Positions 1-64,000 of a stretch of 64,000 nt of DNA are shown piece after piece. Positions within the stretch are counted from its first letter, which is position 1. Every line of letters begins with the position of its first letter. This stretch comes from a virus (lineage: Duplodnaviria > Heunggongvirae > Uroviricota > Caudoviricetes): the IMG/VR virus record IMGVR_UViG_3300029258_003331. One strand, given 5' to 3'. Under the pieces are notes generated by a model that ran no database searches, was not told the DNA's origin, and saw only the letters and a program-made list of their open reading frames with translations. The position numbers and the translations under genes were made by a program.

Positions 1-11
1 GAGGGATTGAG

Positions 12-356
12 ATGGACAAAAAACGAGTGGCTGCTGAACTGGTGCGGCTGGCGAAAGGGGTAAGCAGTGACCGTAAACGCACGGCGGTGGATGTTGAAAA
101 ACACATCAAGACTATTCAGCGCATGACGGATTCGAATAGGTTTTCGGAGTCATTGTTGTACCTATTCGCGAAGGTGCTGCGGGACAGGGAGGCTGCCAGT
201 GCGATGCGTGCGGTGATTGCCCTGCGAGACTATTTTGGGAGCATGCCGGCTGGACTTCGCAAGGTGGTTTACGACAAATTCTACAAAAAGGGCATCGAAC
301 AGGTAAGGCGCGAGTTTGATGAAGAAACCGCCGAGCGTATTTACATGGCATTCTGA
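12..356 (+). CDS. Small protein of the N-terminal 'RVAAELVRLAK' helix family (114 aa)
   Basis: ATG with upstream GAGGGATTGAG RBS. N-terminus is MDKKRVAAELVRLAKGV. C-terminal region unrelated to other family members. Confidence 0.7.
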   Translation: MDKKRVAAELVRLAKGVSSDRKRTAVDVEKHIKTIQRMTDSNRFSESLLYLFAKVLRDREAASAMRAVIALRDYFGSMPAGLRKVVYDKFYKKGIEQVRREFDEETAERIYMAF

Positions 357-371
357 AGCAGGAGTTGAGGG

Positions 372-803
372 ATGGATGAGAGACGAGTGGCTGCTGAACT
401 GGTGCGACTGGCAAAGGAACTGACGGCAAAAGTTGACGTTTCCGGAACACCCCGAGCGAGGAAGGCTGCCTATCGTGGTCTCTGGGTCACACTTGATGGC
501 GGTGAGGTGACTGGCAGTGTGTATTTTCGCCAGGAGGTGAGTTTCATCCGCGAAGACGCCAAGGGCATTGCGACCATAATGAAGCGTTTTGGGGAACGGG
601 TCGAGAAAGTGGCTTCAAAGTCGCCTGCGGAAATGAGACCGGATGGTGACGTGCGCATGGGTTCAAAGGCGAGTGAACCGAGTTCTGTGTTGTTGACGGT
701 GCCGTATGTGGTCAAATTCGGCGGTGCAAAAGGCGCGGGAGCCGTCGTTGAGTACTTGGAAAAGAACCCCAACGTAGGGAAGTTCACGAATTGGCTGGAC
801 TGA
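372..803 (+). CDS. Small protein of the N-terminal 'RVAAELVRLAK' helix family (143 aa)
   Basis: RBS GGAGTTGAGGG then ATG. N-terminus MDERRVAAELVRLAKELTAK, nearly identical to the N-terminus of the preceding gene. Confidence 0.75.
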   Translation: MDERRVAAELVRLAKELTAKVDVSGTPRARKAAYRGLWVTLDGGEVTGSVYFRQEVSFIREDAKGIATIMKRFGERVEKVASKSPAEMRPDGDVRMGSKASEPSSVLLTVPYVVKFGGAKGAGAVVEYLEKNPNVGKFTNWLD

Positions 804-831
804 TGCGCGGGTCTCATCGCCTGTGAGAAGT

Positions 832-859
832 TTGTGGTCATTCGCCCGGGGCTATAATT
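832..859 (+). promoter_or_regulatory. Sigma70-like promoter TTGTGG-16nt-TATAAT
   Basis: -35-like and -10 hexamers with 16-nt spacing, 37 nt upstream of the 896 start. Confidence 0.45.
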
Positions 860-895
860 GGTTGAGGACATTGAGATTACATAGGGGAGCAAGAG

Positions 896-1378
896 ATGGA
901 CAGGAAAGAATTGGCGAAGAAACTTGTGCGGCTTGCGGGCAGCATCATGGGACCTGGTATTCCTGATGGCAGTGGTCCTTGCGGTGGTACGGATGAGTGC
1001 CCGATGACAGATGATGCTCCGATGGCACGAGGGAGACGTTACCTTCGCAGAGGTCCCCAGGATGGCACAGGACCGATGGGTGGTACGGATGAGTGTCCGA
1101 TGGCGAAAGAGGAGTTGGCGACGGAACTTGTGCGACTGGCGAAGGCGCTGGTTGCAGGTGCTCCGGCTCTTTCCAACAAGGAGAAGGCTGTCGCCAAGAA
1201 GATGCAGGCGAAGGGATACAACTACATCGTGCAAATCACAACGGTTGATGGTGACTTTGGCGAGCCGCTTTACTTCAAACATGCCAGTGAAGTGGGGCCG
1301 TTTTTGCGCAATTTCCCGGACTATCAGAAAGCGAAGATCAAGTGGACGGCGACTCTGAGCGATTTTGATTTGGACTGA
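896..1378 (+). CDS. Protein with two copies of the family helix motif separated by a duplicated GGTDECPM segment (160 aa)
   Basis: Upstream TTGTGG-16nt-TATAAT promoter-like element (about 832-859) and GGGGAGCAAGAG RBS. Motifs are MDRKELAKKLVRLAGSI and MAKEELATELVRLAKALV. There is a 94-bp tandem duplication at DNA level. Confidence 0.75.
   Translation: MDRKELAKKLVRLAGSIMGPGIPDGSGPCGGTDECPMTDDAPMARGRRYLRRGPQDGTGPMGGTDECPMAKEELATELVRLAKALVAGAPALSNKEKAVAKKMQAKGYNYIVQITTVDGDFGEPLYFKHASEVGPFLRNFPDYQKAKIKWTATLSDFDLD
985..1102 (+). repeat. 94-bp-period tandem duplication inside the 896..1378 CDS
   Basis: GGTGGTACGGATGAGTG(C/T)CCGATG occurs at 985-1008 and 1079-1102. Encodes GGTDECPM twice. Confidence 0.7.
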
Positions 1379-1384
1379 TGAACC

Positions 1385-2050
1385 GTGGACGACTGCCTCC
1401 TCGCCCAAGAGTTGCTAAAGGTAGCCCGGATTCTCACATCCGGACCACCTCGCTCATTTAGCAAGACATTTGAAGGTCCAAACGGTAATGAGGCTGTTGC
1501 ATACGAGTGGCGCTGGAAATGGGACGAGGTATACAGCAAGCGCGAGGACGGCCTTGTCTCCGCGAAGGTGAGCGACTGGGACAACGCCGAGAAGTGCAAG
1601 AGCTGTGGCCGGAAGATTGTCCACGTCTACTGGGTGAAGGACAAGGAAACCGGGAAGGTCGAGCCCTACGGAGCCGACCACCTGCATGTCGCCCTGGGAT
1701 ACCGGCGCGAGTTGAGCAAGTCCCAGGTCGAGGGCATCCAGCGCAAGGTGACGAACCTCGAAGCCCAAGCCAAGGAAGAGAAGAGACAGCGCGAGGAGTA
1801 CGAACAGAAAGTCAAACTCAGGGCCTTCAAGATAAAGGGCGACCCGAAGCAGGCGATGCAGCAAGCCAACATCGCCTTCAGCAAGTACGGCAGCCATCCG
1901 CTCATGGGCAAGCGGCCTGTGGTTTGGCTGTGGAACAAGTCGAAGGACTTGCTAATGCGCGGGGACGACTTCGCGGTGAAGAGGTTCTTGCGGATGATGA
2001 GCGGCTGGCAGGCAATAGAGCCGGGCAAGGTAAGGGAGGTGGTGACATGA
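1385..2050 (+). CDS. Family-related protein (221 aa), GTG start, N-terminus LAQELLKVARIL, K/E-rich C-terminal region
   Basis: Long ORF with diverse composition. Motif variant at the N-terminus. Stop overlaps the next start as ATGA. Confidence 0.7.
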   Translation: MDDCLLAQELLKVARILTSGPPRSFSKTFEGPNGNEAVAYEWRWKWDEVYSKREDGLVSAKVSDWDNAEKCKSCGRKIVHVYWVKDKETGKVEPYGADHLHVALGYRRELSKSQVEGIQRKVTNLEAQAKEEKRQREEYEQKVKLRAFKIKGDPKQAMQQANIAFSKYGSHPLMGKRPVVWLWNKSKDLLMRGDDFAVKRFLRMMSGWQAIEPGKVREVVT

Positions 2051-2397
2051 ACCAGGAACAAGTGGCTGACAGGGTGGCAAATCATGTCGTGGCTCTAATG
2101 GGACCAGAGACCGTGAATGAGGCGCTTGACCCAATATGGAACAAGTTGCACGATGCCGAGACAGCCCTGCGGCAGGTGGGGGACAGGTACGACATTGCTG
2201 CCTCTTATTCCGGCGGACCAGGGGAGAGGGATGCCAAGGAGATGGTGGTGCTCATTGGGAAACTCCTCAAACACATCAATGCACTGACTACCAAGGCGTT
2301 TGACCGCGTCGCAGGGGCAGAGCGCAAATTCATCAAGCAATTCGGCACACCGGATGATTACGCTGACAAACAGCGCAGAGAGATTTTTCCGAGATAG
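2047..2397 (+). CDS. Hypothetical protein (116 aa) with degenerate helix motif EQVADRVANHVVAL
   Basis: ATG at 2047 follows AGGGAGGTGG RBS and overlaps the upstream stop (ATGA). The long upstream extension of this frame (1507-2046) is R/G/Q-rich and looks like a shadow ORF. Confidence 0.6.
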   Translation: MNQEQVADRVANHVVALMGPETVNEALDPIWNKLHDAETALRQVGDRYDIAASYSGGPGERDAKEMVVLIGKLLKHINALTTKAFDRVAGAERKFIKQFGTPDDYADKQRREIFPR

Positions 2398-2407
2398 GGG
2401 AGGCACA

Positions 2408-2836
2408 ATGGACGACAGACGAGTAGCACGCAATCTCGTGAGGATGGCCAAGGAACTCGCTGGTTCCTGGACGGGCAAACAAGTTTTTATCAACAGCAAG
2501 GGCAAACTCGTTGATATTGTGTTCCGCTGGGTTGTCGAGTTGGAAGAGGGGGACGAGTGGAAAGATGTAGTGCGCAGTCTCCAGACAAAAGCCAGCGACT
2601 CAGAGGGCGATTTCAAGAGATTGAATGACGCTGTGAAATCCTTCCAGCACATGGCTCGCTTCGAATATTTTCGTCCCCTGCGATTCTGGGCAAAAAGCGA
2701 GTGGTTTGTCGCGTCAACGAGAATTCGGTGGAGCATCGACGATGACCAAGACCTGGAGTGGAGCAACGAGATTATGGCTCGGCTACAGAAGGCATCCAGC
2801 AATCACGGGTTCAAAGTCGTGAAAGGCTCTTGGTAG
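2408..2836 (+). CDS. Small protein of the N-terminal helix family (142 aa)
   Basis: Internal ATG at 2408 preceded by GGGGAGG RBS. N-terminus MDDRRVARNLVRMAKELAGS. Confidence 0.75.
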   Translation: MDDRRVARNLVRMAKELAGSWTGKQVFINSKGKLVDIVFRWVVELEEGDEWKDVVRSLQTKASDSEGDFKRLNDAVKSFQHMARFEYFRPLRFWAKSEWFVASTRIRWSIDDDQDLEWSNEIMARLQKASSNHGFKVVKGSW

Positions 2837-2839
2837 GAC

Positions 2840-3289
2840 ATGACCTCGCGCGACGAAGTGCTCAGGAAGATGATTTCAGGGGTGCCTCCAGAAGGTATTG
2901 AGGCTGAATACATCCCGGATGACTATGGAGCCGAACCACTGCTCGACCAGAATCCCGAGCCGGCGTTCAGGTATGTCAACCTGGGACCAAATGCGCTGAG
3001 GGAACTACGAGCCCAGGCTGACCAGGGAGAGGAAGGTATCGACCCGGTGGCATTGGTTTTAGCCGAGAGGTTCATGGCAAAACGCTGTAATTCGGCGCAC
3101 CAGGCAGGGGAGCCGGAGCGAGGAGAGCCCAGGGAAGCCCAGAGAGTTGATAGTCTCCGCGATTGTGTGAGCGATGAGCGTGATGAGTGGATAATAGTAG
3201 ACCCGTCGAAATTGGCCGAGATTGCACCGCGTGAATTGGGGGACCTGATTGATTTTGACATGCTGCTGGGAGATGAGTGTGAGATTTGA
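2840..3289 (+). CDS. Acidic hypothetical protein (149 aa)
   Basis: ORF starts 4 nt after the upstream stop. Composition is acidic. Confidence 0.6.
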   Translation: MTSRDEVLRKMISGVPPEGIEAEYIPDDYGAEPLLDQNPEPAFRYVNLGPNALRELRAQADQGEEGIDPVALVLAERFMAKRCNSAHQAGEPERGEPREAQRVDSLRDCVSDERDEWIIVDPSKLAEIAPRELGDLIDFDMLLGDECEI

Positions 3290-3477
3290 CGGTCTGCAAG
3301 TCGGGCGCTTTTGATGTAGAGATAAATCGCCTGTAGTGACGAGTTTTGGAGTTATCTTGACCTCCTTGGGAAAAGGGGGTTTTTTCGTGCGTGGTTTTTT
3401 AGGTAGAGCGTATAATTTGAGATGGTGGTTTTCGATAAGTCGTGTTAAATGGCGAGATTTGTGTGGAGGGGAACGGC

Positions 3478-3699
3478 ATGTTTGACATATGGATTTTCTT
3501 GTTTGTGGTTTTTGGCGGTTTCTGGTTGGTGGGCGTCTATGACTGGGTGGTTGGCTTCAAGGACAAGTCGTTTTGTTTGGTAATGGGATGGCATGACGGG
3601 AGCGGCGGCAAACGTTCCTTTGATGGCTGCTCTATTCATGCAACGTGTTCGAGGTGCGGAAAAGAGGTCATGCAGGATAGTCAGGGGAACTGGTTTTAG
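3478..3699 (+). CDS. Small hydrophobic membrane protein (73 aa)
   Basis: GGAGGGG RBS 6 nt before ATG 3478. FDIWIFLFVVFGGFWLVGVY transmembrane segment. TATAAT at about 3411-3416 upstream. Confidence 0.55.
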   Translation: MFDIWIFLFVVFGGFWLVGVYDWVVGFKDKSFCLVMGWHDGSGGKRSFDGCSIHATCSRCGKEVMQDSQGNWF

Positions 3700-3729
3700 G
3701 GGCGGTCAAAATCTGGGAAGGGAGGTATC

Positions 3730-4275
3730 ATGGCAGCACCGCACAACCCAGGGCGGTATGGAGAAACTTGGCGTCAAGAGCGCATTGACGCATATCTCGC
3801 TGACTTAGAGAGGCTGAGGGAGCGCGTGGTGTTGTCTGGCGGCTGGGCGTGGCATTTCATGTCCCCGGCAGGGCACACGGAACTGAAGCATGCCCATGAT
3901 CACAAGGACGCGGATATCTTTGTTTCGCCCCCGGTTCTTTGGCAGGTTATCGCGGACTTAGAGGCTAACGGCTTTCGGAAGGTTAGGACCCGGTTTGACA
4001 AGATGCCGAGCGCCGAGGATTTCCGTCGCTATGAAAAATATACTCTGGTAGGCGACAAGGACATCCGGATGACGATTGACCTCTTTGTGAGGGATGTGCC
4101 GAGCATTGAGGTGAGGGGCTGGCGTGTTGTCGAGCCGGAGTTCTTGCTATCTTTGTATTCGACGATTCATGACAGCAAGAGTTGTTTCGCAGTGGTGGCA
4201 GCAAGCAGACTCATCAAGGAGGGGAAGAGCCCCATTGGTGACGCGGCGCTGACAGAAATACCGACGCCAAGGTGA
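3730..4275 (+). CDS. Putative nucleotidyltransferase-fold protein (181 aa)
   Basis: GGGAAGGGAGG RBS. LSGGWAWHF...HDHKDADIFV resembles the G[GS]-x9-13-DhD NTase-fold signature. Family assignment is tentative. Confidence 0.65.
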   Translation: MAAPHNPGRYGETWRQERIDAYLADLERLRERVVLSGGWAWHFMSPAGHTELKHAHDHKDADIFVSPPVLWQVIADLEANGFRKVRTRFDKMPSAEDFRRYEKYTLVGDKDIRMTIDLFVRDVPSIEVRGWRVVEPEFLLSLYSTIHDSKSCFAVVAASRLIKEGKSPIGDAALTEIPTPR

Positions 4276-4284
4276 GTCAGGATC

Positions 4285-4428
4285 TCATTCTGACTGCTGC
4301 TCGGGTTCGTCCTTTGTTTCGGTCGGGTAGAGCCCGGCGGTGCATTTCCAACACCTGAGCGATTGGCACTTGTCGTTTACTTGTTCGACCTCTTCGCATC
4401 CTTCGGTTGAGCATTGCATCTTCTTCAT
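4285..4428 (-). CDS. Small Cys-rich protein (47 aa; C6,C11,C21,C26,C29)
   Basis: Strong AAGGAGAAACCC RBS then ATG on the minus strand. Not in the ORF table because it is under 60 aa. Preferred over the overlapping R-rich 92-aa table ORF 4277..4555. Has a GGAACCGGTTATACATG motif 54 nt upstream. Confidence 0.45.
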   Translation of the reverse strand: MKKMQCSTEGCEEVEQVNDKCQSLRCWKCTAGLYPTETKDEPEQQSE

Positions 4429-4481
4429 TTGGGTTTCTCCTTGTTCTGAGGTGGCGTTTTACGGACCTGGGCTCCTTTCGA

Positions 4482-4500
4482 CATGTATAACCGGTTCCAA
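4482..4500 (-). promoter_or_regulatory. Conserved GGAACCGGTTATACATG element, class-II motif copy 1
   Basis: Gene-direction orientation, 54 nt upstream of the 4428 minus-strand start. Confidence 0.4.
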
Positions 4501-4560
4501 TCCAAAATGTCGGGAAAAATCCGAGAAATCGTCTAAAAACTTGCTCAAAAATCAACCCAG

Positions 4561-4569
4561 ATGGTATAA
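4561..4569 (+). promoter_or_regulatory. Extended -10 promoter TGGTATAAT
   Basis: TTGCTC-18nt-TGGTATAATGG, upstream of gene 4662. Confidence 0.5.
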
Positions 4570-4661
4570 TGGCAGCCGGCAGAAGAGAAGTCTCTTTGGT
4601 GGGGAAGATGGGTTTTCCGTTTGTCGGGTGCTTTTTTCAGCGTGCAGGGAAGGATGAGGAG

Positions 4662-5072
4662 ATGACACAGGCAGAGAAACTTGCGATTGACCTGGTTTAT
4701 CCGTTTTTGGCTTTGACGGATGAGTACGATATCAGGGACCGCGTCTTTTGGAGGTGCGGAGGGTGTTATGGATTGGTGACATTTTGCATCTTGTGTAACG
4801 ACCTCTTCGCGTGGGGGACTGCGGATTTGGTTGAGGTGACGGCGGAAAGCCTCCCTGAACTTCGCAAGGCTATTGGGGATGTTTTGGTGATACAGGAAGA
4901 CGCCGTGGACGAGGCGTTGGACCTCTTTTGTGCCAGGACGAGGAGAACACGTCCCCAGGGCGCAGCATATCCCAAAGACAAGAGCCTATGGGCGTTGTTT
5001 GACGCTTGTGGTCCCGAGCGCGCAGAGGGTGTGCCCGGGAACCCATACAAGCCAGGGGAATACCGGTGCTGA
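4662..5072 (+). CDS. Hypothetical protein (136 aa)
   Basis: The table ORF starts at 4569, but that ATG lies inside the TGGTATAATGG -10 box. The ATG at 4662 follows GGATGAGGAG RBS. Confidence 0.6.
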   Translation: MTQAEKLAIDLVYPFLALTDEYDIRDRVFWRCGGCYGLVTFCILCNDLFAWGTADLVEVTAESLPELRKAIGDVLVIQEDAVDEALDLFCARTRRTRPQGAAYPKDKSLWALFDACGPERAEGVPGNPYKPGEYRC

Positions 5073-5263
5073 AGAAGGAAGTATGCCAACAGTGCATCCA
5101 AGAACATCGCGGTGGGTGGGTCCATTTCGACGAGGAGCGTTGGAGGTTGGAGAGAACGGTATGCTGCAGGCTGGGCATGGTCATCAGCGGAAGAGGCGTT
5201 TCGGTCGACCAAGTGCCCCCTGATTGGTGCTGGTATAAAGGCAGTCACGGGGAAGAGATATAG
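5066..5263 (+). CDS. Possible small Cys-rich protein (65 aa; CQQC...CC)
   Basis: GTG start after AGGGGAA. Overlaps the previous stop. An alternative frame (5112..5402) cannot be excluded. Confidence 0.3.
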   Translation: MLKKEVCQQCIQEHRGGWVHFDEERWRLERTVCCRLGMVISGRGVSVDQVPPDWCWYKGSHGEEI

Positions 5264-5631
5264 TCTCGCGGTGTCAGCAGATAATGTCGTTTCCGACGAC
5301 GATGTGTACAAAGCGCGGGGCAGTATTCAGAACGCCCAAAACGCCAAGGCTGCGGCATGCGACCTGGGCTTCTCTGTGCCAATCTCGGGCAGCGACACCT
5401 GACAAGGCTCCGTGAATCTTCTTGATGATTCTGACGGTGGAATCGGTGGGCGTGAGCCGGACGAGTGGCTTGTGCATGTGTCCTCTTCTCCGTTTTCCTT
5501 TGCTAATTACCCGGAAAAATTGAATTCCAGAAAGCGGAATGGTCGATAAGGCTTCCGTGGCAATCATTATCGGACGCTGTGGAATGCTTATCGGACATTG
5601 TGAGACTTTACGCGCTGGAAGGAGAAATGGC

Positions 5632-5865
5632 ATGTATGACCGAATTCTAACTGGAATACGCCGTGCTTTAAGAGAGAACCTGAGAGAATATGACATGAAA
5701 AAGATGGAATTTGATCGACTTTTGGGCATGGAGGATTGGATGCTGGAGCGGGGAAACAGGGAGATGGCGGAGGCGTACAATCAGGCGGCTGGGGTTGTGG
5801 GCGAGGAGTTGGAAACGTTGATGGGACGCGTGGTGAGGCTGCGGGCATTACTCAAAGCCGCATAA
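5632..5865 (+). CDS. Hypothetical small protein (77 aa)
   Basis: GGAAGGAGAAATGGC then ATG. The table ORF extends to 5539, but the upstream part lacks an RBS. Confidence 0.5.
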   Translation: MYDRILTGIRRALRENLREYDMKKMEFDRLLGMEDWMLERGNREMAEAYNQAAGVVGEELETLMGRVVRLRALLKAA

Positions 5866-5930
5866 TTATTTGATATTTCGGCTTTCAATGGAGTTTGAAG
5901 GATTTGCATCTTTCGTGAGAGGAGAGAGCC

Positions 5931-7550
5931 GTGATAAAGACATGGACAGCAGACCAGGCGTTTCAACTGGGAGAAATCGGTCAACAGGTTATTCCGGTGC
6001 ATGATCGGAGCATCCTGAACATTGCCGCCGGCGAGGTTATCTACGAATCAGAGGAGCGGGAGGCATTGCTGGTGAAGGGTCGGTGGTTGTCGATTGCAAA
6101 TACCGGCTGGCAGACGTATTGCACTCATACGGAATCACGAGCAGAAAATGCACTCGGCGGTCTTTACACAGCAAGTGGTGTGTATCCCTACTCGATTTAC
6201 ATTGACGCGGCTCGGGGCGACGACTCTACAGCGGACGGCTCAAGAGGATTGCCTTTCCTGACGCTGGGGGCTGCGCAGACGTGGTTCGCAGCCAACTTCC
6301 CGCACGGCAACGATTACGACGAATGGGCGACCCGGGGTGTGACCTACTACCTGGCTGACGGGGTATATGATGAGGGTAACGTTACCCTGCGTGCTCATCG
6401 CCGAGTGACCAGGGTTGAGGGTAAGTTCGCGTATTTCACTGGGCAACTCACGTGCCGGAATGCGATTGCTGACTTGCCGAATGCGATTGCCTTCATGGAT
6501 GTGTTGCCGTATCCCGCCACCGTTATTACTGGACCCCCTCTGGCAGACTGCTGGGCATATCACCTGTCGGCTGCAGCGGCAAGTGCTCCGGACATCAGCG
6601 TTACATACGGGTCAAATTACGCAACTTCAACATTCGGAGCAGTTTATCGGGATGGGGCGTCAAACGAGTATGTCGCCATTGGCTACGCAGACGACCTCAT
6701 GACGATTTACGTGCGCCCTGCGGCTGCTTACGTTGGCGGTTGGATAGGCAGTGCCCACCCACCGTCTGGAAATCTGACATTGCACTCGGGGACAGGACCG
6801 GCGACCATCAGCGGCACTGTCACAAGCATGGTGCCACAGCCACTGAACAACGCTGCCAATACCTCAGCCGAGACATTCATTGGCTATCACCTGCTGGGAC
6901 ACGCGCCGACGGCTTATGTGCCTTTTGGTCTGTCAATCGAGGATGGGGTGCGTCTCATCAGCGAGGGCTACTACGGAAGTCATCACCAGTGGTTTTACTG
7001 CGAAAGAACCAGGCTGCCGCAGGGTGGCGTCATTGTGCAACCTGCCGGGGACGCTTCTCTATCCAATCTCTCGTGGTATGCTGAGTTCCGGAGCGCTTCC
7101 ATTCGCAACGGGGATAGTTCGTCGGAGATGGGGTCGCAATTCAGCAGCGTGTATTCATCGCTGGAGGTGTCTGCTTTGGACTCGTATCTTGGGGTGCCGA
7201 TCAGGGGTAATGCCAAGATTTACGGAGCGGAGCAGGTGACGTACAGTGACATTGATGCTACGACTGCTGTGACTGGTGGTTCGGTGGTAGGGGTTTGGAC
7301 GTACAGTTGGGCTCCATTCATGTTTTGTGAGTTTGGGGGCTCGACGTACAACTTGAGCAGCACAGCCTATGCGGATGCGAGATCTGCCAGTAGCTTGATT
7401 GCCGGCGGCTTTGGTGGCACGCTGAGTTTGACCCAGAATGCGATTGGGTTGGGTCTGACTGCGAATCCGGCTGATTGGGGTGGTTCTCCGCCTGTTGACG
7501 TTGCGACGGCGATAAACCGCATTGCAACGCACGTGGGTCCGGTTCCGTAG
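5931..7550 (+). CDS. Large G/S/T/A/Y-rich protein, possible structural or receptor-binding (tail-fibre-like) protein (539 aa)
   Basis: GAGAGGAGAGAG RBS then GTG. Low-charge, Gly/Ser/Thr/Tyr-rich composition typical of fibre or beta-helix proteins. Function is inferred from composition only. Confidence 0.8.
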   Translation: MIKTWTADQAFQLGEIGQQVIPVHDRSILNIAAGEVIYESEEREALLVKGRWLSIANTGWQTYCTHTESRAENALGGLYTASGVYPYSIYIDAARGDDSTADGSRGLPFLTLGAAQTWFAANFPHGNDYDEWATRGVTYYLADGVYDEGNVTLRAHRRVTRVEGKFAYFTGQLTCRNAIADLPNAIAFMDVLPYPATVITGPPLADCWAYHLSAAAASAPDISVTYGSNYATSTFGAVYRDGASNEYVAIGYADDLMTIYVRPAAAYVGGWIGSAHPPSGNLTLHSGTGPATISGTVTSMVPQPLNNAANTSAETFIGYHLLGHAPTAYVPFGLSIEDGVRLISEGYYGSHHQWFYCERTRLPQGGVIVQPAGDASLSNLSWYAEFRSASIRNGDSSSEMGSQFSSVYSSLEVSALDSYLGVPIRGNAKIYGAEQVTYSDIDATTAVTGGSVVGVWTYSWAPFMFCEFGGSTYNLSSTAYADARSASSLIAGGFGGTLSLTQNAIGLGLTANPADWGGSPPVDVATAINRIATHVGPVP

Positions 7551-7593
7551 GACGTTGTTTTTGCGATTGTACTCGGCACAGAAAGGCGGGAAG

Positions 7594-7989
7594 ATGAAAG
7601 AGGTAGCCAGTGCGCTATTGAGGATGGCGAAGACGCTGATGGCGAAGGCTGACGATTTGCGTGTGACGGCGTATCTCCATCGTGCCTACAGCGATCTAAT
7701 GGATGACCTGGAGAAGCAGATCAAGTCCGAGTTCAAAGGCATCCGGCAAATTCAGCGTACCCATCGTGCCGCGCGGGAATACAATATGTTCATGAGTGGT
7801 TACGCGGCGAGTGACATTGCTGCGACGGCGACGCTGAGTATCATTTTCGAGGGTGAAAAGTTCGAAATCCACCTGAGCGGGAAACGGTCTGATTGGAGCG
7901 ACGAAGCCGATATGATGAACTGGGTGAAGGGTGAGGGTGTTCTTCCGGTTCGTAGGATCGCTGCTCACCTGGCTGCGGTTTTTACATGA
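7594..7989 (+). CDS. Helix-family small protein (131 aa)
   Basis: Internal ATG 7594 after AAAGGCGGGAAG. N-terminus MKEVASALLRMAKTLMAKADD. Confidence 0.7.
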   Translation: MKEVASALLRMAKTLMAKADDLRVTAYLHRAYSDLMDDLEKQIKSEFKGIRQIQRTHRAAREYNMFMSGYAASDIAATATLSIIFEGEKFEIHLSGKRSDWSDEADMMNWVKGEGVLPVRRIAAHLAAVFT

Positions 7990-8048
7990 GGGGGACGGGC
8001 TCTGGCGTGACAACTTCGAAAATCAAAGCCAGTCTGTTTTAGGAGCAC

Positions 8049-8525
8049 TTGATGAACAACATTCAGATCGCCAAGGAACTGGTTGCCATCGCCAGAGATA
8101 TTTCTCCTGAAGTGGACGAGTGGCAAACGAAGTTTCCCTATGAACTGATTGACAAACTCGACACTGAATACAACTCCCTGAATCGGTGGTATCGTGACCT
8201 GCGCCAGTCCAATCCTGACGCCGCGAGTTTGTTAAATGACGCCCTCAAGAGCATGGTGACTTTGCTGGCTCGGTTGAAAAGGAGTGCTGAGAGTTTGTAC
8301 TTGACGGCTTCTCATCGTCCTGTTGCTGGCGCGGACATGGGCTCAGTAATCGCAATGGCTATTTCACGGCTAGAAAGGCTGCAGGACGAGTTTACTGCGG
8401 TCAGGGATAAGATGAAGCGGAGCCGGGAGCCTGTTATCCGGAACACTGTCAAAAAACTCAATGTTGCCTTGGATGCATTCAAGGATGTGATGAGTAAGAT
8501 GGTGAGCGTTGAGGCATCGGTTTAA
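8049..8525 (+). CDS. Helix-family small protein (158 aa)
   Basis: AGGAGCACTTG then ATG. N-terminus MMNNIQIAKELVAIARDIS. Confidence 0.8.
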   Translation: MMNNIQIAKELVAIARDISPEVDEWQTKFPYELIDKLDTEYNSLNRWYRDLRQSNPDAASLLNDALKSMVTLLARLKRSAESLYLTASHRPVAGADMGSVIAMAISRLERLQDEFTAVRDKMKRSREPVIRNTVKKLNVALDAFKDVMSKMVSVEASV

Positions 8526-8548
8526 GATTCTGCAGACGGAGGAAAAGG

Positions 8549-8965
8549 ATGAGTAAGAAGGCGCGTGTTTCAGATAAGATGGTAGCCGAGAAATTGGTGC
8601 GCCTAGCCAAGGAACTCGTTGGCGGGGCAAAAGAAGCGGCTGGGATGTTTTTCGTGTATGACGTTATCGGTGACTCAATTATCCTGCAAGCACTCAGGGA
8701 GGTAAGAACTGGTGACATTCTCAAGGACGTCAACGCCGACGCCAATGATGCAGTCAAGCAGATGGCTAAGAAACTCTCCGCTGTCGAGGCTGGGTTGAAG
8801 GGAAATGGTTCGGCGTACAGGATAACCGAGAAGCCGACGGATGCTGTCTTGTTGAATGTTGGTGGTCGCATGTACGTCTCCGGGGGCGCTTCGTTTTCTG
8901 CTGACGATGTTGCTGCTGCGGAGAAAGTCGTTAAGAGACAGAAATTCCGTCTGCAGGCTTTTTGA
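8549..8965 (+). CDS. Helix-family small protein (138 aa)
   Basis: GACGGAGGAAAAGG then ATG. N-terminus MSKKARVSDKMVAEKLVRLAKELVGG. Confidence 0.8.
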   Translation: MSKKARVSDKMVAEKLVRLAKELVGGAKEAAGMFFVYDVIGDSIILQALREVRTGDILKDVNADANDAVKQMAKKLSAVEAGLKGNGSAYRITEKPTDAVLLNVGGRMYVSGGASFSADDVAAAEKVVKRQKFRLQAF

Positions 8966-8978
8966 TGGAGATTGTGGC

Positions 8979-9269
8979 ATGAATCAAAACGAAATTGCCG
9001 AGCGCGTAGCATATAGCGAAAAGCAGTGGGAACAGGCAACCCGGCTTATCGAGAGCGGTGACTCGTTGGTGAAGATTCTGCAGCAGGACTTAGATCGGGT
9101 GCAGAAAGCCGTGGACGCTGCTCAGAGGCAACTTAAGGGAGCGCAGCGGGCAGGAGCAGGCAGGACGATTTCTCCGGATATTATTGACGCCCACATCATT
9201 CCGGCTCTGCGCACAATGAATTCGACGGTGCATGGTCTCTTTGAGCAGGCAAAGGCAACCGTGAAATGA
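8979..9269 (+). CDS. Hypothetical protein (96 aa) with weak motif NEIAERVAYS
   Basis: ATG 8979 is 9 nt after GGAG. Stop overlaps the next gene start (ATGA). Confidence 0.5.
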   Translation: MNQNEIAERVAYSEKQWEQATRLIESGDSLVKILQQDLDRVQKAVDAAQRQLKGAQRAGAGRTISPDIIDAHIIPALRTMNSTVHGLFEQAKATVK

Positions 9270-10777
9270 GTATCGCTGACGTCACATATACCAACATTAC
9301 TTTCCAAAAAGCCAAAGCAACGGCGGCGCAGATGGGGGCGACGTTGTTTTGGTATGAAGGTGTGCCTTGGATCATGCGAAAGGGGCAGTGGGAAATAGAC
9401 AGGCAGAAGCCCAGACTGAAAGCCCGGAAACGCACGGCAAGGATGTCGGTGAAAAAAGACGGTGAGACAACAGACAGGCGTATTGCTGTCGAACTAATCA
9501 GAGTTGCCGACTTGCTGTTGGGTTCCAGGGCAAAGTTCTTGATGGATGAAGCAGGGGGAGGAGAACCGCAGGGACGGCTATATCGGTCACTGAGGTCTTT
9601 GACAAAGAGCAACAATGGTCTTTGGGAGTCCCCGAAGCAACGTGACTTCATCAAACGTATGATTCAGAGAGGTGGCAAGAGCCCGACGAGTGGCTATTTT
9701 TCTGCTAAGATGCTTGCCAAGGCACCTTCCCAGCCTTACACGGGCATTGTTGGTACGGAATACTGGCACGGGAGAAACTGGGGCAAAAAGCAGCGATACA
9801 TGCTCTACGTGTATTTTGTCGATGATTACGGTATTGTGCGAGAGTTAAAAGGCAAGATGAAGTACAACGAGAAGGAGGGGCTAGGTCCTGAACTTGTCGG
9901 TTTCCAAGTTACGTTTGACCGCCCAGCAAATCTCGGGCTCGTTCAAGAAGAGAAAGAAGATCCGTGGTTTGATGAGCACCGGAAAGAAATCGACTTTGCC
10001 AAAGAATGGTTGGGCGACAACGATTTCTGGAAGAAATGGCTGGGGGAATTAGATGACGGTGTGCGTATTCCAGACAAGATGTGGGAACGCATGTTAGAAG
10101 ATGCCGAGAGGGAGAGTACAAAGGACGCACTCGAAGGATTTCCACGGGCTCCTACTAAGACTGAACTAGAACTGAAGATACAGTTCGTGAAGGTTTACGA
10201 AGGACAGTACGGAACCTCGGTCGGTTTAGGAGGAGTGGATAAGCGTTACCCTGAACGTTGTTTTATCATGGTAAGCGCTGATTGGTTGGACAGGAACTTG
10301 CCTCAAGACATGGCAGATGATTTTGATGCGTGGCTCAATGGATACGAGGATGTTTCTCCCAGACCAGTGCTTAAGGGCAAGACCATGACCATCGCGGGGG
10401 AATTCGAATCAGACGGCGAGGTCATCAAAAAAGTGAAGCGCGCCCGACTGAAGATGGTGAAAATCGCAAAAAGGGCTAGCATGAAATTGCGGATGACGAA
10501 TGGACGTGCCGAAAAGCGAGTAACCGAGCAACTCCAGGGAATGAAACTCAAGGCTCGGAACAAGGGAGATGTTAACAGCGCGGTTATCTCTGGGGGCTAC
10601 TATGCCGGAAAGCACGAGCAAAGAGCGTATGTCTATCCTGGTAACTCCTACGGAACGGCGGTGTGGAGAGTGACGTTCAAGGAAAACGAGGCATTGAATC
10701 CGATAAACAACTCGGGTGCTTTTTTGTTCACGGTCGATCCTGATTTGACTGTGACGCGCTGGGACACGAGAAAATGA
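9266..10777 (+). CDS. Hypothetical protein (503 aa) carrying the family helix (DRRIAVELIRVADLLLG) at residues about 70-86
   Basis: ATGA-coupled start. Long ORF with diverse composition. An in-frame ATG (9443) lies 10 codons before the motif. Confidence 0.85.
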   Translation: MSIADVTYTNITFQKAKATAAQMGATLFWYEGVPWIMRKGQWEIDRQKPRLKARKRTARMSVKKDGETTDRRIAVELIRVADLLLGSRAKFLMDEAGGGEPQGRLYRSLRSLTKSNNGLWESPKQRDFIKRMIQRGGKSPTSGYFSAKMLAKAPSQPYTGIVGTEYWHGRNWGKKQRYMLYVYFVDDYGIVRELKGKMKYNEKEGLGPELVGFQVTFDRPANLGLVQEEKEDPWFDEHRKEIDFAKEWLGDNDFWKKWLGELDDGVRIPDKMWERMLEDAERESTKDALEGFPRAPTKTELELKIQFVKVYEGQYGTSVGLGGVDKRYPERCFIMVSADWLDRNLPQDMADDFDAWLNGYEDVSPRPVLKGKTMTIAGEFESDGEVIKKVKRARLKMVKIAKRASMKLRMTNGRAEKRVTEQLQGMKLKARNKGDVNSAVISGGYYAGKHEQRAYVYPGNSYGTAVWRVTFKENEALNPINNSGAFLFTVDPDLTVTRWDTRK

Positions 10778-11118
10778 AGCGACGAGCCAAACCTGCGATA
10801 CCCTACACTCTCAAGCGGGCAGGCTTTCGCGTGGTTGAGAAACCCGACGCGATGAGTGGCGCGATAGAACGATTCTTAGTGTCGAGCGATGACATTTTCG
10901 GCGTTGTGGATGTTTTGACTTCTGCCGGCTGGAAAGTGTCGAAGCGCAGTCAAAAAGAGATCATGCTGAAGGATCAACAAACGGCATTAAGAGTGCGTTT
11001 GACGAACGACCGGCGCTATCCCATTAGTCTGGCGAGATACCATACTGTTCCTACCGGTTTGGCGCTTAACGTGGCTTCTGAACTGGTGAAGATAGCCAGG
11101 ATTGTTGTGACCGGATAA
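10774..11118 (+). CDS. Small protein (114 aa) ending in the family helix (…VASELVKIARIVVTG)
   Basis: ATGA overlap with the upstream gene. Motif is at the extreme C-terminus. Confidence 0.7.
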   Translation: MKRRAKPAIPYTLKRAGFRVVEKPDAMSGAIERFLVSSDDIFGVVDVLTSAGWKVSKRSQKEIMLKDQQTALRVRLTNDRRYPISLARYHTVPTGLALNVASELVKIARIVVTG

Positions 11119-11128
11119 GGACTGGAAA

Positions 11129-12478
11129 ATGACAGACGAGGTCCCTGATTTTGTTTTGGCAGCATGCAAGCGCGTGAAGGGGAAATATGGTCCCGTTCAC
11201 GCGAGCTGTATGACGATTTGCCTTGACCGGTTGCCGCTGAATTGGTGGGCTGACGTGATTTTAACGTCGAAATCACTACGACGTGCCTGGTTTGGCATCG
11301 TAAAGTCTGCTGGGCTGTGGTACTGGTTCACACACTACTACACTCCGGATGGTAAACACCGAGTACAGAAGGAGATTAAGGGTATCCAGGAGCGCTTTGA
11401 GCAGGCTATGAAAACGTTCAAAAATGCCCTCGTCGGGGAGCTGGCGCGAGAGGCATACGATGGCTTGCTAATGGTCATGGAGAAAAATGGTGAAAAGGAG
11501 ATAAGCAGCAGAATGCACCATGCGCGCGCCCTCTTGATGGATGACGAAATGGGTAGCATAATCAGGACGATACCCCTCGCTTTAAGGAAGGTGCCGGCGT
11601 ACATCCTCAGAAAACTGAAGGAAAAGATTACGAAGGTCATGACGGAGATGGTAACTTCTTCGGCGACGCAAATGGCTGTAACCAAGGAACCACCATTAAA
11701 GGGAATCCAGCGCAAGAAAAAAATCAAAGAGCAACGGAAATACAACCAGAAACACAAGCAGCAAATCCAGAGAGAAATGGAAAAGCAGCGGAAAAGAACG
11801 TGCCACGGAAAACCGAAGGGATGTAGCCGGCAGGAACGGGTCTGGAAACATCCGAGAGAAGGAGCAGAGATGAGACAGGTCGCGAGAGAATTGGTGCGGC
11901 TGGCAAAGAGGATTACCTACGCACCCACCAAAAACATGACGCCAGAGGAAGCCAAGAAAAAGGTCCAAGACGCTGTGAAGGAAATGCAGGCTCTTCACGA
12001 CAAGGCAACGAAAGCCGAAGGTGACAAGCTCGACCTCAAACTCTTGCGCAACCGGGTACAACAGGCGCTCAGGGAAGACGTTGCCAGTCTGAAGGCTCTT
12101 GCTGGACATCTTGATCTTGACGACGTTGACATCAAGAAGGTCGAAACTGCGTTAAAAAAGGACCTCGCAGCACTGAAGAAGAAAAGCGCCTCAGAAGAAG
12201 GCAACAGGCAAGCATCTGAAAGTTTGTTCTATGCCCTGATTGACCCGAAGGACATTCACAAATTGAAAAGCGAAGTAGACGAGCAGACGTATGAACTGGC
12301 ACTCAAGGTTGCGGTTCAACTTGCTAAGGATTTCACGCCTGACCGCAATCAGAGGGAAGCCATAAACCGACTAAAGATGAGCGTGAGCGGTCATGTAAGG
12401 GGAGCGGACCTTCACAGAAACAACATCTTCAAGGCAGCACACGCTTTGGGAATAAAATTGCCGAGTATGATGTTCTAG
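11129..12478 (+). CDS. K/E-rich coiled-coil-like protein (449 aa) with internal family helix (MRQVARELVRLAKRIT) at residue 248
   Basis: Long ORF. The internal in-frame ATG 11870 is preceded by GAGAAGGAGCAGAG RBS, so the C-terminal 203 aa may also be made as a separate helix-family protein. Confidence 0.8.
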   Translation: MTDEVPDFVLAACKRVKGKYGPVHASCMTICLDRLPLNWWADVILTSKSLRRAWFGIVKSAGLWYWFTHYYTPDGKHRVQKEIKGIQERFEQAMKTFKNALVGELAREAYDGLLMVMEKNGEKEISSRMHHARALLMDDEMGSIIRTIPLALRKVPAYILRKLKEKITKVMTEMVTSSATQMAVTKEPPLKGIQRKKKIKEQRKYNQKHKQQIQREMEKQRKRTCHGKPKGCSRQERVWKHPREGAEMRQVARELVRLAKRITYAPTKNMTPEEAKKKVQDAVKEMQALHDKATKAEGDKLDLKLLRNRVQQALREDVASLKALAGHLDLDDVDIKKVETALKKDLAALKKKSASEEGNRQASESLFYALIDPKDIHKLKSEVDEQTYELALKVAVQLAKDFTPDRNQREAINRLKMSVSGHVRGADLHRNNIFKAAHALGIKLPSMMF

Positions 12479-12488
12479 GAGGTGTGCG

Positions 12489-12659
12489 ATGAGTGTGTCA
12501 GACTTGACCGATGAGCCCACCTCGGAAACGCAAGTCATTCGGTCATGTAATACGCTGCTGAGTATGCTATACTCCGTTCAGCGCATCTTGCGAAACAGGT
12601 GCGGCGAAGAAGAATCAGATGAAGTGCAAATTGAGTTGAACCGAGAAATTGTCGCGTAA
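12489..12659 (+). CDS. Possible small protein (56 aa)
   Basis: TAGGAGGTGTGCG then ATG. Below the table threshold. Followed by a 10-bp imperfect hairpin overlapping the next start region. Confidence 0.4.
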   Translation: MSVSDLTDEPTSETQVIRSCNTLLSMLYSVQRILRNRCGEEESDEVQIELNREIVA

Positions 12660-12693
12660 GAAAACTTGCGCGACGGTTAGATGGAGGAGTCAG

Positions 12694-13083
12694 ATGCCCA
12701 GGACGACGAAGAAGGAATGGGAAGCCGCATTGAAAAAGGACGAGGCTGACCTGCGTTGGTACGAAGATGCCCTGAAGAAGATTCAGAGGGGCGAATCAGT
12801 GGAGAACCTGAGCGAGGACGGAGCCAAGAGCGTAATCCGAGGGCTGCAACAAGTCATCAAAAACAAGAAGGGCTTGATGAGGAACCTGTCTGCCTCTGCG
12901 GTAGCATCCGAGTTGCTGCGGTTGGCGAAGGAAATCGTAGCGGCGGACGAACCGAGCAACCTGAACAAGAGAGAACGCCAGAGGGTCAAGGAACTCTGGG
13001 ACAAAGAACCTGACCTGACCTCCGCAGAACGCAGGGAACTGAAGCAATTCGAAAAGAGAATGCGCGGTCAGATGACGTTCTGA
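12694..13083 (+). CDS. Charged protein (129 aa) with internal family helix (AVASELLRLAKEIVAADE)
   Basis: GGAGGAG RBS then ATG 12694. The table ORF begins at a TTG at 12649. Confidence 0.7.
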   Translation: MPRTTKKEWEAALKKDEADLRWYEDALKKIQRGESVENLSEDGAKSVIRGLQQVIKNKKGLMRNLSASAVASELLRLAKEIVAADEPSNLNKRERQRVKELWDKEPDLTSAERRELKQFEKRMRGQMTF

Positions 13084-13313
13084 GTACCTTCCGAGAACTC
13101 CGAGAGGCGTTGAAAGCGCTGGATAGTGGCAGAGGTGACAAAATGGATTTTTACGACACGCAAGATGCGGCATTTTTACTGCGCAACTTGTGTGGGGAAC
13201 TGTCTGGTAAACTGTCCACCGTTTCGAGGACAATGGATACGCTAGCCAAGGACCTGAAAAAAGCCACCTGAAATTCACGGAACCAGCCTCTCCCAGCGGC
13301 TGTTCTCCTCACG

Positions 13314-13348
13314 TGATCCCTGCTCGCAAGAGTGGGGATCATTTTTTG
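13314..13348 (+). terminator. Rho-independent terminator
   Basis: TGATCCC-13nt loop-GGGATCA followed by TTTTTTG. Confidence 0.6.
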
Positions 13349-13368
13349 TGTCCGGTGTCGCGCTGAGG

Positions 13369-13377
13369 TGATATAAT
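13369..13377 (+). promoter_or_regulatory. Extended -10 promoter TGATATAAT, abuts a start codon (leaderless?)
   Basis: -10 ends 6 nt before ATG 13384. Confidence 0.45.
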
Positions 13378-13383
13378 GAAAAC

Positions 13384-13563
13384 ATGAAGCCGGATTATGA
13401 GTTGTGCAAGAAACATTGCCGCCGTGCCCACAGGTGTTTCAAAAGGAAGCACTTGCGAGAGGCAGATGGCACAGTGAGAGTTATCGCGAGGAAACCGGAG
13501 GAATTGCCGTCCTGGTGTCCTTTCGTGCTTGAACACCTGATGAAGCGAACGCCGGGCTCGTGA
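13384..13563 (+). CDS. Small Cys-rich protein (59 aa) ending …SWCPFVLEHLMKRTPGS; paralogue of 15662..15850
   Basis: ATG 6-7 nt after the TGATATAAT -10 box, so likely leaderless. Shares the CPF(V/L)LEHLM C-terminal signature with 15662..15850. Confidence 0.55.
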   Translation: MKPDYELCKKHCRRAHRCFKRKHLREADGTVRVIARKPEELPSWCPFVLEHLMKRTPGS

Positions 13564-13732
13564 CCTAGAGTACTCGCCTGTCAGCAATCACATGATAACG
13601 GTTGGCGGGGTCATCTGCGTCTGGACCTCCCCTTGTGGCTTTGAATCCACTCATGTGAAGGCGTGTCAGGACAGTTGCTGATTATTCGAGCGGTCCCTTG
13701 AGTTCTACTGTTTGGATCAGGGACGTTTTCAC

Positions 13733-13945
13733 CTACTCTGTTTCTGTTTCTGCGTGGAGCCCAGAGAGCATCGCGGCGACCGGAATCATACATTCGTTGG
13801 TTTCGCCGCACCTGTTTGCGCCTCGGATGATTTTACTCGCCTCGTTCCGTTCGTAGATACCGGCTCCGCTGAGTTCGGTTGAGTATCCCCGCGAGTTGGG
13901 AGCCCACCAGGCATTGTGCTCGATGCTCCAAATGAGATATTTCAT
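13733..13945 (-). CDS. Hypothetical protein (70 aa)
   Basis: ATGA overlap with the upstream L7/L12-like gene, suggesting translational coupling. Confidence 0.5.
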   Translation of the reverse strand: MKYLIWSIEHNAWWAPNSRGYSTELSGAGIYERNEASKIIRGANRCGETNECMIPVAAMLSGLHAETETE

Positions 13946-14289
13946 GTGATTTGTTCTTTCAGTTCAAGCGCTTTTGCAAAAGCCACGGTGAGATGCGGCA
14001 GCACGGAAGGCATTTCTCGCTGAGTTGCCAATTGGATGGCTGCCTTGATGTGTTGGATAATGTCGTCACTTGGGTCGTAGGTGGAGAAGGTGAAGCCGGC
14101 GTTGTGGAGTGTTGTTGTCGCTCGGGTGGCTTTTTCCTTGTTGAGGGAGATTTGCCGTGTTTCACCGGCTGCGACCGAGTCAATGATGAGTTTTGAATCC
14201 TTGAGCCCCAGATTAGTGACTTCGCGGAGCGCTTTGATGGCTGGTATGCGGTTCTCGTTTGTGGGGACAGCCGTGATGACGAGTTCCAT
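13942..14289 (-). CDS. Ribosomal protein L7/L12 C-terminal-domain-like protein (115 aa)
   Basis: AAAGGAAAGAACC then ATG. IPAIKALREVTNLGLKDSKLIIDSVAAGE aligns with the bL12 CTD consensus ([23 protein letters not shown]). Lacks the bL12 N-terminal dimerisation and hinge region. Confidence 0.7.
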   Translation of the reverse strand: MELVITAVPTNENRIPAIKALREVTNLGLKDSKLIIDSVAAGETRQISLNKEKATRATTTLHNAGFTFSTYDPSDDIIQHIKAAIQLATQREMPSVLPHLTVAFAKALELKEQIT

Positions 14290-14320
14290 GGTTCTTTCCT
14301 TTCTAAAAGGCTTCAAATTG

Positions 14321-14671
14321 TCAGGATACGCCTTTGGGCGGTTCCAGGAAGAACGGTGTTTCTGCGGTGGACGCCTCAATTGCGGATTTCAGACCGGCAA
14401 GCGTTCCCGTCTCTATTCCGCAGTGTTCCCGGGGACAGCCGTCTGTGGCGGATTGACAGTGCTCCACAAGTAAGCATTGTTCGCAATTTTGGTTTTCCGG
14501 TTCGTATTCGCCGTAGCATTGTGCAATGGATTGTATGTGCTGCACAAACGCGCGGCTTTTGCGGCAACTTTGCTGGAATCCGCAGTCCTCGCAGGAAAAA
14601 CGGCTGTCGTAGTTACCGTGGCATTTGGGTACGGTTTCCGGGGCTGTTTTCGTGTCAGGCATCTTGGTCAT
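14321..14671 (-). CDS. Cys-rich putative metal-binding protein (116 aa, at least 12 Cys)
   Basis: CEDCGF…C, CEQC…C…C…C clusters. Start may be internal. Confidence 0.6.
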   Translation of the reverse strand: MTKMPDTKTAPETVPKCHGNYDSRFSCEDCGFQQSCRKSRAFVQHIQSIAQCYGEYEPENQNCEQCLLVEHCQSATDGCPREHCGIETGTLAGLKSAIEASTAETPFFLEPPKGVS

Positions 14672-14900
14672 CCTCCAAAACCAGGAAAATGGCTGGCGGT
14701 GGCTCGGGCGCAGTGTCGAATTTTAGGAACTGAACCTCGATGTCGTTTGCGTTGAGAGTTGTGTCGGTGGCTTCTCCGGTTTTAGGGTCCGTGCCAAGAA
14801 TCAGAGCGCTCTCCAGAATAGGGCGAGGCGAAAACCGGGCAAGAAAGCCCTGCGTTTCGGAGTGGAGAAAAGCCTCTTGTGTAATGTTATCACGTTCCAT
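14655..14900 (-). CDS. Hypothetical small acidic protein (81 aa)
   Basis: In-operon ORF with short overlaps on both sides. Confidence 0.45.
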   Translation of the reverse strand: MERDNITQEAFLHSETQGFLARFSPRPILESALILGTDPKTGEATDTTLNANDIEVQFLKFDTAPEPPPAIFLVLEDDQDA

Positions 14901-15366
14901 AGAAGACGCATACCAGGTGTTTTGAGTTATCGGTTAGTGCCATGGCTTCCATCAGTCCCAGCAACCACCGAAAGCGGCGATAATCGCTGTTCTGCACGTC
15001 AGTGCGCACCGCCTCTAAGACATCCTTGAAAGGAACCAAGACAAGTGGATCGCCATAGTTGTCTTCAGAAAACTCGGTACACCTGTCACTGTGATAAAAA
15101 TACACAAACTCATTTTGATTTTCTTCGGTGACCTTAAGGTACTTATCATGCAACAAGTCGAGGTTGCTATAGTCGATTTTGCTAAGGTCAAGATGCACAG
15201 CAGGCATCAAGTATCGTTGCATACGCCCCGTCTTGATTGGGTTTCCGGCTTTATCCTTTTTATATGGATACCCAGACCCATCTTCATATGGGTTAGTCAA
15301 ATCTTTTGCCAGTTCTGGTACAGGATCTCCAAGGAAACCTATAACAATGTGCGTTTCATATCCCAT
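14890..15366 (-). CDS. Hypothetical protein (158 aa)
   Basis: ATG 15366 after AAAGGGTAAAACC. Composition looks like a globular protein. Confidence 0.7.
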   Translation of the reverse strand: MGYETHIVIGFLGDPVPELAKDLTNPYEDGSGYPYKKDKAGNPIKTGRMQRYLMPAVHLDLSKIDYSNLDLLHDKYLKVTEENQNEFVYFYHSDRCTEFSEDNYGDPLVLVPFKDVLEAVRTDVQNSDYRRFRWLLGLMEAMALTDNSKHLVCVFYGT

Positions 15367-15379
15367 GGTTTTACCCTTT

Positions 15380-15547
15380 CTAAGCATTGACCAGTTTCTT
15401 GGCTACACCACTCCCAAACTTCATTTCCTTTCTGTCCAGCGGTTGGATGAGCCTGCAGCCTGTGAGGGAGTAGATGTTTTCGAGCGTACCGTCGCAATGC
15501 ACATCCCGGATTTGTTTGTTGCGAACGTCAATCAGCACGGCTTTCAT
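15380..15547 (-). CDS. Small protein (55 aa, MKAVLIDVRNKQIRDVHCDG…)
   Basis: Strong AAGGAGG RBS 7 nt before ATG. GACCGGTTATAAGG promoter-like motif 20 nt upstream. Below the table threshold. Confidence 0.5.
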   Translation of the reverse strand: MKAVLIDVRNKQIRDVHCDGTLENIYSLTGCRLIQPLDRKEMKFGSGVAKKLVNA

Positions 15548-15566
15548 CGGGTTTCCTCCTTACTTT

Positions 15567-15585
15567 CCTTATAACCGGTCTCAAA
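15567..15585 (-). promoter_or_regulatory. Conserved TTTGAGACCGGTTATAAGG element, copy 2
   Basis: 20 nt upstream of the 15547 minus-strand start. Heads the 15.5 to 13.7 kb minus operon. Confidence 0.5.
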
Positions 15586-15643
15586 GAGCAAATGCCGTTG
15601 AATTCTGGATTTTTTTCATGTTTGCATCCCAAAATGGCTGATC

Positions 15644-15653
15644 TTGGTATAAA
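15644..15653 (+). promoter_or_regulatory. Extended -10-like TGGTATAAAAT
   Basis: Ends about 8 nt before ATG 15662. Confidence 0.4.
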
Positions 15654-15661
15654 ATGGGGCT

Positions 15662-15850
15662 ATGGAAAGTCAAGTCCACCACAATCTTATGGTTTGCAAC
15701 AGGTGCAAAGAGGCTCGTTGGCTTCGGTGCATGAACGAGCGCCTGCGAGCGAGAGCAGAGTGTTTGAAAGCCAAGGAACCATATGACGAGCGTGATGTGC
15801 CGATAGATTGTCCGTTCTTGCTGGAACATCTCATGGAATCCGGGGCGTAA
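15662..15850 (+). CDS. Small Cys-rich protein (62 aa) ending …DCPFLLEHLMESGA; paralogue of 13384..13563
   Basis: Immediately downstream of a TTGGTATAAAATGG promoter-like element, so likely leaderless. C-terminal signature is shared with 13384..13563. Confidence 0.55.
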   Translation: MESQVHHNLMVCNRCKEARWLRCMNERLRARAECLKAKEPYDERDVPIDCPFLLEHLMESGA

Positions 15851-15866
15851 AAATTCACTTTTTGTT

Positions 15867-15875
15867 GGTATAATC
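15867..15875 (+). promoter_or_regulatory. Extended -10 promoter TGGTATAAT
   Basis: Upstream of the 15922 small Cys-rich gene. Confidence 0.5.
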
Positions 15876-15921
15876 GAAAGGAATCGTTACGGCGTTGCTT
15901 GACCACATGAAAGGGGCATCC

Positions 15922-16107
15922 ATGAAGTGCGATACTTGTGAACATTACTCGGCACAACCCAGGGAGTATTGTGGCTTCGTGGAGGGCGTGTATTGCGACG
16001 GCTGCTATATTGAATACTTGTTGTGCATACGCCAGCAACTGGAGCACGAGGTGAGCCTGACTAAAGTTAACTCTGAAATGATGAGAGAAGGTGATGAGCG
16101 TCGCTAG
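15922..16107 (+). CDS. Small Cys-rich protein (61 aa; CDTC…C…CDGC)
   Basis: AAAGGGG RBS 5 nt before ATG. TTGGTATAAT promoter 45 nt upstream. Confidence 0.5.
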   Translation: MKCDTCEHYSAQPREYCGFVEGVYCDGCYIEYLLCIRQQLEHEVSLTKVNSEMMREGDERR

Positions 16108-16175
16108 GTGGATATGCGAAAAGTGCCGATGGAGAAGGACACCTTTCGAGAGCGCAACCAGACGAGTGGAGCGGG

Positions 16176-16409
16176 ATGAGGAACCCTGCTGGATTGAGTT
16201 GCCAAAAGGTGGAATCACTGCGGGCGGATGAAGCCGAACGTCAGGCTAAGAGAGAGGCTGCAAAACAAGTCACAGTCACGTTTCCGAAGGGGACGGTTAT
16301 CGAGGGAAGCCCGGCGGGAGTCGCTGAGACACTTTTGTTTTTGTTGGGGAAGCGCATCGGAAAAGAGATATCGGAAGTGTTGAGGACGGGGGATCTGTCC
16401 GAGGAATAA
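16176..16409 (+). CDS. Hypothetical protein (77 aa)
   Basis: GGAGCGGG then ATG. Followed by a strong hairpin terminator. Confidence 0.5.
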   Translation: MRNPAGLSCQKVESLRADEAERQAKREAAKQVTVTFPKGTVIEGSPAGVAETLLFLLGKRIGKEISEVLRTGDLSEE

Positions 16410-16427
16410 AACAGGGCAACTAGCCAA

Positions 16428-16465
16428 GAAAAGGGCTAATTCCTATGTGGGAATTAGCCCTTTTT
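16428..16465 (+). terminator. Rho-independent terminator, possibly bidirectional
   Basis: 13-bp stem AAGGGCTAATTCC/GGAATTAGCCCTT, loop TATGTG, then TTTTT. Has an A-run on the other side. Confidence 0.75.
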
Positions 16466-16636
16466 CATGATATTTTCTTAATATTGTGGCTTTCTGTAAG
16501 CCGCTCTGATGGTTTTTGAGTGTCTGGCGGTGTACCAGAGCCTTTTTGGCACTTGGGACGCACAGCGGGCTTCTGTAGCCTTCTGGTGAGTCTAAGAGGC
16601 ACCTTGTGAGGTCAATTTGGGAGACAGGAGAGCGAG

Positions 16637-17722
16637 ATGGCAATGCGAGACGCCTACAAGAACTTTCGTAAAGGGACGTATCTCTACAATTTCTTTGCAG
16701 AGAAGGACGTTCCGGATAGGCTGTTCGACGTCCAGGATTCTCACGGCGTCTTGCATACTATCCCCAATGAAGTTGTGGTGGAACACATCGCTCTGACTTC
16801 TGGTGGGGAGCGTAAGAAAATCGAGGACACCTTGCGCAAAATTGACTTCGCAAATGGCGATGTTAACCACTTTCTGCGGTTCCTTGCCAAAGCCATTGCC
16901 GAGAGATACGAGGGTGTTTTGCGGGCGTCGAACATTGCCGTAGCCCACGAACTGCAGGGCATTGCGTCGCTTCTTGTGACAGCCGGACAGAGGACGGCTC
17001 ACGATGTTGTCAAGTTCCAGCCGGGAGACCTTGTGAAATTCGAGGGTCGGAGTCGTAACATCTTTGAGGTGATGGGCTTCAGCGTCGAGTATGCCCTGGA
17101 AGGACCGAACCCTCGCACCGGCAAAACCGAGTACCTGTTTAGCCTCCCGCACGTAGCCCTGGGGAAGATTTTTCAGTTTGATGGTAGACCTTCCGGTAAG
17201 TACGGGCATGGCGAAGTGGGTGACAATATTGTGATGAAACGCGATTCCAACTACGGCAAAGCGGGACAGAGTTACCGCATTCGGTATGTCCATGTGAAGT
17301 ACAATCTCAAAGGAGTGAACAACAAAAAGCAGATGACCATTGGCGGCGAGAATCTTGTGAAGGCTGATGCTCCCATGCTCGACAAGAAGGGTCGTGATGC
17401 GGTTCAGGCAGCCCAGGACGAGTTTGGCGGCGTAGGTGGTCTTGTGGTGATTGACATGTACCGGCTCATGCGCGAGCGGGTGGGCAAGATTCTCAAGGTC
17501 ACACCGAAGGGCGGACTCATCGTGCAGCAGTTCGGGAGGACCCTTGCTCCTCGCAATGAACTCGACCGGGAGACTTTCAAGCCCAACTTCCAGGACAAGC
17601 TCGACAAGGTCGCATTCACAGCCGACTTGTTCCGGGGCGAGTGGGTGTGGGGGTCGAGCCGTAAGAATTTGCACGTCAAAGGTCCGTACAAGGGCGGTAC
17701 CGTTACGAGTCTGTTGGACTGA
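16637..17722 (+). CDS. Hypothetical protein (361 aa)
   Basis: GGGAGACAGGAGAGCGAG then ATG. Diverse composition. Preferred over the antisense 394-aa R/L/H-rich shadow ORF 16592..17776. Confidence 0.85.
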   Translation: MAMRDAYKNFRKGTYLYNFFAEKDVPDRLFDVQDSHGVLHTIPNEVVVEHIALTSGGERKKIEDTLRKIDFANGDVNHFLRFLAKAIAERYEGVLRASNIAVAHELQGIASLLVTAGQRTAHDVVKFQPGDLVKFEGRSRNIFEVMGFSVEYALEGPNPRTGKTEYLFSLPHVALGKIFQFDGRPSGKYGHGEVGDNIVMKRDSNYGKAGQSYRIRYVHVKYNLKGVNNKKQMTIGGENLVKADAPMLDKKGRDAVQAAQDEFGGVGGLVVIDMYRLMRERVGKILKVTPKGGLIVQQFGRTLAPRNELDRETFKPNFQDKLDKVAFTADLFRGEWVWGSSRKNLHVKGPYKGGTVTSLLD

Positions 17723-17732
17723 GGAGAAAACC

Positions 17733-18116
17733 ATGAACAAGAGACGGGTAGCACGAGATCTGGTGCAATTGGCCAAGAACCTGACGGCCTACAAAGGCAC
17801 CAAGACCTATTTGTCGAAAGGTGACGGCGAATTCCACATCCAGATTCGCGGGCACGTGAGGGCAACATTGGGGCGCAGCCGGACAGTCAAAGGAATCATA
17901 GACACCGAGGAAGACATCAAAAAGGTGGCCATGTCCGAGGTGAAAGGATTGAGTCCCGAGGCGAAGGATATTTACTGGGCGAAGACGGCGCTGGTCATTC
18001 CGAAAGAAGGTCTGTATGTTATCCTGAACGGCATTGTCGAGTTTGCCGACGAGAACAGCGGAGAGGAAATTCTTCGGGACAGGGGCTACGAGAAGACAGG
18101 CCCGCTGAAAGGCTGA
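17733..18116 (+). CDS. Helix-family small protein (127 aa)
   Basis: GAGGAGAAAACC then ATG. N-terminus MNKRRVARDLVQLAKNLTAY. Confidence 0.8.
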   Translation: MNKRRVARDLVQLAKNLTAYKGTKTYLSKGDGEFHIQIRGHVRATLGRSRTVKGIIDTEEDIKKVAMSEVKGLSPEAKDIYWAKTALVIPKEGLYVILNGIVEFADENSGEEILRDRGYEKTGPLKG

Positions 18117-18134
18117 CCTGCCAAGCGTAGAGAT

Positions 18135-18725
18135 TCAATTACATCGCCCTGGCTGGAAACGGCTGGGGCGATAGCTTTGATGGATGATTTCTTGTACCCG
18201 CTCCCAGGGCATCGGCTCATAGTCGTGGCCGTCTATCCCAACATCCAGAGACAGATTGCTCCTGAAATACTTGCTGTGCGAGTGACCGTGCAAATGCCAG
18301 GTTCCGCTTTCCTTGCCAGTCCATTGCCAGTTGTATCGGTGGCTTAGATAGAGTTTGACGCCGTCCAGAATCATCGTGTGCTCTTTCTTGACCCACACAA
18401 ACTCAGTGGCGTTTCTGACTCCCCGTGCGTCGTGGTTTCCCAGGATGAGGCGAATGCGTCCGTTGAGCCGTGCAACCAGGGGCTCAACGGTCACACGCGT
18501 GCCATGGAAAGCAAAGTCCCCCAGGTGATACACGTCGTCCTCTGGGCTTACTATTTGATTCCAGATGCTTATCAGAGCCTCGTCCATTTCGACGGCGCAT
18601 GTGTTTTTGGCTTCTTTGCTGAGCCATTCGTTGTCTTCATCGACGTAGCCGGCAGCCCAAGGACGGTTGCAGTGACGTGCTATGTTTGCATGTCGAAAAT
18701 GGGTATCTGCTGAGAAATATATCAA
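18135..18725 (-). CDS. Calcineurin-like metallophosphoesterase (196 aa)
   Basis: Motifs D-x-H (SADTHFRH), GDFAF, GNHD and HGHSH match the MPP superfamily signature set. Confidence 0.85.
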   Translation of the reverse strand: MIYFSADTHFRHANIARHCNRPWAAGYVDEDNEWLSKEAKNTCAVEMDEALISIWNQIVSPEDDVYHLGDFAFHGTRVTVEPLVARLNGRIRLILGNHDARGVRNATEFVWVKKEHTMILDGVKLYLSHRYNWQWTGKESGTWHLHGHSHSKYFRSNLSLDVGIDGHDYEPMPWERVQEIIHQSYRPSRFQPGRCN

Positions 18726-19180
18726 GTTCCTGCCCCAATGTAGAAGACGTGCCCCTCAGCACATTGGTAGGCGTCAACAACGTCGAGACATGTTTTCCGA
18801 CCCGGCACGTGAACCCGAATCATGTCGCTTGCAATATCAGAACTGGTTTTTGTGAGCGTCGAACAGCCGCAAACAGGACACTGTCTCGGGCGTTTCCGGG
18901 TACCAGGGTCGCGTCCCAGGATGGCGCTAATTTCTTCGTCATTCAGGTCAAAAGCGACGCCGAAAGGGAAAAAATCACACTTCTGAATGCGGTCGATGGC
19001 TTCTTGGATTGATTCTTCCAGCGCAGAACCAGCGAGCGCGTCAAAGGGCAGTTCCACGTATCCTTCGCCGTTTTCAATTGTGTTGCAGATTTCTCGCATG
19101 ATGTGTCTTGGACCTGTCTGGAGGGAATCGCAGTGTACCCAGAGCGCATTTGCCTCCTCGTTTGACAAGATGATGTGCAT
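18722..19180 (-). CDS. Hypothetical protein with CPVCGC motif (152 aa)
   Basis: ORF in the minus operon. Overlaps neighbouring genes by 4 nt. Confidence 0.7.
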   Translation of the reverse strand: MHIILSNEEANALWVHCDSLQTGPRHIMREICNTIENGEGYVELPFDALAGSALEESIQEAIDRIQKCDFFPFGVAFDLNDEEISAILGRDPGTRKRPRQCPVCGCSTLTKTSSDIASDMIRVHVPGRKTCLDVVDAYQCAEGHVFYIGAGT

Positions 19181-19182
19181 GT

Positions 19183-19764
19183 CTAGTTTCCCTCTGCCAG
19201 GTATTTGTCTACCTCGGCTAGTCCTCTGCCATAGTCCGAACTGTGGTAAAACTCGACGATTTCTCGTTTGCGGATGTGTTTCAGTTCTTTGAGTTTCGGG
19301 ACGGTCAGGGTTTCGACCATCACTTTGGTCTCTGTGAAGGCTTTATCGCCCTTCTTGATGAGGTTGGCAGCGTGTGTAGAGTCGGGGCGAAATTTGAGCA
19401 GGTAGTGACCCCGTAGCATCGCGCGGTAGTCTTTCTCGGTAGTCTCCATGACGATGAGGGTGACAAAATCCTGAACAGCCATGAGCCAGTCGATACGGAT
19501 GTTGGCTGGCAGATGGAACAGCGGGGCGGACTGGGTGGGGCGCGGGTAGAACATGAGGTGTTTCTGAATGAAAAGTTGTGCTGCCCAGGCTCGTGAAATG
19601 AGCGGTTTTGGTTGAGGCTTCTTGGCGCTATCCAGAGTGCCGTTTTTGCGCCAGTCGAATTCCAGACCCTTTGAGAGAAGCATATGGCAAAGGGTAGTTG
19701 CCTCGCAGGTCATAATTGTTGGGTACCGGCGCATCCAGTATAGCATCCTGTCGTAATACCTCAT
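19183..19764 (-). CDS. Hypothetical protein (193 aa)
   Basis: ORF in the minus operon. Confidence 0.7.
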   Translation of the reverse strand: MRYYDRMLYWMRRYPTIMTCEATTLCHMLLSKGLEFDWRKNGTLDSAKKPQPKPLISRAWAAQLFIQKHLMFYPRPTQSAPLFHLPANIRIDWLMAVQDFVTLIVMETTEKDYRAMLRGHYLLKFRPDSTHAANLIKKGDKAFTETKVMVETLTVPKLKELKHIRKREIVEFYHSSDYGRGLAEVDKYLAEGN

Positions 19765-20075
19765 TCTGTAGCCTCCGGGTCTGCTAATTCAAAATGGGGG
19801 TGGGGGTTTCCCTCGGGGTCGATTATCTCCAGTTCATGTATCCTGAAGAGCCCCCCGAGCGTCCAGTCACAGCCCATTTCTTCGGTGTGGCGTCCGATGC
19901 ATGAATATCCGATTTGAGTGGCAATTGTCGCATCGTCCAGGTCCGTATACTCGCGGAAATCCTCGGCGGTTTGAGGGGTGCCGCACCTTGGACATTTGAC
20001 CTTCCAAAGCGCTGGTTTTTCTCCGAAGCGTCTTTTGGCTTCGGCAACGAATTTTTGAACGGTGATGGTACGCAT
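19761..20075 (-). CDS. Hypothetical protein with CPRCG zinc-ribbon-like motif (104 aa)
   Basis: AAGGAGCAAAAA then ATG at 20075. TTGGTATAATG on the minus strand about 30 nt upstream. Confidence 0.6.
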   Translation of the reverse strand: MRTITVQKFVAEAKRRFGEKPALWKVKCPRCGTPQTAEDFREYTDLDDATIATQIGYSCIGRHTEEMGCDWTLGGLFRIHELEIIDPEGNPHPHFELADPEATE

Positions 20076-20103
20076 TTTTTGCTCCTTGGGTGATTTTCCC
20101 TGC

Positions 20104-20112
20104 ATTATACCA
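20104..20112 (-). promoter_or_regulatory. Extended -10 promoter TGGTATAATG (minus strand)
   Basis: About 30 nt upstream of the 20075 minus-strand start. Confidence 0.5.
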
Positions 20113-20221
20113 ACAGTGTCTCTTTTTGGTTGGGCGAAAATCAGGAATGTTTGGAATTTTGGTGAAGGAGGGCACCGGGGGCTCCGCGAGGGAAGCCCCC
20201 GGCGTGAGGGAGGGAGACGGC

Positions 20222-20461
20222 TCAGATGGTCAATTGGCGGATGTGAGCAGCCATGCGCGCGAAGGCTGCCGGCGAACTATCTCGCACATGGCTCCAATCA
20301 AAGCACTGCTCGTTCGCGAAGGAGAAGTCGATGGTCCCGAAGCCGTCACCGAGCAAGTAAACCTCGGTGTGCTGTTGCGAGGTGAGTTTGCCAAAGTTCT
20401 CGCCAGTGCAGCACATGTACGAGACCACAAGGTCGCGCTCTTCCTGGGCTTTGGTAGTCAT
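20222..20461 (-). CDS. Hypothetical protein (79 aa)
   Basis: GAAAGGAAAAAGAC then ATG. TTGGCACCGGTTATACAGG motif 28 nt upstream. Confidence 0.55.
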   Translation of the reverse strand: MTTKAQEERDLVVSYMCCTGENFGKLTSQQHTEVYLLGDGFGTIDFSFANEQCFDWSHVRDSSPAAFARMAAHIRQLTI

Positions 20462-20488
20462 GTCTTTTTCCTTTCTATCCTTGGACTA

Positions 20489-20509
20489 CCTGTATAACCG
20501 GTGCCAAAA
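20489..20509 (-). promoter_or_regulatory. Conserved TTTTGGCACCGGTTATACAGG element, copy 3
   Basis: 28 nt upstream of the 20461 minus-strand start. Confidence 0.5.
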
Positions 20510-20534
20510 TCAATACGCGGTCAAAATCTCGGAT

Positions 20535-21560
20535 TTATTTGTGGCAAACGTCGAAATAAACGGCTGAAGGGACGCCGTTGGAGGACGTTTTGTAGATTAT
20601 GAAACTGGCTTTAACCTTGTCTCCCACTTTGAGTTTCAGAGATCTTTGGTCACCGGAGTAGCCGCTAACTACTCGCTTTGCGAGTTTTTTAGCCTTTTTT
20701 ACTTTACTGCAACCCAACTTGACGCCGATGTAGTTACGCAGGCTGATACCGTTGATGACGACAGGTTTGTTTTTGCTTAGAGGATGATGGAAAGTGCCTA
20801 TGACGAAAAAAGTGTCAGTAACCCGACGCCAGAGAAGACGGTTCTTGATTGTTTTCAGGCTCTCTTTTCGCTTTTCCCAGTCGGCGCGAGTCGGGACTGG
20901 CATAGAGTGGACGCGGACATGTTCTTGGTCACTGCGTTCATTGATACGCACGAATTGAGGCATAGTCAGCGCTTTTTCTTTCTTGAGAGGCAGGTCCGTC
21001 ACCTTTCCGTACTTAGACGCCTCAGCAGCCTCTTTCTTGGCAGCGGTAGCGAGTTTGGTCCTCACCGCCTCCCATTCGCTTTGAGACACTAGCACACCTT
21101 CCTCCACCCAGCCACGCACTTCAAAATCAGGGCTACAGTAAGCAACACGCCGAAAACCGCCCTCCGCAGCCAGAATAGTGACCCCCGGACCATAGCCAGT
21201 GATTTCAGCCAAGGTCCCGGAAAGCCTGCCGCTCTTCATGAGTTTGGTGGCTTCCTTGACGTAATGGGTAGGCGTCGTTTCCTCGGGTGGGGTGCGTTCT
21301 TCGGGTGCCTGGTCGGTGATGGATTCTTTGGGCAGGTAGCCAGTGAGGGTGAGGTCGTAGCCGCTGTATTTGATGATGGAGAGGTCACCGACGTTTCCTT
21401 TGACGGCGACCTTGGTGCCTTTGTGGAGTCGGCAGATGCGGTTTTCAGGGGTGGCGTTGGGACCTGCGTGGACGAATGTTGGCGTGATGACATAGGCGTC
21501 CCCAGCGTGAGTCACCGAATAGCCAAAGAGCACGAGCAAAAGAGCCAATTTGCGGTACAT
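20535..21560 (-). CDS. Secreted protein with N-terminal signal peptide (341 aa)
   Basis: GGGAGGAAGTGATAT then ATG at 21560. N-terminus MYRKLALLLVLFGYSVTHA is signal-peptide-like. The table ORF extends to 21851, but that extension is S/T/P-rich and is overlapped by the next gene. Confidence 0.75.
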   Translation of the reverse strand: MYRKLALLLVLFGYSVTHAGDAYVITPTFVHAGPNATPENRICRLHKGTKVAVKGNVGDLSIIKYSGYDLTLTGYLPKESITDQAPEERTPPEETTPTHYVKEATKLMKSGRLSGTLAEITGYGPGVTILAAEGGFRRVAYCSPDFEVRGWVEEGVLVSQSEWEAVRTKLATAAKKEAAEASKYGKVTDLPLKKEKALTMPQFVRINERSDQEHVRVHSMPVPTRADWEKRKESLKTIKNRLLWRRVTDTFFVIGTFHHPLSKNKPVVINGISLRNYIGVKLGCSKVKKAKKLAKRVVSGYSGDQRSLKLKVGDKVKASFIIYKTSSNGVPSAVYFDVCHK

Positions 21561-21561
21561 A

Positions 21562-21867
21562 TCACTTCCTCCCTTCTTGATTTTCCCTGGAGAGAATATA
21601 CTCTCCCATGCGACAGTTCGAGTTTTTCTGTTCGATTTGCTGATGCTTGGCGCAAGGGGTGTGTTTGTACCAGGGCTTGTCATGTATGGCACAGTAGTAT
21701 TCTCCTGGTTTCTCCCCACGCAGGTGTTTACAGGGCGTCCCATCTCCCAGGACGACCGCCATGTTGTCTTGGCAATCGGGGTCGTTGGGGTCATAGCCCT
21801 GTTCGGGGTCGTCGATGATGACCACGAATGAGTGTTTGCAACAGTAGCCACATCGTAGGCAGATCAT
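21562..21867 (-). CDS. YkgJ/UPF0153-like putative zinc/iron-chelating protein (101 aa)
   Basis: CLRCGYCC matches the CxxCxxCC motif. GAAAGGAAAACCA then ATG. TTTGAGACCGGTTATACAGG motif 17 nt upstream. Confidence 0.6.
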   Translation of the reverse strand: MICLRCGYCCKHSFVVIIDDPEQGYDPNDPDCQDNMAVVLGDGTPCKHLRGEKPGEYYCAIHDKPWYKHTPCAKHQQIEQKNSNCRMGEYILSRENQEGRK

Positions 21868-21883
21868 TGGTTTTCCTTTCTGC

Positions 21884-21903
21884 CTGTATAACCGGTCTCA
21901 AAT
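21884..21903 (-). promoter_or_regulatory. Conserved TTTGAGACCGGTTATACAGG element, copy 4
   Basis: 17 nt upstream of the 21867 minus-strand start. Confidence 0.5.
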
Positions 21904-21999
21904 CGTAGGTGACGTTAAAATCCCATATTTTCTTGATATTTTCGTGTAGATGAGCGCGTCCCAATATGCCGTTTCCCCTCCTTCGTGGCGCTTGCTGCC

Positions 22000-22332
22000 T
22001 CAACGTCGAAGCCGGGATAGTCGTCCGTAAGCCACATCCATTTGTGGTGCTAGATTTGTGGGTCCCCCCTCTGCGGAGTGACCCACAACGGAGCCGTCGT
22101 GGTATCTGACGGTTGGCTCGTCGGCGGTATCGAAGTCCGGCGAGAACTGGAATGCCACGTCCTTCGTGTCTACGTCGTAGCGCACGCAGGTGTAACCGTC
22201 TATGCGCGAGCCAGTCAGCTCCTTAGCGTTCGCAAGTAGATAGTCTGGCACGACTTGCGTCTCGTATGGTCGGTGCGTGTATAGTTGCTGTCCGACGCGC
22301 TTACATGGTCTTCTTGCGGCTTGTCCACCCAT
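22000..22332 (-). CDS. Hypothetical protein (110 aa)
   Basis: Second ATG (22332) has AAAGGAGA 6 nt upstream. Confidence 0.55.
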   Translation of the reverse strand: MGGQAARRPCKRVGQQLYTHRPYETQVVPDYLLANAKELTGSRIDGYTCVRYDVDTKDVAFQFSPDFDTADEPTVRYHDGSVVGHSAEGGPTNLAPQMDVAYGRLSRLRR

Positions 22333-22450
22333 GGACGGTCTCCTTTCCATTTTCCTCTAATCAGGGTCGAGCGTAGAACGTCCCTGAAAAGTCATATTTT
22401 CTTGATATTCTGGTACGGGTGAGTGAACGTAAGCCCTTGGAGGAAATGAG

Positions 22451-22876
22451 ATGGACGACAGGCGCATTGCGGGTGAACTCATACGGGTGGCCAAGCTGCT
22501 GGAGGCTGTGAAAAGCCCGTTCACGATTATGAGACCCCTACAGCTAAAGACCGAGGGGGCAACCAGAGCCAGCATCGCGAACGCCCGGCTCATCAAGGGC
22601 GCTGGCTATGAGATTGCAGATGACCCGGTCTACGAGTACGACAAGACGGGTGTCAACTGGGACCTGGAGGTGGACTTTGTGCGCCCGAGCGACGGCCACA
22701 GGGCGACGCACAATTTCGATGGGTTCTCATGGGGCTACAGCGGCGAGGGGCCGCGTGGGCTGATTGAGTTCTCGGACATCTTCGGATTGGGTCTCGACAA
22801 GGACAAGATTCTCGGCAAGAAGGAAACAGGGCTGCCAGATAAGGGTATAGTTCCGCTGATAAAGGGGTTCCGATGA
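22451..22876 (+). CDS. Helix-family small protein (141 aa)
   Basis: GGAGGAAATGAG then ATG. N-terminus MDDRRIAGELIRVAKLLEAV. Confidence 0.8.
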   Translation: MDDRRIAGELIRVAKLLEAVKSPFTIMRPLQLKTEGATRASIANARLIKGAGYEIADDPVYEYDKTGVNWDLEVDFVRPSDGHRATHNFDGFSWGYSGEGPRGLIEFSDIFGLGLDKDKILGKKETGLPDKGIVPLIKGFR

Positions 22877-23460
22877 AGCGCATCGCAGAACGTATCGCGA
22901 ATGAGGTCATCTGTCTAGCGGCTCGTGTCGAGAAGTGGGCATTGAACCTTGCCATGTGGATGCTACGCGACGACGGGAACCGGCTACGGGGGCTTTCTCC
23001 GGCGACGGCGCGGAGGATTGACCAGATGCTTGAAAAGGCAGAGGAAAAGGGCACTCTGTGGTTAGCCAGGGAGATTCAGTCCCAATTCCCGGATTTGGAA
23101 GAACGGAAAGTAGCCTCCGAGGTCGAGAAAACGGCTGCAGTGCGCACGGAGAAGTTCTACTCTTACACGGCGCGCGGGTTTGTTTTGGGATTTGAGACGA
23201 CGATTGGTCCTGCTGGTTCCCTGGTTTCTGTTGGTTGGGCGACGGCGACAGAGAAGGAACTTCGTCAGCGGTTAAAGCGTGAAGTGTTTGCCATCGAGCG
23301 TGACATTCCGGAATTGGATTTTCGGAAGGAACCGGCATGGATTGTGGGCGATTCGCGAGGGGTGACGGTACGGGTCCTGGCGCTGTCGAAGACGATGCCG
23401 GAAGACGAACTAGCAGCGGTTGAGTTGCTGGAAATGGAAGGATTTGGGGCGCGGTCATAA
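22873..23460 (+). CDS. Hypothetical protein (195 aa) with degenerate N-terminal helix (RIAERIANEVICLAARV)
   Basis: ATGA overlap with the upstream gene. Followed by terminator hairpin 23498..23524. Confidence 0.75.
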   Translation: MKRIAERIANEVICLAARVEKWALNLAMWMLRDDGNRLRGLSPATARRIDQMLEKAEEKGTLWLAREIQSQFPDLEERKVASEVEKTAAVRTEKFYSYTARGFVLGFETTIGPAGSLVSVGWATATEKELRQRLKREVFAIERDIPELDFRKEPAWIVGDSRGVTVRVLALSKTMPEDELAAVELLEMEGFGARS

Positions 23461-23497
23461 GGAACGCCGCGCACCCACACGCCGGGACAACACCGGT

Positions 23498-23524
23498 CAG
23501 GGGGCTTAAATGCCCCCCTTTTTC
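23498..23524 (+). terminator. Rho-independent terminator
   Basis: GGGGGC-TTAAAT-GCCCCC followed by TTTTT. Confidence 0.65.
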
Positions 23525-23535
23525 AGAGAGAGATT

Positions 23536-26500
23536 ATGAGGTGCGTATCCACGACTGCCGAAGCCTTCGTTAAACATTCTGCTGAAGAGGCGGCAGACAA
23601 GCCCACCGTCAACGATTATCTTCAGACCATCTTGTACGACGCAGCCAAGAGTGGTTCTTTGTCCGACCTCAAGAACGCGATGACTGATTTCAAACGCGAC
23701 CATGGCGTTTCACTTGGCATGATGGTCAATGGTCTCTATGGACCGAACGAGAAATCGACGTTAGCCCACGCCGTGCTGCAGGACGATAACACACGCGAGG
23801 TAGTCAAAAAACTCGATTATCTTCTCAAGGAAGGCTACGACCCAAGCATGGTGAGTCTCGAATCGTCTGAGCGCCCGAGCCTATTGCAGCGAGCCGAACA
23901 AGGTGCCGATACGCTCCGGGCGCTCTTGGAGAAGCACGGCTACGTCTTTGGGACAGGCAAGGGAGAGGGTGCCGCTGGTTACGGTAAGATAAAAGAGAAG
24001 TTCGAGTACGGACCATTCACGATTGTCAATGCTGGTCTAAATGATGACCACATGGCTAGGGCTCTTTCTGAGTTAAAGCCTGTCATTGCCAAGATGAAGA
24101 AACTCGGCTTCGGCAATGTATTGTATGGTCCAATAATTGTCGTCTCTAGCAAGCTTGACGGGTTCAGCGTTTACAACGACCAGGCGAAGAAGTACAAGAG
24201 CATGACGGCGGGTGCCTACTATGACCAGTCGAGGGACATCGTGGTGGTGAATGCGGACAGCATAAATCCTACGTTGTTTGCACATGAACTGGGGCACAGA
24301 CATTGGTACAAGAAGATGGGCTCGACGCAGCGGGCGATGTGGGAGGGGGACTTTGAGAACCGGGCGACGAGAGTGAGTAAGCAGCAGGTGGACATGGTTT
24401 ATGCGTTGTTCAAGAAGGCTGTTCCGTTCGAGAAAGACGCGCTAGGGTTTGAGTATCCGAATTGGACAGAGTTCGGATACAAGAGATTTCTGGCTGCGCT
24501 TAGAAGGGGGCAGGCGAAGCACGCGCTACTAGACGTGTACGATTTGATAGTGAGGAGCGCCCACGGTTTTTCAGGCGGCAACATCAAGACGGCTCGCAGG
24601 AAGTACATCGGCTACCTAGTCGAAGAGGGATCATTTGGCGGTTCTTACTGGGATGCCAAGTGGATTCCGCCTGTGGCTGAGGTATTAGCCGGCGAGCAAG
24701 ACCCGGAGATTCTTCCCAGCAGGATGCGTGGTCGACCGAGGGAAGACTATGAATTCATGAAAAAATACGTCCACAAGCCTTTCGGGCGTCTTAAGGATGC
24801 GGCGAGGAAATCAATCGGCGCGACACTTGTTGAACTGGAGAGCACGACGGAATACGGGAAAAACAATACGCGGGAAGATTACGCTGAGGCATTTGCGCAT
24901 TACATCACGAACAAACCGATGCCTGAGCGTCTGGTATATTTGTTCAGAAAAGTTAACGGGCTCAAGGTGGCGAGTGAGGAGGATCTTATGGATATGCAGG
25001 TTATTGCGACGGAGTTGAGTCTTCTTGCTGATACTGTTGCGTGCGAGGCGGGAATCGACGACCAGGAAGAGATTGGCTTTCTGGACCAAAGCAGCATCGC
25101 CGAGAGGGTTGCTGCTGCCGTTTTGGACGTTCCGACGCATAAGGATTTTGCCAAAGTCGTGCGTGAATACGGGAACGGGTCAAAATGGTCTCACGCTGCC
25201 ATCTTTCCTGGCAAAACACACCGCGCGAAGAGACCCAAAGCGGTTTCCAGAAAGCCACTTGGGAAGCCGTTAGATGAAGCCCTTGCCGAGATTGGTGTCC
25301 AAGAAATTCCGTATGCTGAGGTGCGGGACGACGCGCTCGTTGTGACCGTGATTGGCAACCGGGGAGAGAAAGACACGTATGTTTTTACCAAGGAGCCCTA
25401 TGTCAATGTTTTCCGGGTCGAGCCTCAGAAGCGCAATGAGACAATGGAAGAACGGTCACTGGTTTTGAAAGAGAAACTCCATGAACTGGGGTTGAAGTAC
25501 TTGGGAGAGAGACACGGGAAGGCTGGCATGCAGATGGGACTCCCGGATAGTGCCCGGCGTGTTGGGGTGGGTTCCCGTGATTTCATGGCGAACTACTTGC
25601 TGGTAGATGGGAGAGACCAGCGCTGGAACGAGCATGATTTCTGGTCAATCAAGCAGCGAGGCGGCGACGAAACACTCCTTAAGAAACTCGTGGATTGGGT
25701 CAAGCGCGGTCCTACAATGCGACAAGTGAGACAGCGCGCAAGGGAGACCGGAGAGCGCACAACTGGTCTCATGAGGCTTTCTTCCGAGATGACTGTAGAG
25801 GAGAGGGTTGCCCAGGCGATTTTGGCGACGGCTCCGAACATCATCAATCTCCAGGATGTCAGAGAGCAACGCCGGCGTGAGGAACTAGAAAAGCGCTACG
25901 AGAAATCCAAGGAAGAAAAGGAAGAAAGGGAAAAGAAACAAAAGGATGAGATGGAAGATTTCGTGGGGACTATGAAATCCGCACTTCCTAGATTCAGCGC
26001 ATGGGTTGAGAAATTCGCGCCAGTCAAAAAGGCAGGCATCAAGAGGGCACATGCGACGAGAGACGGCTGGACGGTAAAGGTGCTGATAGACCTGGAGGGA
26101 GATGACTACGTTTCGTTTGACGTCTACAAGTACGCCCACCACGACAATGCTGCGCTCTACAATTCGGTTGCTTTCGTGGGCGGCAGGAAGACTAACATCT
26201 TCAAGTCGAAGTTTGTGACGCTGGACGAGACAAAGGATGCTGCCGACCCGAAGGTGGTACTGCCGGCTCGTCGCCTGGAGAAGATATTTGGCGAGCAGTC
26301 CGGGGAAGAAGACAGGATACGACCAAAGGATTTCATCGCGCTCCTTGAAAGACGTCTGGGGATGAAATATCACGCGAAGGACATGTATAGCATCCCCCTG
26401 AACGAGGAAGAGGATGTGCGGTTGTTGCTCTATCGGTGGGTTATCATGCGCACACCCGGGTGGGGCGTCAATGGCATCTACCAGCGTCACAAGCGCATTG

Positions 26501-26592
26501 ATAGGGGAGAGACGGTGAGCATCCCTGAAACCAAAGAGGGCATCAGGCAGGTTGAGAAGATGGTTGCTGATCTTAAGCGGAAATATGCATAG
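23536..26592 (+). CDS. Large multidomain protein with HExxH zinc-metallopeptidase-like motif (1018 aa)
   Basis: GAGAGAGA RBS. FAHELGHRHW plus downstream EDYAEAFAHY, a possible third ligand. K/E-rich segment near the C-terminus. May be a virion or polyvalent protein. Confidence 0.9.
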   Translation: MRCVSTTAEAFVKHSAEEAADKPTVNDYLQTILYDAAKSGSLSDLKNAMTDFKRDHGVSLGMMVNGLYGPNEKSTLAHAVLQDDNTREVVKKLDYLLKEGYDPSMVSLESSERPSLLQRAEQGADTLRALLEKHGYVFGTGKGEGAAGYGKIKEKFEYGPFTIVNAGLNDDHMARALSELKPVIAKMKKLGFGNVLYGPIIVVSSKLDGFSVYNDQAKKYKSMTAGAYYDQSRDIVVVNADSINPTLFAHELGHRHWYKKMGSTQRAMWEGDFENRATRVSKQQVDMVYALFKKAVPFEKDALGFEYPNWTEFGYKRFLAALRRGQAKHALLDVYDLIVRSAHGFSGGNIKTARRKYIGYLVEEGSFGGSYWDAKWIPPVAEVLAGEQDPEILPSRMRGRPREDYEFMKKYVHKPFGRLKDAARKSIGATLVELESTTEYGKNNTREDYAEAFAHYITNKPMPERLVYLFRKVNGLKVASEEDLMDMQVIATELSLLADTVACEAGIDDQEEIGFLDQSSIAERVAAAVLDVPTHKDFAKVVREYGNGSKWSHAAIFPGKTHRAKRPKAVSRKPLGKPLDEALAEIGVQEIPYAEVRDDALVVTVIGNRGEKDTYVFTKEPYVNVFRVEPQKRNETMEERSLVLKEKLHELGLKYLGERHGKAGMQMGLPDSARRVGVGSRDFMANYLLVDGRDQRWNEHDFWSIKQRGGDETLLKKLVDWVKRGPTMRQVRQRARETGERTTGLMRLSSEMTVEERVAQAILATAPNIINLQDVREQRRREELEKRYEKSKEEKEEREKKQKDEMEDFVGTMKSALPRFSAWVEKFAPVKKAGIKRAHATRDGWTVKVLIDLEGDDYVSFDVYKYAHHDNAALYNSVAFVGGRKTNIFKSKFVTLDETKDAADPKVVLPARRLEKIFGEQSGEEDRIRPKDFIALLERRLGMKYHAKDMYSIPLNEEEDVRLLLYRWVIMRTPGWGVNGIYQRHKRIDRGETVSIPETKEGIRQVEKMVADLKRKYA

Positions 26593-26601
26593 GAGGATCC
26601 C

Positions 26602-27024
26602 ATGGAACGTATCGCAAGAGAAATATTGGCTGTGGCGAGGCTTCTAATTGCCCAGTTTCGGACCTTGAATGATTTCGAGGTTTTTGAGAAGGGACTGGCT
26701 CCGGGACGCACCGAAATTTGGTATCAGAACGACCGTTTTGCGCGGGACGGGATGATGGGAATGAATTGGCTGCGCAAGCAAGGATTAGTGCCCGACCCGA
26801 AGGTGCTCAAAAAGACACACGTGCTTTTGGGTTCCATCAAGGAGGCGAACCTGAACAAGATATTCGCCATGATGCAAGGTGAGAGGTGGTCACCCGGCGG
26901 GGAGGCGCGTGATTTCATTCGCAAGTCAGGCGCACATCACACGTCTATGTCTGTCGGCGACGTAATCAAAATCGGCAACAAAGCGTGGATTGTGGACAGT
27001 TTTGGGTTTGAACCACTGGATTGA
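26602..27024 (+). CDS. Helix-family small protein (140 aa)
   Basis: AGGAGGATCCC then ATG. N-terminus MERIAREILAVARLLIAQF. Confidence 0.8.
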   Translation: MERIAREILAVARLLIAQFRTLNDFEVFEKGLAPGRTEIWYQNDRFARDGMMGMNWLRKQGLVPDPKVLKKTHVLLGSIKEANLNKIFAMMQGERWSPGGEARDFIRKSGAHHTSMSVGDVIKIGNKAWIVDSFGFEPLD

Positions 27025-27031
27025 GAGAGAC

Positions 27032-27583
27032 ATGGCTAGACTTGATAAGCACTTCTTTGACGTGAGCGACCTTGCCAGGGACGACTGGCGCGAGAAGGTT
27101 AAAGAGGCTCAAAAAAGCCAGGGTATTCAGTTTAACCTGGAGAACGACGATGCAATCGAGCAGCGTCGTGTTGCTATCGACACTCCTGAAGATGCCTTTG
27201 AGTCTGCGAAGGACGGAAAACCAGTAAACGACAAGATGAGGTGCAAGTGCGAACTATGCGCTGCGGGCGGAGACTGGCAGCAAGGCACCTACTATTTTCG
27301 GATTCAGAAGTACGAGGGCGGCGGACCCATTAGTTCGGGGGAAAGGTTTTGTATCATCGTGCCCAGGGAAGAGGGCAACTGGTGGCTCATGCGGACGAAA
27401 GACGGTTTTGTGCCGCGTGGTAGCGACGAGGAACTGAGACACGACTGGGACGAGGAAAAGAGGGCATGCTGGAAGGCTCTCCCAGGATTATTGAGGCAAT
27501 ACAAGGACGAGAAAGCGAAGAAACAGAGGCAGGCAACCGTGAGGAAATTGCTGCGTTTGGCGACGCGCATTCTCGGCACATAA
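27032..27583 (+). CDS. Hypothetical protein (183 aa) ending in the family helix (…ATVRKLLRLATRILGT)
   Basis: GAGAGAGAC then ATG at 27032. The table start 26990 overlaps the previous gene by 35 nt. CxC…C motif in the middle. Confidence 0.7.
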   Translation: MARLDKHFFDVSDLARDDWREKVKEAQKSQGIQFNLENDDAIEQRRVAIDTPEDAFESAKDGKPVNDKMRCKCELCAAGGDWQQGTYYFRIQKYEGGGPISSGERFCIIVPREEGNWWLMRTKDGFVPRGSDEELRHDWDEEKRACWKALPGLLRQYKDEKAKKQRQATVRKLLRLATRILGT

Positions 27584-27720
27584 GCAGTTAGGACACCCGA
27601 GACAAGAGAGTCCTTGAAACCCCAGTCCCAAGAACAACTGTCCTAAAACAGGGCAGCATATCTAGTTAGCCCAGACGTTGCAACTAAAATGAAAAATTGT
27701 GGTTCTTTTTTCATCCTTGA

Positions 27721-27729
27721 TGGTATAAT
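27721..27729 (+). promoter_or_regulatory. Extended -10 promoter TGGTATAATGG
   Basis: 34 nt upstream of ATG 27763. Confidence 0.5.
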
Positions 27730-27762
27730 GGGTGGCAGAATTCAGTTTTCGGAGGAACGCAG

Positions 27763-28095
27763 ATGAGCGAATGCAAGTGTGAGCGAACGCCCTGGCAGGT
27801 TATCAGGTTTGCATTGCTGGCGACGGTGTTGCTTGTGGCGGCGCATTTGGTATTTGACGCTGTCTACGAGAACGTGCGCGGGCCAATAGAGGGTTCAGCG
27901 GCGGTGAAGCAACTGGAGGACGACGACGCATCTTATGTAGCCGGTCGAGTGGTAACGAGGGGAGTGGTGGTTTGTGTGGAACAGGGACTCGTAATCGTAG
28001 TTCTGGCATGGGTGTGGCTGAGTGTCTTATCGAAGGCGGTGTCTGCGTGGGACATCGACAAGAAGGATGAAGAGAAGGGAGAAGCAAGTGACTAA
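27763..28095 (+). CDS. Membrane protein, 2 TM (110 aa)
   Basis: TGGTATAAT promoter at 27721-27729 and GGAGGAA RBS. Two hydrophobic helices. Confidence 0.7.
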   Translation: MSECKCERTPWQVIRFALLATVLLVAAHLVFDAVYENVRGPIEGSAAVKQLEDDDASYVAGRVVTRGVVVCVEQGLVIVVLAWVWLSVLSKAVSAWDIDKKDEEKGEASD

Positions 28096-29125
28096 GGTGA
28101 TTGGGATTTTGGTTGGGATTGTGGTGGTGGGAATTGTAGCGTGGTTGATTATTGCTTCGTTGATGGGACCTCCGTGCGTGGAGAGGTTTGAAGAAATCCA
28201 GCCATACGAGACAGCCTTTGTGGTGCCTCTGGAGGGCGCAAACAAAACCGTCCAGGGAAAATTCGGCTCGGTGGAATATCTTGAGGCAGCAAAGGTAGCA
28301 ACCAAACGCATCAACATCCCATTGCGCAAAAAGACGACAGGACGCTGGCCAAGCCTGGGGGATTTTGAGTGGGTGCCGACCGTGCGCGTGATTCGGGTGA
28401 ACAGAACACCAGTGACGCGGGAATGGACAGCCTCTATGCAGACCGGTAGCGACACCACCAAACAGGATATTGACGTAGAGTCGAAAGATAGCATTTCGTT
28501 CGGCGTGGGTATTAACATCACGGCGTTTGTGACCGAGAAGGATGCATCCAGGTTTCTCTACTACTATCCGGGGAAGTCATTGGCGCAGGTTATCGACACC
28601 AATGTGCGCGGGGCTGTGGCGGCTATTTTGTCTCGTGAGTTTGGCAGCCGGCTTCTGAAAGATTGTAAGACCGACAAGCGAGATATTACGGAGATCATGC
28701 TGAAGGAAGTGAAGGAGGATTTCTCATCCAGGGGCGTGACCGTAGAGAACGTCGGTATTGTCGGTGGCTTGACCTATCACAACCAGAGAATTCAAGACGC
28801 TATTGACCACGCTTATGAAGAAGAGATGAAAGTCGAGGCAAAGCGCCAAGAGCGTCTGGCACAAGCGGAGGTCAACAAGAAAGAGGTTGAAATGGCCGAG
28901 GCGTCAGCAAGAGCAGCCAAGGCATTTGCGGCGGCTGCTGAGGAACGTATTAAACAGGTGCGCCTGGAAATCGAGAAGATGCGGGCTAAGGCGGCACTTA
29001 TCGCGGCAGAGAAGTGGAACGGGAACGTGCCGTCTCAGATTCTGCCGCAAGGAAGCCAGTTTCTCTTTGGGTTGGACGCGCCACGAATGAGCGCACCGAC
29101 ATCGCAGATGCAGAACGATAATTGA
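28088..29125 (+). CDS. SPFH/band-7 (stomatin/prohibitin/HflK-like) domain membrane protein (345 aa)
   Basis: GTG start after GGGAGAAG overlaps the upstream stop. N-terminal TM helix, then an SPFH-like core (FGSVEY…AQVIDTNVRGAVAAIL…), then an Ala/Glu/Lys coiled-coil tail. Confidence 0.8.
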   Translation: MTKVIGILVGIVVVGIVAWLIIASLMGPPCVERFEEIQPYETAFVVPLEGANKTVQGKFGSVEYLEAAKVATKRINIPLRKKTTGRWPSLGDFEWVPTVRVIRVNRTPVTREWTASMQTGSDTTKQDIDVESKDSISFGVGINITAFVTEKDASRFLYYYPGKSLAQVIDTNVRGAVAAILSREFGSRLLKDCKTDKRDITEIMLKEVKEDFSSRGVTVENVGIVGGLTYHNQRIQDAIDHAYEEEMKVEAKRQERLAQAEVNKKEVEMAEASARAAKAFAAAAEERIKQVRLEIEKMRAKAALIAAEKWNGNVPSQILPQGSQFLFGLDAPRMSAPTSQMQNDN

Positions 29126-29156
29126 GATTCTTGCCGGAAAACACGCGATTTTCTGA

Positions 29157-29188
29157 GCCCCGCTGGTTTTCCGGCGGGGCTTTCTTTG
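29157..29188 (+). terminator. Rho-independent terminator after the SPFH gene
   Basis: GCCCCGC-10nt loop-GCGGGGC followed by TTTCTTTG. Confidence 0.7.
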
Positions 29189-29202
29189 AGGAGGGTATTG
29201 CA

Positions 29203-29475
29203 GTGGACGAAAAAATAGCAGGATCGAGGATTTCTGAGCCGCCCCAACATGTTCGGCACGTTGATTTAGGCAGCGCGGATGGTACGTCGCGGTGGAAGAG
29301 AGAGTGTCCTGCCTGCGAGAGAGGCGTCTTGTGTGTACGCCGGGATGCATCCACGTTACAAATCGCAGAATCTGATCGGTGCGTATATGGGTGGACAATA
29401 AAACATGCTGAAGAGATGCCAGAGGACGCCTGGCACCTGCGTTTTCAAGAGCCCCAAGATGAGGACGAAGAATGA
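29203..29475 (+). CDS. Small protein with CPAC…C motif (90 aa)
   Basis: GAGGAGGG RBS 7 nt before GTG 29203, immediately after terminator 29157..29188. Confidence 0.45.
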   Translation: MDEKIAGSRISEPPQHVRHVDLGSADGTSRWKRECPACERGVLCVRRDASTLQIAESDRCVYGWTIKHAEEMPEDAWHLRFQEPQDEDEE

Positions 29476-30407
29476 ACCTCATCGAACATCTCAGCGAAAA
29501 ACTGACGCATCTATATCCGTGGCGACGTTGGCATTTTGGTCTTTCTCAAGAGGGCAAGATTCCAGTGGGCGCAAACCTGAGAAATCACTCTTTCCAAAAA
29601 CCGATGAGATGGGCTTGGCGGCACATTGTTAAAACTGTCCTTACCGGCGGCAGCAGTGAAGAGGCTGCATTCAGGGCTATCGAGCCGCTGTTCCGCGATT
29701 TCCAGGATGCTTATGAGTTAGGACACGCTGACCAAACGCAAGTGGCTGCGACGCTCCAAAAAGCCAGGATCAAGTTTGCTGACCGAAAGGCTGACTTTGT
29801 TGTTGGTTTGTCCCGCCAAGTTGCCAAACGACGAGGCGAGGTCCCGTCTAGCCGAGCAGGACTAGAATCATTGCCAGGAGTCGGAAAACATATCGCGAGC
29901 ATCATGATGGCAACTATCTTTGGCGAGGAGGAGTTTGGCATTGACCTTCACGTGCGGCGCATAACAAAGCGAATGGGAATCGTCAAGCCGAGCGGAGGTG
30001 ACTATAAAATTGAGCGTGAAATTAGAAGGCACACCAGATCAGAGAAGTTGGGGCATTTTTCCCGTTCGTTCGTAGACTTCGGGCAGGATGTTTGTGGTTT
30101 TCATGCGCGTTGTCATGTTTGTCCATTTGCTGATAAATGCGCTTTCTATAACGAAGCGCCGCGCAAAGAGTTTTACAGCCAACTCAGGCGCGTATTGGCA
30201 TTGCGCCCTGGTTCGAATGAGTGGTTGAAATATGGGAAGTGGAGAGTTTATTTTGACAGTGAGTGGCTCTCACTTGACGAACGACGACTCAGCCCCGGTT
30301 TGTCTCGTGATGCAGGGCTGAAAACAGAGGCAAGCAGGCTTTTCGACTTATACCGGGAGGCGAGCAAGAGCAGGCAGAAGCCAATGGTTCAGTTAACATT
30401 GCTGTAA
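29472..30407 (+). CDS. nth: Endonuclease III-like HhH-GPD DNA glycosylase with [4Fe-4S] cluster loop (311 aa)
   Basis: LPGVGKHIASIM…GIDLHVRRITKRMG matches the HhH-GPD motif. CGFHARCHVCPFADKC matches the Cx6Cx2Cx5C EndoIII FCL motif. Confidence 0.8.
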   Translation: MNLIEHLSEKLTHLYPWRRWHFGLSQEGKIPVGANLRNHSFQKPMRWAWRHIVKTVLTGGSSEEAAFRAIEPLFRDFQDAYELGHADQTQVAATLQKARIKFADRKADFVVGLSRQVAKRRGEVPSSRAGLESLPGVGKHIASIMMATIFGEEEFGIDLHVRRITKRMGIVKPSGGDYKIEREIRRHTRSEKLGHFSRSFVDFGQDVCGFHARCHVCPFADKCAFYNEAPRKEFYSQLRRVLALRPGSNEWLKYGKWRVYFDSEWLSLDERRLSPGLSRDAGLKTEASRLFDLYREASKSRQKPMVQLTLL

Positions 30408-30433
30408 CGTCTGAGAGGAAAGGGAAATCACGG

Positions 30434-31075
30434 ATGGGTCATTGTTCCCCGTCAAAGTTGCCGATGCTAGCCGAATGCCCGTGCTTTCAGTCAACAGAGG
30501 CGGGCTTGGCGGCAGAAAGAGGGTCGATACAACACGCAGTAATTGAGGAACACTTTCTAGGCAACGAGCCATCATGGAAGTCCCTTTGGCCATCTGAAAA
30601 AAAGAAAGTGCGATGGGCGATTCGATGGATTGAGAAGAATACCTCCAGCCAACGCCAGGTCGAGGTAGAGGTGCGCCCCTCAAGATCTGATATTGCGGTT
30701 GTGGGACGCGGATTCATTGACGTTTTGGATACCAGCGACGGAATTCACATCGTTGACTACAAATCCGGCGGCGAGGCACACTATCTGCCTCAACTCGCGG
30801 TCTATGGTCTGATTATGATGCGCAAGATGGGAACATCTGAGGCGCGCCTGACTTTGCTTTACGGGAAAACCGAGGAAATTGTCAGTGAAGTCCTTTCCAA
30901 TGCAGAAGCGGAGGAGATAGTTCTGCCGATTGTCGCTGCTGTAAAAAATCCCGAGAAAAAGCCCTGTCTCTGCAAATACTGCTCGTGGTGTTTAAGAGTG
31001 AGGACATGCAGTGCCCTCCCTGCAAGCGTTCGACGTGCCTTTGCGGAATCTACTGAGAGGAAAAAACCAGAATAA
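30434..31075 (+). CDS. Cas4/RecB-like PD-(D/E)xK nuclease with C-terminal Cys cluster (213 aa)
   Basis: GFIDVLD…IVDYKSG (motifs II/III), QLAVYGLIM (QxxxY) and CLCKYCSWCLRVRTC. Resembles Cas4/DUF83-family phage exonucleases. Confidence 0.8.
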   Translation: MGHCSPSKLPMLAECPCFQSTEAGLAAERGSIQHAVIEEHFLGNEPSWKSLWPSEKKKVRWAIRWIEKNTSSQRQVEVEVRPSRSDIAVVGRGFIDVLDTSDGIHIVDYKSGGEAHYLPQLAVYGLIMMRKMGTSEARLTLLYGKTEEIVSEVLSNAEAEEIVLPIVAAVKNPEKKPCLCKYCSWCLRVRTCSALPASVRRAFAESTERKKPE

Positions 31076-31100
31076 ACTGAGAAAATCGGGTCATTTGTAT

Positions 31101-31120
31101 TTTGGGACCGGTTACACAGG
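31101..31120 (+). promoter_or_regulatory. Conserved TTTGGGACCGGTTACACAGG element, copy 5
   Basis: 27 nt upstream of ATG 31147. Confidence 0.45.
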
Positions 31121-31146
31121 TGGACACTTCAGAAAGGAGACTGAAA

Positions 31147-31698
31147 ATGGCTGACTACGTTAAAGCGCCGGCGTGCCAGATGCTCCAAGTTCACTGTGTG
31201 TGTTGCGGACGGCTTCTTTTGGATGCTGACAGCGTCGCGCAAGGAATCGGACCTGAATGTCGGGGAGGGCTCGAACTTTTGGAGCCGGATATCCGCACGA
31301 TTGCCAATGAGCATGTCTACCACGCGGCTGAGGCAGCAATGGCAGGGAAGGCTCAGGAAGTTCTTGAGTACGCTGACCTGGTGGAAAAACTGGACGAAAA
31401 TCTCGTTGCTCTGGCTAATCGCATGCGCCGTCGTTTCGTTAAGGCTCGGGACCGCCAAGAATACGAGATTACGATTGAGGAGGACGGGGACCGGCTTCTC
31501 GTCGATACTCCCTTTCGGCGCGGTGAAAAGGAAGAGTTCATTCAGGCGTGGAGGGACATACCTGGACGCCGTTTTGATTCTGAGCGCCGGATGAACAGCG
31601 TCCCGAGCAAGGAACGAGTTGCCTTGTGGGCGCTCCTGCGTAGGTTTTTTCCTGGGAAGTGGGGTATGGGACCGAAGGGTCTATTTCGCGTGGTGTGA
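31147..31698 (+). CDS. Hypothetical protein with CxxxxxHCVCC motif (183 aa)
   Basis: AGAAAGGAGACTGAAA then ATG. GGGACCGGTTACACAGG motif 27 nt upstream. Confidence 0.7.
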   Translation: MADYVKAPACQMLQVHCVCCGRLLLDADSVAQGIGPECRGGLELLEPDIRTIANEHVYHAAEAAMAGKAQEVLEYADLVEKLDENLVALANRMRRRFVKARDRQEYEITIEEDGDRLLVDTPFRRGEKEEFIQAWRDIPGRRFDSERRMNSVPSKERVALWALLRRFFPGKWGMGPKGLFRVV

Positions 31699-31699
31699 G

Positions 31700-32197
31700 A
31701 TGGAACTCAGAGAATATTTATCATCGGTGGTGGACATGTGTCGCCGGAACATGACAAGGACCGAGTACCTGTACGTGTGCATGGAAGATTTTGTCCTTCA
31801 GCACGGGATTGTCTTCAGTGCCGAGGGACTCCCAGAGGGTTTTGAACCCGCTGAGCCTCGCAGGTGTTTTGCTAACGCCTTTGAACTACTTGATGACAAG
31901 TCCCTTATCTATTGCGAGGGCTACGGGCTATGCGAGGGGCTGATCCCGATGCACCACGCTTGGGTCGCAACTGAAGAGGGAACGGTGATAGACGTAACCT
32001 GGGGTGCCATGTTGCCCAAGCGGCGCGCGTTTTACATGGGCGTCCCGTTTCGCACGGAGTTCGTGATTGAGGTGGTTTTGACGCGCGAGAAGTATGGCGT
32101 GATCGATAACTGGGAAAACGGTTGGCCACTGTTGACCGGTCGTCTCAACAAACGAGAGTTCCTAGACGACAGGCTGGGAGAACATCATGGACAATGA
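31700..32197 (+). CDS. Hypothetical protein (165 aa)
   Basis: Starts 2 nt after the upstream stop. Confidence 0.7.
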   Translation: MELREYLSSVVDMCRRNMTRTEYLYVCMEDFVLQHGIVFSAEGLPEGFEPAEPRRCFANAFELLDDKSLIYCEGYGLCEGLIPMHHAWVATEEGTVIDVTWGAMLPKRRAFYMGVPFRTEFVIEVVLTREKYGVIDNWENGWPLLTGRLNKREFLDDRLGEHHGQ

Positions 32198-32513
32198 GAC
32201 AGCAAAGACAATGAACGCGATTCGGGAAATGAGCGCCGAAGTAATCAAACAAGTCCGCAGCACGGGTGTTCCAGAGATCGGGCTGCTGCGACGAATCGGG
32301 AAGGCGTATTGGCGTTTGGCTGACAATCTCTTGAGTGCTGGCGTTGGTTTGGACGGCAATCCTGCGCAGAGCGTCCACGAACTGGCAGACATGCTCGCGA
32401 ACGAAGGGCAGCCGACATGCGATGACAAACCGTCTTGTCGCAAGATGGCATGCGATGACGAGTCGCTGCCATTGGCTATCCGAGAGCGATTGCGTAACCG
32501 GTTCGGACGCTAG
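32187..32513 (+). CDS. Hypothetical protein (108 aa)
   Basis: Overlaps the upstream gene by 11 nt. Confidence 0.6.
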   Translation: MDNETAKTMNAIREMSAEVIKQVRSTGVPEIGLLRRIGKAYWRLADNLLSAGVGLDGNPAQSVHELADMLANEGQPTCDDKPSCRKMACDDESLPLAIRERLRNRFGR

Positions 32514-32515
32514 GC

Positions 32516-32938
32516 ATGAGGAACGCCAGGAGAGTAATTCTGATCATTGGCACCGTGTTGACGTTTGTATTGGGGACGAACAGCACCGTTGCGAAAGAGA
32601 AGCGTCGTGCTGTCTATGTGACTGTGGTGGCGACGGCTTATTGCCCATGCGAAAAGTGCTGCGGAGAAAACGCTGACGGATTGACGGCTACAGGCACCGA
32701 TGCGTATAAGGCTGGTGTTGCGGTTGACCCGGGGACGTTTCCAGAGGGTTTTCCACTAGGAACACACTTTGACATCCCTGGTTATAATCGCGGACCAAAC
32801 GGAAATGGCTCGTGGATACGGGCGGATGATACGGGTCGGGCGATTCAAGGGACGCAAATTGACGTGCGTTTTAGAACACACCAGGAGGCGAAGGAATGGG
32901 GGCGCAGAAAGATCAAAGTCCGAGTGTGGCTGAGATAG
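32516..32938 (+). CDS. Secreted 3D-domain (MltA/YabE-like) putative peptidoglycan hydrolase (140 aa)
   Basis: Signal-peptide-like N-terminus. TAYCPCEKCCG…VAVDP…FPLGT…ADDTG…QIDV reproduces the three conserved Asp residues of the 3D domain. Confidence 0.75.
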   Translation: MRNARRVILIIGTVLTFVLGTNSTVAKEKRRAVYVTVVATAYCPCEKCCGENADGLTATGTDAYKAGVAVDPGTFPEGFPLGTHFDIPGYNRGPNGNGSWIRADDTGRAIQGTQIDVRFRTHQEAKEWGRRKIKVRVWLR

Positions 32939-33095
32939 AAGAGGGCACCCGATTTAGAGAGACGAGTGCTGATGTTATTTTCGTGGTGAAAGGGAAACAC
33001 TACAACAAGGGCTGGTGGTGGTGCGAAGCCGAAGCCGAGGACGAGAAGACGGGCATGTGGGCTTATTCGGAGCCCTACATTCTGAGGAACAGGTT

Positions 33096-33335
33096 ATGAG
33101 GGACGAGTTGGCTTTGGTGATTATCGAGTACGAAACTGGCGAGGTGGGCGTGCAGGCGGTGGCGACCAACGCGGACGGCGAGGAGTCTTTCGATAACTGT
33201 CACAAGGAAGAAAAAGGCAGAAAGCCGCGAATGACCCTCGTGAAACTGAGATATCCTGACCCAGAAGGGGTGATTGTGGAGGCGAAAACCAAGATCTTGT
33301 CTGGTTTAGTCCAGAAATTCGAAAAAAGTAACTGA
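33096..33335 (+). CDS. Hypothetical small protein (79 aa)
   Basis: ATG overlapping the upstream table ORF stop. The low-confidence table ORF 32896..33099 overlaps the 3D gene and was not adopted. Confidence 0.45.
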   Translation: MRDELALVIIEYETGEVGVQAVATNADGEESFDNCHKEEKGRKPRMTLVKLRYPDPEGVIVEAKTKILSGLVQKFEKSN

Positions 33336-33344
33336 ATCTGCGCC

Positions 33345-33362
33345 GCGAGACCGGTTATAGGA
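33345..33362 (+). promoter_or_regulatory. Conserved CGCGAGACCGGTTATAGG element, copy 6
   Basis: 29 nt upstream of ATG 33390 (HExxH-vWA gene). Confidence 0.5.
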
Positions 33363-33389
33363 AGTAGAGGACTTTGCCGGGGCGATAAT

Positions 33390-35252
33390 ATGAGCGCCAC
33401 AACGACGAAACACAGCAAGAAGAATGCTCGCTATGTTGAGCGGCAAAAACAACTCAAAGCCGTTCAGGAGGTCGAGCGTGCCCTCAAAGTAATCATCCCA
33501 CACATGTGCCGGGACGGTAGGGTAACCATCAAGCATGTGGCTCCCGGCAATCCCCCTTGTGCCAATGTGAAAACCCGCACCATTTTCATGCCGCCACTCA
33601 ACGGTCTACAGGATCTTATGTTGGCACGGGCTTACTACTATCACGAGGTACTCCACATTGCTCACAGCCATCTCTCGGAGTCTCAGTGGGAGGAAATCCG
33701 TGAGAACAAGGCTCTGAAGACAATTTTGAATTCTCTGGATGATTACCGAATTGAAGCGAAGGGTGCAAGAAAATACGAAGGCTGCCGGGTGGTTTTCAAC
33801 TGGAGCCGGGACTACCACAACAAGAAAATTGCAGGACAAGTGCAACGTGGGGAAACCGTTGAGATTCCACTTTGGGAAGCCGCATGCGCCATGGAGATAA
33901 TGTGCAAGGGGGCGCGGTTGGCATGGCGCGCTGAGGGGCTCGCGGCAGAGTACATCAGCGCTGCCTATGAGACATACCAAGAGGTGCGTGGAGCAGAATC
34001 CACAGGGGATTGCCTGGTGATCGCCAGAAAGATTTACGACATCATTAAGGCAATAAAGAAAGAGCAGCAAGGACAAGGGGAACAAGGGGAACAAAAGGGA
34101 CAACAAGAGGGACAACAAGAGGGACAACAAGAGGGACAACAAGAGGGACAACAAGAGGGACAACAAGAGGGACAACAAGGGAAGGAGACAGCAACAGCGG
34201 ACCCCAGGGAAGGCGAGAGTACAGACAACGAAACAAGTGGACAGGTCGAAAACACGAAGGATGATCGAACAGACGAAGAGGTTGCTGGTGCGCTTGAGAA
34301 GGAGGCAGAAGGCGAGGACCTGGGAGAATTCCTGCGGCGCGAACTTGAAGCGCAAATCGACGAAGTTCCCGAGGCAGATCGTCGCTATCGCAGTATTAGG
34401 GAAAACGACGCATACGAGGTGCCCGATAGCACCAGTGTGGCTCAGTTCAACGCAGTCCGCGAAGAAGTGGCAAACAGCATTATGGGTATCAGTCGAGCAC
34501 TGGACCAGGCTCTCCGCACACTTAGTCGCTCTCGTAAGGAACAATACATGCGACGCGGAAAACTTGACATGCGGCGGCTTGTGGATGCGGCAGCCGGATT
34601 GGACAAACGGGTCTTTTACCAGGTTCGAGACGGTGAGAAATTGGATACAGCGGTAGTCATTATTGTGGACGAAAGCGCTTCGATGTCTGCTTCACGATAC
34701 GCCATGCAGCGGCTTGTTGCGGCGTTGGGGGAGACCCTGAACAAACTGGGGGTTCGCTTTGAGATTGTCGGAAGTACCACGAAATACTTTGGCGGCGAAA
34801 TTCCCAGAAAGTTACTAATTCCGGGCTATGATCGAACAAACCCTCTCAGGTTGCGTATTTATAAGACCTTCACCGAGAGATGGGAAGCCGTCAAAACACG
34901 CATAGTTCGCATTTCAGCCTTCAAGCACAATGTGGACTGTGAGGCAATTGAGATGGCTGTCGCGCGCTTGTCTACGTGCCGAGAGCGCCGTAGGATCATT
35001 TTCAGTTTGAGCGATGGTTGTCCCGAAGCAGGACATAACAACGAGCAGGAAATGGGTCAGTTTCTCAAGTACGTTTGTGAGCGCAGTCGAAGAGCGGGAG
35101 TCGAGGTATATGGGTTCGGTGTGCGCACAATAGAACCGAGGAAGTTTTACGGGAGGGATTATTTTGTCTACCTGAAAGATGAGCGACAAATGGGACAAGA
35201 TTTCTTCCGTCGGTTTGCGGACATCATCACAAGAGGTCGTTTCAGGGCGTAG
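33390..35252 (+). CDS. Putative metallopeptidase (HExxH) – vWA-domain protein, CobT/DUF2201-like (620 aa)
   Basis: GAGACCGGTTATAGG motif 29 nt upstream. YYYHEVLHIAHSH in the N-domain. (QEGQ)n low-complexity linker. VVIIVDESASMSAS MIDAS motif in the C-terminal vWA fold. Confidence 0.9.
   Translation: MSATTTKHSKKNARYVERQKQLKAVQEVERALKVIIPHMCRDGRVTIKHVAPGNPPCANVKTRTIFMPPLNGLQDLMLARAYYYHEVLHIAHSHLSESQWEEIRENKALKTILNSLDDYRIEAKGARKYEGCRVVFNWSRDYHNKKIAGQVQRGETVEIPLWEAACAMEIMCKGARLAWRAEGLAAEYISAAYETYQEVRGAESTGDCLVIARKIYDIIKAIKKEQQGQGEQGEQKGQQEGQQEGQQEGQQEGQQEGQQEGQQGKETATADPREGESTDNETSGQVENTKDDRTDEEVAGALEKEAEGEDLGEFLRRELEAQIDEVPEADRRYRSIRENDAYEVPDSTSVAQFNAVREEVANSIMGISRALDQALRTLSRSRKEQYMRRGKLDMRRLVDAAAGLDKRVFYQVRDGEKLDTAVVIIVDESASMSASRYAMQRLVAALGETLNKLGVRFEIVGSTTKYFGGEIPRKLLIPGYDRTNPLRLRIYKTFTERWEAVKTRIVRISAFKHNVDCEAIEMAVARLSTCRERRRIIFSLSDGCPEAGHNNEQEMGQFLKYVCERSRRAGVEVYGFGVRTIEPRKFYGRDYFVYLKDERQMGQDFFRRFADIITRGRFRA
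34064..34181 (+). repeat. 12-bp coding tandem repeat (GGGACAACAAGA) x7, preceded by degenerate copies
   Basis: Encodes the (QEGQ)n linker of the HExxH-vWA protein. Confidence 0.85.
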
Positions 35253-35258
35253 GAGTAC

Positions 35259-35828
35259 ATGATGGCGCTTAACAAGATATGCCACTACAGAGGAGGCAGC
35301 AGCAACAAGACATATCTCGTCTATGTCATCAAAGTGACTGACGGTGAATATCGAGTTGGTGGTAAGTGGGGAAGGACTGGAACTGCCCTCCACCAACAGA
35401 TTAAGCACGTCACGCAGACGTTCCAGGAAGCGCAAGACAAGGCTCTGCAATTGTTCCGCAGCAAGATAAAAAAAGGTTATCAGAACATCGAAGATCCCGA
35501 CTACGATGGTCCGCTAACATTTGCGCGTATGTCGGAATACCTGGAACATGATATTGAGGCAGAGCAGGATAGCGACGAAACGGATAACAATGAAGCGGTA
35601 GTAGACGGGGCAGTTCTATCTGGCAGGAAACCTGTGCCCGTACCCCAGAATGGTGAGGATATAGTTGTCATGTGTCTTGACAACACGGGGATGGAGGACA
35701 ACTTCAGCAGCGGCGTTACCTACGTGGTCGAGAATGAGATTGACGAGGAGATGTTTGTGGTCTCGGATAAGCGCGGGAGGGAAATCGAGTGTTATCGTGA
35801 CCGTTTTCGCGTGGTGGTGGAAGAATGA
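35259..35828 (+). CDS. WGR-domain protein (189 aa)
   Basis: KTYLVYVIKVTDGEYRVGGKWGRTG…ALQLFRSKIKKGY matches the WGR (Trp-Gly-Arg) domain consensus. Acidic C-terminal half. Confidence 0.8.
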   Translation: MMALNKICHYRGGSSNKTYLVYVIKVTDGEYRVGGKWGRTGTALHQQIKHVTQTFQEAQDKALQLFRSKIKKGYQNIEDPDYDGPLTFARMSEYLEHDIEAEQDSDETDNNEAVVDGAVLSGRKPVPVPQNGEDIVVMCLDNTGMEDNFSSGVTYVVENEIDEEMFVVSDKRGREIECYRDRFRVVVEE

Positions 35829-36214
35829 GCACAGGTGCAAGAAAACTCAAAGAAATTGCCCGCCGGAGACATAAGAAGCGCGAAGCCACGAACCTGGCAG
35901 AGCGATGTGGTTTCGAGTCTAATTGTCCTGACTGCCGGAATTGGGCGAAGAGTGAATCGGGCGAGCATTGCCGCGCGTACTCTGCGGGCGAAAGGAGACC
36001 CGTTGGCTGCCCTCATTTTGAAAGAAATATGGTAGATAGACGAGTGCGCTGCATCAACAACGAAGGCATCGCGGAAAGGTTCACTGTGGGAGCGGTCTAC
36101 GATGCCGCTTTTTACTATGATGACGATGAAGAGTATTTGCGAGTAACCGATAACCAGGGTGTTCCGGTTGATTGCGATTGGGAACAGTTTGAAGCAGCAG
36201 GGGAGCCGAAATGA
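35825..36214 (+). CDS. Hypothetical Cys-rich protein (129 aa)
   Basis: ATGA overlap. C-terminal module RCINNEGIAERFTVGAVYDA…D is repeated in the next gene. Confidence 0.7.
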   Translation: MSTGARKLKEIARRRHKKREATNLAERCGFESNCPDCRNWAKSESGEHCRAYSAGERRPVGCPHFERNMVDRRVRCINNEGIAERFTVGAVYDAAFYYDDDEEYLRVTDNQGVPVDCDWEQFEAAGEPK

Positions 36215-36864
36215 AGTTCATGCGATGTACCGCGCTTACGACCGAAGGCGAGTTTACAGTAGGTCGTATCTACGCGGTAAAAGATGAGATGGAAACAGAC
36301 GCGAAAACAGACGATAGGTTCATGATTGTAGATGATAACGACGAGCGTTTGAAGATGAAATACAGTGACCGGTGTTTCGAGAGGGTGATGACCGTCTATG
36401 GGGTCTGGGTGTGCGAGGATGGCAACTTTGACGCTGGAGAGGTGTTGTCCATAACGGGCGTAGATGGACAGTTTTTGGAGGTTGCCGGATACGGATATTT
36501 TGGCGGTGATTGCATTGAACTGCTTGACGCCACGAATCTGCGACCGGGGATTGTTGTCTGCGACGAAGAGAATGGGCAATGGCGTAAGGTGAGTCGCGTA
36601 GATGAGGATTTCAACGTCTCTATCGACGGGAATCCAGAGGAATTTAGGTCGGTTGCCGGATTCTCACTTGCGGTAGTAGACGGTGCGGTAGTGGATTTTC
36701 CTGTTTTGTACTGCATCGACGCGAACGGAAAGCCGGGAGAACTTACCGTGGGAGAGTCGTATCTTCCGGTGGCAAGAGAGGGTGCTATCGTGACATTGAA
36801 AAATGATGCTGGCGAGGAAAAAGGCTACGGCATGGACAGGTTTTCAAAAAAGAGAAAAAAATAA
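36211..36864 (+). CDS. Hypothetical protein with 3-4 repeats of a small RC-x4-EG-x-FTVG-x-Y module (217 aa)
   Basis: ATGA overlap. Internal repeats are visible in the protein sequence. Confidence 0.75.
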   Translation: MKFMRCTALTTEGEFTVGRIYAVKDEMETDAKTDDRFMIVDDNDERLKMKYSDRCFERVMTVYGVWVCEDGNFDAGEVLSITGVDGQFLEVAGYGYFGGDCIELLDATNLRPGIVVCDEENGQWRKVSRVDEDFNVSIDGNPEEFRSVAGFSLAVVDGAVVDFPVLYCIDANGKPGELTVGESYLPVAREGAIVTLKNDAGEEKGYGMDRFSKKRKK

Positions 36865-36887
36865 GATTTTTGGGCGGCAAATGGAGA

Positions 36888-36904
36888 ATGAGACCGGTTA
36901 TAGA
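36888..36904 (+). promoter_or_regulatory. Conserved ATGAGACCGGTTATAGA element, copy 7
   Basis: 31 nt upstream of ATG 36934 (AAA+ ATPase). Confidence 0.5.
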
Positions 36905-36933
36905 TGTAGGCGCACTCAAGAGAAGGGAACGAG

Positions 36934-38169
36934 ATGCCCACAAAAGCCAGTCTTACAGATGAGGAGCAACGAGTAGTCGAGGCAGTCAAAAAACTCGTTG
37001 CTGAACACGGAACTGTTGAGGTGGGGTGGGACGATCCTGTTGTTGCCGACCACTTTGACGTACTCCGGAAATCCAAAGTTCGTCGCTGTCTTGTCAAAGG
37101 GGCAGACAGCATCGTTGTGGACATTTACGACACGACGAAAACTGTCCGGCTCTTTGCCATCTCGGGAACTCACTCAGAGGGGCGACAAAAAGAACGAGGC
37201 AAGAAAAGGACGTCCAAAAAGAAGATTCAGCACACCTACATCAAGCCACGCCTGCATCAGCGCATGAAAAAACTCATTCAGAGCCCTTCGTCCTTGGTGG
37301 TGTGCGGCGTGGGTCCGACCGGGTGTGGGAAGACCACACATATGCGGCTGATGGCTGAAGAATTGAACATGGAACTAGAACTCATCAACTGCAAGCGGGA
37401 CATGGACACCGCTTCGTTTATTGGCGAGAAAACCATTGAGGTAGACGAGAAGACGGAACAGAGTATCATCAAATTTCTCGAAGGACCTGTCATCCGCGCC
37501 ATGAAGTGCGGTCTTGACGAAAAAGGCAACGAAGTTGGGAATCCAGCCCTCCTGGTTGTTGACGAATTTCCGATGATACCGAGTTGGATTGCCATAGGGT
37601 TGAATAACCTGCTTGACAACTTCAGTCCACGGCGGCAGATCCGGGTTGACGCTGATGGCGCTCGGGTAGTAACGAGCCACAGTGGATTCCGGATTGTGTT
37701 GCTGGGCAATACGATTGGGAGGGGGATCCTCAGTACGCGGGATGCAGGCTACGTGGCGCAGGGAGACGCACTAGACGACAGTACCCTTGACCGTATTGAC
37801 GCGATTTTTCACTACGGGTATAACCGCCGCGCTGAAGAATCGATCTTGCGAGAAAAGATCGGCAATGACAGCATGGTCCGCAAGTTGCTCCGGTTCCGTG
37901 ACGCCATACGGAATCTCAAACGACAGGGAGAAGTGACAACCCCATTCTCAACGCGCCTCATCGTGAGCGTTTGCGACCTCTACCGGGAATACGACGAAGA
38001 TATCGCTTGGGCGTTGCATGACGCGGTCTTTGGGAAACTTGTGGATGACAGTCCAGATCCGAATGTTCCCGGCGGCGAACTGGCTGTGTACAATGAGCAG
38101 GCAATGCAAATCTTCGGTATTGACGTGCTGAAGAGTGCGGCGGACGATTCCGACATGGATTACGTTTGA
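36934..38169 (+). CDS. AAA+ ATPase, MoxR/CobS-like (411 aa)
   Basis: GAGACCGGTTATAG motif 31 nt upstream. Walker A VCGVGPTGCGKTT. Walker B LLVVDEFPM. Confidence 0.9.
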   Translation: MPTKASLTDEEQRVVEAVKKLVAEHGTVEVGWDDPVVADHFDVLRKSKVRRCLVKGADSIVVDIYDTTKTVRLFAISGTHSEGRQKERGKKRTSKKKIQHTYIKPRLHQRMKKLIQSPSSLVVCGVGPTGCGKTTHMRLMAEELNMELELINCKRDMDTASFIGEKTIEVDEKTEQSIIKFLEGPVIRAMKCGLDEKGNEVGNPALLVVDEFPMIPSWIAIGLNNLLDNFSPRRQIRVDADGARVVTSHSGFRIVLLGNTIGRGILSTRDAGYVAQGDALDDSTLDRIDAIFHYGYNRRAEESILREKIGNDSMVRKLLRFRDAIRNLKRQGEVTTPFSTRLIVSVCDLYREYDEDIAWALHDAVFGKLVDDSPDPNVPGGELAVYNEQAMQIFGIDVLKSAADDSDMDYV

Positions 38170-38193
38170 TTGAACTCCAGCCTTGGGGAAATC

Positions 38194-38691
38194 ATGAAGA
38201 GAGACAGATACGCAATTTACGAGATGATGGGAAAAATGGTGAATTTTCGTCTTCCGCGCGCGCGAACAAACAAGCCGGTGGAGGGCGTGGTTGATAGCGT
38301 CTATCGCGACGTGGTGAATAAGCAAATCGAAATTGAAATTGGTCAAGTTCGCTACGTCTTCCGTGAGCCTGACTCTGTCATTTACTTGGAGGAAGACGCT
38401 TCTTTGGTCTTCGTATACGGTGACGAAGAGGACCCAACAGACGAGGAATTCTTCGAGGCGCTCAAAACTGCGTCGGGAAAAGGAAGTGGGGTAGACGCCG
38501 CCTTGAGGGAGTTGGAACGGGAAAAGCAGCACATCTTTTTTTCGTTGTTTGCTGCGCCTCCCCGGAATACCCGCAGGAATAGGGGTCGCGGTTCTTCGGG
38601 GCGCGCCAGGAATATCGGAGCATCAAAAACGGCGCGAAAAGATAAAAAGCGAAAGGAGAGCAACCAGAGAAAGGGGAAACAAAATGGCTAA
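38194..38691 (+). CDS. Hypothetical protein with highly basic R/K-rich tail (165 aa)
   Basis: GGGGAAATC then ATG. The table start is a TTG at 38170. Confidence 0.6.
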   Translation: MKRDRYAIYEMMGKMVNFRLPRARTNKPVEGVVDSVYRDVVNKQIEIEIGQVRYVFREPDSVIYLEEDASLVFVYGDEEDPTDEEFFEALKTASGKGSGVDAALRELEREKQHIFFSLFAAPPRNTRRNRGRGSSGRARNIGASKTARKDKKRKESNQRKGKQNG

Positions 38692-39541
38692 GCGGATTGA
38701 AGGAGAGATCATTGGCTACCAGGTCAAAGCCCAGTTGACAACGACGGTAATCAGTGCGGACCTTGTCAAGGCGGCGGCTGCCAAACACAATCTTCCCCTT
38801 GGCTATCTCTGCATCCCATCCAAGAAACGTGCGACGGCTCGTGCTGCTAACGAAGCCGCCAAGACTCATCGGCGCTTTCGTGATCACCTGACGCGCTCGG
38901 TTGCGAATAACCCCGAAAAAGCAAGTTGGTGTATCCTAGACGAGCAACATGACGAAAGCCATGACCGCAATTACTATCATCAGGGTGCGACCATTCGTTT
39001 CGACAAAAACAGCGGGTGCGTTACGGCGGAGGGGAACGAGGCGATGGTGCAGCGTTTCTGGACGTACCAGGAGAAATACGAAAACGGCTTAACTACTAAC
39101 GACTTGCGCAGTTTTCTCTATCGCGTTGTGCGTCGCTTCTGCAATGGCGTTGGGCTTGTACCCACTGGCGGTCTCTACTTTGTGCCGGCTTCCAAGTTGC
39201 CTGTCCTGCAGTCCATGGATGCTTTTTTGAGGGAATTGTGCGTCGGTCGGCTTTGGTATGAGCCAAAGGTGGACTGCCGCGAGACGATGGAGTGGCTGTG
39301 GGACTCCGCAAAGCGTGAGGTGACGTCCCAGATAAACAAGATCATGTCTCAAGTTGCGCAAATCAGCAAACGCGAGAGTTCCCTCCAGCGGAAAAGCGGG
39401 GAACTTGGCGAACAGAACGCACTGCTGGAAGCCTATTCCGAACTCACTGGATTCGGAGAAGAGGCGGAAGAAATCTCAGCAACTATTGAGGATGCAATCA
39501 AGACGGTGACGGAGCGCATTTCCGAATTGGTCGTTGTTTAG
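38684..39541 (+). CDS. Hypothetical protein (285 aa)
   Basis: AAAGGGGAAACAAA then ATG. 8-nt overlap with the upstream gene. Confidence 0.75.
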   Translation: MAKRIEGEIIGYQVKAQLTTTVISADLVKAAAAKHNLPLGYLCIPSKKRATARAANEAAKTHRRFRDHLTRSVANNPEKASWCILDEQHDESHDRNYYHQGATIRFDKNSGCVTAEGNEAMVQRFWTYQEKYENGLTTNDLRSFLYRVVRRFCNGVGLVPTGGLYFVPASKLPVLQSMDAFLRELCVGRLWYEPKVDCRETMEWLWDSAKREVTSQINKIMSQVAQISKRESSLQRKSGELGEQNALLEAYSELTGFGEEAEEISATIEDAIKTVTERISELVVV

Positions 39542-39701
39542 GTTGCCTCTACAGATCCCAAGCCGGGAGCCTATTTGGTCGTAACCACAAAGTTAGTGTG
39601 GCTTTACAGGAGAAGGATAGGGCGTGACGGAAGTCGAGAAAGAGGGCACTCCCGGGCGAATTTTTCGTGCGGTTTTATTTTTCGCTCAATTTTCTCTTTC
39701 G

Positions 39702-39710
39702 TTGGTATAA
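39702..39710 (+). promoter_or_regulatory. Extended -10 promoter TTGGTATAATGG
   Basis: Abuts the table ATG 39714. Coordinates may be off by 1. Confidence 0.45.
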
Positions 39711-39713
39711 TGG

Positions 39714-40463
39714 ATGACAAGGCGACGCGCTGATAGTGGTGCGCTGGTTGAAAAATGGAAGGCGGAACTTGTGGATGTTTCAATGGTAGAAGGGATTCTC
39801 AAAGGGCGACGGACGACTTTGACCCGGCTTCAGATTGAGAACCAAACGCTCGACCGCCAGATTGCACAGCACGTGGAAAAGGTGAAATCGCGCGTGTCTC
39901 AACTCGAAATGGGACAAGAAGCCCTACAGTTCCTAGAGAACGTGGCTAACAGTCGTCGAGGGGCGATGAAGGCGCAAATTGAAAATGTTGTCACGGAAGC
40001 CTTGTCGTTTATCTACGGGGACACCTATCGCATCGAGTTGGTTTACGACGTGAAAAACAACCGGAGTTTTATGGAAATTGAATTGGTGAAGGAAACACCC
40101 CAAGGTCCTGTCCGGAGGCAGATGGATGGTTTTGGCGGCGGTGTTTCAGACACCATCAGCGTGCCTCTCCGTCTTTTGGTTCTTCTCGCGTCACGGCAAA
40201 CTGATCCCGTCTGCATTCTGGATGAGTGCTACAAACACATGGATTTGACGCGCGTAGACAGGGTTGCCGAGTTTATGTGCGACGTTTCACATCGCTTGGC
40301 TTTGCAGGTTATCATGCTGTCGCACCACGTGGCAATGCATGAAGTGGCGGATTCTGCTTGGCACGTGACGGATAAAGACGGTACCTCGGTCGTGCGAATG
40401 ATAGATGTCAGCGAATTTATCGACGAAGAAGGGGAGGCAACAAAGAGAGATGGCGAAAATTAG
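39714..40463 (+). CDS. SMC/Rad50/RecN-like ABC-ATPase C-terminal-half-like protein (249 aa)
   Basis: Signature-like GFGGGVSDTIS, Walker B ILDE, D-loop and H-loop (IMLSHH). No Walker A. Start uncertain because TGGTATAAT abuts the table ATG; GTG 39771 is an alternative. Confidence 0.7.
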   Translation: MTRRRADSGALVEKWKAELVDVSMVEGILKGRRTTLTRLQIENQTLDRQIAQHVEKVKSRVSQLEMGQEALQFLENVANSRRGAMKAQIENVVTEALSFIYGDTYRIELVYDVKNNRSFMEIELVKETPQGPVRRQMDGFGGGVSDTISVPLRLLVLLASRQTDPVCILDECYKHMDLTRVDRVAEFMCDVSHRLALQVIMLSHHVAMHEVADSAWHVTDKDGTSVVRMIDVSEFIDEEGEATKRDGEN

Positions 40464-40941
40464 AACAGCGAGTGTGGATGATGATGTGACGAGGTTGGTC
40501 GATGAGGGGGCGCAACTCGACGCAGAAAGCAAAAAGCACCAAGCGCGCTTGAAAGAAATTAAGGAGGAATTGACAGGCGCTGTTTCTTTTGAGGAAGGCG
40601 AGAGCAGCGTGCGCGTAGCCGGAGAGAACGACAGCGCGGTGGTTACGTGTCGGAAGTCCGTGAGTCTTGGTTTCGACGGGGCAGAGGATGAGGAACGGTT
40701 CAGGAACGTCTTTGAAGGGGAAAAATTCAGCACTGCAGTCGGTAGCCAAGTTGTTGTTCGCGTAGCACCTGGGAAGATGGAGTCCCTTTTGGACTTTCTC
40801 GGTGAAAACAACTACGGATACGAGGTAAACTGGAGTCTGAGGGCGCAGGATGTAGTGGCGGTTAACTCTCCGGAGGCGAAGGCTATCTTGGAGAAGGCAA
40901 CGAAGGTAAAAACGACGACTGCGGTCAAATTTGAGTGGTAA
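40450..40941 (+). CDS. Hypothetical protein (163 aa)
   Basis: ATG 40450 overlaps the upstream gene by 14 nt. Confidence 0.6.
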   Translation: MAKIRTASVDDDVTRLVDEGAQLDAESKKHQARLKEIKEELTGAVSFEEGESSVRVAGENDSAVVTCRKSVSLGFDGAEDEERFRNVFEGEKFSTAVGSQVVVRVAPGKMESLLDFLGENNYGYEVNWSLRAQDVVAVNSPEAKAILEKATKVKTTTAVKFEW

Positions 40942-40969
40942 CAACCGGAAAGTGAATGAAAGGAAGGGA

Positions 40970-42271
40970 ATGGGAACGAACGACGACAAGCGGCTCAACG
41001 AGTACGAGCGCACCTACGAAGGCTGCTATGGTCTACAGGTCAAGGCGGATAGGCTTGTTGACTTTCTGACTACGAATTTTCGCTTTAACGACATCGAAGA
41101 AGAAGCCGGCAATCCGCGCATTGCTCAGTGTGTGTGGGGACATCCAGGGACGGGCAAGACCTCAATTATCAAGCAACTCCGCGAAACGCCGGTAGAATGG
41201 CGTGGAAAACAATACCCTGGATGGGACGTGCATGACGTTCCGATTGCGCAGTTCGAGGAGATGGGCGACCTTCACGGCATTCCTATGGATAGCCTCATGA
41301 TGCGCCGGAGACGAGACGGCGATTCCGAGAGCGAAGAACAATGGGTGCCGCAGAACGAGATGACCATTGCGGCGTTCCGAGACGACGGCTGGGAAGTAGA
41401 CACCAGCATTCAGCCCCGTACCATCATGGCTCCTCCTGACTGGGTTCCTTTGAAACCAGGACCTGCGATTTTGCTGTTGGATGACTGGAATCGCGCCAGC
41501 ATTCGCATCATCAAGGGTATCATGCAACTTCTGCAAAACTACGGCATGGTATCGTGGTCGCTCCCGGCGGGCTGCAATATTGTTTTGACTGGCAACCCGG
41601 ACGAACAGAATTACCTGGTCACAACCATTGACAAAGCCATTCTAACGCGCATCGAGCACGTCACGCTGGTTGAAGATGCCAAACTGTGGGCAGAGTGGGC
41701 AGCGAAGCAAAAACTTGACCATCGCGGGATTTCGTGGGTGTTATATCAGCCCGAAATGATGCACGGCAAGGAACGGACGAATCTGCGGACGCTTTCTCAT
41801 TTCTTTCGGAAACTGACAGCCATTGGCAACCTTCAGAACGAGGACGCTCGGAAGCAGGCAATGCTCCATGCTCATTCGTTGTTGGACGAAGAAACTGTCA
41901 CCGCTTTTATCGTCTTCTGCACTCGCAAGATGGAGGACATAGTCGAGCCCGAAGATATTTTGGATGGTCGGACGGACGTAGCCGCACGGTTGTGTGAACT
42001 GATGTCCAGCGACAAACACGAACCGCGTAGTGACATTCTCGGTGTCATGATAGAGCGCTTGTTCGGGACCATGGTTGACCCAAGCACCAAGCAAACTCCC
42101 GAACGCATTGAGAATTTTCAGAGGTTTATCACCAACCAGCACATCCCTGAAGATTGTCGTCATGCGCTTTGCAATCGTCTCTCCAGGCGTGCAGATGCGG
42201 ACGGTAGAAATCAGAAGTGGCTTCTCAATAATTCAGCATTGCGCGGGTTGATCTTAGAAATGTTTGACTAA
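40970..42271 (+). CDS. AAA+ ATPase, MoxR-like (433 aa)
   Basis: GAAAGGAAGGGA then ATG. Walker A VWGHPGTGKTS. Walker B ILLLDDWNRAS. Confidence 0.9.
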   Translation: MGTNDDKRLNEYERTYEGCYGLQVKADRLVDFLTTNFRFNDIEEEAGNPRIAQCVWGHPGTGKTSIIKQLRETPVEWRGKQYPGWDVHDVPIAQFEEMGDLHGIPMDSLMMRRRRDGDSESEEQWVPQNEMTIAAFRDDGWEVDTSIQPRTIMAPPDWVPLKPGPAILLLDDWNRASIRIIKGIMQLLQNYGMVSWSLPAGCNIVLTGNPDEQNYLVTTIDKAILTRIEHVTLVEDAKLWAEWAAKQKLDHRGISWVLYQPEMMHGKERTNLRTLSHFFRKLTAIGNLQNEDARKQAMLHAHSLLDEETVTAFIVFCTRKMEDIVEPEDILDGRTDVAARLCELMSSDKHEPRSDILGVMIERLFGTMVDPSTKQTPERIENFQRFITNQHIPEDCRHALCNRLSRRADADGRNQKWLLNNSALRGLILEMFD

Positions 42272-42297
42272 GAGAGCACGACAGCAAGGAGGCGGGG

Positions 42298-43107
42298 GTG
42301 GACAGAGTACAAATTGACAGTCTTAATGAACTGCCATACAACCCGCGAAAAATCAGTTCGCGGAACCTTGAGAACCTTAAAGCATCAGTGAGAGAAGGAA
42401 GCAACGCATTTACAGAAGAAGAACGCGACGAGGGGTTTCGGTTGGCTATGACGGTGACGGTAAATCGCATGGGCAACCGTGTTGTGGGAGGTCACCAACG
42501 ACTAAAGGCGCTGAAGGCTCTCGGGCAAGACTGGGTGTGTGGCGCAGATGTTACCTGGGTTTCGTTGGAGCCGAATTCTGTTGCCGAAAAGGCGCTGAAT
42601 GTCGCCTTAAACAACCGTGAGGCACAAGGAGACTTCATCCAGGAAGAATTGGATGACCTCCTGGCTAGTATCAAAACAGAAGATTCGGTACGCTTTGAGA
42701 GTTTAGGATTCGAGGATATCGACGCTGACTTGAGTTTTCTGGATAGCGAAGCCGAACCGCCAAGGAAACCCGCGAAAAATGAAGAAGCGGCTGGCGAAGA
42801 TGCCCCGGTTTCCAATAAGTTCAAAGGGGAACCAGGTAGCCAGGCAATACACACCAGCGATGAGGCAGACGGTGTTGGTGACGTTGTGGACGGGGATGTG
42901 GTAGAGCCGCCAACGCCTCCGGTGGATGAATCGGAAATGCCTAGCGAACAACTTTTCCCTATTTCCTATGCTGTAACGGTACAACAGCGCGAACATGTTT
43001 TATCGGCTATTACCGTGGCAAAGGAAAAATACGGGTTCAAGACAAACGCTGAAGCCTTGTCATTTGTTTGCGAGGAGTACGTTGCAAAGGAGGAAGAAAA
43101 TGACTGA
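42298..43107 (+). CDS. ParB/Srx-like N-terminal-domain protein (269 aa)
   Basis: LPYNPRKI…VGGHQRLKALKALG matches the ParB-like nuclease/NTP-binding box (GxHRxxA). Acidic C-terminal half. Confidence 0.8.
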   Translation: MDRVQIDSLNELPYNPRKISSRNLENLKASVREGSNAFTEEERDEGFRLAMTVTVNRMGNRVVGGHQRLKALKALGQDWVCGADVTWVSLEPNSVAEKALNVALNNREAQGDFIQEELDDLLASIKTEDSVRFESLGFEDIDADLSFLDSEAEPPRKPAKNEEAAGEDAPVSNKFKGEPGSQAIHTSDEADGVGDVVDGDVVEPPTPPVDESEMPSEQLFPISYAVTVQQREHVLSAITVAKEKYGFKTNAEALSFVCEEYVAKEEEND

Positions 43108-43477
43108 AACAGGAAAGCCCGGAGGATTTCTGAAGGGATTTGGTTCGGGGGCAATCATCGTCCTGGTAGTCGCCGTTGGATACATCTTCGGTTTTGACGA
43201 GAACCCAAAAGACGCTGTGACGGACGCAGTGCAGGAAGCCTACGTCGTTGCTGCGCTCGGGGAGAAAAGCGTGGCGCAACTCAAGGCGACGTTGCCCGAC
43301 CTGAGCCCGAAGCAGGAGGAGAATCTCAAGAAAACCGAAGAAGCGCTGGGCAACGTAAGAGCGGAGGCGGAAAGAATCGCCTTGTTGTTCAAGATTGCTT
43401 TGCCCCCACTTCCCGAAGAAACTGCGCTGCCTGCCGAACCGAGTGCGGAAACTGTTGCTCCCGTTCCGAGTGATTAA
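43100..43477 (+). CDS. Single-pass membrane protein (125 aa)
   Basis: AAGGAGGAAGAAA then ATG. TM helix GSGAIIVLVVAVGYIFGF. Followed by a strong terminator. Confidence 0.7.
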   Translation: MTETGKPGGFLKGFGSGAIIVLVVAVGYIFGFDENPKDAVTDAVQEAYVVAALGEKSVAQLKATLPDLSPKQEENLKKTEEALGNVRAEAERIALLFKIALPPLPEETALPAEPSAETVAPVPSD

Positions 43478-43484
43478 GGAACCT

Positions 43485-43528
43485 GTCTCGGCTGCTTCAC
43501 TTTTTTGTGGGGCAGCCGAGATTTTTGT
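43485..43528 (+). terminator. Rho-independent terminator
   Basis: CTCGGCTGC…GCAGCCGAG 9-bp stem, T-rich loop, then ATTTTTG. Confidence 0.7.
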
Positions 43529-43547
43529 TTGATTTAAGGTAGCCAGG

Positions 43548-43556
43548 TGGTATAAT
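43548..43556 (+). promoter_or_regulatory. Extended -10 promoter, TTGATT-16nt-TGGTATAAT
   Basis: Follows terminator 43485..43528. Drives 43761 through a roughly 200-nt repeat-containing leader. Confidence 0.55.
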
Positions 43557-43646
43557 GCGGGAGACTCGGTGCTGAATTTTGATGAGACGTTGTCATTTTA
43601 AGGAGGGAGAAAGATGACCTGAAATTGTGGTGCGCGGTACTGCCGT

Positions 43647-43741
43647 GTGAAATCATTCGCAAAGGATGCGTTTGAGAAAGCAGGCAGGTAATACTACTCT
43701 GCGAAATCATCCGCAAAGGGCGGTTGAGAAAGCAAGTAGCG
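43647..43741 (+). repeat. Two roughly 40-nt imperfect direct repeats in the 5' leader of gene 43761
   Basis: G(T/C)GAAATCAT(T/C)CGCAAAGG…TTGAGAAAGCA(G/A)G…AG at about 43647-43688 and 43701-43741, about 85% identical. Confidence 0.6.
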
Positions 43742-43760
43742 TGTGAGAGAGGAAAAAATC

Positions 43761-44723
43761 ATGCCTAGCGACACTGTACCCACTCTTGACTCGTTGAATG
43801 AAAAGGTTGTCGAAGCCGCGAAGGTTTTAGAGAGCATTCCTGGCTTTTGCGATGCACTCGATACTGACGGCACCCTGGCTGAGCGCACACAGGCATACGT
43901 CTGGGCGCGTTTGGCACAACTTGGCATTTATCAAGACGAGAATTCACATGATCTCCTGATGTCGGATGATTGCCAGGAGGGAGAGGTTCGGCGTACCTTT
44001 TGCGAGAATGGCGACCCTAACGTCCCACCTGTGCGATTCAAGCGCATGTGGTCAATTCTTCGTGGCGGCGAGGCGAAGCATGAGCCTGAGAGGGCATCCG
44101 ATGTCTCAGATGCCCTCCTTGAGGCGTTGGGTAAGACTCGTCCAATCGAGCATTGGAGAGACACAGAACTCGTAGCAGCCTATGGTTTTGACTGCGAACT
44201 TACTATTGTGGATGCCCTAAGAAAGCGGAGTCAAAACCGTCCGTTCTTGGTTTTCAATCAGGACGGGAGTGTGGACGTAGAGACAAGCTGCCGAATGCTC
44301 CGTGAGACGCGCCGGCGTGAGATGCCGGTCATGTATCAGGTGTCCGATAGCCTGAAACGGCTGTATCGTGCCGGGGAGTTTCCAGGTGTCTTGGACCTCC
44401 GGTGTCCTTTTCACGATGTCATTCTCACGGATGGTTACTGTGACGAGTCAAAGATGACGTGGGAAGGCGTGGACTACGAATGTATGCAGTTTGCGCGAAT
44501 TGCCCAGGAGGAAGGCGAAGCCGGACAAAGCAAGCCTGACATTCGCCAATTCATAGCCACGGCGCGCGGAGAGGGTTTGTCGGGTCTGTCTCGTGATTAT
44601 CCGCATGTCGCACTCATTTTTCAGGAGCGCAAAGAAGCGGACAATCTGCCAAATCTCAAAGTCCGCCTATCGGAGCCGAACCAGGCTAATTCTGCCGACC
44701 CCTTCGGAAAGAGGCGCTTTTAA
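43761..44723 (+). CDS. Hypothetical protein (320 aa)
   Basis: GAGAGAGGAAAAAATC then ATG. 5' UTR contains two roughly 40-nt direct repeats. Confidence 0.8.
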   Translation: MPSDTVPTLDSLNEKVVEAAKVLESIPGFCDALDTDGTLAERTQAYVWARLAQLGIYQDENSHDLLMSDDCQEGEVRRTFCENGDPNVPPVRFKRMWSILRGGEAKHEPERASDVSDALLEALGKTRPIEHWRDTELVAAYGFDCELTIVDALRKRSQNRPFLVFNQDGSVDVETSCRMLRETRRREMPVMYQVSDSLKRLYRAGEFPGVLDLRCPFHDVILTDGYCDESKMTWEGVDYECMQFARIAQEEGEAGQSKPDIRQFIATARGEGLSGLSRDYPHVALIFQERKEADNLPNLKVRLSEPNQANSADPFGKRRF

Positions 44724-44762
44724 CGACTGAATGACCAGCGCAACTGACCGAAAGGAGCGAAA

Positions 44763-45830
44763 ATGGTAGCATGGGATAAGCCTCTTCCGTGGGTTGAGGA
44801 CTGCAAAGATGTTGTGATGCGTGAGATGCGCTTGGACGGGTTTGTGGCAAAGATCATGTTTGCCGAGAGACTAGAAGGGAAATCTACTCACGGATTACCA
44901 CCAGGGAGGGCTGCCGAAGTTGTGCAGGTGGACTGTCTGCCGGGAGTGCCGGAGTCCTGGGTGCGCGGGAGGGGTTCCTACGTTGTTCCTGTGGAGACGG
45001 GAACAGGAATCTGGTTCGACTGGAGAAATGGTGCCGAGAGGGACATGAACACGGCAGTTGTTCCCTCAGTCAAAGGAATGAATCCGTTGACTGGGATGCC
45101 GCTGGATGGAATGTACCTCGAAAGTTACGTGGAAAAATGTCCCAAGCACGGCACCCGATTCAAGGGTGGTGGTCGTTTTTGCGAAGAATGTGGTTGGGAA
45201 TGGCCACCGCAAGGATATATCACCTACGAATCAACGATGTGGTGGGATGGTTTCAGGCAACCGGATGGCACCGTTCGCCAGTTTTTCTTCACAGACGAAG
45301 ACAGGCGCGATATCGCTTCGGCATTGATTGGCAAAGAGAACACAGTCCCTGCTTTTGGTTTTGCCTTCTACTGCCCCAAAAATCCCCGTACACCGCCGCC
45401 TCGTATGACCAGGGGTGTTGGCTGGAAAAAGTCTTTCGTACCCCACGAAGTCAATTATGTCGGTTCCTCCGTCAAGTATTCCCACAGGCAGCCGGATGTG
45501 TACTCGCAAACGGTTGATATGGGCGTTGCCAGTTTCACGGCACAGAGTTTGGCGGGGGCACAGGACAGCGACCTCGTCAGGACAAGCAGCATAAGTTGCA
45601 GCACGAACGAAAAGCGTTCTGCGTCGGTAAGCATCGGAGCAGGCGCAAAGATTCGTCAAGGATTGATGGTCGACAGCCTGGGTTTGGAGGGTTGGCAGGA
45701 AAGACCCTCTGCCGTTATTCGTCTCTACTTCTGTTTCGAGGAGGAGTTCAGGAAAATCGTGAAAAAGGGCGGCATCAAGGAATTCAACTGCAGCAGCGAG
45801 GGGATGCTAGAGGGGCTTCCCGTTGGTTAA
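44763..45830 (+). CDS. Hypothetical protein with CPKHG…CEECGW zinc-ribbon-like motif (355 aa)
   Basis: AAAGGAGCGAAA then ATG. Terminator downstream. Confidence 0.8.
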   Translation: MVAWDKPLPWVEDCKDVVMREMRLDGFVAKIMFAERLEGKSTHGLPPGRAAEVVQVDCLPGVPESWVRGRGSYVVPVETGTGIWFDWRNGAERDMNTAVVPSVKGMNPLTGMPLDGMYLESYVEKCPKHGTRFKGGGRFCEECGWEWPPQGYITYESTMWWDGFRQPDGTVRQFFFTDEDRRDIASALIGKENTVPAFGFAFYCPKNPRTPPPRMTRGVGWKKSFVPHEVNYVGSSVKYSHRQPDVYSQTVDMGVASFTAQSLAGAQDSDLVRTSSISCSTNEKRSASVSIGAGAKIRQGLMVDSLGLEGWQERPSAVIRLYFCFEEEFRKIVKKGGIKEFNCSSEGMLEGLPVG

Positions 45831-45856
45831 GGGATATTTTTCGAAGAATTTTCAAC

Positions 45857-45886
45857 AAAGGCCGCTTTCGGGCGGCCTTTTTTCAC
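45857..45886 (+). terminator. Rho-independent terminator
   Basis: AAAGGCCGC-TTTCG-GCGGCCTTT followed by TTTTC. Confidence 0.75.
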
Positions 45887-45903
45887 GAATTTCGGGGAGC
45901 AAT

Positions 45904-45912
45904 TGGTATAAT
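45904..45912 (+). promoter_or_regulatory. Extended -10 promoter TTGGTATAATG
   Basis: Follows terminator 45857..45886. 21 nt upstream of ATG 45933. Confidence 0.55.
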
Positions 45913-45932
45913 GCATCTGTGGAGGACAAAAA

Positions 45933-46256
45933 ATGCGTCACCCAGCAGATGAGGGCGAAGATTGGACGGAGATATTTGGTAAGACTTTTTCCCATTCTGA
46001 GTTGAGGGAGGCGGCAGATTTTGGGGATGTCGTGCGGTCGTATGGGTTTGTAGAGTCAATGTTGTCTACCTTCATTCGCGAGAAGATGAAAGTGGGACAT
46101 CGCCTGTTTCTTATCCAGAACCTTAAGCCAAGCGAACTTGGTGTGATGGCGATGCGGGAGCCCGATGACAGGTTGGCTCACATTATCAGAGAGCGATGTA
46201 GCGAGATGCACCGTCAAGAAGAGGGCAGACAGTGTATCGTGCTACCGAGTGAATAG
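45933..46256 (+). CDS. Hypothetical protein (107 aa)
   Basis: TGGTATAATG promoter about 20 nt upstream, then GGAGGACAAAAA and ATG. Confidence 0.65.
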   Translation: MRHPADEGEDWTEIFGKTFSHSELREAADFGDVVRSYGFVESMLSTFIREKMKVGHRLFLIQNLKPSELGVMAMREPDDRLAHIIRERCSEMHRQEEGRQCIVLPSE

Positions 46257-46265
46257 TGGGAGACC

Positions 46266-47579
46266 ATGATGCCCGATATTAACGTGAAAAGAGAGGTGAT
46301 GCGGGGCTCGGTCGATTTGATTCGGCACAAGTTGTTTTACGGGCACATACTTCAACAGATACCCAAAGTGTATAATGCCGAAAAATGGGGAATACCGACC
46401 ATGGGAGTCGGGAAGGAAGCCAATGATCTCTTGATAAAACTTTGTGTAAACGAGCAGTTCGTGCGGGAAATTTGGAAAAGAGCCGCAAACAGCGAGCAGG
46501 CCAGACAATGGCTAGGCTGTATCCTGGAGCACGAGGTTTTACACATTGTCTTTGACCACCTGAGTCTCCAATTCTACGATAAAACACGCGGCGCTGTGGC
46601 TGTGGATTTGGCGGTCAATTCCTACCTTCCTGAGCAGCACCTCCCTCCTGGTTGTTGTTTTCCGAATGACTACAACCTTGCGCAGGGCAAAAGCGCCATG
46701 TGGTACTACACGCACTTGGTGGATAATGAGCACTACCAAAAGCAGTTGGCGGATGAAACACTGGCCGTTCATATGGGAAATCAAAAACAACAAAGCAAAG
46801 GAAAAGGCGGAAAACAGGGAATAGGCGGAAAACAGGGAAAACAGGAAGAACAGGGAAAAGGTGGAAAACAGGGAAAAGGTGGTGATCTGGATATGTCTGG
46901 GTCGCATGAAATGTGGGACCGAGCGGCGCAGGACCCATTGCTGAAGGAATTTTGCAAAGACCTCGTCAGCAAAGCCCGGGAACTCGTTGGTAAGGAGTAC
47001 GGTGACATACCAGGGGCGGTAATCGAGCAGATAGAGGATTTGTTCAAGAAAAGACGACCCATTGTCCCCTGGAATAAGGTGCTCCGGAACTTCGCCGCGA
47101 GTGCTACGGAATCAAGTTTGGATTACACGATGAAACGCGTAAGTAAGCGTTTCGGTACGCGACCGGGCACGCGAAAAGAAGACGTGCTCAACCTTGCCGT
47201 AGCCGTCGATACAAGCGGGTCAATTAGCGATTCGCAGTTGGTGTTGTTCTTTAATGAGGTTCGCTGGATATGGCGCAATGGTTCTATTGTGACCGTCTAC
47301 GAAGCCGACGCCGATATCCAGGCGGTCTACAAATTCAAGGGTAAGTTCACCGGAGAGATACATGGTCGCGGCGGTACGGACTTGGAACCGGTCTTGAAGG
47401 AAACAGAAGGAAAATACGACGCGCTTATTTATTTCACCGATTTTTATGCGCCTCACATCGACAGGCGGTATAATATTCCTATCTTGTGGGTGCTGACTAC
47501 CGAACTGACGCGTGACCGGTTTCCTTACAAGTGGGGAAGATACATCAAGATTGAAGATAATAAGGCAAAAGTTGCCTGA
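46266..47579 (+). CDS. Second putative metallopeptidase (HExxH) – vWA protein, DUF2201-like (437 aa)
   Basis: ILEHEVLHIVFDHL N-domain. (GKQG)n linker. VAVDTSGSISDSQ MIDAS in the C-terminal vWA. Same architecture as 33390..35252. Confidence 0.9.
   Translation: MMPDINVKREVMRGSVDLIRHKLFYGHILQQIPKVYNAEKWGIPTMGVGKEANDLLIKLCVNEQFVREIWKRAANSEQARQWLGCILEHEVLHIVFDHLSLQFYDKTRGAVAVDLAVNSYLPEQHLPPGCCFPNDYNLAQGKSAMWYYTHLVDNEHYQKQLADETLAVHMGNQKQQSKGKGGKQGIGGKQGKQEEQGKGGKQGKGGDLDMSGSHEMWDRAAQDPLLKEFCKDLVSKARELVGKEYGDIPGAVIEQIEDLFKKRRPIVPWNKVLRNFAASATESSLDYTMKRVSKRFGTRPGTRKEDVLNLAVAVDTSGSISDSQLVLFFNEVRWIWRNGSIVTVYEADADIQAVYKFKGKFTGEIHGRGGTDLEPVLKETEGKYDALIYFTDFYAPHIDRRYNIPILWVLTTELTRDRFPYKWGRYIKIEDNKAKVA
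46795..46900 (+). repeat. Degenerate 12-bp coding repeat (GGAAAACAGGGA)n
   Basis: Encodes the (GKQG)n linker of the second HExxH-vWA protein. Confidence 0.7.
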
Positions 47580-47600
47580 GATTGATCATGGGGAGGCAAG

Positions 47601-48002
47601 ATGAGAACGCTGTTGGTTGCGACTGAGGAGACAATTGGGGCTCACGCGGGCGAGGAATACGACGATTACATAACGGTGAAGTCCATCCCGACCCCGCAAG
47701 AGTTACCTTCGATTGCCAATCAAATTCGCAATAAAATACGCGGAGTCATTGTTGCTGCCCAGGCTGAAGGTTGCCACGATGAAAAGGTGGTTAAAATAAG
47801 CCTTGATGCATCGCCGCCTTACAGTGTCGTGTTGGTAAGCCTTAGCGATGTGATGAAGCAGGAAGAAGGTCTCGTGTTGGAGTTGCCCAAGGGACTGGGA
47901 AGAAAGGATAACGCGGTCAGTAGCGCAGACTCCACTACTATGACGGGCGACGAGAGCGGCACCGTGCAGCCCGAAGATGCCGACAACGAAGTGACCAGTT
48001 AA
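47601..48002 (+). CDS. Hypothetical protein (133 aa)
   Basis: GGGGAGGCAAG then ATG. Confidence 0.65.
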   Translation: MRTLLVATEETIGAHAGEEYDDYITVKSIPTPQELPSIANQIRNKIRGVIVAAQAEGCHDEKVVKISLDASPPYSVVLVSLSDVMKQEEGLVLELPKGLGRKDNAVSSADSTTMTGDESGTVQPEDADNEVTS

Positions 48003-48015
48003 GAGGAGAAAAGGA

Positions 48016-48510
48016 ATGGCAACACCTGAGCGGTTCGTAAGTCCTGCTGTCGCTGACATCATGGAGAAACACCTGCGGGCGTATCCGGAGGTCTTCGAGG
48101 GGTTCGACGTCAACGAGATAGTGTGCTTCCACTACAAAGGCAAAGAGGATACGCGTCGTCCTTTGAAGATTAAGCCCGTTCGCGACCCGTTTGACATGCT
48201 GGTTGACAAGGTTTACATCATCCAGGTGGCTGACGCGACTTGGAATGAGATGACGCCAACCCAACGTCATTTGGCTGTTTTTCATACGATGTGTGCTATT
48301 CCAGAAGGCGCATTTGACAAGGAAAGTAGGGAATACGGTAAGGTCAAAAAGCCTGACTACGAGTTGTTTGCGGAAGAATTCGCAGCCGCCGGAGGGGTGC
48401 CAAACTGGATGGAGAATCCGGAAGCCAAAGACCCCTTGGAGAAGAAAAAGAGCAGCACTCCTAAGCGCGCGGTGACGACAGCGGGGGTTGCTGCCGGGGC
48501 TACCGCGTGA
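48016..48510 (+). CDS. Hypothetical protein (164 aa)
   Basis: GAGGAGAAAAGGA then ATG. Confidence 0.7.
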   Translation: MATPERFVSPAVADIMEKHLRAYPEVFEGFDVNEIVCFHYKGKEDTRRPLKIKPVRDPFDMLVDKVYIIQVADATWNEMTPTQRHLAVFHTMCAIPEGAFDKESREYGKVKKPDYELFAEEFAAAGGVPNWMENPEAKDPLEKKKSSTPKRAVTTAGVAAGATA

Positions 48511-49139
48511 AGAACAAGTTTCTGACGGAAATACTCAAAATGCCGGCAGAGCAGCGTCGGCGACTGCGTATCGACGTGAGACGCCACAAGCGATATCGAC
48601 CGGCGGCACGTCGCGAATATACACAAGAGGAGTTGCTGGAGTGGGCAAAAGAACGCAACATCAAAACAACGCGCCAACTCGATGCTGTGCGCGAGAAAGG
48701 CGACCCAACGTTTTACATTTTCAAGCAGGTGTTTGGTTCTTGGAATGCTTTCAAGGAGATGGCATACGGAAGGGAGGCAGTAGACCCCTTTTTGCACGAG
48801 CCACCGAATGACGCGAAATATATCATGGAAGTCATTGTGCAGTTTCAACTATGGCGACAAAAGGACTACGAAAGAGCGCGACAGGTGCGTCCGGAGGTTG
48901 TGCCGTCTATCAGCCGGCTGCGTTATCAATTTGGCAGATGGTCAAATGCCGTTTACTGCGCTGAAAGGTGGTCGGCTTGGAAGACCCTGGAGCATTACGT
49001 GAGATTGCGAGATAAACTGGGCAGGTGGCCAACGGGTGGCGAGTGCAAGAAGGCAAAACTCGACCTCCGAATGCTCTTGGAAATTCACCGGACGAGTAAG
49101 GCTCTGCAGAGGTTTATCGAAAATATGGAACGAGGTTAG
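48507..49139 (+). CDS. Protein with two homing-endonuclease-associated (HNH_repeat-like) repeats (210 aa)
   Basis: ELLEWAKERNIKTTRQLD…FGSWNAFKEMA and a second copy …FGRWSNAVYCAE. No catalytic HNH, GIY-YIG or LAGLIDADG motif seen. Confidence 0.7.
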   Translation: MKNKFLTEILKMPAEQRRRLRIDVRRHKRYRPAARREYTQEELLEWAKERNIKTTRQLDAVREKGDPTFYIFKQVFGSWNAFKEMAYGREAVDPFLHEPPNDAKYIMEVIVQFQLWRQKDYERARQVRPEVVPSISRLRYQFGRWSNAVYCAERWSAWKTLEHYVRLRDKLGRWPTGGECKKAKLDLRMLLEIHRTSKALQRFIENMERG

Positions 49140-49141
49140 GC

Positions 49142-49591
49142 ATGCAGCCAGAGCAGACCATCCGAGACAAGTTTGACATGCTTTATCGGCGTGTCTTGCA
49201 GAAAAGACAAAATGCTTACTTGACTATGGGTTACAGAAATTGTAAGTTTAATAGTGTCAAACGTGTTAGGAAGAACGGCTGGGTTGGTTTTTGCGTGAAC
49301 CCAGAAGTCGTTACCAGGAGGCAACGCTTCCTGTTCGTCTGCAACGATGACGAAACTGCCGAAAAATGCGAATGCTACGAATGTAAGCACACAGAGGACT
49401 CGGTAAGGGCTGAGTTCCACGAGGAACTTCGGAACCCCGCGTTGTGCGGTCAGAAACATCCGAAGTTGGCAATCCTCCTTTGGTGCTTGCAGGAGATGCC
49501 GGAAGACCGGAGCCGGCGTCGCCGTTTTATCAGGGCACTGCTATCGAGCATCAGGGAGGTTTGGAGTTTAATTCGATGCCGATGGTGGTGA
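49142..49591 (+). CDS. Hypothetical Cys-rich protein (149 aa)
   Basis: Starts 3 nt after the upstream stop. CECYECKH motif. Confidence 0.6.
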   Translation: MQPEQTIRDKFDMLYRRVLQKRQNAYLTMGYRNCKFNSVKRVRKNGWVGFCVNPEVVTRRQRFLFVCNDDETAEKCECYECKHTEDSVRAEFHEELRNPALCGQKHPKLAILLWCLQEMPEDRSRRRRFIRALLSSIREVWSLIRCRWW

Positions 49592-49595
49592 CTGG

Positions 49596-50294
49596 ATGGG
49601 CGTAGCGGCGCATTGGTACTGCCTACTGCTTGATTCCCAGAGATTGCGCGGAATCAAGGACATCGAGCGTCATCTCTGGCGCGAGATGGGTCTCATATTT
49701 GGCGATGACTTTGAAGATGTGCGCTTGATAGGCGAACGGCTCGACGAGGACGCCTACGAGTTGTACTCCGAGAGTTACGCCTTTGTGAAATGCCGCAGTT
49801 ACGAACACCACGCACAACGTCTCAAAGCATCGTCCCTCATTCAACTTGTTCTCCCTTCTTTCCATAGCCCCGACATAGTTTCTGAAGATGCCATTGAAAC
49901 GTTTGACCGGGCGGCTCGGGTCAAGTGTGGCAATAACAGTCCCGTTTCGGTCGGGGATATTGTTTTGGTGCGCAGTGGCTATTTGGAGAACTTGTACGGC
50001 GTGGTTGTGCGCGAGGGGAAAAAAGACCGGTTTGAGGTCATGTTCAGGTTACACACCCGGCATTTCATCGAAGAGGTGTCGGAAAGAAACTTGTCAGCGC
50101 GGGGTAGCGTGTTTCGGGACCACGGTGTAAAGGTCCGAGTGAAAGCAATCGGCGATGCTGTTGATATCAGATTGCTTTCACCGCAAGTTGGGAAAGGCGC
50201 GAGGGATAGTCTTGAAAATAAGGCACGTAGGACGGCATGGAGACAGGAAAAGACGGTGGGGAAGAGAGAGTTACCGGCAACGGCCACACTTTGA
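49596..50294 (+). CDS. KOW-motif (NusG/Spt5-like) protein (232 aa)
   Basis: SVGDIVLVRSGYLENLYGVVVREGKKDRFEVMFRL fits the KOW consensus GxxVxVxxGxfxGxxGxV. Confidence 0.65.
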   Translation: MGVAAHWYCLLLDSQRLRGIKDIERHLWREMGLIFGDDFEDVRLIGERLDEDAYELYSESYAFVKCRSYEHHAQRLKASSLIQLVLPSFHSPDIVSEDAIETFDRAARVKCGNNSPVSVGDIVLVRSGYLENLYGVVVREGKKDRFEVMFRLHTRHFIEEVSERNLSARGSVFRDHGVKVRVKAIGDAVDIRLLSPQVGKGARDSLENKARRTAWRQEKTVGKRELPATATL

Positions 50295-50766
50295 CGTTAG
50301 CGAGGTCCGGGAGAACAAAGCCCTTTTTGACCTGCTGAACGCCAAAGACCGGGATGTGCTCTATCTCGTCTACGTGTCGAGAAAAAAACAACAAGCCGTG
50401 CGCCGTATCCTGCGGCGGTCGCAACCTATGCTGGTGTATGACATTAGACGCATACGCGAACGCATGGAGTTCATCGTTTATCTCAAGCGCGTTTTTGATA
50501 TCTTTTTGGATTTTTTGGAATTTCGCGCGGAGGAGTACGAACCCGAGATAATCGAAGCGCTCATCGTCATGTATTATACCACTTCGTATACCCAGTCCTC
50601 AGAGGTCCTCGGAAAGCCACAAATCTATGTCAGATATACATTTGACAAAGCCATAAAGCAGTTGCGAGAGAGAAAACATTGGGACGCTTACGAGATATTT
50701 GCCGCCATAGCCCGTAACAAGAATAAGGTCAAGCGGCTTTATAAGTCACGCGATAGCGCCTCCTGA
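50155..50766 (+). CDS. Sigma-70 region-4-like HTH protein, start undefined (203 aa as tabulated)
   Basis: LNAKDRDVLYLVYVSRKKQQAVRRILRRSQPMLVYDIRRIRERM resembles the sigma r4 / LuxR-type HTH. The first 47 codons overlap the KOW gene and are R-rich. No canonical start sits just after the KOW stop. Confidence 0.4.
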   Translation: MLLISDCFHRKLGKARGIVLKIRHVGRHGDRKRRWGRESYRQRPHFDVSEVRENKALFDLLNAKDRDVLYLVYVSRKKQQAVRRILRRSQPMLVYDIRRIRERMEFIVYLKRVFDIFLDFLEFRAEEYEPEIIEALIVMYYTTSYTQSSEVLGKPQIYVRYTFDKAIKQLRERKHWDAYEIFAAIARNKNKVKRLYKSRDSAS

Positions 50767-50860
50767 CTGCATATTTTTTTGATAATGCTGTCTTTTTAGA
50801 GGGTTACAGCAGTGTTCCTGCTGTCGTGGTCTGACGGTCTATCACGAGGAGGGGTTGGTC

Positions 50861-51130
50861 GTGGGTAAGGAATTTTACAGCGACTTCGTCTGGCATTCGG
50901 CTATCGGAATTGACAGCGTGGTAGACGGGCACAAACGGTTTTGTACGCGCTTGCCTAATACACGCAAAGCCAGGAGCATGTTTTTCCGCGCGGCTGGGGA
51001 CGGCAAATTGCTCATTCATCGCACTACTCAGGCTCTCTGGCGCGTGAGTGAGGATGGTGGTTCTATTGAGCCGGTTTTTGACACAGATGTTTTGACCGAG
51101 GAAGACCTTGCTGAAGGCTTCTCCGAGTAG
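50861..51130 (+). CDS. Hypothetical protein (89 aa)
   Basis: GAGGAGGGG then 6 nt then GTG. Confidence 0.5.
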   Translation: MGKEFYSDFVWHSAIGIDSVVDGHKRFCTRLPNTRKARSMFFRAAGDGKLLIHRTTQALWRVSEDGGSIEPVFDTDVLTEEDLAEGFSE

Positions 51131-51143
51131 AGAGGGTGCCAAT

Positions 51144-52322
51144 ATGGATTTGACCAGGATGATGGCTGAGGAGCCGCTTGCCAACCTTGATTGGCTGCAG
51201 AACGCAGAGACTTTCGAGCCGGCAGACAAGGACATTAACACCAAGGATGACCTCGCCGTAGAGTGGGGGCGTGGCAGTGTAAATTCCCCGGAGGACCTGC
51301 CGCCGACCACCATTGAGGATGAAATGGATGTCGAGATGCCCTGGCAGGCGACGGAATCATGTGTGGCGGCAGCGCGTGTGTTGATGCATCAGGGATTCAT
51401 GCACGGTGACTTGGTTGCGGCTCTTCGGACGCATTTCGCCCCCGACGTGATTAAGGCTGCTATTCCTGAGTTGAAGAAACTCACGGCGGCGGAAGGTATC
51501 ATCGGCTGTGTGGCGCTGGACCTGCGGGGACAAAAAGACCACGAAGCAGCACTCAAGGCATCCCGCAGGTCGCCCTATAAACGCTTCATCAGTTACGTGC
51601 TTATGACCCCTGAGCAGATTGAGTCCAGCGCACTCGTGGAAAGGCACTATGCGACGAGAGCCAGTATGGAAAACGGCTCCATTGATGGGCTTTTGGGTAA
51701 CGACGAGAGGCGCACTATGGAGCAGGCTGTTTACAAGCCTCTGAACATGCCCATCATTGTTATGTCTTCGGGTCCACACGAGGAGAGCATAAGCGACGAG
51801 AACTACGGCACCACCATGCTTGAATTGGCTCAATTTGGCGAGTTGAATGATGACGAAATCAAGGAGATTGAGAGCCGCGAATCAGCCGACAACTTTGAGA
51901 AATTGCGCCAAGCATTTCGTCTCGTCAATCGTAAGCGCAAAGCCAAAGCGACAGCGGATATGAATCGCAACGTCAATGCTGCGGATAAGGCGAACGACTA
52001 CGCAATGGAAGCGTCTATCGTGACGGCGGAGGTTGGTAACGCGCCGACTCCTGAGATTGAGACCTTTGGGGTTGATGTCGCGAGTTTGACGGTCGAAAGT
52101 GACCGGGAAGTCGAAAAGGTCGCGGTCGAAGATGTTGAAGTGCAGCACGTAGAGCAGGAAGACATCGTGCTCGCAGCAGTAGCAGAGATGGATCTTGATA
52201 TCGACCCGTCAGTGGTTCTTGATCCTGAGTTTGAGGGCATCTCCGACATTGGGCTGGACGAACCCGCAGAGCAAATCGCGCCTCTCGACATTGAAGAGAC
52301 GGCAGAAATCGACTTTGGTTGA
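51144..52322 (+). CDS. Highly acidic protein, possible scaffold or morphogenesis-associated (392 aa)
   Basis: GAGAGGGTGCCAAT then ATG. pI very low. C-terminal D/E-rich repeats. Confidence 0.75.
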   Translation: MDLTRMMAEEPLANLDWLQNAETFEPADKDINTKDDLAVEWGRGSVNSPEDLPPTTIEDEMDVEMPWQATESCVAAARVLMHQGFMHGDLVAALRTHFAPDVIKAAIPELKKLTAAEGIIGCVALDLRGQKDHEAALKASRRSPYKRFISYVLMTPEQIESSALVERHYATRASMENGSIDGLLGNDERRTMEQAVYKPLNMPIIVMSSGPHEESISDENYGTTMLELAQFGELNDDEIKEIESRESADNFEKLRQAFRLVNRKRKAKATADMNRNVNAADKANDYAMEASIVTAEVGNAPTPEIETFGVDVASLTVESDREVEKVAVEDVEVQHVEQEDIVLAAVAEMDLDIDPSVVLDPEFEGISDIGLDEPAEQIAPLDIEETAEIDFG

Positions 52323-52384
52323 TGTTGTTTTCTGCATGAAGTGCTGCCTGAAAAATTGAGTTGGGAACGACGAGAAGGGACTAA

Positions 52385-52990
52385 ATGGCTGCTGACGATT
52401 TCAGCCGGGACGAGGGTTTTGACGAGGGACCGACGACCGAACTTGTAGTTGCCAGTCCCGAGACTAACCTGCCGACCGAAACTCCCCCGCCGGCTACCAA
52501 CATGAGGGAGCATCGGGCAAACCTGGTGCGTGACTACCACCACGGGGCTTCCTCGCTGGCTGAGAAATTGCGCCTCCAGGGTCGGGATAACAGCGAAGCC
52601 ATGGTTATGGCTATCGTGGCTGAGATTATCCAGGAAACGGATCATCTCCTCGGGAATGAGTTGGTAGCCACTGAGGACGGCGAATTACGAGACGCTTCGG
52701 TTATCTCTACAAAGCGTGCAGAGGTATTGGATAGGGCGCTCAAGGCGGTACAGACAAAACTGGTTTTCGACCGTGACCATGGCATTGACGTGGAGAGCCC
52801 AGCCATGCGGGTTATCTTCAAATTCTTCATGTCCAAGGTGAGACATGTGTTCAAACTTCTCAAGTACAGTGACGAGGCTTCCGACACTTTCTTTCGGACG
52901 TTTGCGAGTGTCATGGATGCATGGGAAGGTGAACTAAAGACGGAATTGCAAGGTAGTTCGGTGTTGAATCCAGAGAAGAACCAGCGATGA
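52385..52990 (+). CDS. Hypothetical protein directly upstream of TerL; candidate terminase small subunit (201 aa)
   Basis: Assigned from position only. ATGA overlap with TerL. Confidence 0.6.
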   Translation: MAADDFSRDEGFDEGPTTELVVASPETNLPTETPPPATNMREHRANLVRDYHHGASSLAEKLRLQGRDNSEAMVMAIVAEIIQETDHLLGNELVATEDGELRDASVISTKRAEVLDRALKAVQTKLVFDRDHGIDVESPAMRVIFKFFMSKVRHVFKLLKYSDEASDTFFRTFASVMDAWEGELKTELQGSSVLNPEKNQR

Positions 52991-54828
52991 CTAAAAAAAA
53001 CGACTTCATGGACGAACTCACCGAGGAGTTTCTTTCCGGAAACACGACGGATGTAGCCGACGTGATTACGTTTGTGGAGGCTCCATGGGGTCTCAATCTG
53101 ACGCTTTTCCCGGTCCAAAAGTGCGTACTCAAGGTGTATTACGGGCTCCCATTAGATAATCAGGAACGTAGCATCCAGGTCCCGAATATCATCAATGACA
53201 AGATACTCTACGAATTTACCGAGGTTGAGTTCCTGAAGTGGCTTTATGAGGAAGGTCGTTGCAACAGCCGAGAAATCATCGAGGCTCCGTATACCGAACT
53301 CATTCTGGTCATGGGCAGGCGAAGTGGCAAGTCAACAATAGCCTCTTGTATCTCTTGCTACGAGGTGTACAAACTCGTCAAAAGGGGCGACCCTTCGGCT
53401 TTCTACGGGTTCCCCCCCGACACCACTGTCGCCATCACGAACGTTGCGCCGACTGATGACCAAGCCAGCATTGTCTTCAATATGCTGCAGAAGAACGTTC
53501 TCGGTTGCCCTTTCTTGCGTGACCGGATAGTGAATCAAACGCTGACCTATTTCAACGTGCAAACTGATTCTGATCGCAACCTTCCGAGTAAAAAGCGCCG
53601 GGCTAGCATCATGTCCTTGGCTGGTGGTTGTGCTTCTAACAGCCTGCGCGGGCATAACAATATCGTGGTCGTGATGGACGAGATGGCGCACTTCATCGAC
53701 AACAACGGTCGATTTTCTGGCTCCGAGGTTTACAAGGCTCTGAAACCCTCCATTGGCTCGTTCAAGGGCGACGGCAAGATGGTAGGTATCAGTTCTCCCT
53801 ATGCCAAATACGGACAGTTTTGGGACTTGTATGTTGATAGTTTCAATCAGTGTGAAAATACTATCATGTTTCAGATGTATTCATCCCTCGTCAATCCAAC
53901 CATTCCGTCTGCGTTTCTCCGTGCGGAACGTCAGAGGGATCGCATTGGCTTCATGACCGAGTACGCTGGTGAGTTCAGCGATAAGGTCACAAGTTGGGTT
54001 GATGACGAAGATAAATTCAAAGCGTGCATCGTTAGAGGTCGTCCCAAGCCGGTGCGCGGACAGACGGGAACAGACTATTTCATGGGTGTTGACCTGGGCG
54101 TCAAGAACGACGGCACAGCAATTGTCATTTGTCACCGCGAACAGGGCATCAATCGCCGGGGGAAGGTGTTTGCCGGCACTCCCTCACGCATTATCGTGGA
54201 TTGGGCGCAAGTCTGGTTCTCGGGCTCCTCTGACGTGTGGGAGGTTTCCAACAACATCTATAAGGGTTGCAATAAATATGCCGAACACGACGTGATTCCA
54301 GTGGCTCTTATTGCCGAAGAGATTAAGAATTTGTGTCGCTGGTTTCCAATCAAGTCTGGGTGGTTTGATCAATGGAATGGATATTCGCTTCTGGAAATCC
54401 TGCACTCCATGGGCTTGAAGCAATTTCGCATGGAGCAAGTGACAGACAGGATGAACAGCGACACCTATCAACTGTTCAAGACTTTGTATAGTGAACAGAT
54501 GATCGAGTTTTACGATGATGAAACGCTGGAATCCGAGATTCTAGGGTTGGAGGCTGAACGCAAATCCAAAGCCAGGATAGAAGTGCGGGCTCCTAACAAG
54601 CGAGGTGCGCACGATGACCTCGCCGATGCTTGCGCCCGAGCCATTTTTGAGGCGTATGGTGCTGACGGTCCAAAAAACACGAATCTGACAGGAGGAGCCG
54701 GCGCAGCGGCAATTGGAAGTCGTGGAATGACAATGGCGATGAAAAATCACCAACGAGCGCAGTCCAGAATGCACGGCGCGCATCCGAGGAGGGTAGAAAG
54801 AAGCCACACGCGGACGCGATTTGTTTAG
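52987..54828 (+). CDS. terL: Terminase large subunit (613 aa)
   Basis: Walker A VMGRRSGKST. Walker B VVVMDEMAH. RNaseH-like nuclease Asp residues (GVDLGVKNDGTAIV, GAHDDLADA). Confidence 0.9.
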   Translation: MTKKNDFMDELTEEFLSGNTTDVADVITFVEAPWGLNLTLFPVQKCVLKVYYGLPLDNQERSIQVPNIINDKILYEFTEVEFLKWLYEEGRCNSREIIEAPYTELILVMGRRSGKSTIASCISCYEVYKLVKRGDPSAFYGFPPDTTVAITNVAPTDDQASIVFNMLQKNVLGCPFLRDRIVNQTLTYFNVQTDSDRNLPSKKRRASIMSLAGGCASNSLRGHNNIVVVMDEMAHFIDNNGRFSGSEVYKALKPSIGSFKGDGKMVGISSPYAKYGQFWDLYVDSFNQCENTIMFQMYSSLVNPTIPSAFLRAERQRDRIGFMTEYAGEFSDKVTSWVDDEDKFKACIVRGRPKPVRGQTGTDYFMGVDLGVKNDGTAIVICHREQGINRRGKVFAGTPSRIIVDWAQVWFSGSSDVWEVSNNIYKGCNKYAEHDVIPVALIAEEIKNLCRWFPIKSGWFDQWNGYSLLEILHSMGLKQFRMEQVTDRMNSDTYQLFKTLYSEQMIEFYDDETLESEILGLEAERKSKARIEVRAPNKRGAHDDLADACARAIFEAYGADGPKNTNLTGGAGAAAIGSRGMTMAMKNHQRAQSRMHGAHPRRVERSHTRTRFV

Positions 54829-54849
54829 CACTCTGAAAGGAGTGGGAAT

Positions 54850-55452
54850 ATGAAAAAGCACGGAAGTTTGTCGGATGAGGATTTGTCCAGTGTGATACAA
54901 GCAGCGACACAACTGGACGAGCAAGAGCGCATCCAAAAAGAAAAACGTAGGAGAGAAGGAAGAGAAACTGCGGAGGATCTGCCTGCGGGACATCCAATGC
55001 GTGTGGCGATGGAGCGCGCGCGTGAGCAGTTTGAGCAGCGCCAGGAGTTTGAGAAACAGCAACACGAGGCTGTTGAGCGTATGAAGGCTAGGCGCGCTAA
55101 GAGAGCACAGAAGAGGCACTCTCGGCGGGCGGCAGAGGATAGCGCTGACAAAGCCAGTCAGAAAGCCGCAGGAGAAACGAACCGGGCACTGGACGAACTG
55201 GCTGAACATACCGCGACAGTACGCGATGAGGTGGGAAAATTGATGGAGCATATGAAGGAAGTGAACGGTTCCATTGATGCCCTGGCAACGCATGCGGCGG
55301 AGGTGGGAGGTACTGTGCAGGTCCTGGAAAAAGACCTGATTGGAGGTGCAATGGTGAAGGCAACACGACTGCAAAGATTGCTTCTTGCAACGCATCGGGG
55401 ACTGACTACGTCGAAACTCAATGACAAGCGCATTGAGCGAGATGGATCTTGA
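54850..55452 (+). CDS. Coiled-coil hypothetical protein (200 aa)
   Basis: AAAGGAGTGGGAAT then ATG. R/E/K/Q-rich. Confidence 0.7.
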   Translation: MKKHGSLSDEDLSSVIQAATQLDEQERIQKEKRRREGRETAEDLPAGHPMRVAMERAREQFEQRQEFEKQQHEAVERMKARRAKRAQKRHSRRAAEDSADKASQKAAGETNRALDELAEHTATVRDEVGKLMEHMKEVNGSIDALATHAAEVGGTVQVLEKDLIGGAMVKATRLQRLLLATHRGLTTSKLNDKRIERDGS

Positions 55453-55483
55453 TAACTCGATGACAATATAGAGGAGCCTTACA

Positions 55484-57499
55484 ATGGCGAAGAGGAAAAC
55501 ACCGGTGAAGAGAAGAACCCCGCAGAGAAAACGCACAGCGACGCTTCGGGACGCGGCAGTAGAACAGGCATTGTCCGAAGCCTCTGCGCGAACTGATGAC
55601 GCTATTGGTGGCATTCCCTCCCCGGGACTCCAGCGTGGACCGGTAAATGATGTCAAGGCACGCATTGCTGCTGTCCGCGAAAAGAACGGTTTAATCGCTT
55701 CTGGGCTTCCGAGAATGCGTACTGCCGGAATGATGATGAGTCAATCCACGGGGATGGATGGCCTTTGGGGCAGTTCGTCTCTCGATGCATATCACACAAG
55801 TTACGCCTCTGGAAATACGCTCTATGGAGGCGGCGTTCGTGATGTTCCGACCTATTTTGTGATGATGAACCAGCAAAACGGGGGCGTTCTCTACTGGCCC
55901 GTTAGCCTCCGTGAGAAGTACGAATGGTATAGGTACTTCTCAAGAACGGATGCTTATGTTGGACGGGCGTTGGAGTTGCTGTCTGACCTGCCGATGAGCA
56001 AAATCACACTGAACATGCCCAAGATACCGAAGAAAGGACTCAAAAACGAAATCTATGAATTCTTTCAGGACATGTGCGAGAATTTGAATCTTTTTGAGCG
56101 CCTGCAGGAAATCTTGTGGGAATGGAACATGATCGGAAACTCCTTCCTCTTTCATGAGTGGTCCGCGAAAGAGAAGCGATGGAACAAAATTGTGATGCTG
56201 CCGCCGGAAGAGGTAAATTGTTTTACCTATCCGTTCAGTGATAACGCACGCATTGAGTATCGTCCTGAAAAACTGATGCAAATTGTCAAGGCATCGGCTG
56301 ATGTGACAGGTTACGATGTGCCGCAGGAAGACAAGGCGGCATGTAGTCGAGTTGAAATGATGAAAACACTGGTCAAGAATATCCCTCCCGAGGTCGTGAA
56401 GATGATAAGGGAGCAGGATTGTATCGTCATGGATACCGATCCCATGGCTGGAGGCAGACCTGGTTCCTTTGCGTATCATTTTGCTCGTCGTCGCAGTCCG
56501 TACATGGATTTGGGTGCCTCCGTGTTAGAACGCGTCTTGGTCCCCATGCTGCAGAAGGAAAACTACCGCTACACGCAACTTGCCTTGGCTACGAGAAACA
56601 TGACGCCGAAAAACAAGATCTCGGCTCCAGGTTTGAATGAGTCGGAAATTGAACAATTGCGGGCTCAAATCGACTTGTCCTACATGGACCCTGAATACTC
56701 TGTAGTCACGAACTACGAGTGGGATTGGGAGCAGATTGGCGCTGATGCTCGCTTGCTTGATCTTGCCAGCGAATATGAGATGATCGAGAATCAGGTATTC
56801 GCTGGGTTGGGGGTGACGAGGGAGTTGTTGACTGGCGAAGGCACGTATAGCGGCAATCGGATTACTGTTGAGATCCTGAACACTATCTTTTTGCTCACTC
56901 GTCAGATGCTTCAGCGTTATGTGGAGCGGAGTTTGTTCCGGCCGGTGGCAGAGGCGCACAAGTGGTATGAGGACACGAGATACGGCGTGCGCAAATATTG
57001 GTATCCGCGAGTTGCCTTTAACCGCTTGAGCATTAGGGATAATCAGGAGGTCTTCGAGAACCTGTTTCAACTCTACCAGAAAGGTTCTATGGATATCGAC
57101 GTGCTCTACGAGTTGTTCAATCTTGATAGTGATTACATTCATGAAAAAATCAAGGAGCAACTTTTCACGGTCAAGGACCCGAATTTCAATCGTACCATTG
57201 AGAACGTGGATGACGAGGTGGGTCGTGCGCTTGTGGAGCGTTCCGACGTCGTGGACAAGGTTGGCAAGTACCTGGGTCTCAAAGTGTCCGCGCCCCAAGG
57301 TGAGGGCGAGGGTGAATTCGGAGAGAGCGGATTCGGTGGAGGCTTTGAGGGTGGGTTCGGTGCGGAGGAACCTGCGGCAGAAGAGGAATCTGCGTTGGAT
57401 GAGATGGCAACGAGCATTGCAGAGGAATTGCCGGAGGACGCGGACGAGGGAGAAGTCAGGGAAGTGGTTGAGGAGTTGGCGGGGGCTGGAGTGTCGTGA
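55484..57499 (+). CDS. Putative portal protein (671 aa)
   Basis: Immediately downstream of TerL. Its size and acidic G/E-rich C-terminus are typical of portals. Assignment is from position and composition, not motifs. Confidence 0.8.
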   Translation: MAKRKTPVKRRTPQRKRTATLRDAAVEQALSEASARTDDAIGGIPSPGLQRGPVNDVKARIAAVREKNGLIASGLPRMRTAGMMMSQSTGMDGLWGSSSLDAYHTSYASGNTLYGGGVRDVPTYFVMMNQQNGGVLYWPVSLREKYEWYRYFSRTDAYVGRALELLSDLPMSKITLNMPKIPKKGLKNEIYEFFQDMCENLNLFERLQEILWEWNMIGNSFLFHEWSAKEKRWNKIVMLPPEEVNCFTYPFSDNARIEYRPEKLMQIVKASADVTGYDVPQEDKAACSRVEMMKTLVKNIPPEVVKMIREQDCIVMDTDPMAGGRPGSFAYHFARRRSPYMDLGASVLERVLVPMLQKENYRYTQLALATRNMTPKNKISAPGLNESEIEQLRAQIDLSYMDPEYSVVTNYEWDWEQIGADARLLDLASEYEMIENQVFAGLGVTRELLTGEGTYSGNRITVEILNTIFLLTRQMLQRYVERSLFRPVAEAHKWYEDTRYGVRKYWYPRVAFNRLSIRDNQEVFENLFQLYQKGSMDIDVLYELFNLDSDYIHEKIKEQLFTVKDPNFNRTIENVDDEVGRALVERSDVVDKVGKYLGLKVSAPQGEGEGEFGESGFGGGFEGGFGAEEPAAEEESALDEMATSIAEELPEDADEGEVREVVEELAGAGVS

Positions 57500-59856
57500 G
57501 CGAAATTACATCAGCATTGGTGCGCATGAGTGCCGTTGACTGGCTGACGAATGCTAATCAGAGCCAGATCCTTGATCGTGTCCTGGAAAAGGCGGGACTC
57601 GGTTCTCTTGTCATCCGAACGGCTGCAGAAGACGTCAATTGGGATGCCGAGGTAACGAAAGACAACATTGCTGACGTGGCAAGTAGCTTGAACGAGTTAG
57701 CCAAGGGCTACGATGACGCGGTGGCTAGGGATATCCAGAAGCAATTTGACCAACTCGAACCCAAGGAAAAGCAGGAAGAGGCTGCCGGCGAGGGAACCTT
57801 TGACGGGAAGGCAGTAGTAGAGGGACTGGGCGACGAGACAGAGGCGGAGAGTCCCAAACCGGCAAAGAAACCTAGTGAGACCCCGGGTGATGAGGTTGCC
57901 TTGGTGAGGGATCTGATTGACATGGTGATGGCGCTTCTTTATGCGAAGCCGGGAAGAACGCCGGTAAAAGAAGCGTCAGAGCAGGAAATCGACAAGGCTG
58001 CAAGCGCATACATCGAGGTTGCCCGGATGATGCTGGCGAAGTGGCAACCAATGAAGACGAAAAACAAGAAGGGATTGCCCGGCTGGAAAAATACAGAGAC
58101 CGGAAAGGTCGTCTATCAGAAGACGGAGCCAGGAAAAGTCTCTCAGAAAGAGAAAGTCAAGCCTGAGTCGGGCAAGCAGCCGTCGCAGTCAGAAATGAAG
58201 GCACTCGACCGACCATCTCCGGATTGGTATGACAAAGACAACCCGCTCGACTTGTCTGATGAAAAAGCCATGACAGACAAAGGATTTACCAAGGCGGAAA
58301 GTGACTATCCAATTGGCGATGACACTATCATGACCAATGCGAAAACGGGCAAGAGTTACCGCTTTGGTGATCTTCCAGAAGCAGCCAAAAAAAGGCTTTC
58401 CGAGAAGGTGAAGGCGGGTCAGACATGGAAGGCTCCTGCCGCACAGAAGCCAAAGGAACAGACGGCTGAAGGTATCGCCAAGAACTATTTTCCTGGTGAT
58501 GAGAATCCACTGGAGAAGCATAGCCCGGACGAAGTAGAGGCGGCTATCCAGAAGCAGATTGACGCGGCTACTGAGCGAGGTGACGAGGACGAGGCTGCTG
58601 TTTTTCGAAGCGACCTGGAAAAATTCAACAAAGGCATGGGTCGGGAGATGAAGCCGGAGGAAAAACCAGAAGCGGAAGCAAAGCCGGAAGTAAAACCTGA
58701 GAAGAAGCCGGAAGCAAAACCTGAGAAGAAGCCGGAAGCAAAACCAGAAGCGGAAGCAAAGCCGGAAGCAAAACCTGAGAAGAAGCCGGAAGCAAAACCA
58801 GAAGCGGAAGCAAAACCAGAAGCGGAAGCAAAGCCGGAAGCAAAACCTGAGAAGAAGCCGATGAGCCTCAAGGAGATCCGGAGCGCCTTGAAGAAGCGTC
58901 CGGAAATGAACCTTGCTGCAACAATGGCAAAATGGTCGGGACTCAGTGGGCAATTCGAAGAGGCGACTCGAAAAATGTCAGCGGAGGATCTGGATGCCAT
59001 TGATAAGATAGGGATTGACTCCAGAGATTCCAGCACTGGTACCATGGATGCTCGGAAATTCTTCGAAGGTGTCTTGAAACAATTCGGGCTCAAAACTCCA
59101 AGGACCGGCAACCCACCAGAGGTTACCGAAAAACAGACCACGGAAGCCAAAAAATCGCTTGAGAAGGTGAACCCGAAGGAACCAGACGAAAAGCAGCACA
59201 TGCAGTCCGTAGAGGCTGTAGCGGAAAAAACAGGAGAGACGCCCTCGCAGGTCAACGAACGTGTTTTGAAGGGCTTGGATGGCTTAATGAGCGGCAACAT
59301 GGAACTCACCAAAGCCATTGAAAAAGGAATGACCACACGAACGCTTTTTCACGAGTTGTTGTCTAATCCTTCCGCTGTCGCCACAAAGAGTAGGACAAAA
59401 CCCAGCAAGAAAACCATACAGAAGCAACGGAAGGAGGAACGCACGCGCCGCAAGAAAGGAAGACCGAAAGCCAAGAAACGTCGTGCAGCCGAGGAACGCG
59501 TCGCCTCCGCCTTCTTGATGGGTCAGGACGAGAACGACTCTTCCACGCTTTCTCCCGAGCAAATAGACAGGTTGGTTGAAAAGGTGATGAGCAAAAAGGC
59601 ACCGGAAGGGAACGGTGCAGCGGAAGACATGGTGATTACCGGCGCACGAGGTCTTCAGATGAATCGCAAAGACAAGGACCTCATGCAAGATACGGGTGGC
59701 GGCTCGTACAAGAAGACGGAGCCCAAGGAAAAGCCACCTCGCGAAGACCTGAAAAAGCCCTGGAGCAAGAAGCACAAGAAGCCGTCTGAGCAAGATAAGG
59801 ACGTTGACCAGGACCCCGATTTGAAAGTTTCGGCCGTAGGGAGACGCATGAGATGA
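57496..59856 (+). CDS. Large protein with (KPEAKPEKKPEA)n repeats, possible scaffold or head-associated protein (786 aa)
   Basis: ATGA overlap with the portal-like gene. 18-24-bp tandem repeats at 58655-58862 encode PEAK-type repeats. Very basic C-terminus. Confidence 0.85.
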   Translation: MSEITSALVRMSAVDWLTNANQSQILDRVLEKAGLGSLVIRTAAEDVNWDAEVTKDNIADVASSLNELAKGYDDAVARDIQKQFDQLEPKEKQEEAAGEGTFDGKAVVEGLGDETEAESPKPAKKPSETPGDEVALVRDLIDMVMALLYAKPGRTPVKEASEQEIDKAASAYIEVARMMLAKWQPMKTKNKKGLPGWKNTETGKVVYQKTEPGKVSQKEKVKPESGKQPSQSEMKALDRPSPDWYDKDNPLDLSDEKAMTDKGFTKAESDYPIGDDTIMTNAKTGKSYRFGDLPEAAKKRLSEKVKAGQTWKAPAAQKPKEQTAEGIAKNYFPGDENPLEKHSPDEVEAAIQKQIDAATERGDEDEAAVFRSDLEKFNKGMGREMKPEEKPEAEAKPEVKPEKKPEAKPEKKPEAKPEAEAKPEAKPEKKPEAKPEAEAKPEAEAKPEAKPEKKPMSLKEIRSALKKRPEMNLAATMAKWSGLSGQFEEATRKMSAEDLDAIDKIGIDSRDSSTGTMDARKFFEGVLKQFGLKTPRTGNPPEVTEKQTTEAKKSLEKVNPKEPDEKQHMQSVEAVAEKTGETPSQVNERVLKGLDGLMSGNMELTKAIEKGMTTRTLFHELLSNPSAVATKSRTKPSKKTIQKQRKEERTRRKKGRPKAKKRRAAEERVASAFLMGQDENDSSTLSPEQIDRLVEKVMSKKAPEGNGAAEDMVITGARGLQMNRKDKDLMQDTGGGSYKKTEPKEKPPREDLKKPWSKKHKKPSEQDKDVDQDPDLKVSAVGRRMR
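58655..58862 (+). repeat. 18/24-bp coding tandem repeats (AAGCCGGAAGCAAAACCTGAGAAG…)
   Basis: Encode KPEAKPEKKPEA / KPEAEAKPEA repeats in the 786-aa protein. Confidence 0.85.
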
Positions 59857-60125
59857 ACGAAGAGAGGCTTGACAAAATGGTTACTCGCATTGCCGCTGAC
59901 GAAGGAAGCGACCCAGCCCTTGAGGAGATTGACAAGGCTATTGACGCCATTCTTCTTAGCATCCAGGTCATCGAGGAAACTCTCCCGAAAGTGGCTGCCT
60001 CGACGCCTCAAGAAGAGGAAGCCAAGCGGAAAATCGGAGACTTGTTTGACACTGCCATCAATCCTTACTTCGCGGATGTCATGGAAGCGATGCAGGTGTT
60101 CGGTGGTGAGGATAAGCCGGAGTAG
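59853..60125 (+). CDS. Hypothetical protein (90 aa)
   Basis: ATGA overlap with the upstream gene. Confidence 0.6.
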   Translation: MNEERLDKMVTRIAADEGSDPALEEIDKAIDAILLSIQVIEETLPKVAASTPQEEEAKRKIGDLFDTAINPYFADVMEAMQVFGGEDKPE

Positions 60126-60143
60126 GAGCGTGCGGGGTAAAAA

Positions 60144-60971
60144 ATGGCGTCCAGTTCATCTTCAAGTTCTTCTTCAACTGTGCCTTTGCTCTCGGACTAT
60201 TGCGTTCGTGGCGCGGGGAATCTTCTCTACGATGGCACCTACACGGCTACTGGTTCTTACTTCAATGAGTATCCCTACTACGAAAACAGCAACGGCATGG
60301 AGTTGTTCTGGGCCGAGACGAATCAATGGGCTCTCGGGCAACGCGGGACGATTCAAGACTATCACGCCATTCCTCCCGCCACGCCAGGCACTACCGCTCC
60401 CGACGATGGAGAATGGGTGGAGTTTACCGGTCTCAATCCGCCTCCTGATGTATTTGGTGGGGCTTGCGCTCTCACCTCTTCAAGCAGTTCCTCAAGTAGT
60501 TCCTCGACGAGTAGCGAGTCTCACAGCAGCAATTCGTCGAGCAGCAGGTCTTCTTCCTCTTCTTCTTCATCGTGGAGTTCTTCCTCGGCGTCGTCTTCTT
60601 CGTCATCTTCGTCGTCTTCGTCATCTACCACGCCGAGCCTGTCTTTCCCTTATCCGACAATGGGGACCGTGCGCAGACCGGTTGGACAGGGGTGCTCGTC
60701 TTGCGTCCATCAAGAATATTGCCAGGCTTTTTACTGGCTCATTCGGTATGCGCAGTATCCCAGCGTCACAGGAAAGAACGTGGACACCGTTGACAAACAC
60801 CTCGGGATACAATGCGAATCATGGTCAAACGACCCAGCTCAGCACATAACGCATTGGAATTCTGCCGACTATGACGAAAATTATCGACTTGCAGCCACGG
60901 AACAGATACTCATAGAGCCGTTTCCTAGTGGCATAGATGACGCAGTGACGGCTGGTTACAGAGAACACTAG
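60144..60971 (+). CDS. Ser-rich low-complexity protein (275 aa)
   Basis: GGGGTAAAAA then ATG. Poly-Ser runs of 9 and more than 40 residues. Confidence 0.7.
   Translation: MASSSSSSSSSTVPLLSDYCVRGAGNLLYDGTYTATGSYFNEYPYYENSNGMELFWAETNQWALGQRGTIQDYHAIPPATPGTTAPDDGEWVEFTGLNPPPDVFGGACALTSSSSSSSSSSTSSESHSSNSSSSRSSSSSSSSWSSSSASSSSSSSSSSSSTTPSLSFPYPTMGTVRRPVGQGCSSCVHQEYCQAFYWLIRYAQYPSVTGKNVDTVDKHLGIQCESWSNDPAQHITHWNSADYDENYRLAATEQILIEPFPSGIDDAVTAGYREH
60474..60625 (+). repeat. Low-complexity TCN-rich tract encoding poly-Ser
   Basis: More than 40 consecutive Ser/Thr codons. Confidence 0.8.
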
Positions 60972-60983
60972 CGAGGTGACCCA

Positions 60984-61403
60984 ATGCCTAGAGACTTGGA
61001 AGTTTACACACCAAAAGCAAGACCATTGACCGCTCCGTCGCGCGAGGAATTCATCAAGTACCAGAAATCGAAGGCGCGCGTGCAACGACGTGGCAAGAAG
61101 CGCTTTAGGGACTTGGTGGGTCGCCGTAGTATTTCGCTGGTCATCCGAGAGAGTGCCGCCGGTCGCAAATACATGCACATTCGCTACAAGAAAGTCACGA
61201 CAAGCGAGGTTAAACGGTACAAAGTTGCGCCGTACTCATATCGGTACAAGCGCCAGAAGAAAACGGGAAGACGGAAGAAAATGCTCTTCGCGTTTGACTT
61301 CAAGGATAGACACATCAAAGGTTTTTACCTCAGCAATATCCAGAGAGTGCAACGAACAGACAGCAATTTCACGCCAAAGTGGGAAATCGAAATCACCCTC
61401 TAG
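60984..61403 (+). CDS. Highly basic K/R-rich protein (139 aa), possibly nucleic-acid binding
   Basis: GCGAGGTGACCCA then ATG. About 30% K+R. Confidence 0.7.
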   Translation: MPRDLEVYTPKARPLTAPSREEFIKYQKSKARVQRRGKKRFRDLVGRRSISLVIRESAAGRKYMHIRYKKVTTSEVKRYKVAPYSYRYKRQKKTGRRKKMLFAFDFKDRHIKGFYLSNIQRVQRTDSNFTPKWEIEITL

Positions 61404-61514
61404 TATTGTCATATTTTTTTTATATCCGGCGCTTAATGACAACAGGTCGCACGCCTCCTCCGGGGTGGTGTGTCGCCGTGCAGATTGGGAAAGAATAACG
61501 CTGAGAGGCATGCC

Positions 61515-62981
61515 ATGAGAACAAGACGAGGAAGTAGTTTCTACCGCTCTGAGATGGCTCGCATGATTGACCAGTTCTCGCCTGGAGACTATGTCCTCGG
61601 CACTTGGATGGTCATTGGTGACTCACTCCAGGGCACAGTGACGGACGTAAACAAGGCAGAAAACAAGGTTTACGTTGCCTGGAACGGTGGTCCTGTGAAG
61701 CAACATGACCCAGATGAACTGATGTTGTCGGTCAAGCAAGTGGATTTGGACCGGCAAATGGGGGAAGCCCAGAAGCGAACGGTCATGGAAAACCCGGCAC
61801 CAGAGGACGCGAGTGGAGAATCCAAGCCGATGGTTACTGTCTTGGATAACACTGCAAAACCAGGACCAGAAATCAGAACGCGCCGAGGAAGAATGAACCG
61901 TAAAGCAGCGAGCCCTCCATTGGATAAATTCGTGGGCAACCCCGAATTGCACGGTCTGGACAAGCCTGTGAGCGGCGGAAGCAATGTCATGGAGGAGTTG
62001 GCTAGGGCGCTCTACGTCGAGTCCCAGAACGCAAAAACGGCGTCCCATGGTGGTAGGCGCATGGCTGTCTACCATGGCGGCCCGGGCAGGCATTATCGAC
62101 GCACCCGGCGTGAACGTGATGAGGATGTGGCGTATTGTCCTCGCTGTCGTCCGGAACTCGTGGAGATGGAACTGCAGCCTTTCACCCGGGGAATCGGCAT
62201 TTGGATTTGTCCGGAATGCGGGTGGAAAATCAGCACGGACAAAGTGACCGATGAGGCTCTGCAGGTGCCAGGTAATCCGGATGATGATCTCGTTGTGCTG
62301 GGGAGAGGTCGTAGGATGGCTGGACGATTTTTGAAAGTGGCGGCTGCTGGTCCATACACGATGCTGGAACAGTTACAGGACGATCTCAAAAAAGGTCGGT
62401 TCCAGAGTCGTGTTGATTCTTGGTCATTGGTCATGGGTCATACTCGCTCTGCTGACATCATCGCTTGGAAGGGTGGTCGCGAGGGAGATCACATTGCCAT
62501 GGGTCTGGTTGGATACCGCGATGGCGATGATGTGGATGAATTGGAAAAGATGGTCAAAAAGAACATCTCGAAAGCCATGCAAAATCTTAAGCGATTCAAG
62601 GGCATGACTTCCAGGGAGACAGAGCGTATCTTGACCCAGGAACTTCAGAAAACCAAGAAGGCTGGGAGTGTGCCCAAGAAGGTTGGCAAATACACCGTCG
62701 AGAAAGAGTCTTCTCTGTCCAAAGGTCCCAAGGAGGGCTATTTGGTCAAAGAGGGAGAAGCGGTCAAGGGTTTCGTTGAGAAGTTCAAGGACACCCAGAC
62801 CGAAACCAATCCTTGGAAGGCTTTTCACTATCCCCACGGATTTCGACCGGGGCAGAGCCAAGCGAAGATGGTGGCTGTGTATTACCCGAAGGCTGAGTAC
62901 GACGCCATGAGCGACAAGAGCGGCGCGAAGCCGGGAGACGTGAAAGACGCGGTGATGGCAGCCGCAACAGGAAAATCATAG
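61515..62981 (+). CDS. Hypothetical protein with CPRC…CPEC zinc-ribbon (488 aa)
   Basis: GAGAGGCATGCC then ATG at 61515. Confidence 0.8.
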   Translation: MRTRRGSSFYRSEMARMIDQFSPGDYVLGTWMVIGDSLQGTVTDVNKAENKVYVAWNGGPVKQHDPDELMLSVKQVDLDRQMGEAQKRTVMENPAPEDASGESKPMVTVLDNTAKPGPEIRTRRGRMNRKAASPPLDKFVGNPELHGLDKPVSGGSNVMEELARALYVESQNAKTASHGGRRMAVYHGGPGRHYRRTRRERDEDVAYCPRCRPELVEMELQPFTRGIGIWICPECGWKISTDKVTDEALQVPGNPDDDLVVLGRGRRMAGRFLKVAAAGPYTMLEQLQDDLKKGRFQSRVDSWSLVMGHTRSADIIAWKGGREGDHIAMGLVGYRDGDDVDELEKMVKKNISKAMQNLKRFKGMTSRETERILTQELQKTKKAGSVPKKVGKYTVEKESSLSKGPKEGYLVKEGEAVKGFVEKFKDTQTETNPWKAFHYPHGFRPGQSQAKMVAVYYPKAEYDAMSDKSGAKPGDVKDAVMAAATGKS

Positions 62982-63054
62982 GCATGAAATACCCTTAGCC
63001 ATCGTGGGCTGGGGTAAATCGAACAAAGGCGCAGGAATAGGCTAGGAGAAAAAA

Positions 63055-63318
63055 ATGGCATATTCGCGCAAGTACCAAGAGGTTGTTGCTGGTCGTGTAC
63101 GTGAAGACGAGGGAACGTTTGGCTCGATGAACAAGGTCGCGACTCCTGCTGGCACGTTCACCGCCTTCCGGGTGAGTGGAAACGCCGACAAGGAAGCCCC
63201 GCTGGCAGAAGATCACTTGAACACCACCCAGGCTGGCAAGGCGCGCACGGTTGTCAATGGTGAGAATCCTGTCGTCACTAACTACAATGCCGGCAGTAAC
63301 AACTCCGCGAAGTACTAG
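63055..63318 (+). CDS. Hypothetical protein (87 aa)
   Basis: AGGAGAAAAAA then ATG. Confidence 0.6.
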   Translation: MAYSRKYQEVVAGRVREDEGTFGSMNKVATPAGTFTAFRVSGNADKEAPLAEDHLNTTQAGKARTVVNGENPVVTNYNAGSNNSAKY

Positions 63319-63335
63319 GTTCGGGAGACAGATGA

Positions 63336-63566
63336 ATGAAATTATTACAAGCGCTTGATGGATGGAAAACACACATTTGTGCGCTCCTGTTGATCCTTTC
63401 AGGAATATTGAAGCACTATGGTGTGCTTGACCCAGAGACCTTCAAGACAGTAGTGACCATCCTGGGCGGTCTTGGTTTGGCAGCGATTAAGTCTGGTCAA
63501 ACGCGAGTCGAAAAGGCTGCGAAGCAACTAGCCCGCTTGATGAGGAATAAGCAACCCCTGGCTTGA
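63336..63566 (+). CDS. Small membrane protein, holin-like topology (76 aa)
   Basis: GGGAGACAG then ATG. Two hydrophobic segments and a charged C-terminus. Confidence 0.55.
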   Translation: MKLLQALDGWKTHICALLLILSGILKHYGVLDPETFKTVVTILGGLGLAAIKSGQTRVEKAAKQLARLMRNKQPLA

Positions 63567-63689
63567 GGGAAATCAACGCCTGCGGACGGCAGTGACAATG
63601 ACTCTGGTCGTTGTGAATCTGAACTGGTTGAAGCAGGAATCGAACACGGAAAAGGTCTTACGCTTTTCCACGTTTAGAGGAGCAGAGAC

Positions 63690-64000
63690 ATGGCAGTAAC
63701 AGGAATCAACAACTGGGAATACGCCCGCTGGGTTTACACTGTCGGACGCTCGCTTCGTTTCAATCTGCCGAGCACCAGCGAACAGTCGGCGGCGGACACG
63801 TTCATTTCAGCATTGACGGCTGGACGTCCGTGGCTGGAACCCCGCGAGCAGGCCAAACAAGCGGCTGGCGGCACATTGAACAATGCCGAGTTCAGAGGCG
63901 AGATGATTGCGGTCATCGGTCGTGACATCAAGAAGACGCCTCTCCAAACATCTGGTGAGAAAACGGCTTGTGACAGTCTCATCAGTGCCACGGGAAATCG
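63690..64000 (+). CDS. Hypothetical protein, 3'-truncated by the window end
   Basis: AGAGGAGCAGAGAC then ATG. ORF stays open to the window edge. The antisense table ORF 63734..63991 is a shadow. Confidence 0.5.
   Translation, partial: MAVTGINNWEYARWVYTVGRSLRFNLPSTSEQSAADTFISALTAGRPWLEPREQAKQAAGGTLNNAEFRGEMIAVIGRDIKKTPLQTSGEKTACDSLISATGN

Follow-up and report, generated by a model that had tools for sequence, protein, structure and literature searches.

An overlapping NusG/Spt5-like and double sigma-region-4 gene pair in large uncultured phages: a conserved TTG start within the upstream gene and a candidate late-transcription module

In the 64,000-nucleotide stretch of phage DNA that was analysed here (the window), a reading frame with a KOW motif is followed, in the +1 frame, by a second frame that encodes helix-turn-helix (HTH) units of the sigma-70 region-4 type and that appears, at first sight, to have no start codon of its own. 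The question raised by this locus is how the second protein comes to be made and, beyond that, what two such proteins might do side by side in a phage genome. A preliminary description of the locus offered a programmed frameshift, a non-canonical initiation or an assembly indel as the possible answers. In what follows it is argued that none of the three is the answer, in that a standard TTG codon (50212) with a Shine–Dalgarno (SD) sequence stands at the position where the orthologues start with ATG, GTG or TTG. In other words, what was flagged as an anomaly comes down to a TTG start of ordinary kind, conserved and lying within the upstream gene, and the gene pair is an uncharacterised, conserved and sometimes fused module of transcription type. 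As a whole, the best explanation of the locus, to which we give a probability of roughly 80%, is one of two overlapping genes, with neither recoding nor sequence error, whose products would form part of a late module acting on RNA polymerase.

Both reading frames are present much as they were first described, and the features of the pair are as follows.

49596..50294, + strand: NusG/Spt5-like gene (ORF1), ATG start, 232 aa, stop TGA at 50292-50294
49596-49916, + strand: NGN-like domain of ORF1, approximately residues 1-107
49956-50108, + strand: KOW barrel of ORF1, approximately residues 121-171
50201..50206, + strand: Shine–Dalgarno-like GAGGGA, 5 nt before TTG 50212, read from the sequence
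50212..50766, + strand: double sigma-70 region-4 gene (ORF2), TTG start, 184 aa, stop TGA at 50764-50766
50212..50294, + strand: dual-coding overlap of 83 nt, in which frame 0 gives the C-terminal tail of ORF1 and frame +1 the N-terminus of ORF2
50289..50295, + strand: CTT TGA C at the ORF1 stop, which we take to be the heptamer of the Escherichia coli prfB +1 frameshift, judged coincidental here
50341-50490: HTH1 of ORF2, approximately residues 44-93, containing the HTH stretch quoted in the preliminary description
50542-50670, + strand: HTH2 of ORF2, approximately residues 111-153

The frame of ORF2 was held to contain no ATG, GTG or TTG near the stop of the KOW gene and to have its only start at 50155. 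Inspection of the frame gives a different picture, with in-frame TTG codons at 50161, 50188 and 50212, the last of which has the GAGGGA sequence upstream of it at a spacing of 5 nt. TTG is a standard bacterial (table-11) start codon, such that no non-canonical initiation is needed. The argument that initiation would occur at TTG 50212 is a comparative one, made among orthologues. In all five sequences compared (the window, L001, L002, L005 and L007) the conserved N-terminus of ORF2, [M]KI[RN][YH][VI]G, falls on the start codon, which is ATG in L001, GTG in L002 and TTG in L005, L007 and the window. In the four relatives the aligned start is preceded by a purine-rich box, these being GGGGG in L001, GAGGTGAG in L002, AGGAGG in L005 and GAGGGA in L007. 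Moreover, the orthologues have an in-frame stop codon 3-33 nt upstream of the conserved start, which makes an earlier start of the orthologous sigma-4 protein impossible. A related N-terminal motif (..Y/C-V/I-G..I-E..) also stands at the head of many distant members of the sigma-4 family. The RNA around the overlap and TTG 50212 is not unusually structured (fold z +0.75).

Coding of this kind in two frames has consequences for how the overlap is regarded. It had been set aside as arginine-rich junk, a view that is in part mistaken, since the seven residues with which the ORF2 frame opens at TTG 50212, MKIRHVG, are the N-terminal motif that the family conserves. For the L001 clade, a derivation by hand shows the arginine-rich tail of the upstream protein to be what results when the conserved MKIRYVG..IEN codons are read out of frame. 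The length of the overlap must be counted against a two-gene model, 83 nt being unusually long for genes on the same strand. In this regard, gene callers of the Prodigal type restrict same-strand overlaps to ~60 nt, and this limit is probably what has led public gene calls on these contigs to begin ORF2 at an internal ATG, giving a protein of 112 aa (P0002) and leaving 133 nt unannotated.

Could one of the earlier codons, ATG 50155, TTG 50161 or TTG 50188, instead be the start of the sigma-4 gene, such that its product is 192-203 aa long and the overlap 107-140 nt? The ORF2 frame is indeed open from 50143 until it closes at 50766, and ATG is the preferred start codon. Nevertheless, 50155 is without an SD, the additional residues find no match in any orthologue, the orthologous frames are closed within the same 3-33 nt before the conserved start, and it is with 50212 that the N-terminus of the family aligns. 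A start at any of these upstream codons is thus quite improbable.

Related loci allow the arrangement of the two genes to be followed more widely. A word-indexed protein search with ORF2 returned only five homologues and a truncated copy of the window protein; 18 further loci were taken from IMG/VR, and all loci were scanned with profiles of both proteins, giving 20 that are distinct. In 15 of these 20 the upstream gene contains, in its 3' end, the start of the sigma-4 gene, with an overlap of 20-107 nt and in frame +1. The genes are separated in two (L005 and L027) and fused into one ORF in one (L008); of the remaining two loci, in L014 a distance of 1.27 kb separates the KOW gene from the sigma-4 gene downstream of it, and the sequence of L023 is without upstream DNA. 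The frame relation is +1 in all of the overlapping loci, and is not +1 in L005 or L027. In L005 there is no overlap, the upstream gene ending with TAA at 4476-4478 and an AGGAGG-led start following at 4482, and the two genes are likewise separated in L027-29. The preliminary description had taken two clean genes with an ATG in relatives as a refutation of its reading; this is in essence what L005 shows, save that its start codon is TTG. Beyond the sigma-4 start, the tails of the NusG-like proteins are variable in both length and sequence.

The relatives also provide the means of assessing whether a programmed +1 frameshift at CUU UGA C (50289-50295) joins the NusG-like and sigma-4 proteins, either as the sole route to the latter or beside independent initiation. 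Several features of the locus would suit such a shift. The heptamer at the stop is letter for letter that of the prfB shift, the +1 relation holds for ORF2 as it does for every overlapping orthologous pair, and NusG-like/sigma-4 fusion proteins occur naturally in relatives, such that a fused product would probably work. The likeness to prfB, however, ends with the identical heptamer and the +1 frame of the downstream ORF. In a shift of the prfB type an SD stimulator lies 3 nt upstream of the site, whereas the sequence before the stop here, ccggcaacggccaca, has no SD-like stimulator; there is, moreover, no conservation of the site, and the downstream gene has a conserved start of its own. The heptamer is found in only one of 17 distinct stop contexts, that of the window, and in none of the 16 others, and was dropped as a candidate recoding site on the grounds that it is not conserved among orthologues. 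A downstream structure, proposed as a further sign of recoding, is not apparent either, since, in the 90 nt that follow the ORF1 stop, folding does not surpass that of shuffled sequence (z -0.90). The MKIRHVG N-terminus, which is conserved, would moreover be lost from the product of a shift at the stop; in the natural fusions, by contrast, a motif of related kind (..KYVAGY.., ..DIVGFY..) is kept, after a long acidic linker. Add to this that the sigma-4 genes have their own conserved starts with SDs, and that the +1 relation does not hold for the pairs of L005 and L027, and a frameshift becomes highly improbable. As for the slippery heptamer that had been suggested, the overlap has just one of the -1 type, GGGAAAG at 50190, which precedes the conserved start and is irrelevant since ORF2 is in the +1 frame, which a -1 shift would not reach.

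That a single-base assembly or sequencing indel has split a truly fused gene is extremely unlikely, for, while fused orthologues exist and metagenome assemblies may contain homopolymer errors (the overlap has short runs, AAAA and GGGG), the exact match of two other assemblies to the window (an ENA contig, L010, and a JGI contig, L011, identical over 3,699 bp) itself makes such an error very unlikely, 8 contigs carry the identical 232-aa product, and the split, overlapping arrangement is repeated in 15 divergent distinct loci, each with its own SD and start.

With two separate, overlapping genes as the preferred reading, the fusion idea of the preliminary description does have a counterpart in distant relatives, and it is one of gene fusion with an acidic linker, not of frameshifting. 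P0066 (432 aa) matches the NusG-like profile in its N-terminal part (E 4.2e-11, local hmmsearch) and the sigma-4 profile over residues 235-408; likewise, P0068 (433 aa) matches the NusG-like profile N-terminally (E 1.3e-5, local hmmsearch) and the sigma-4 profile over residues 260-410. A long acidic linker separates the NusG-like from the sigma-4 part in both proteins, and P0066 occupies the syntenic slot, after PhageMetallopep and two small genes. A further fusion, P0036 (285 aa), joins a sigma-4 protein to a homologue of the 89-aa protein (BLASTP E 3e-20) whose gene lies directly downstream of the sigma-4 gene in every searched locus with downstream DNA. Given this constant neighbour, and given Rosetta-stone fusions across both junctions, the conserved unit is a three-gene cassette, in the order NusG-like, double sigma-4 and ~89-aa gene, an order maintained throughout a group of large uncultured phages. 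The ~89-aa protein has no family match in Pfam or PHROGs. The features that lie downstream of the pair are as follows.

50776..50801, + strand: T-tract and GATAAT, then ~10 nt, then TTTAGAG; conserved intergenic motif and candidate late promoter
50861..51130, + strand: conserved ~89-aa gene, the third cassette member, with a GTG start 6 nt after GAGGAGGGG
52987-54828: terminase large subunit (TerL)
55484-57499: portal

The sigma-4 family was enumerated by an exhaustive profile search of 1.84 billion cluster representatives, which gave 200 members at E <= 1e-3, most of them 175-250 aa in length. Cluster look-ups yielded either the label 'hypothetical protein' or none. Searches with blastn and tblastn against 50,697 GenBank phages gave no match, and a scan of GTDB genomes for prophage copies found none. 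No description of a phage NusG-like/sigma-4 pair was met in the literature searched, the coverage of which is incomplete, such that this negative is weak evidence of novelty.

What, then, are the two proteins? NusG/Spt5 is, to our knowledge, the one transcription-factor family whose conservation is universal. ORF1, described at the outset as a KOW protein, is predicted to have the NusG/Spt5 fold in full, with an NGN (alpha/beta) domain at the N-terminus in addition to the C-terminal KOW beta-barrel that bears the KOW motif. The AF2 model on which this assignment is based is of medium quality (mean pLDDT 69, from a shallow alignment of nine sequences), and the basic C-terminal tail is modelled at low confidence. 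Membership of a family by sequence misses every curated cut-off. The best match is to the NCBIfam UpxY antiterminator (E 2.1e-4, 21.3 bits vs a cut-off of 100); the PHROG 'transcription antiterminator' is matched at E 0.006, KOW2_Spt5 is matched in six of the nine family members (best E 0.0054), and the NusG, RfaH and Spt5 models reach 12-15 bits in relatives only. A comparison of the ORF1 profile with PDB sequences yielded nothing meaningful.

In its two-domain NGN and KOW fold ORF1 resembles the specialised NusG paralogues RfaH, LoaP, UpxY, TaA and ActX. Such paralogues are typically encoded beside the long operons that they activate (PMC7819879) and, like the loaP, taA and upxY genes, the ORF1 gene adjoins a long operon as its possible target (PMC7819879). 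Unlike those paralogues, ORF1 scores far under the family cut-offs, is encoded by a phage, and always has a double sigma-4 HTH protein for a partner, in some cases within one fused polypeptide; no ops-like or leader recruitment element was found for it.

ORF2 was taken to carry HTHs of the sigma-70 region-4/LuxR type, an assignment that is upheld by matches in sequence and fold, both of its HTH units matching sigma-70 region 4 in sequence and in predicted structure. The protein is the product of an internal duplication, its N-terminal half being a second region-4-like unit (hhalign 96.8%), and there is a conserved C-terminal helix besides the two tandem copies. Here, too, the matches to sequence families are all under curated cut-offs, and the AF2 model is of medium quality (mean pLDDT 68.5, with HTH1 at ~60, from a shallow alignment of six sequences). 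The ORF2 profile gave nothing meaningful against PDB sequences, and a Foldseek search of BFVD with the sigma-4 model gave nothing below E 0.48, the match there to 'antitermination protein Q' (E 1.1) being meaningless. All NCBIfam alignments of ORF2 map to positions 96-165 of the 165 in the model (TIGR02937 or equivalent), and no Sigma70_r2 match was found in Pfam, such that region 2 is absent. By definition, therefore, ORF2 is no sigma factor, since it shares region 4 only. Unlike sigma-70 and ECF sigma factors it has no region 2, hence no module for -10 recognition or core binding, and it is accordingly not self-sufficient as a sigma. The sigma-4 fold would at the same time point to a host polymerase of bacterial type.

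That the NusG-like/sigma-4 pair are phage transcription regulators, as the preliminary description had it, is plausible, and the genomic setting gives some indication of what might be regulated. Across the loci the gene order runs DUF2201/VWA, PhageMetallopep, HNH-repeat, a 149-aa gene, the cassette, a gene for a ~400-aa acidic protein, a ~200-aa gene and the terminase large subunit. The cassette is thus directly upstream of the terminase–portal module, and + strand genes are densely packed from 50.8 to 64 kb, where the window ends. The first sizeable gap after the two regulator genes, at 50767-50860, houses the T-tract/GATAAT motif. This motif has one exact match in the 64-kb window and is found in the same place in L002, L007 and L009, the alignment from which it was defined being made of the very sequences in which it is now recorded; more loosely, a T-tract with [TG]ATA[AT]T follows the sigma-4 stop in most of the 20 loci. 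When one mismatch is permitted the motif is not enriched in the window (11 matches vs 5.6 expected). Consensus scans for sigma-70 promoters and intrinsic terminators, around the pair and across the late region, gave nothing above chance.

Taken with the predicted fold and the fusions, this synteny suggests that the cassette is probably a late-transcription module. Its three proteins may act together on RNA polymerase, the double-HTH protein recognising a DNA site at the motif 50776-50801 and/or the beta flap, and the NusG-like protein binding the clamp helices so as to render the polymerase processive. The target would be the late operon, densely packed and no less than 13 kb long, whose beginning lies after the motif, and the motif could itself serve as the late promoter.

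A position of this kind, with regulator genes just before a packaging and structural operon, is reminiscent of lambda Q and of RinA, ArpU and LtrC. The lambda Q antiterminators, and the RinA/ArpU/LtrC late activators that are encoded ahead of terS, turn on and sustain one long late transcript. No similarity to any of these was found at E <= 1 in Pfam, PHROGs or NCBIfam, and BFVD gave nothing below E 0.48. A second comparison is with phage T4, in which gp55 and gp33 form a 'split sigma' for late promoters that have no -35 element. The likeness would lie in two small phage proteins placed at the sigma-2 (clamp helices) and sigma-4 (beta flap) sites, and in a candidate motif that has a -10-like box and no conserved -35. 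The differences are that there is no homology to gp55 or gp33, that the putative binder of the clamp helices would be an NGN domain, and that its sigma-4-like partner has DNA-binding HTHs.

The T4 system invites a bolder reading of the pair, for which we see only a slim chance, in which the NusG-like and double sigma-4 proteins jointly replace the sigma factor, the work being shared between two chains in the window and done by a single chain in P0066 and P0068. At the beta' clamp-helix site the NGN domain would stand in for sigma region 2, its usual occupant, and the beta flap and upstream DNA would be held by the sigma-4-like HTHs, such that the host RNA polymerase could initiate at the -35-less T-tract/GATAAT promoter and depart with its own processivity factor. 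In this regard, the NGN domain and sigma share one site on RNA polymerase (PMC7819879). If it were so, initiation would be handed over to elongation within a single phage module. We know of no previous description of such a hand-over in one phage module.

Whichever form the action takes, a NusG/Spt5-family protein is here found in a phage, locked in synteny with a two-unit sigma region-4 protein, just before the packaging and structural genes, and in a group of large uncultured phages with almost no annotated genes. Were the pair to act on RNA polymerase, they would represent a new way of running a phage late operon and a natural experiment in how the polymerase is shared by NGN and sigma domains. 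The practical yield is a corrected gene model together with a family definition (the 200 cluster representatives) for use in annotation.

An alternative to a late-operon role is that the pair reads the GAGACCGGTTATACAGG elements of the window, as was first supposed, and would then be a promoter-specificity factor for early or middle genes. The elements themselves are real, with seven matches at <=3 mismatches in the 64-kb window vs 0.05 expected. Six of the seven are intergenic and co-oriented with the downstream gene, lying 15-35 nt before its SD and start codon, and a GATTTT box is found ~25 nt upstream of these six. These features speak for such a reading, and the window has no other obvious sequence-specific transcription factor, though most of its ORFs are without a family match. 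On the other hand, the elements are confined to 4-37 kb, with none near the cassette or the late module save a doubtful three-mismatch match inside a gene at 60674. Moreover, the GAGACCGGTTATACAGG core is absent from 11 related loci (searched up to 6 kb on each side of the cassette), in which the cassette is nevertheless conserved, and the position of the pair, at the close of the pre-late block, would delay its synthesis beyond the point at which it could drive the genes that follow the elements. The proposed link between the gene pair and the GAGACCGGTTATACAGG elements is accordingly unsupported, and a role of this kind for the pair is rather unlikely.

Somewhat less likely still is that the double-HTH protein is not a transcription factor at all, being instead a packaging subunit akin to a small terminase, or a decoy for host sigma region 4 or the beta flap, which would shut off host transcription. 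Small terminases often have an N-terminal HTH, the sigma-4 gene is ~2.2 kb upstream of TerL, and, with sigma region 2 missing, the protein is no self-sufficient sigma. However, the fusions in P0066 and P0068 to a protein of the NusG/Spt5 fold point to RNA polymerase. Furthermore, three genes (for proteins of 89, 404 and 201 aa) stand between the sigma-4 gene and TerL, and it is the 201-aa gene that occupies the usual slot of a small terminase.

Directly after the sigma-4 gene lies a further conserved gene, which encodes a protein of ~89 aa and occupies this position in all loci for which the DNA further downstream was searched.

Window 50861-51130: gene for the ~89-aa protein.

The protein has the conserved motif F..DF.WHSAIG ... 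W.VSEDG.SI.P.FD.D.LTE.DL and no match in the Pfam or PHROG families; in one homologue, P0036, it is joined to the sigma-4 protein in a single fusion. The ~89-aa protein looks like a third component of the module.

The DNA that separates the two genes contains a conserved element immediately 3' of the sigma-4 stop codon, followed by a short hairpin in the leader, between this element and the ~89-aa gene. A hairpin occupies the same leader position in L007, a related phage locus.

Window 50776-50801: T-tract and [TG]ATA[AT]T box.
Window 50806-50824: short hairpin, ACAGCAG-tgttc-CTGCTGT.
L007, about 2672-2686: short hairpin, GGGGC-tttgt-GCCCC.

The T-tract and box recur at the syntenic intergenic position in L002, L007, L009, L013, L016 and L018-L026, often with T[ATG]TAGA[GA] ~10 nt further downstream. 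The element is a candidate late promoter, with no conserved -35 element visible. In several loci the Shine-Dalgarno sequence of the next gene follows within ~12 nt; the hairpin is restricted to those loci with a long leader, and in both the window and L007 it is without a T-run.

A separate set of elements is distributed between 4 and 37 kb of the window, on both strands.

Window 4482, 15566, 20489 and 21883, minus strand: GAGACCGGTTATACAGG elements.
Window 31104 and 36890, plus strand: GAGACCGGTTATACAGG elements.

Their strand is that of the genes: up to 22 kb the minus strand, and from 31 kb onward the plus strand. Each belongs to a wider conserved frame which includes a GATTTT box ~25 nt upstream, and a Shine-Dalgarno sequence and start codon lie 15-35 nt downstream. 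The elements look like a phage-specific class of early or middle promoter. The match at 60674, which is intragenic and has three mismatches, is probably due to chance.

In public gene calls the sigma-4 gene is cut to 112 aa (P0002), starting from an internal ATG, and a gap is left unannotated in L010 and L011, the ENA and JGI contigs identical to the window over 3,699 bp.

L010/L011 2200-2332 (window 50295-50427): unannotated gap of 133 nt.

Internal GTG starts are likewise used in the calls of the homologues P0001 and P0004. These short calls are a systematic mis-annotation, which arises because of the long same-strand overlap.

The arrangement of the pair and of the double sigma-4 module varies among relatives.

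L014 1159-3001: NusG-like gene to sigma-4 gene, ~1.27 kb apart.

This separation suggests that an extra gene has been inserted in L014 within the otherwise tight pair. Further architectures of the module occur among distant family members (P0084, P0130, P0116 and P0104): in P0084 (396 aa) it is duplicated in tandem, in P0130 it is fused to a 5'-3' exonuclease/FEN domain, and in longer proteins it stands C-terminally or in the middle. The end of one of these longer proteins, P0116, resembles, judged by eye, a serine-recombinase domain.

The cassette shares its plus-strand block with a VWA/MoxR set of genes.

Window 33390-35252: CobT-like VWA protein.
Window 36934-38169: MoxR/CbbQ-type AAA+ ATPase.
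Window 46266-47579: DUF2201 VWA-like metallopeptidase.

In the related phage contigs L001 (253 kb) and L009 (18.6 kb), histidine-kinase and response-regulator genes stand immediately upstream of the DUF2201 gene. It is unusual for a phage genome to carry genes for two-component signalling.

L001 1-1740: HisKA, HATPase_c and Response_reg genes.
L009 1-1284: HisKA, HATPase_c and Response_reg genes.
L009 8424-10753: terminase-like gene, with Intein_splicing, LAGLIDADG_3 and MJ0330_N on a single 1026-aa product.

In L009 an intein containing a LAGLIDADG endonuclease appears to interrupt the terminase-like gene.
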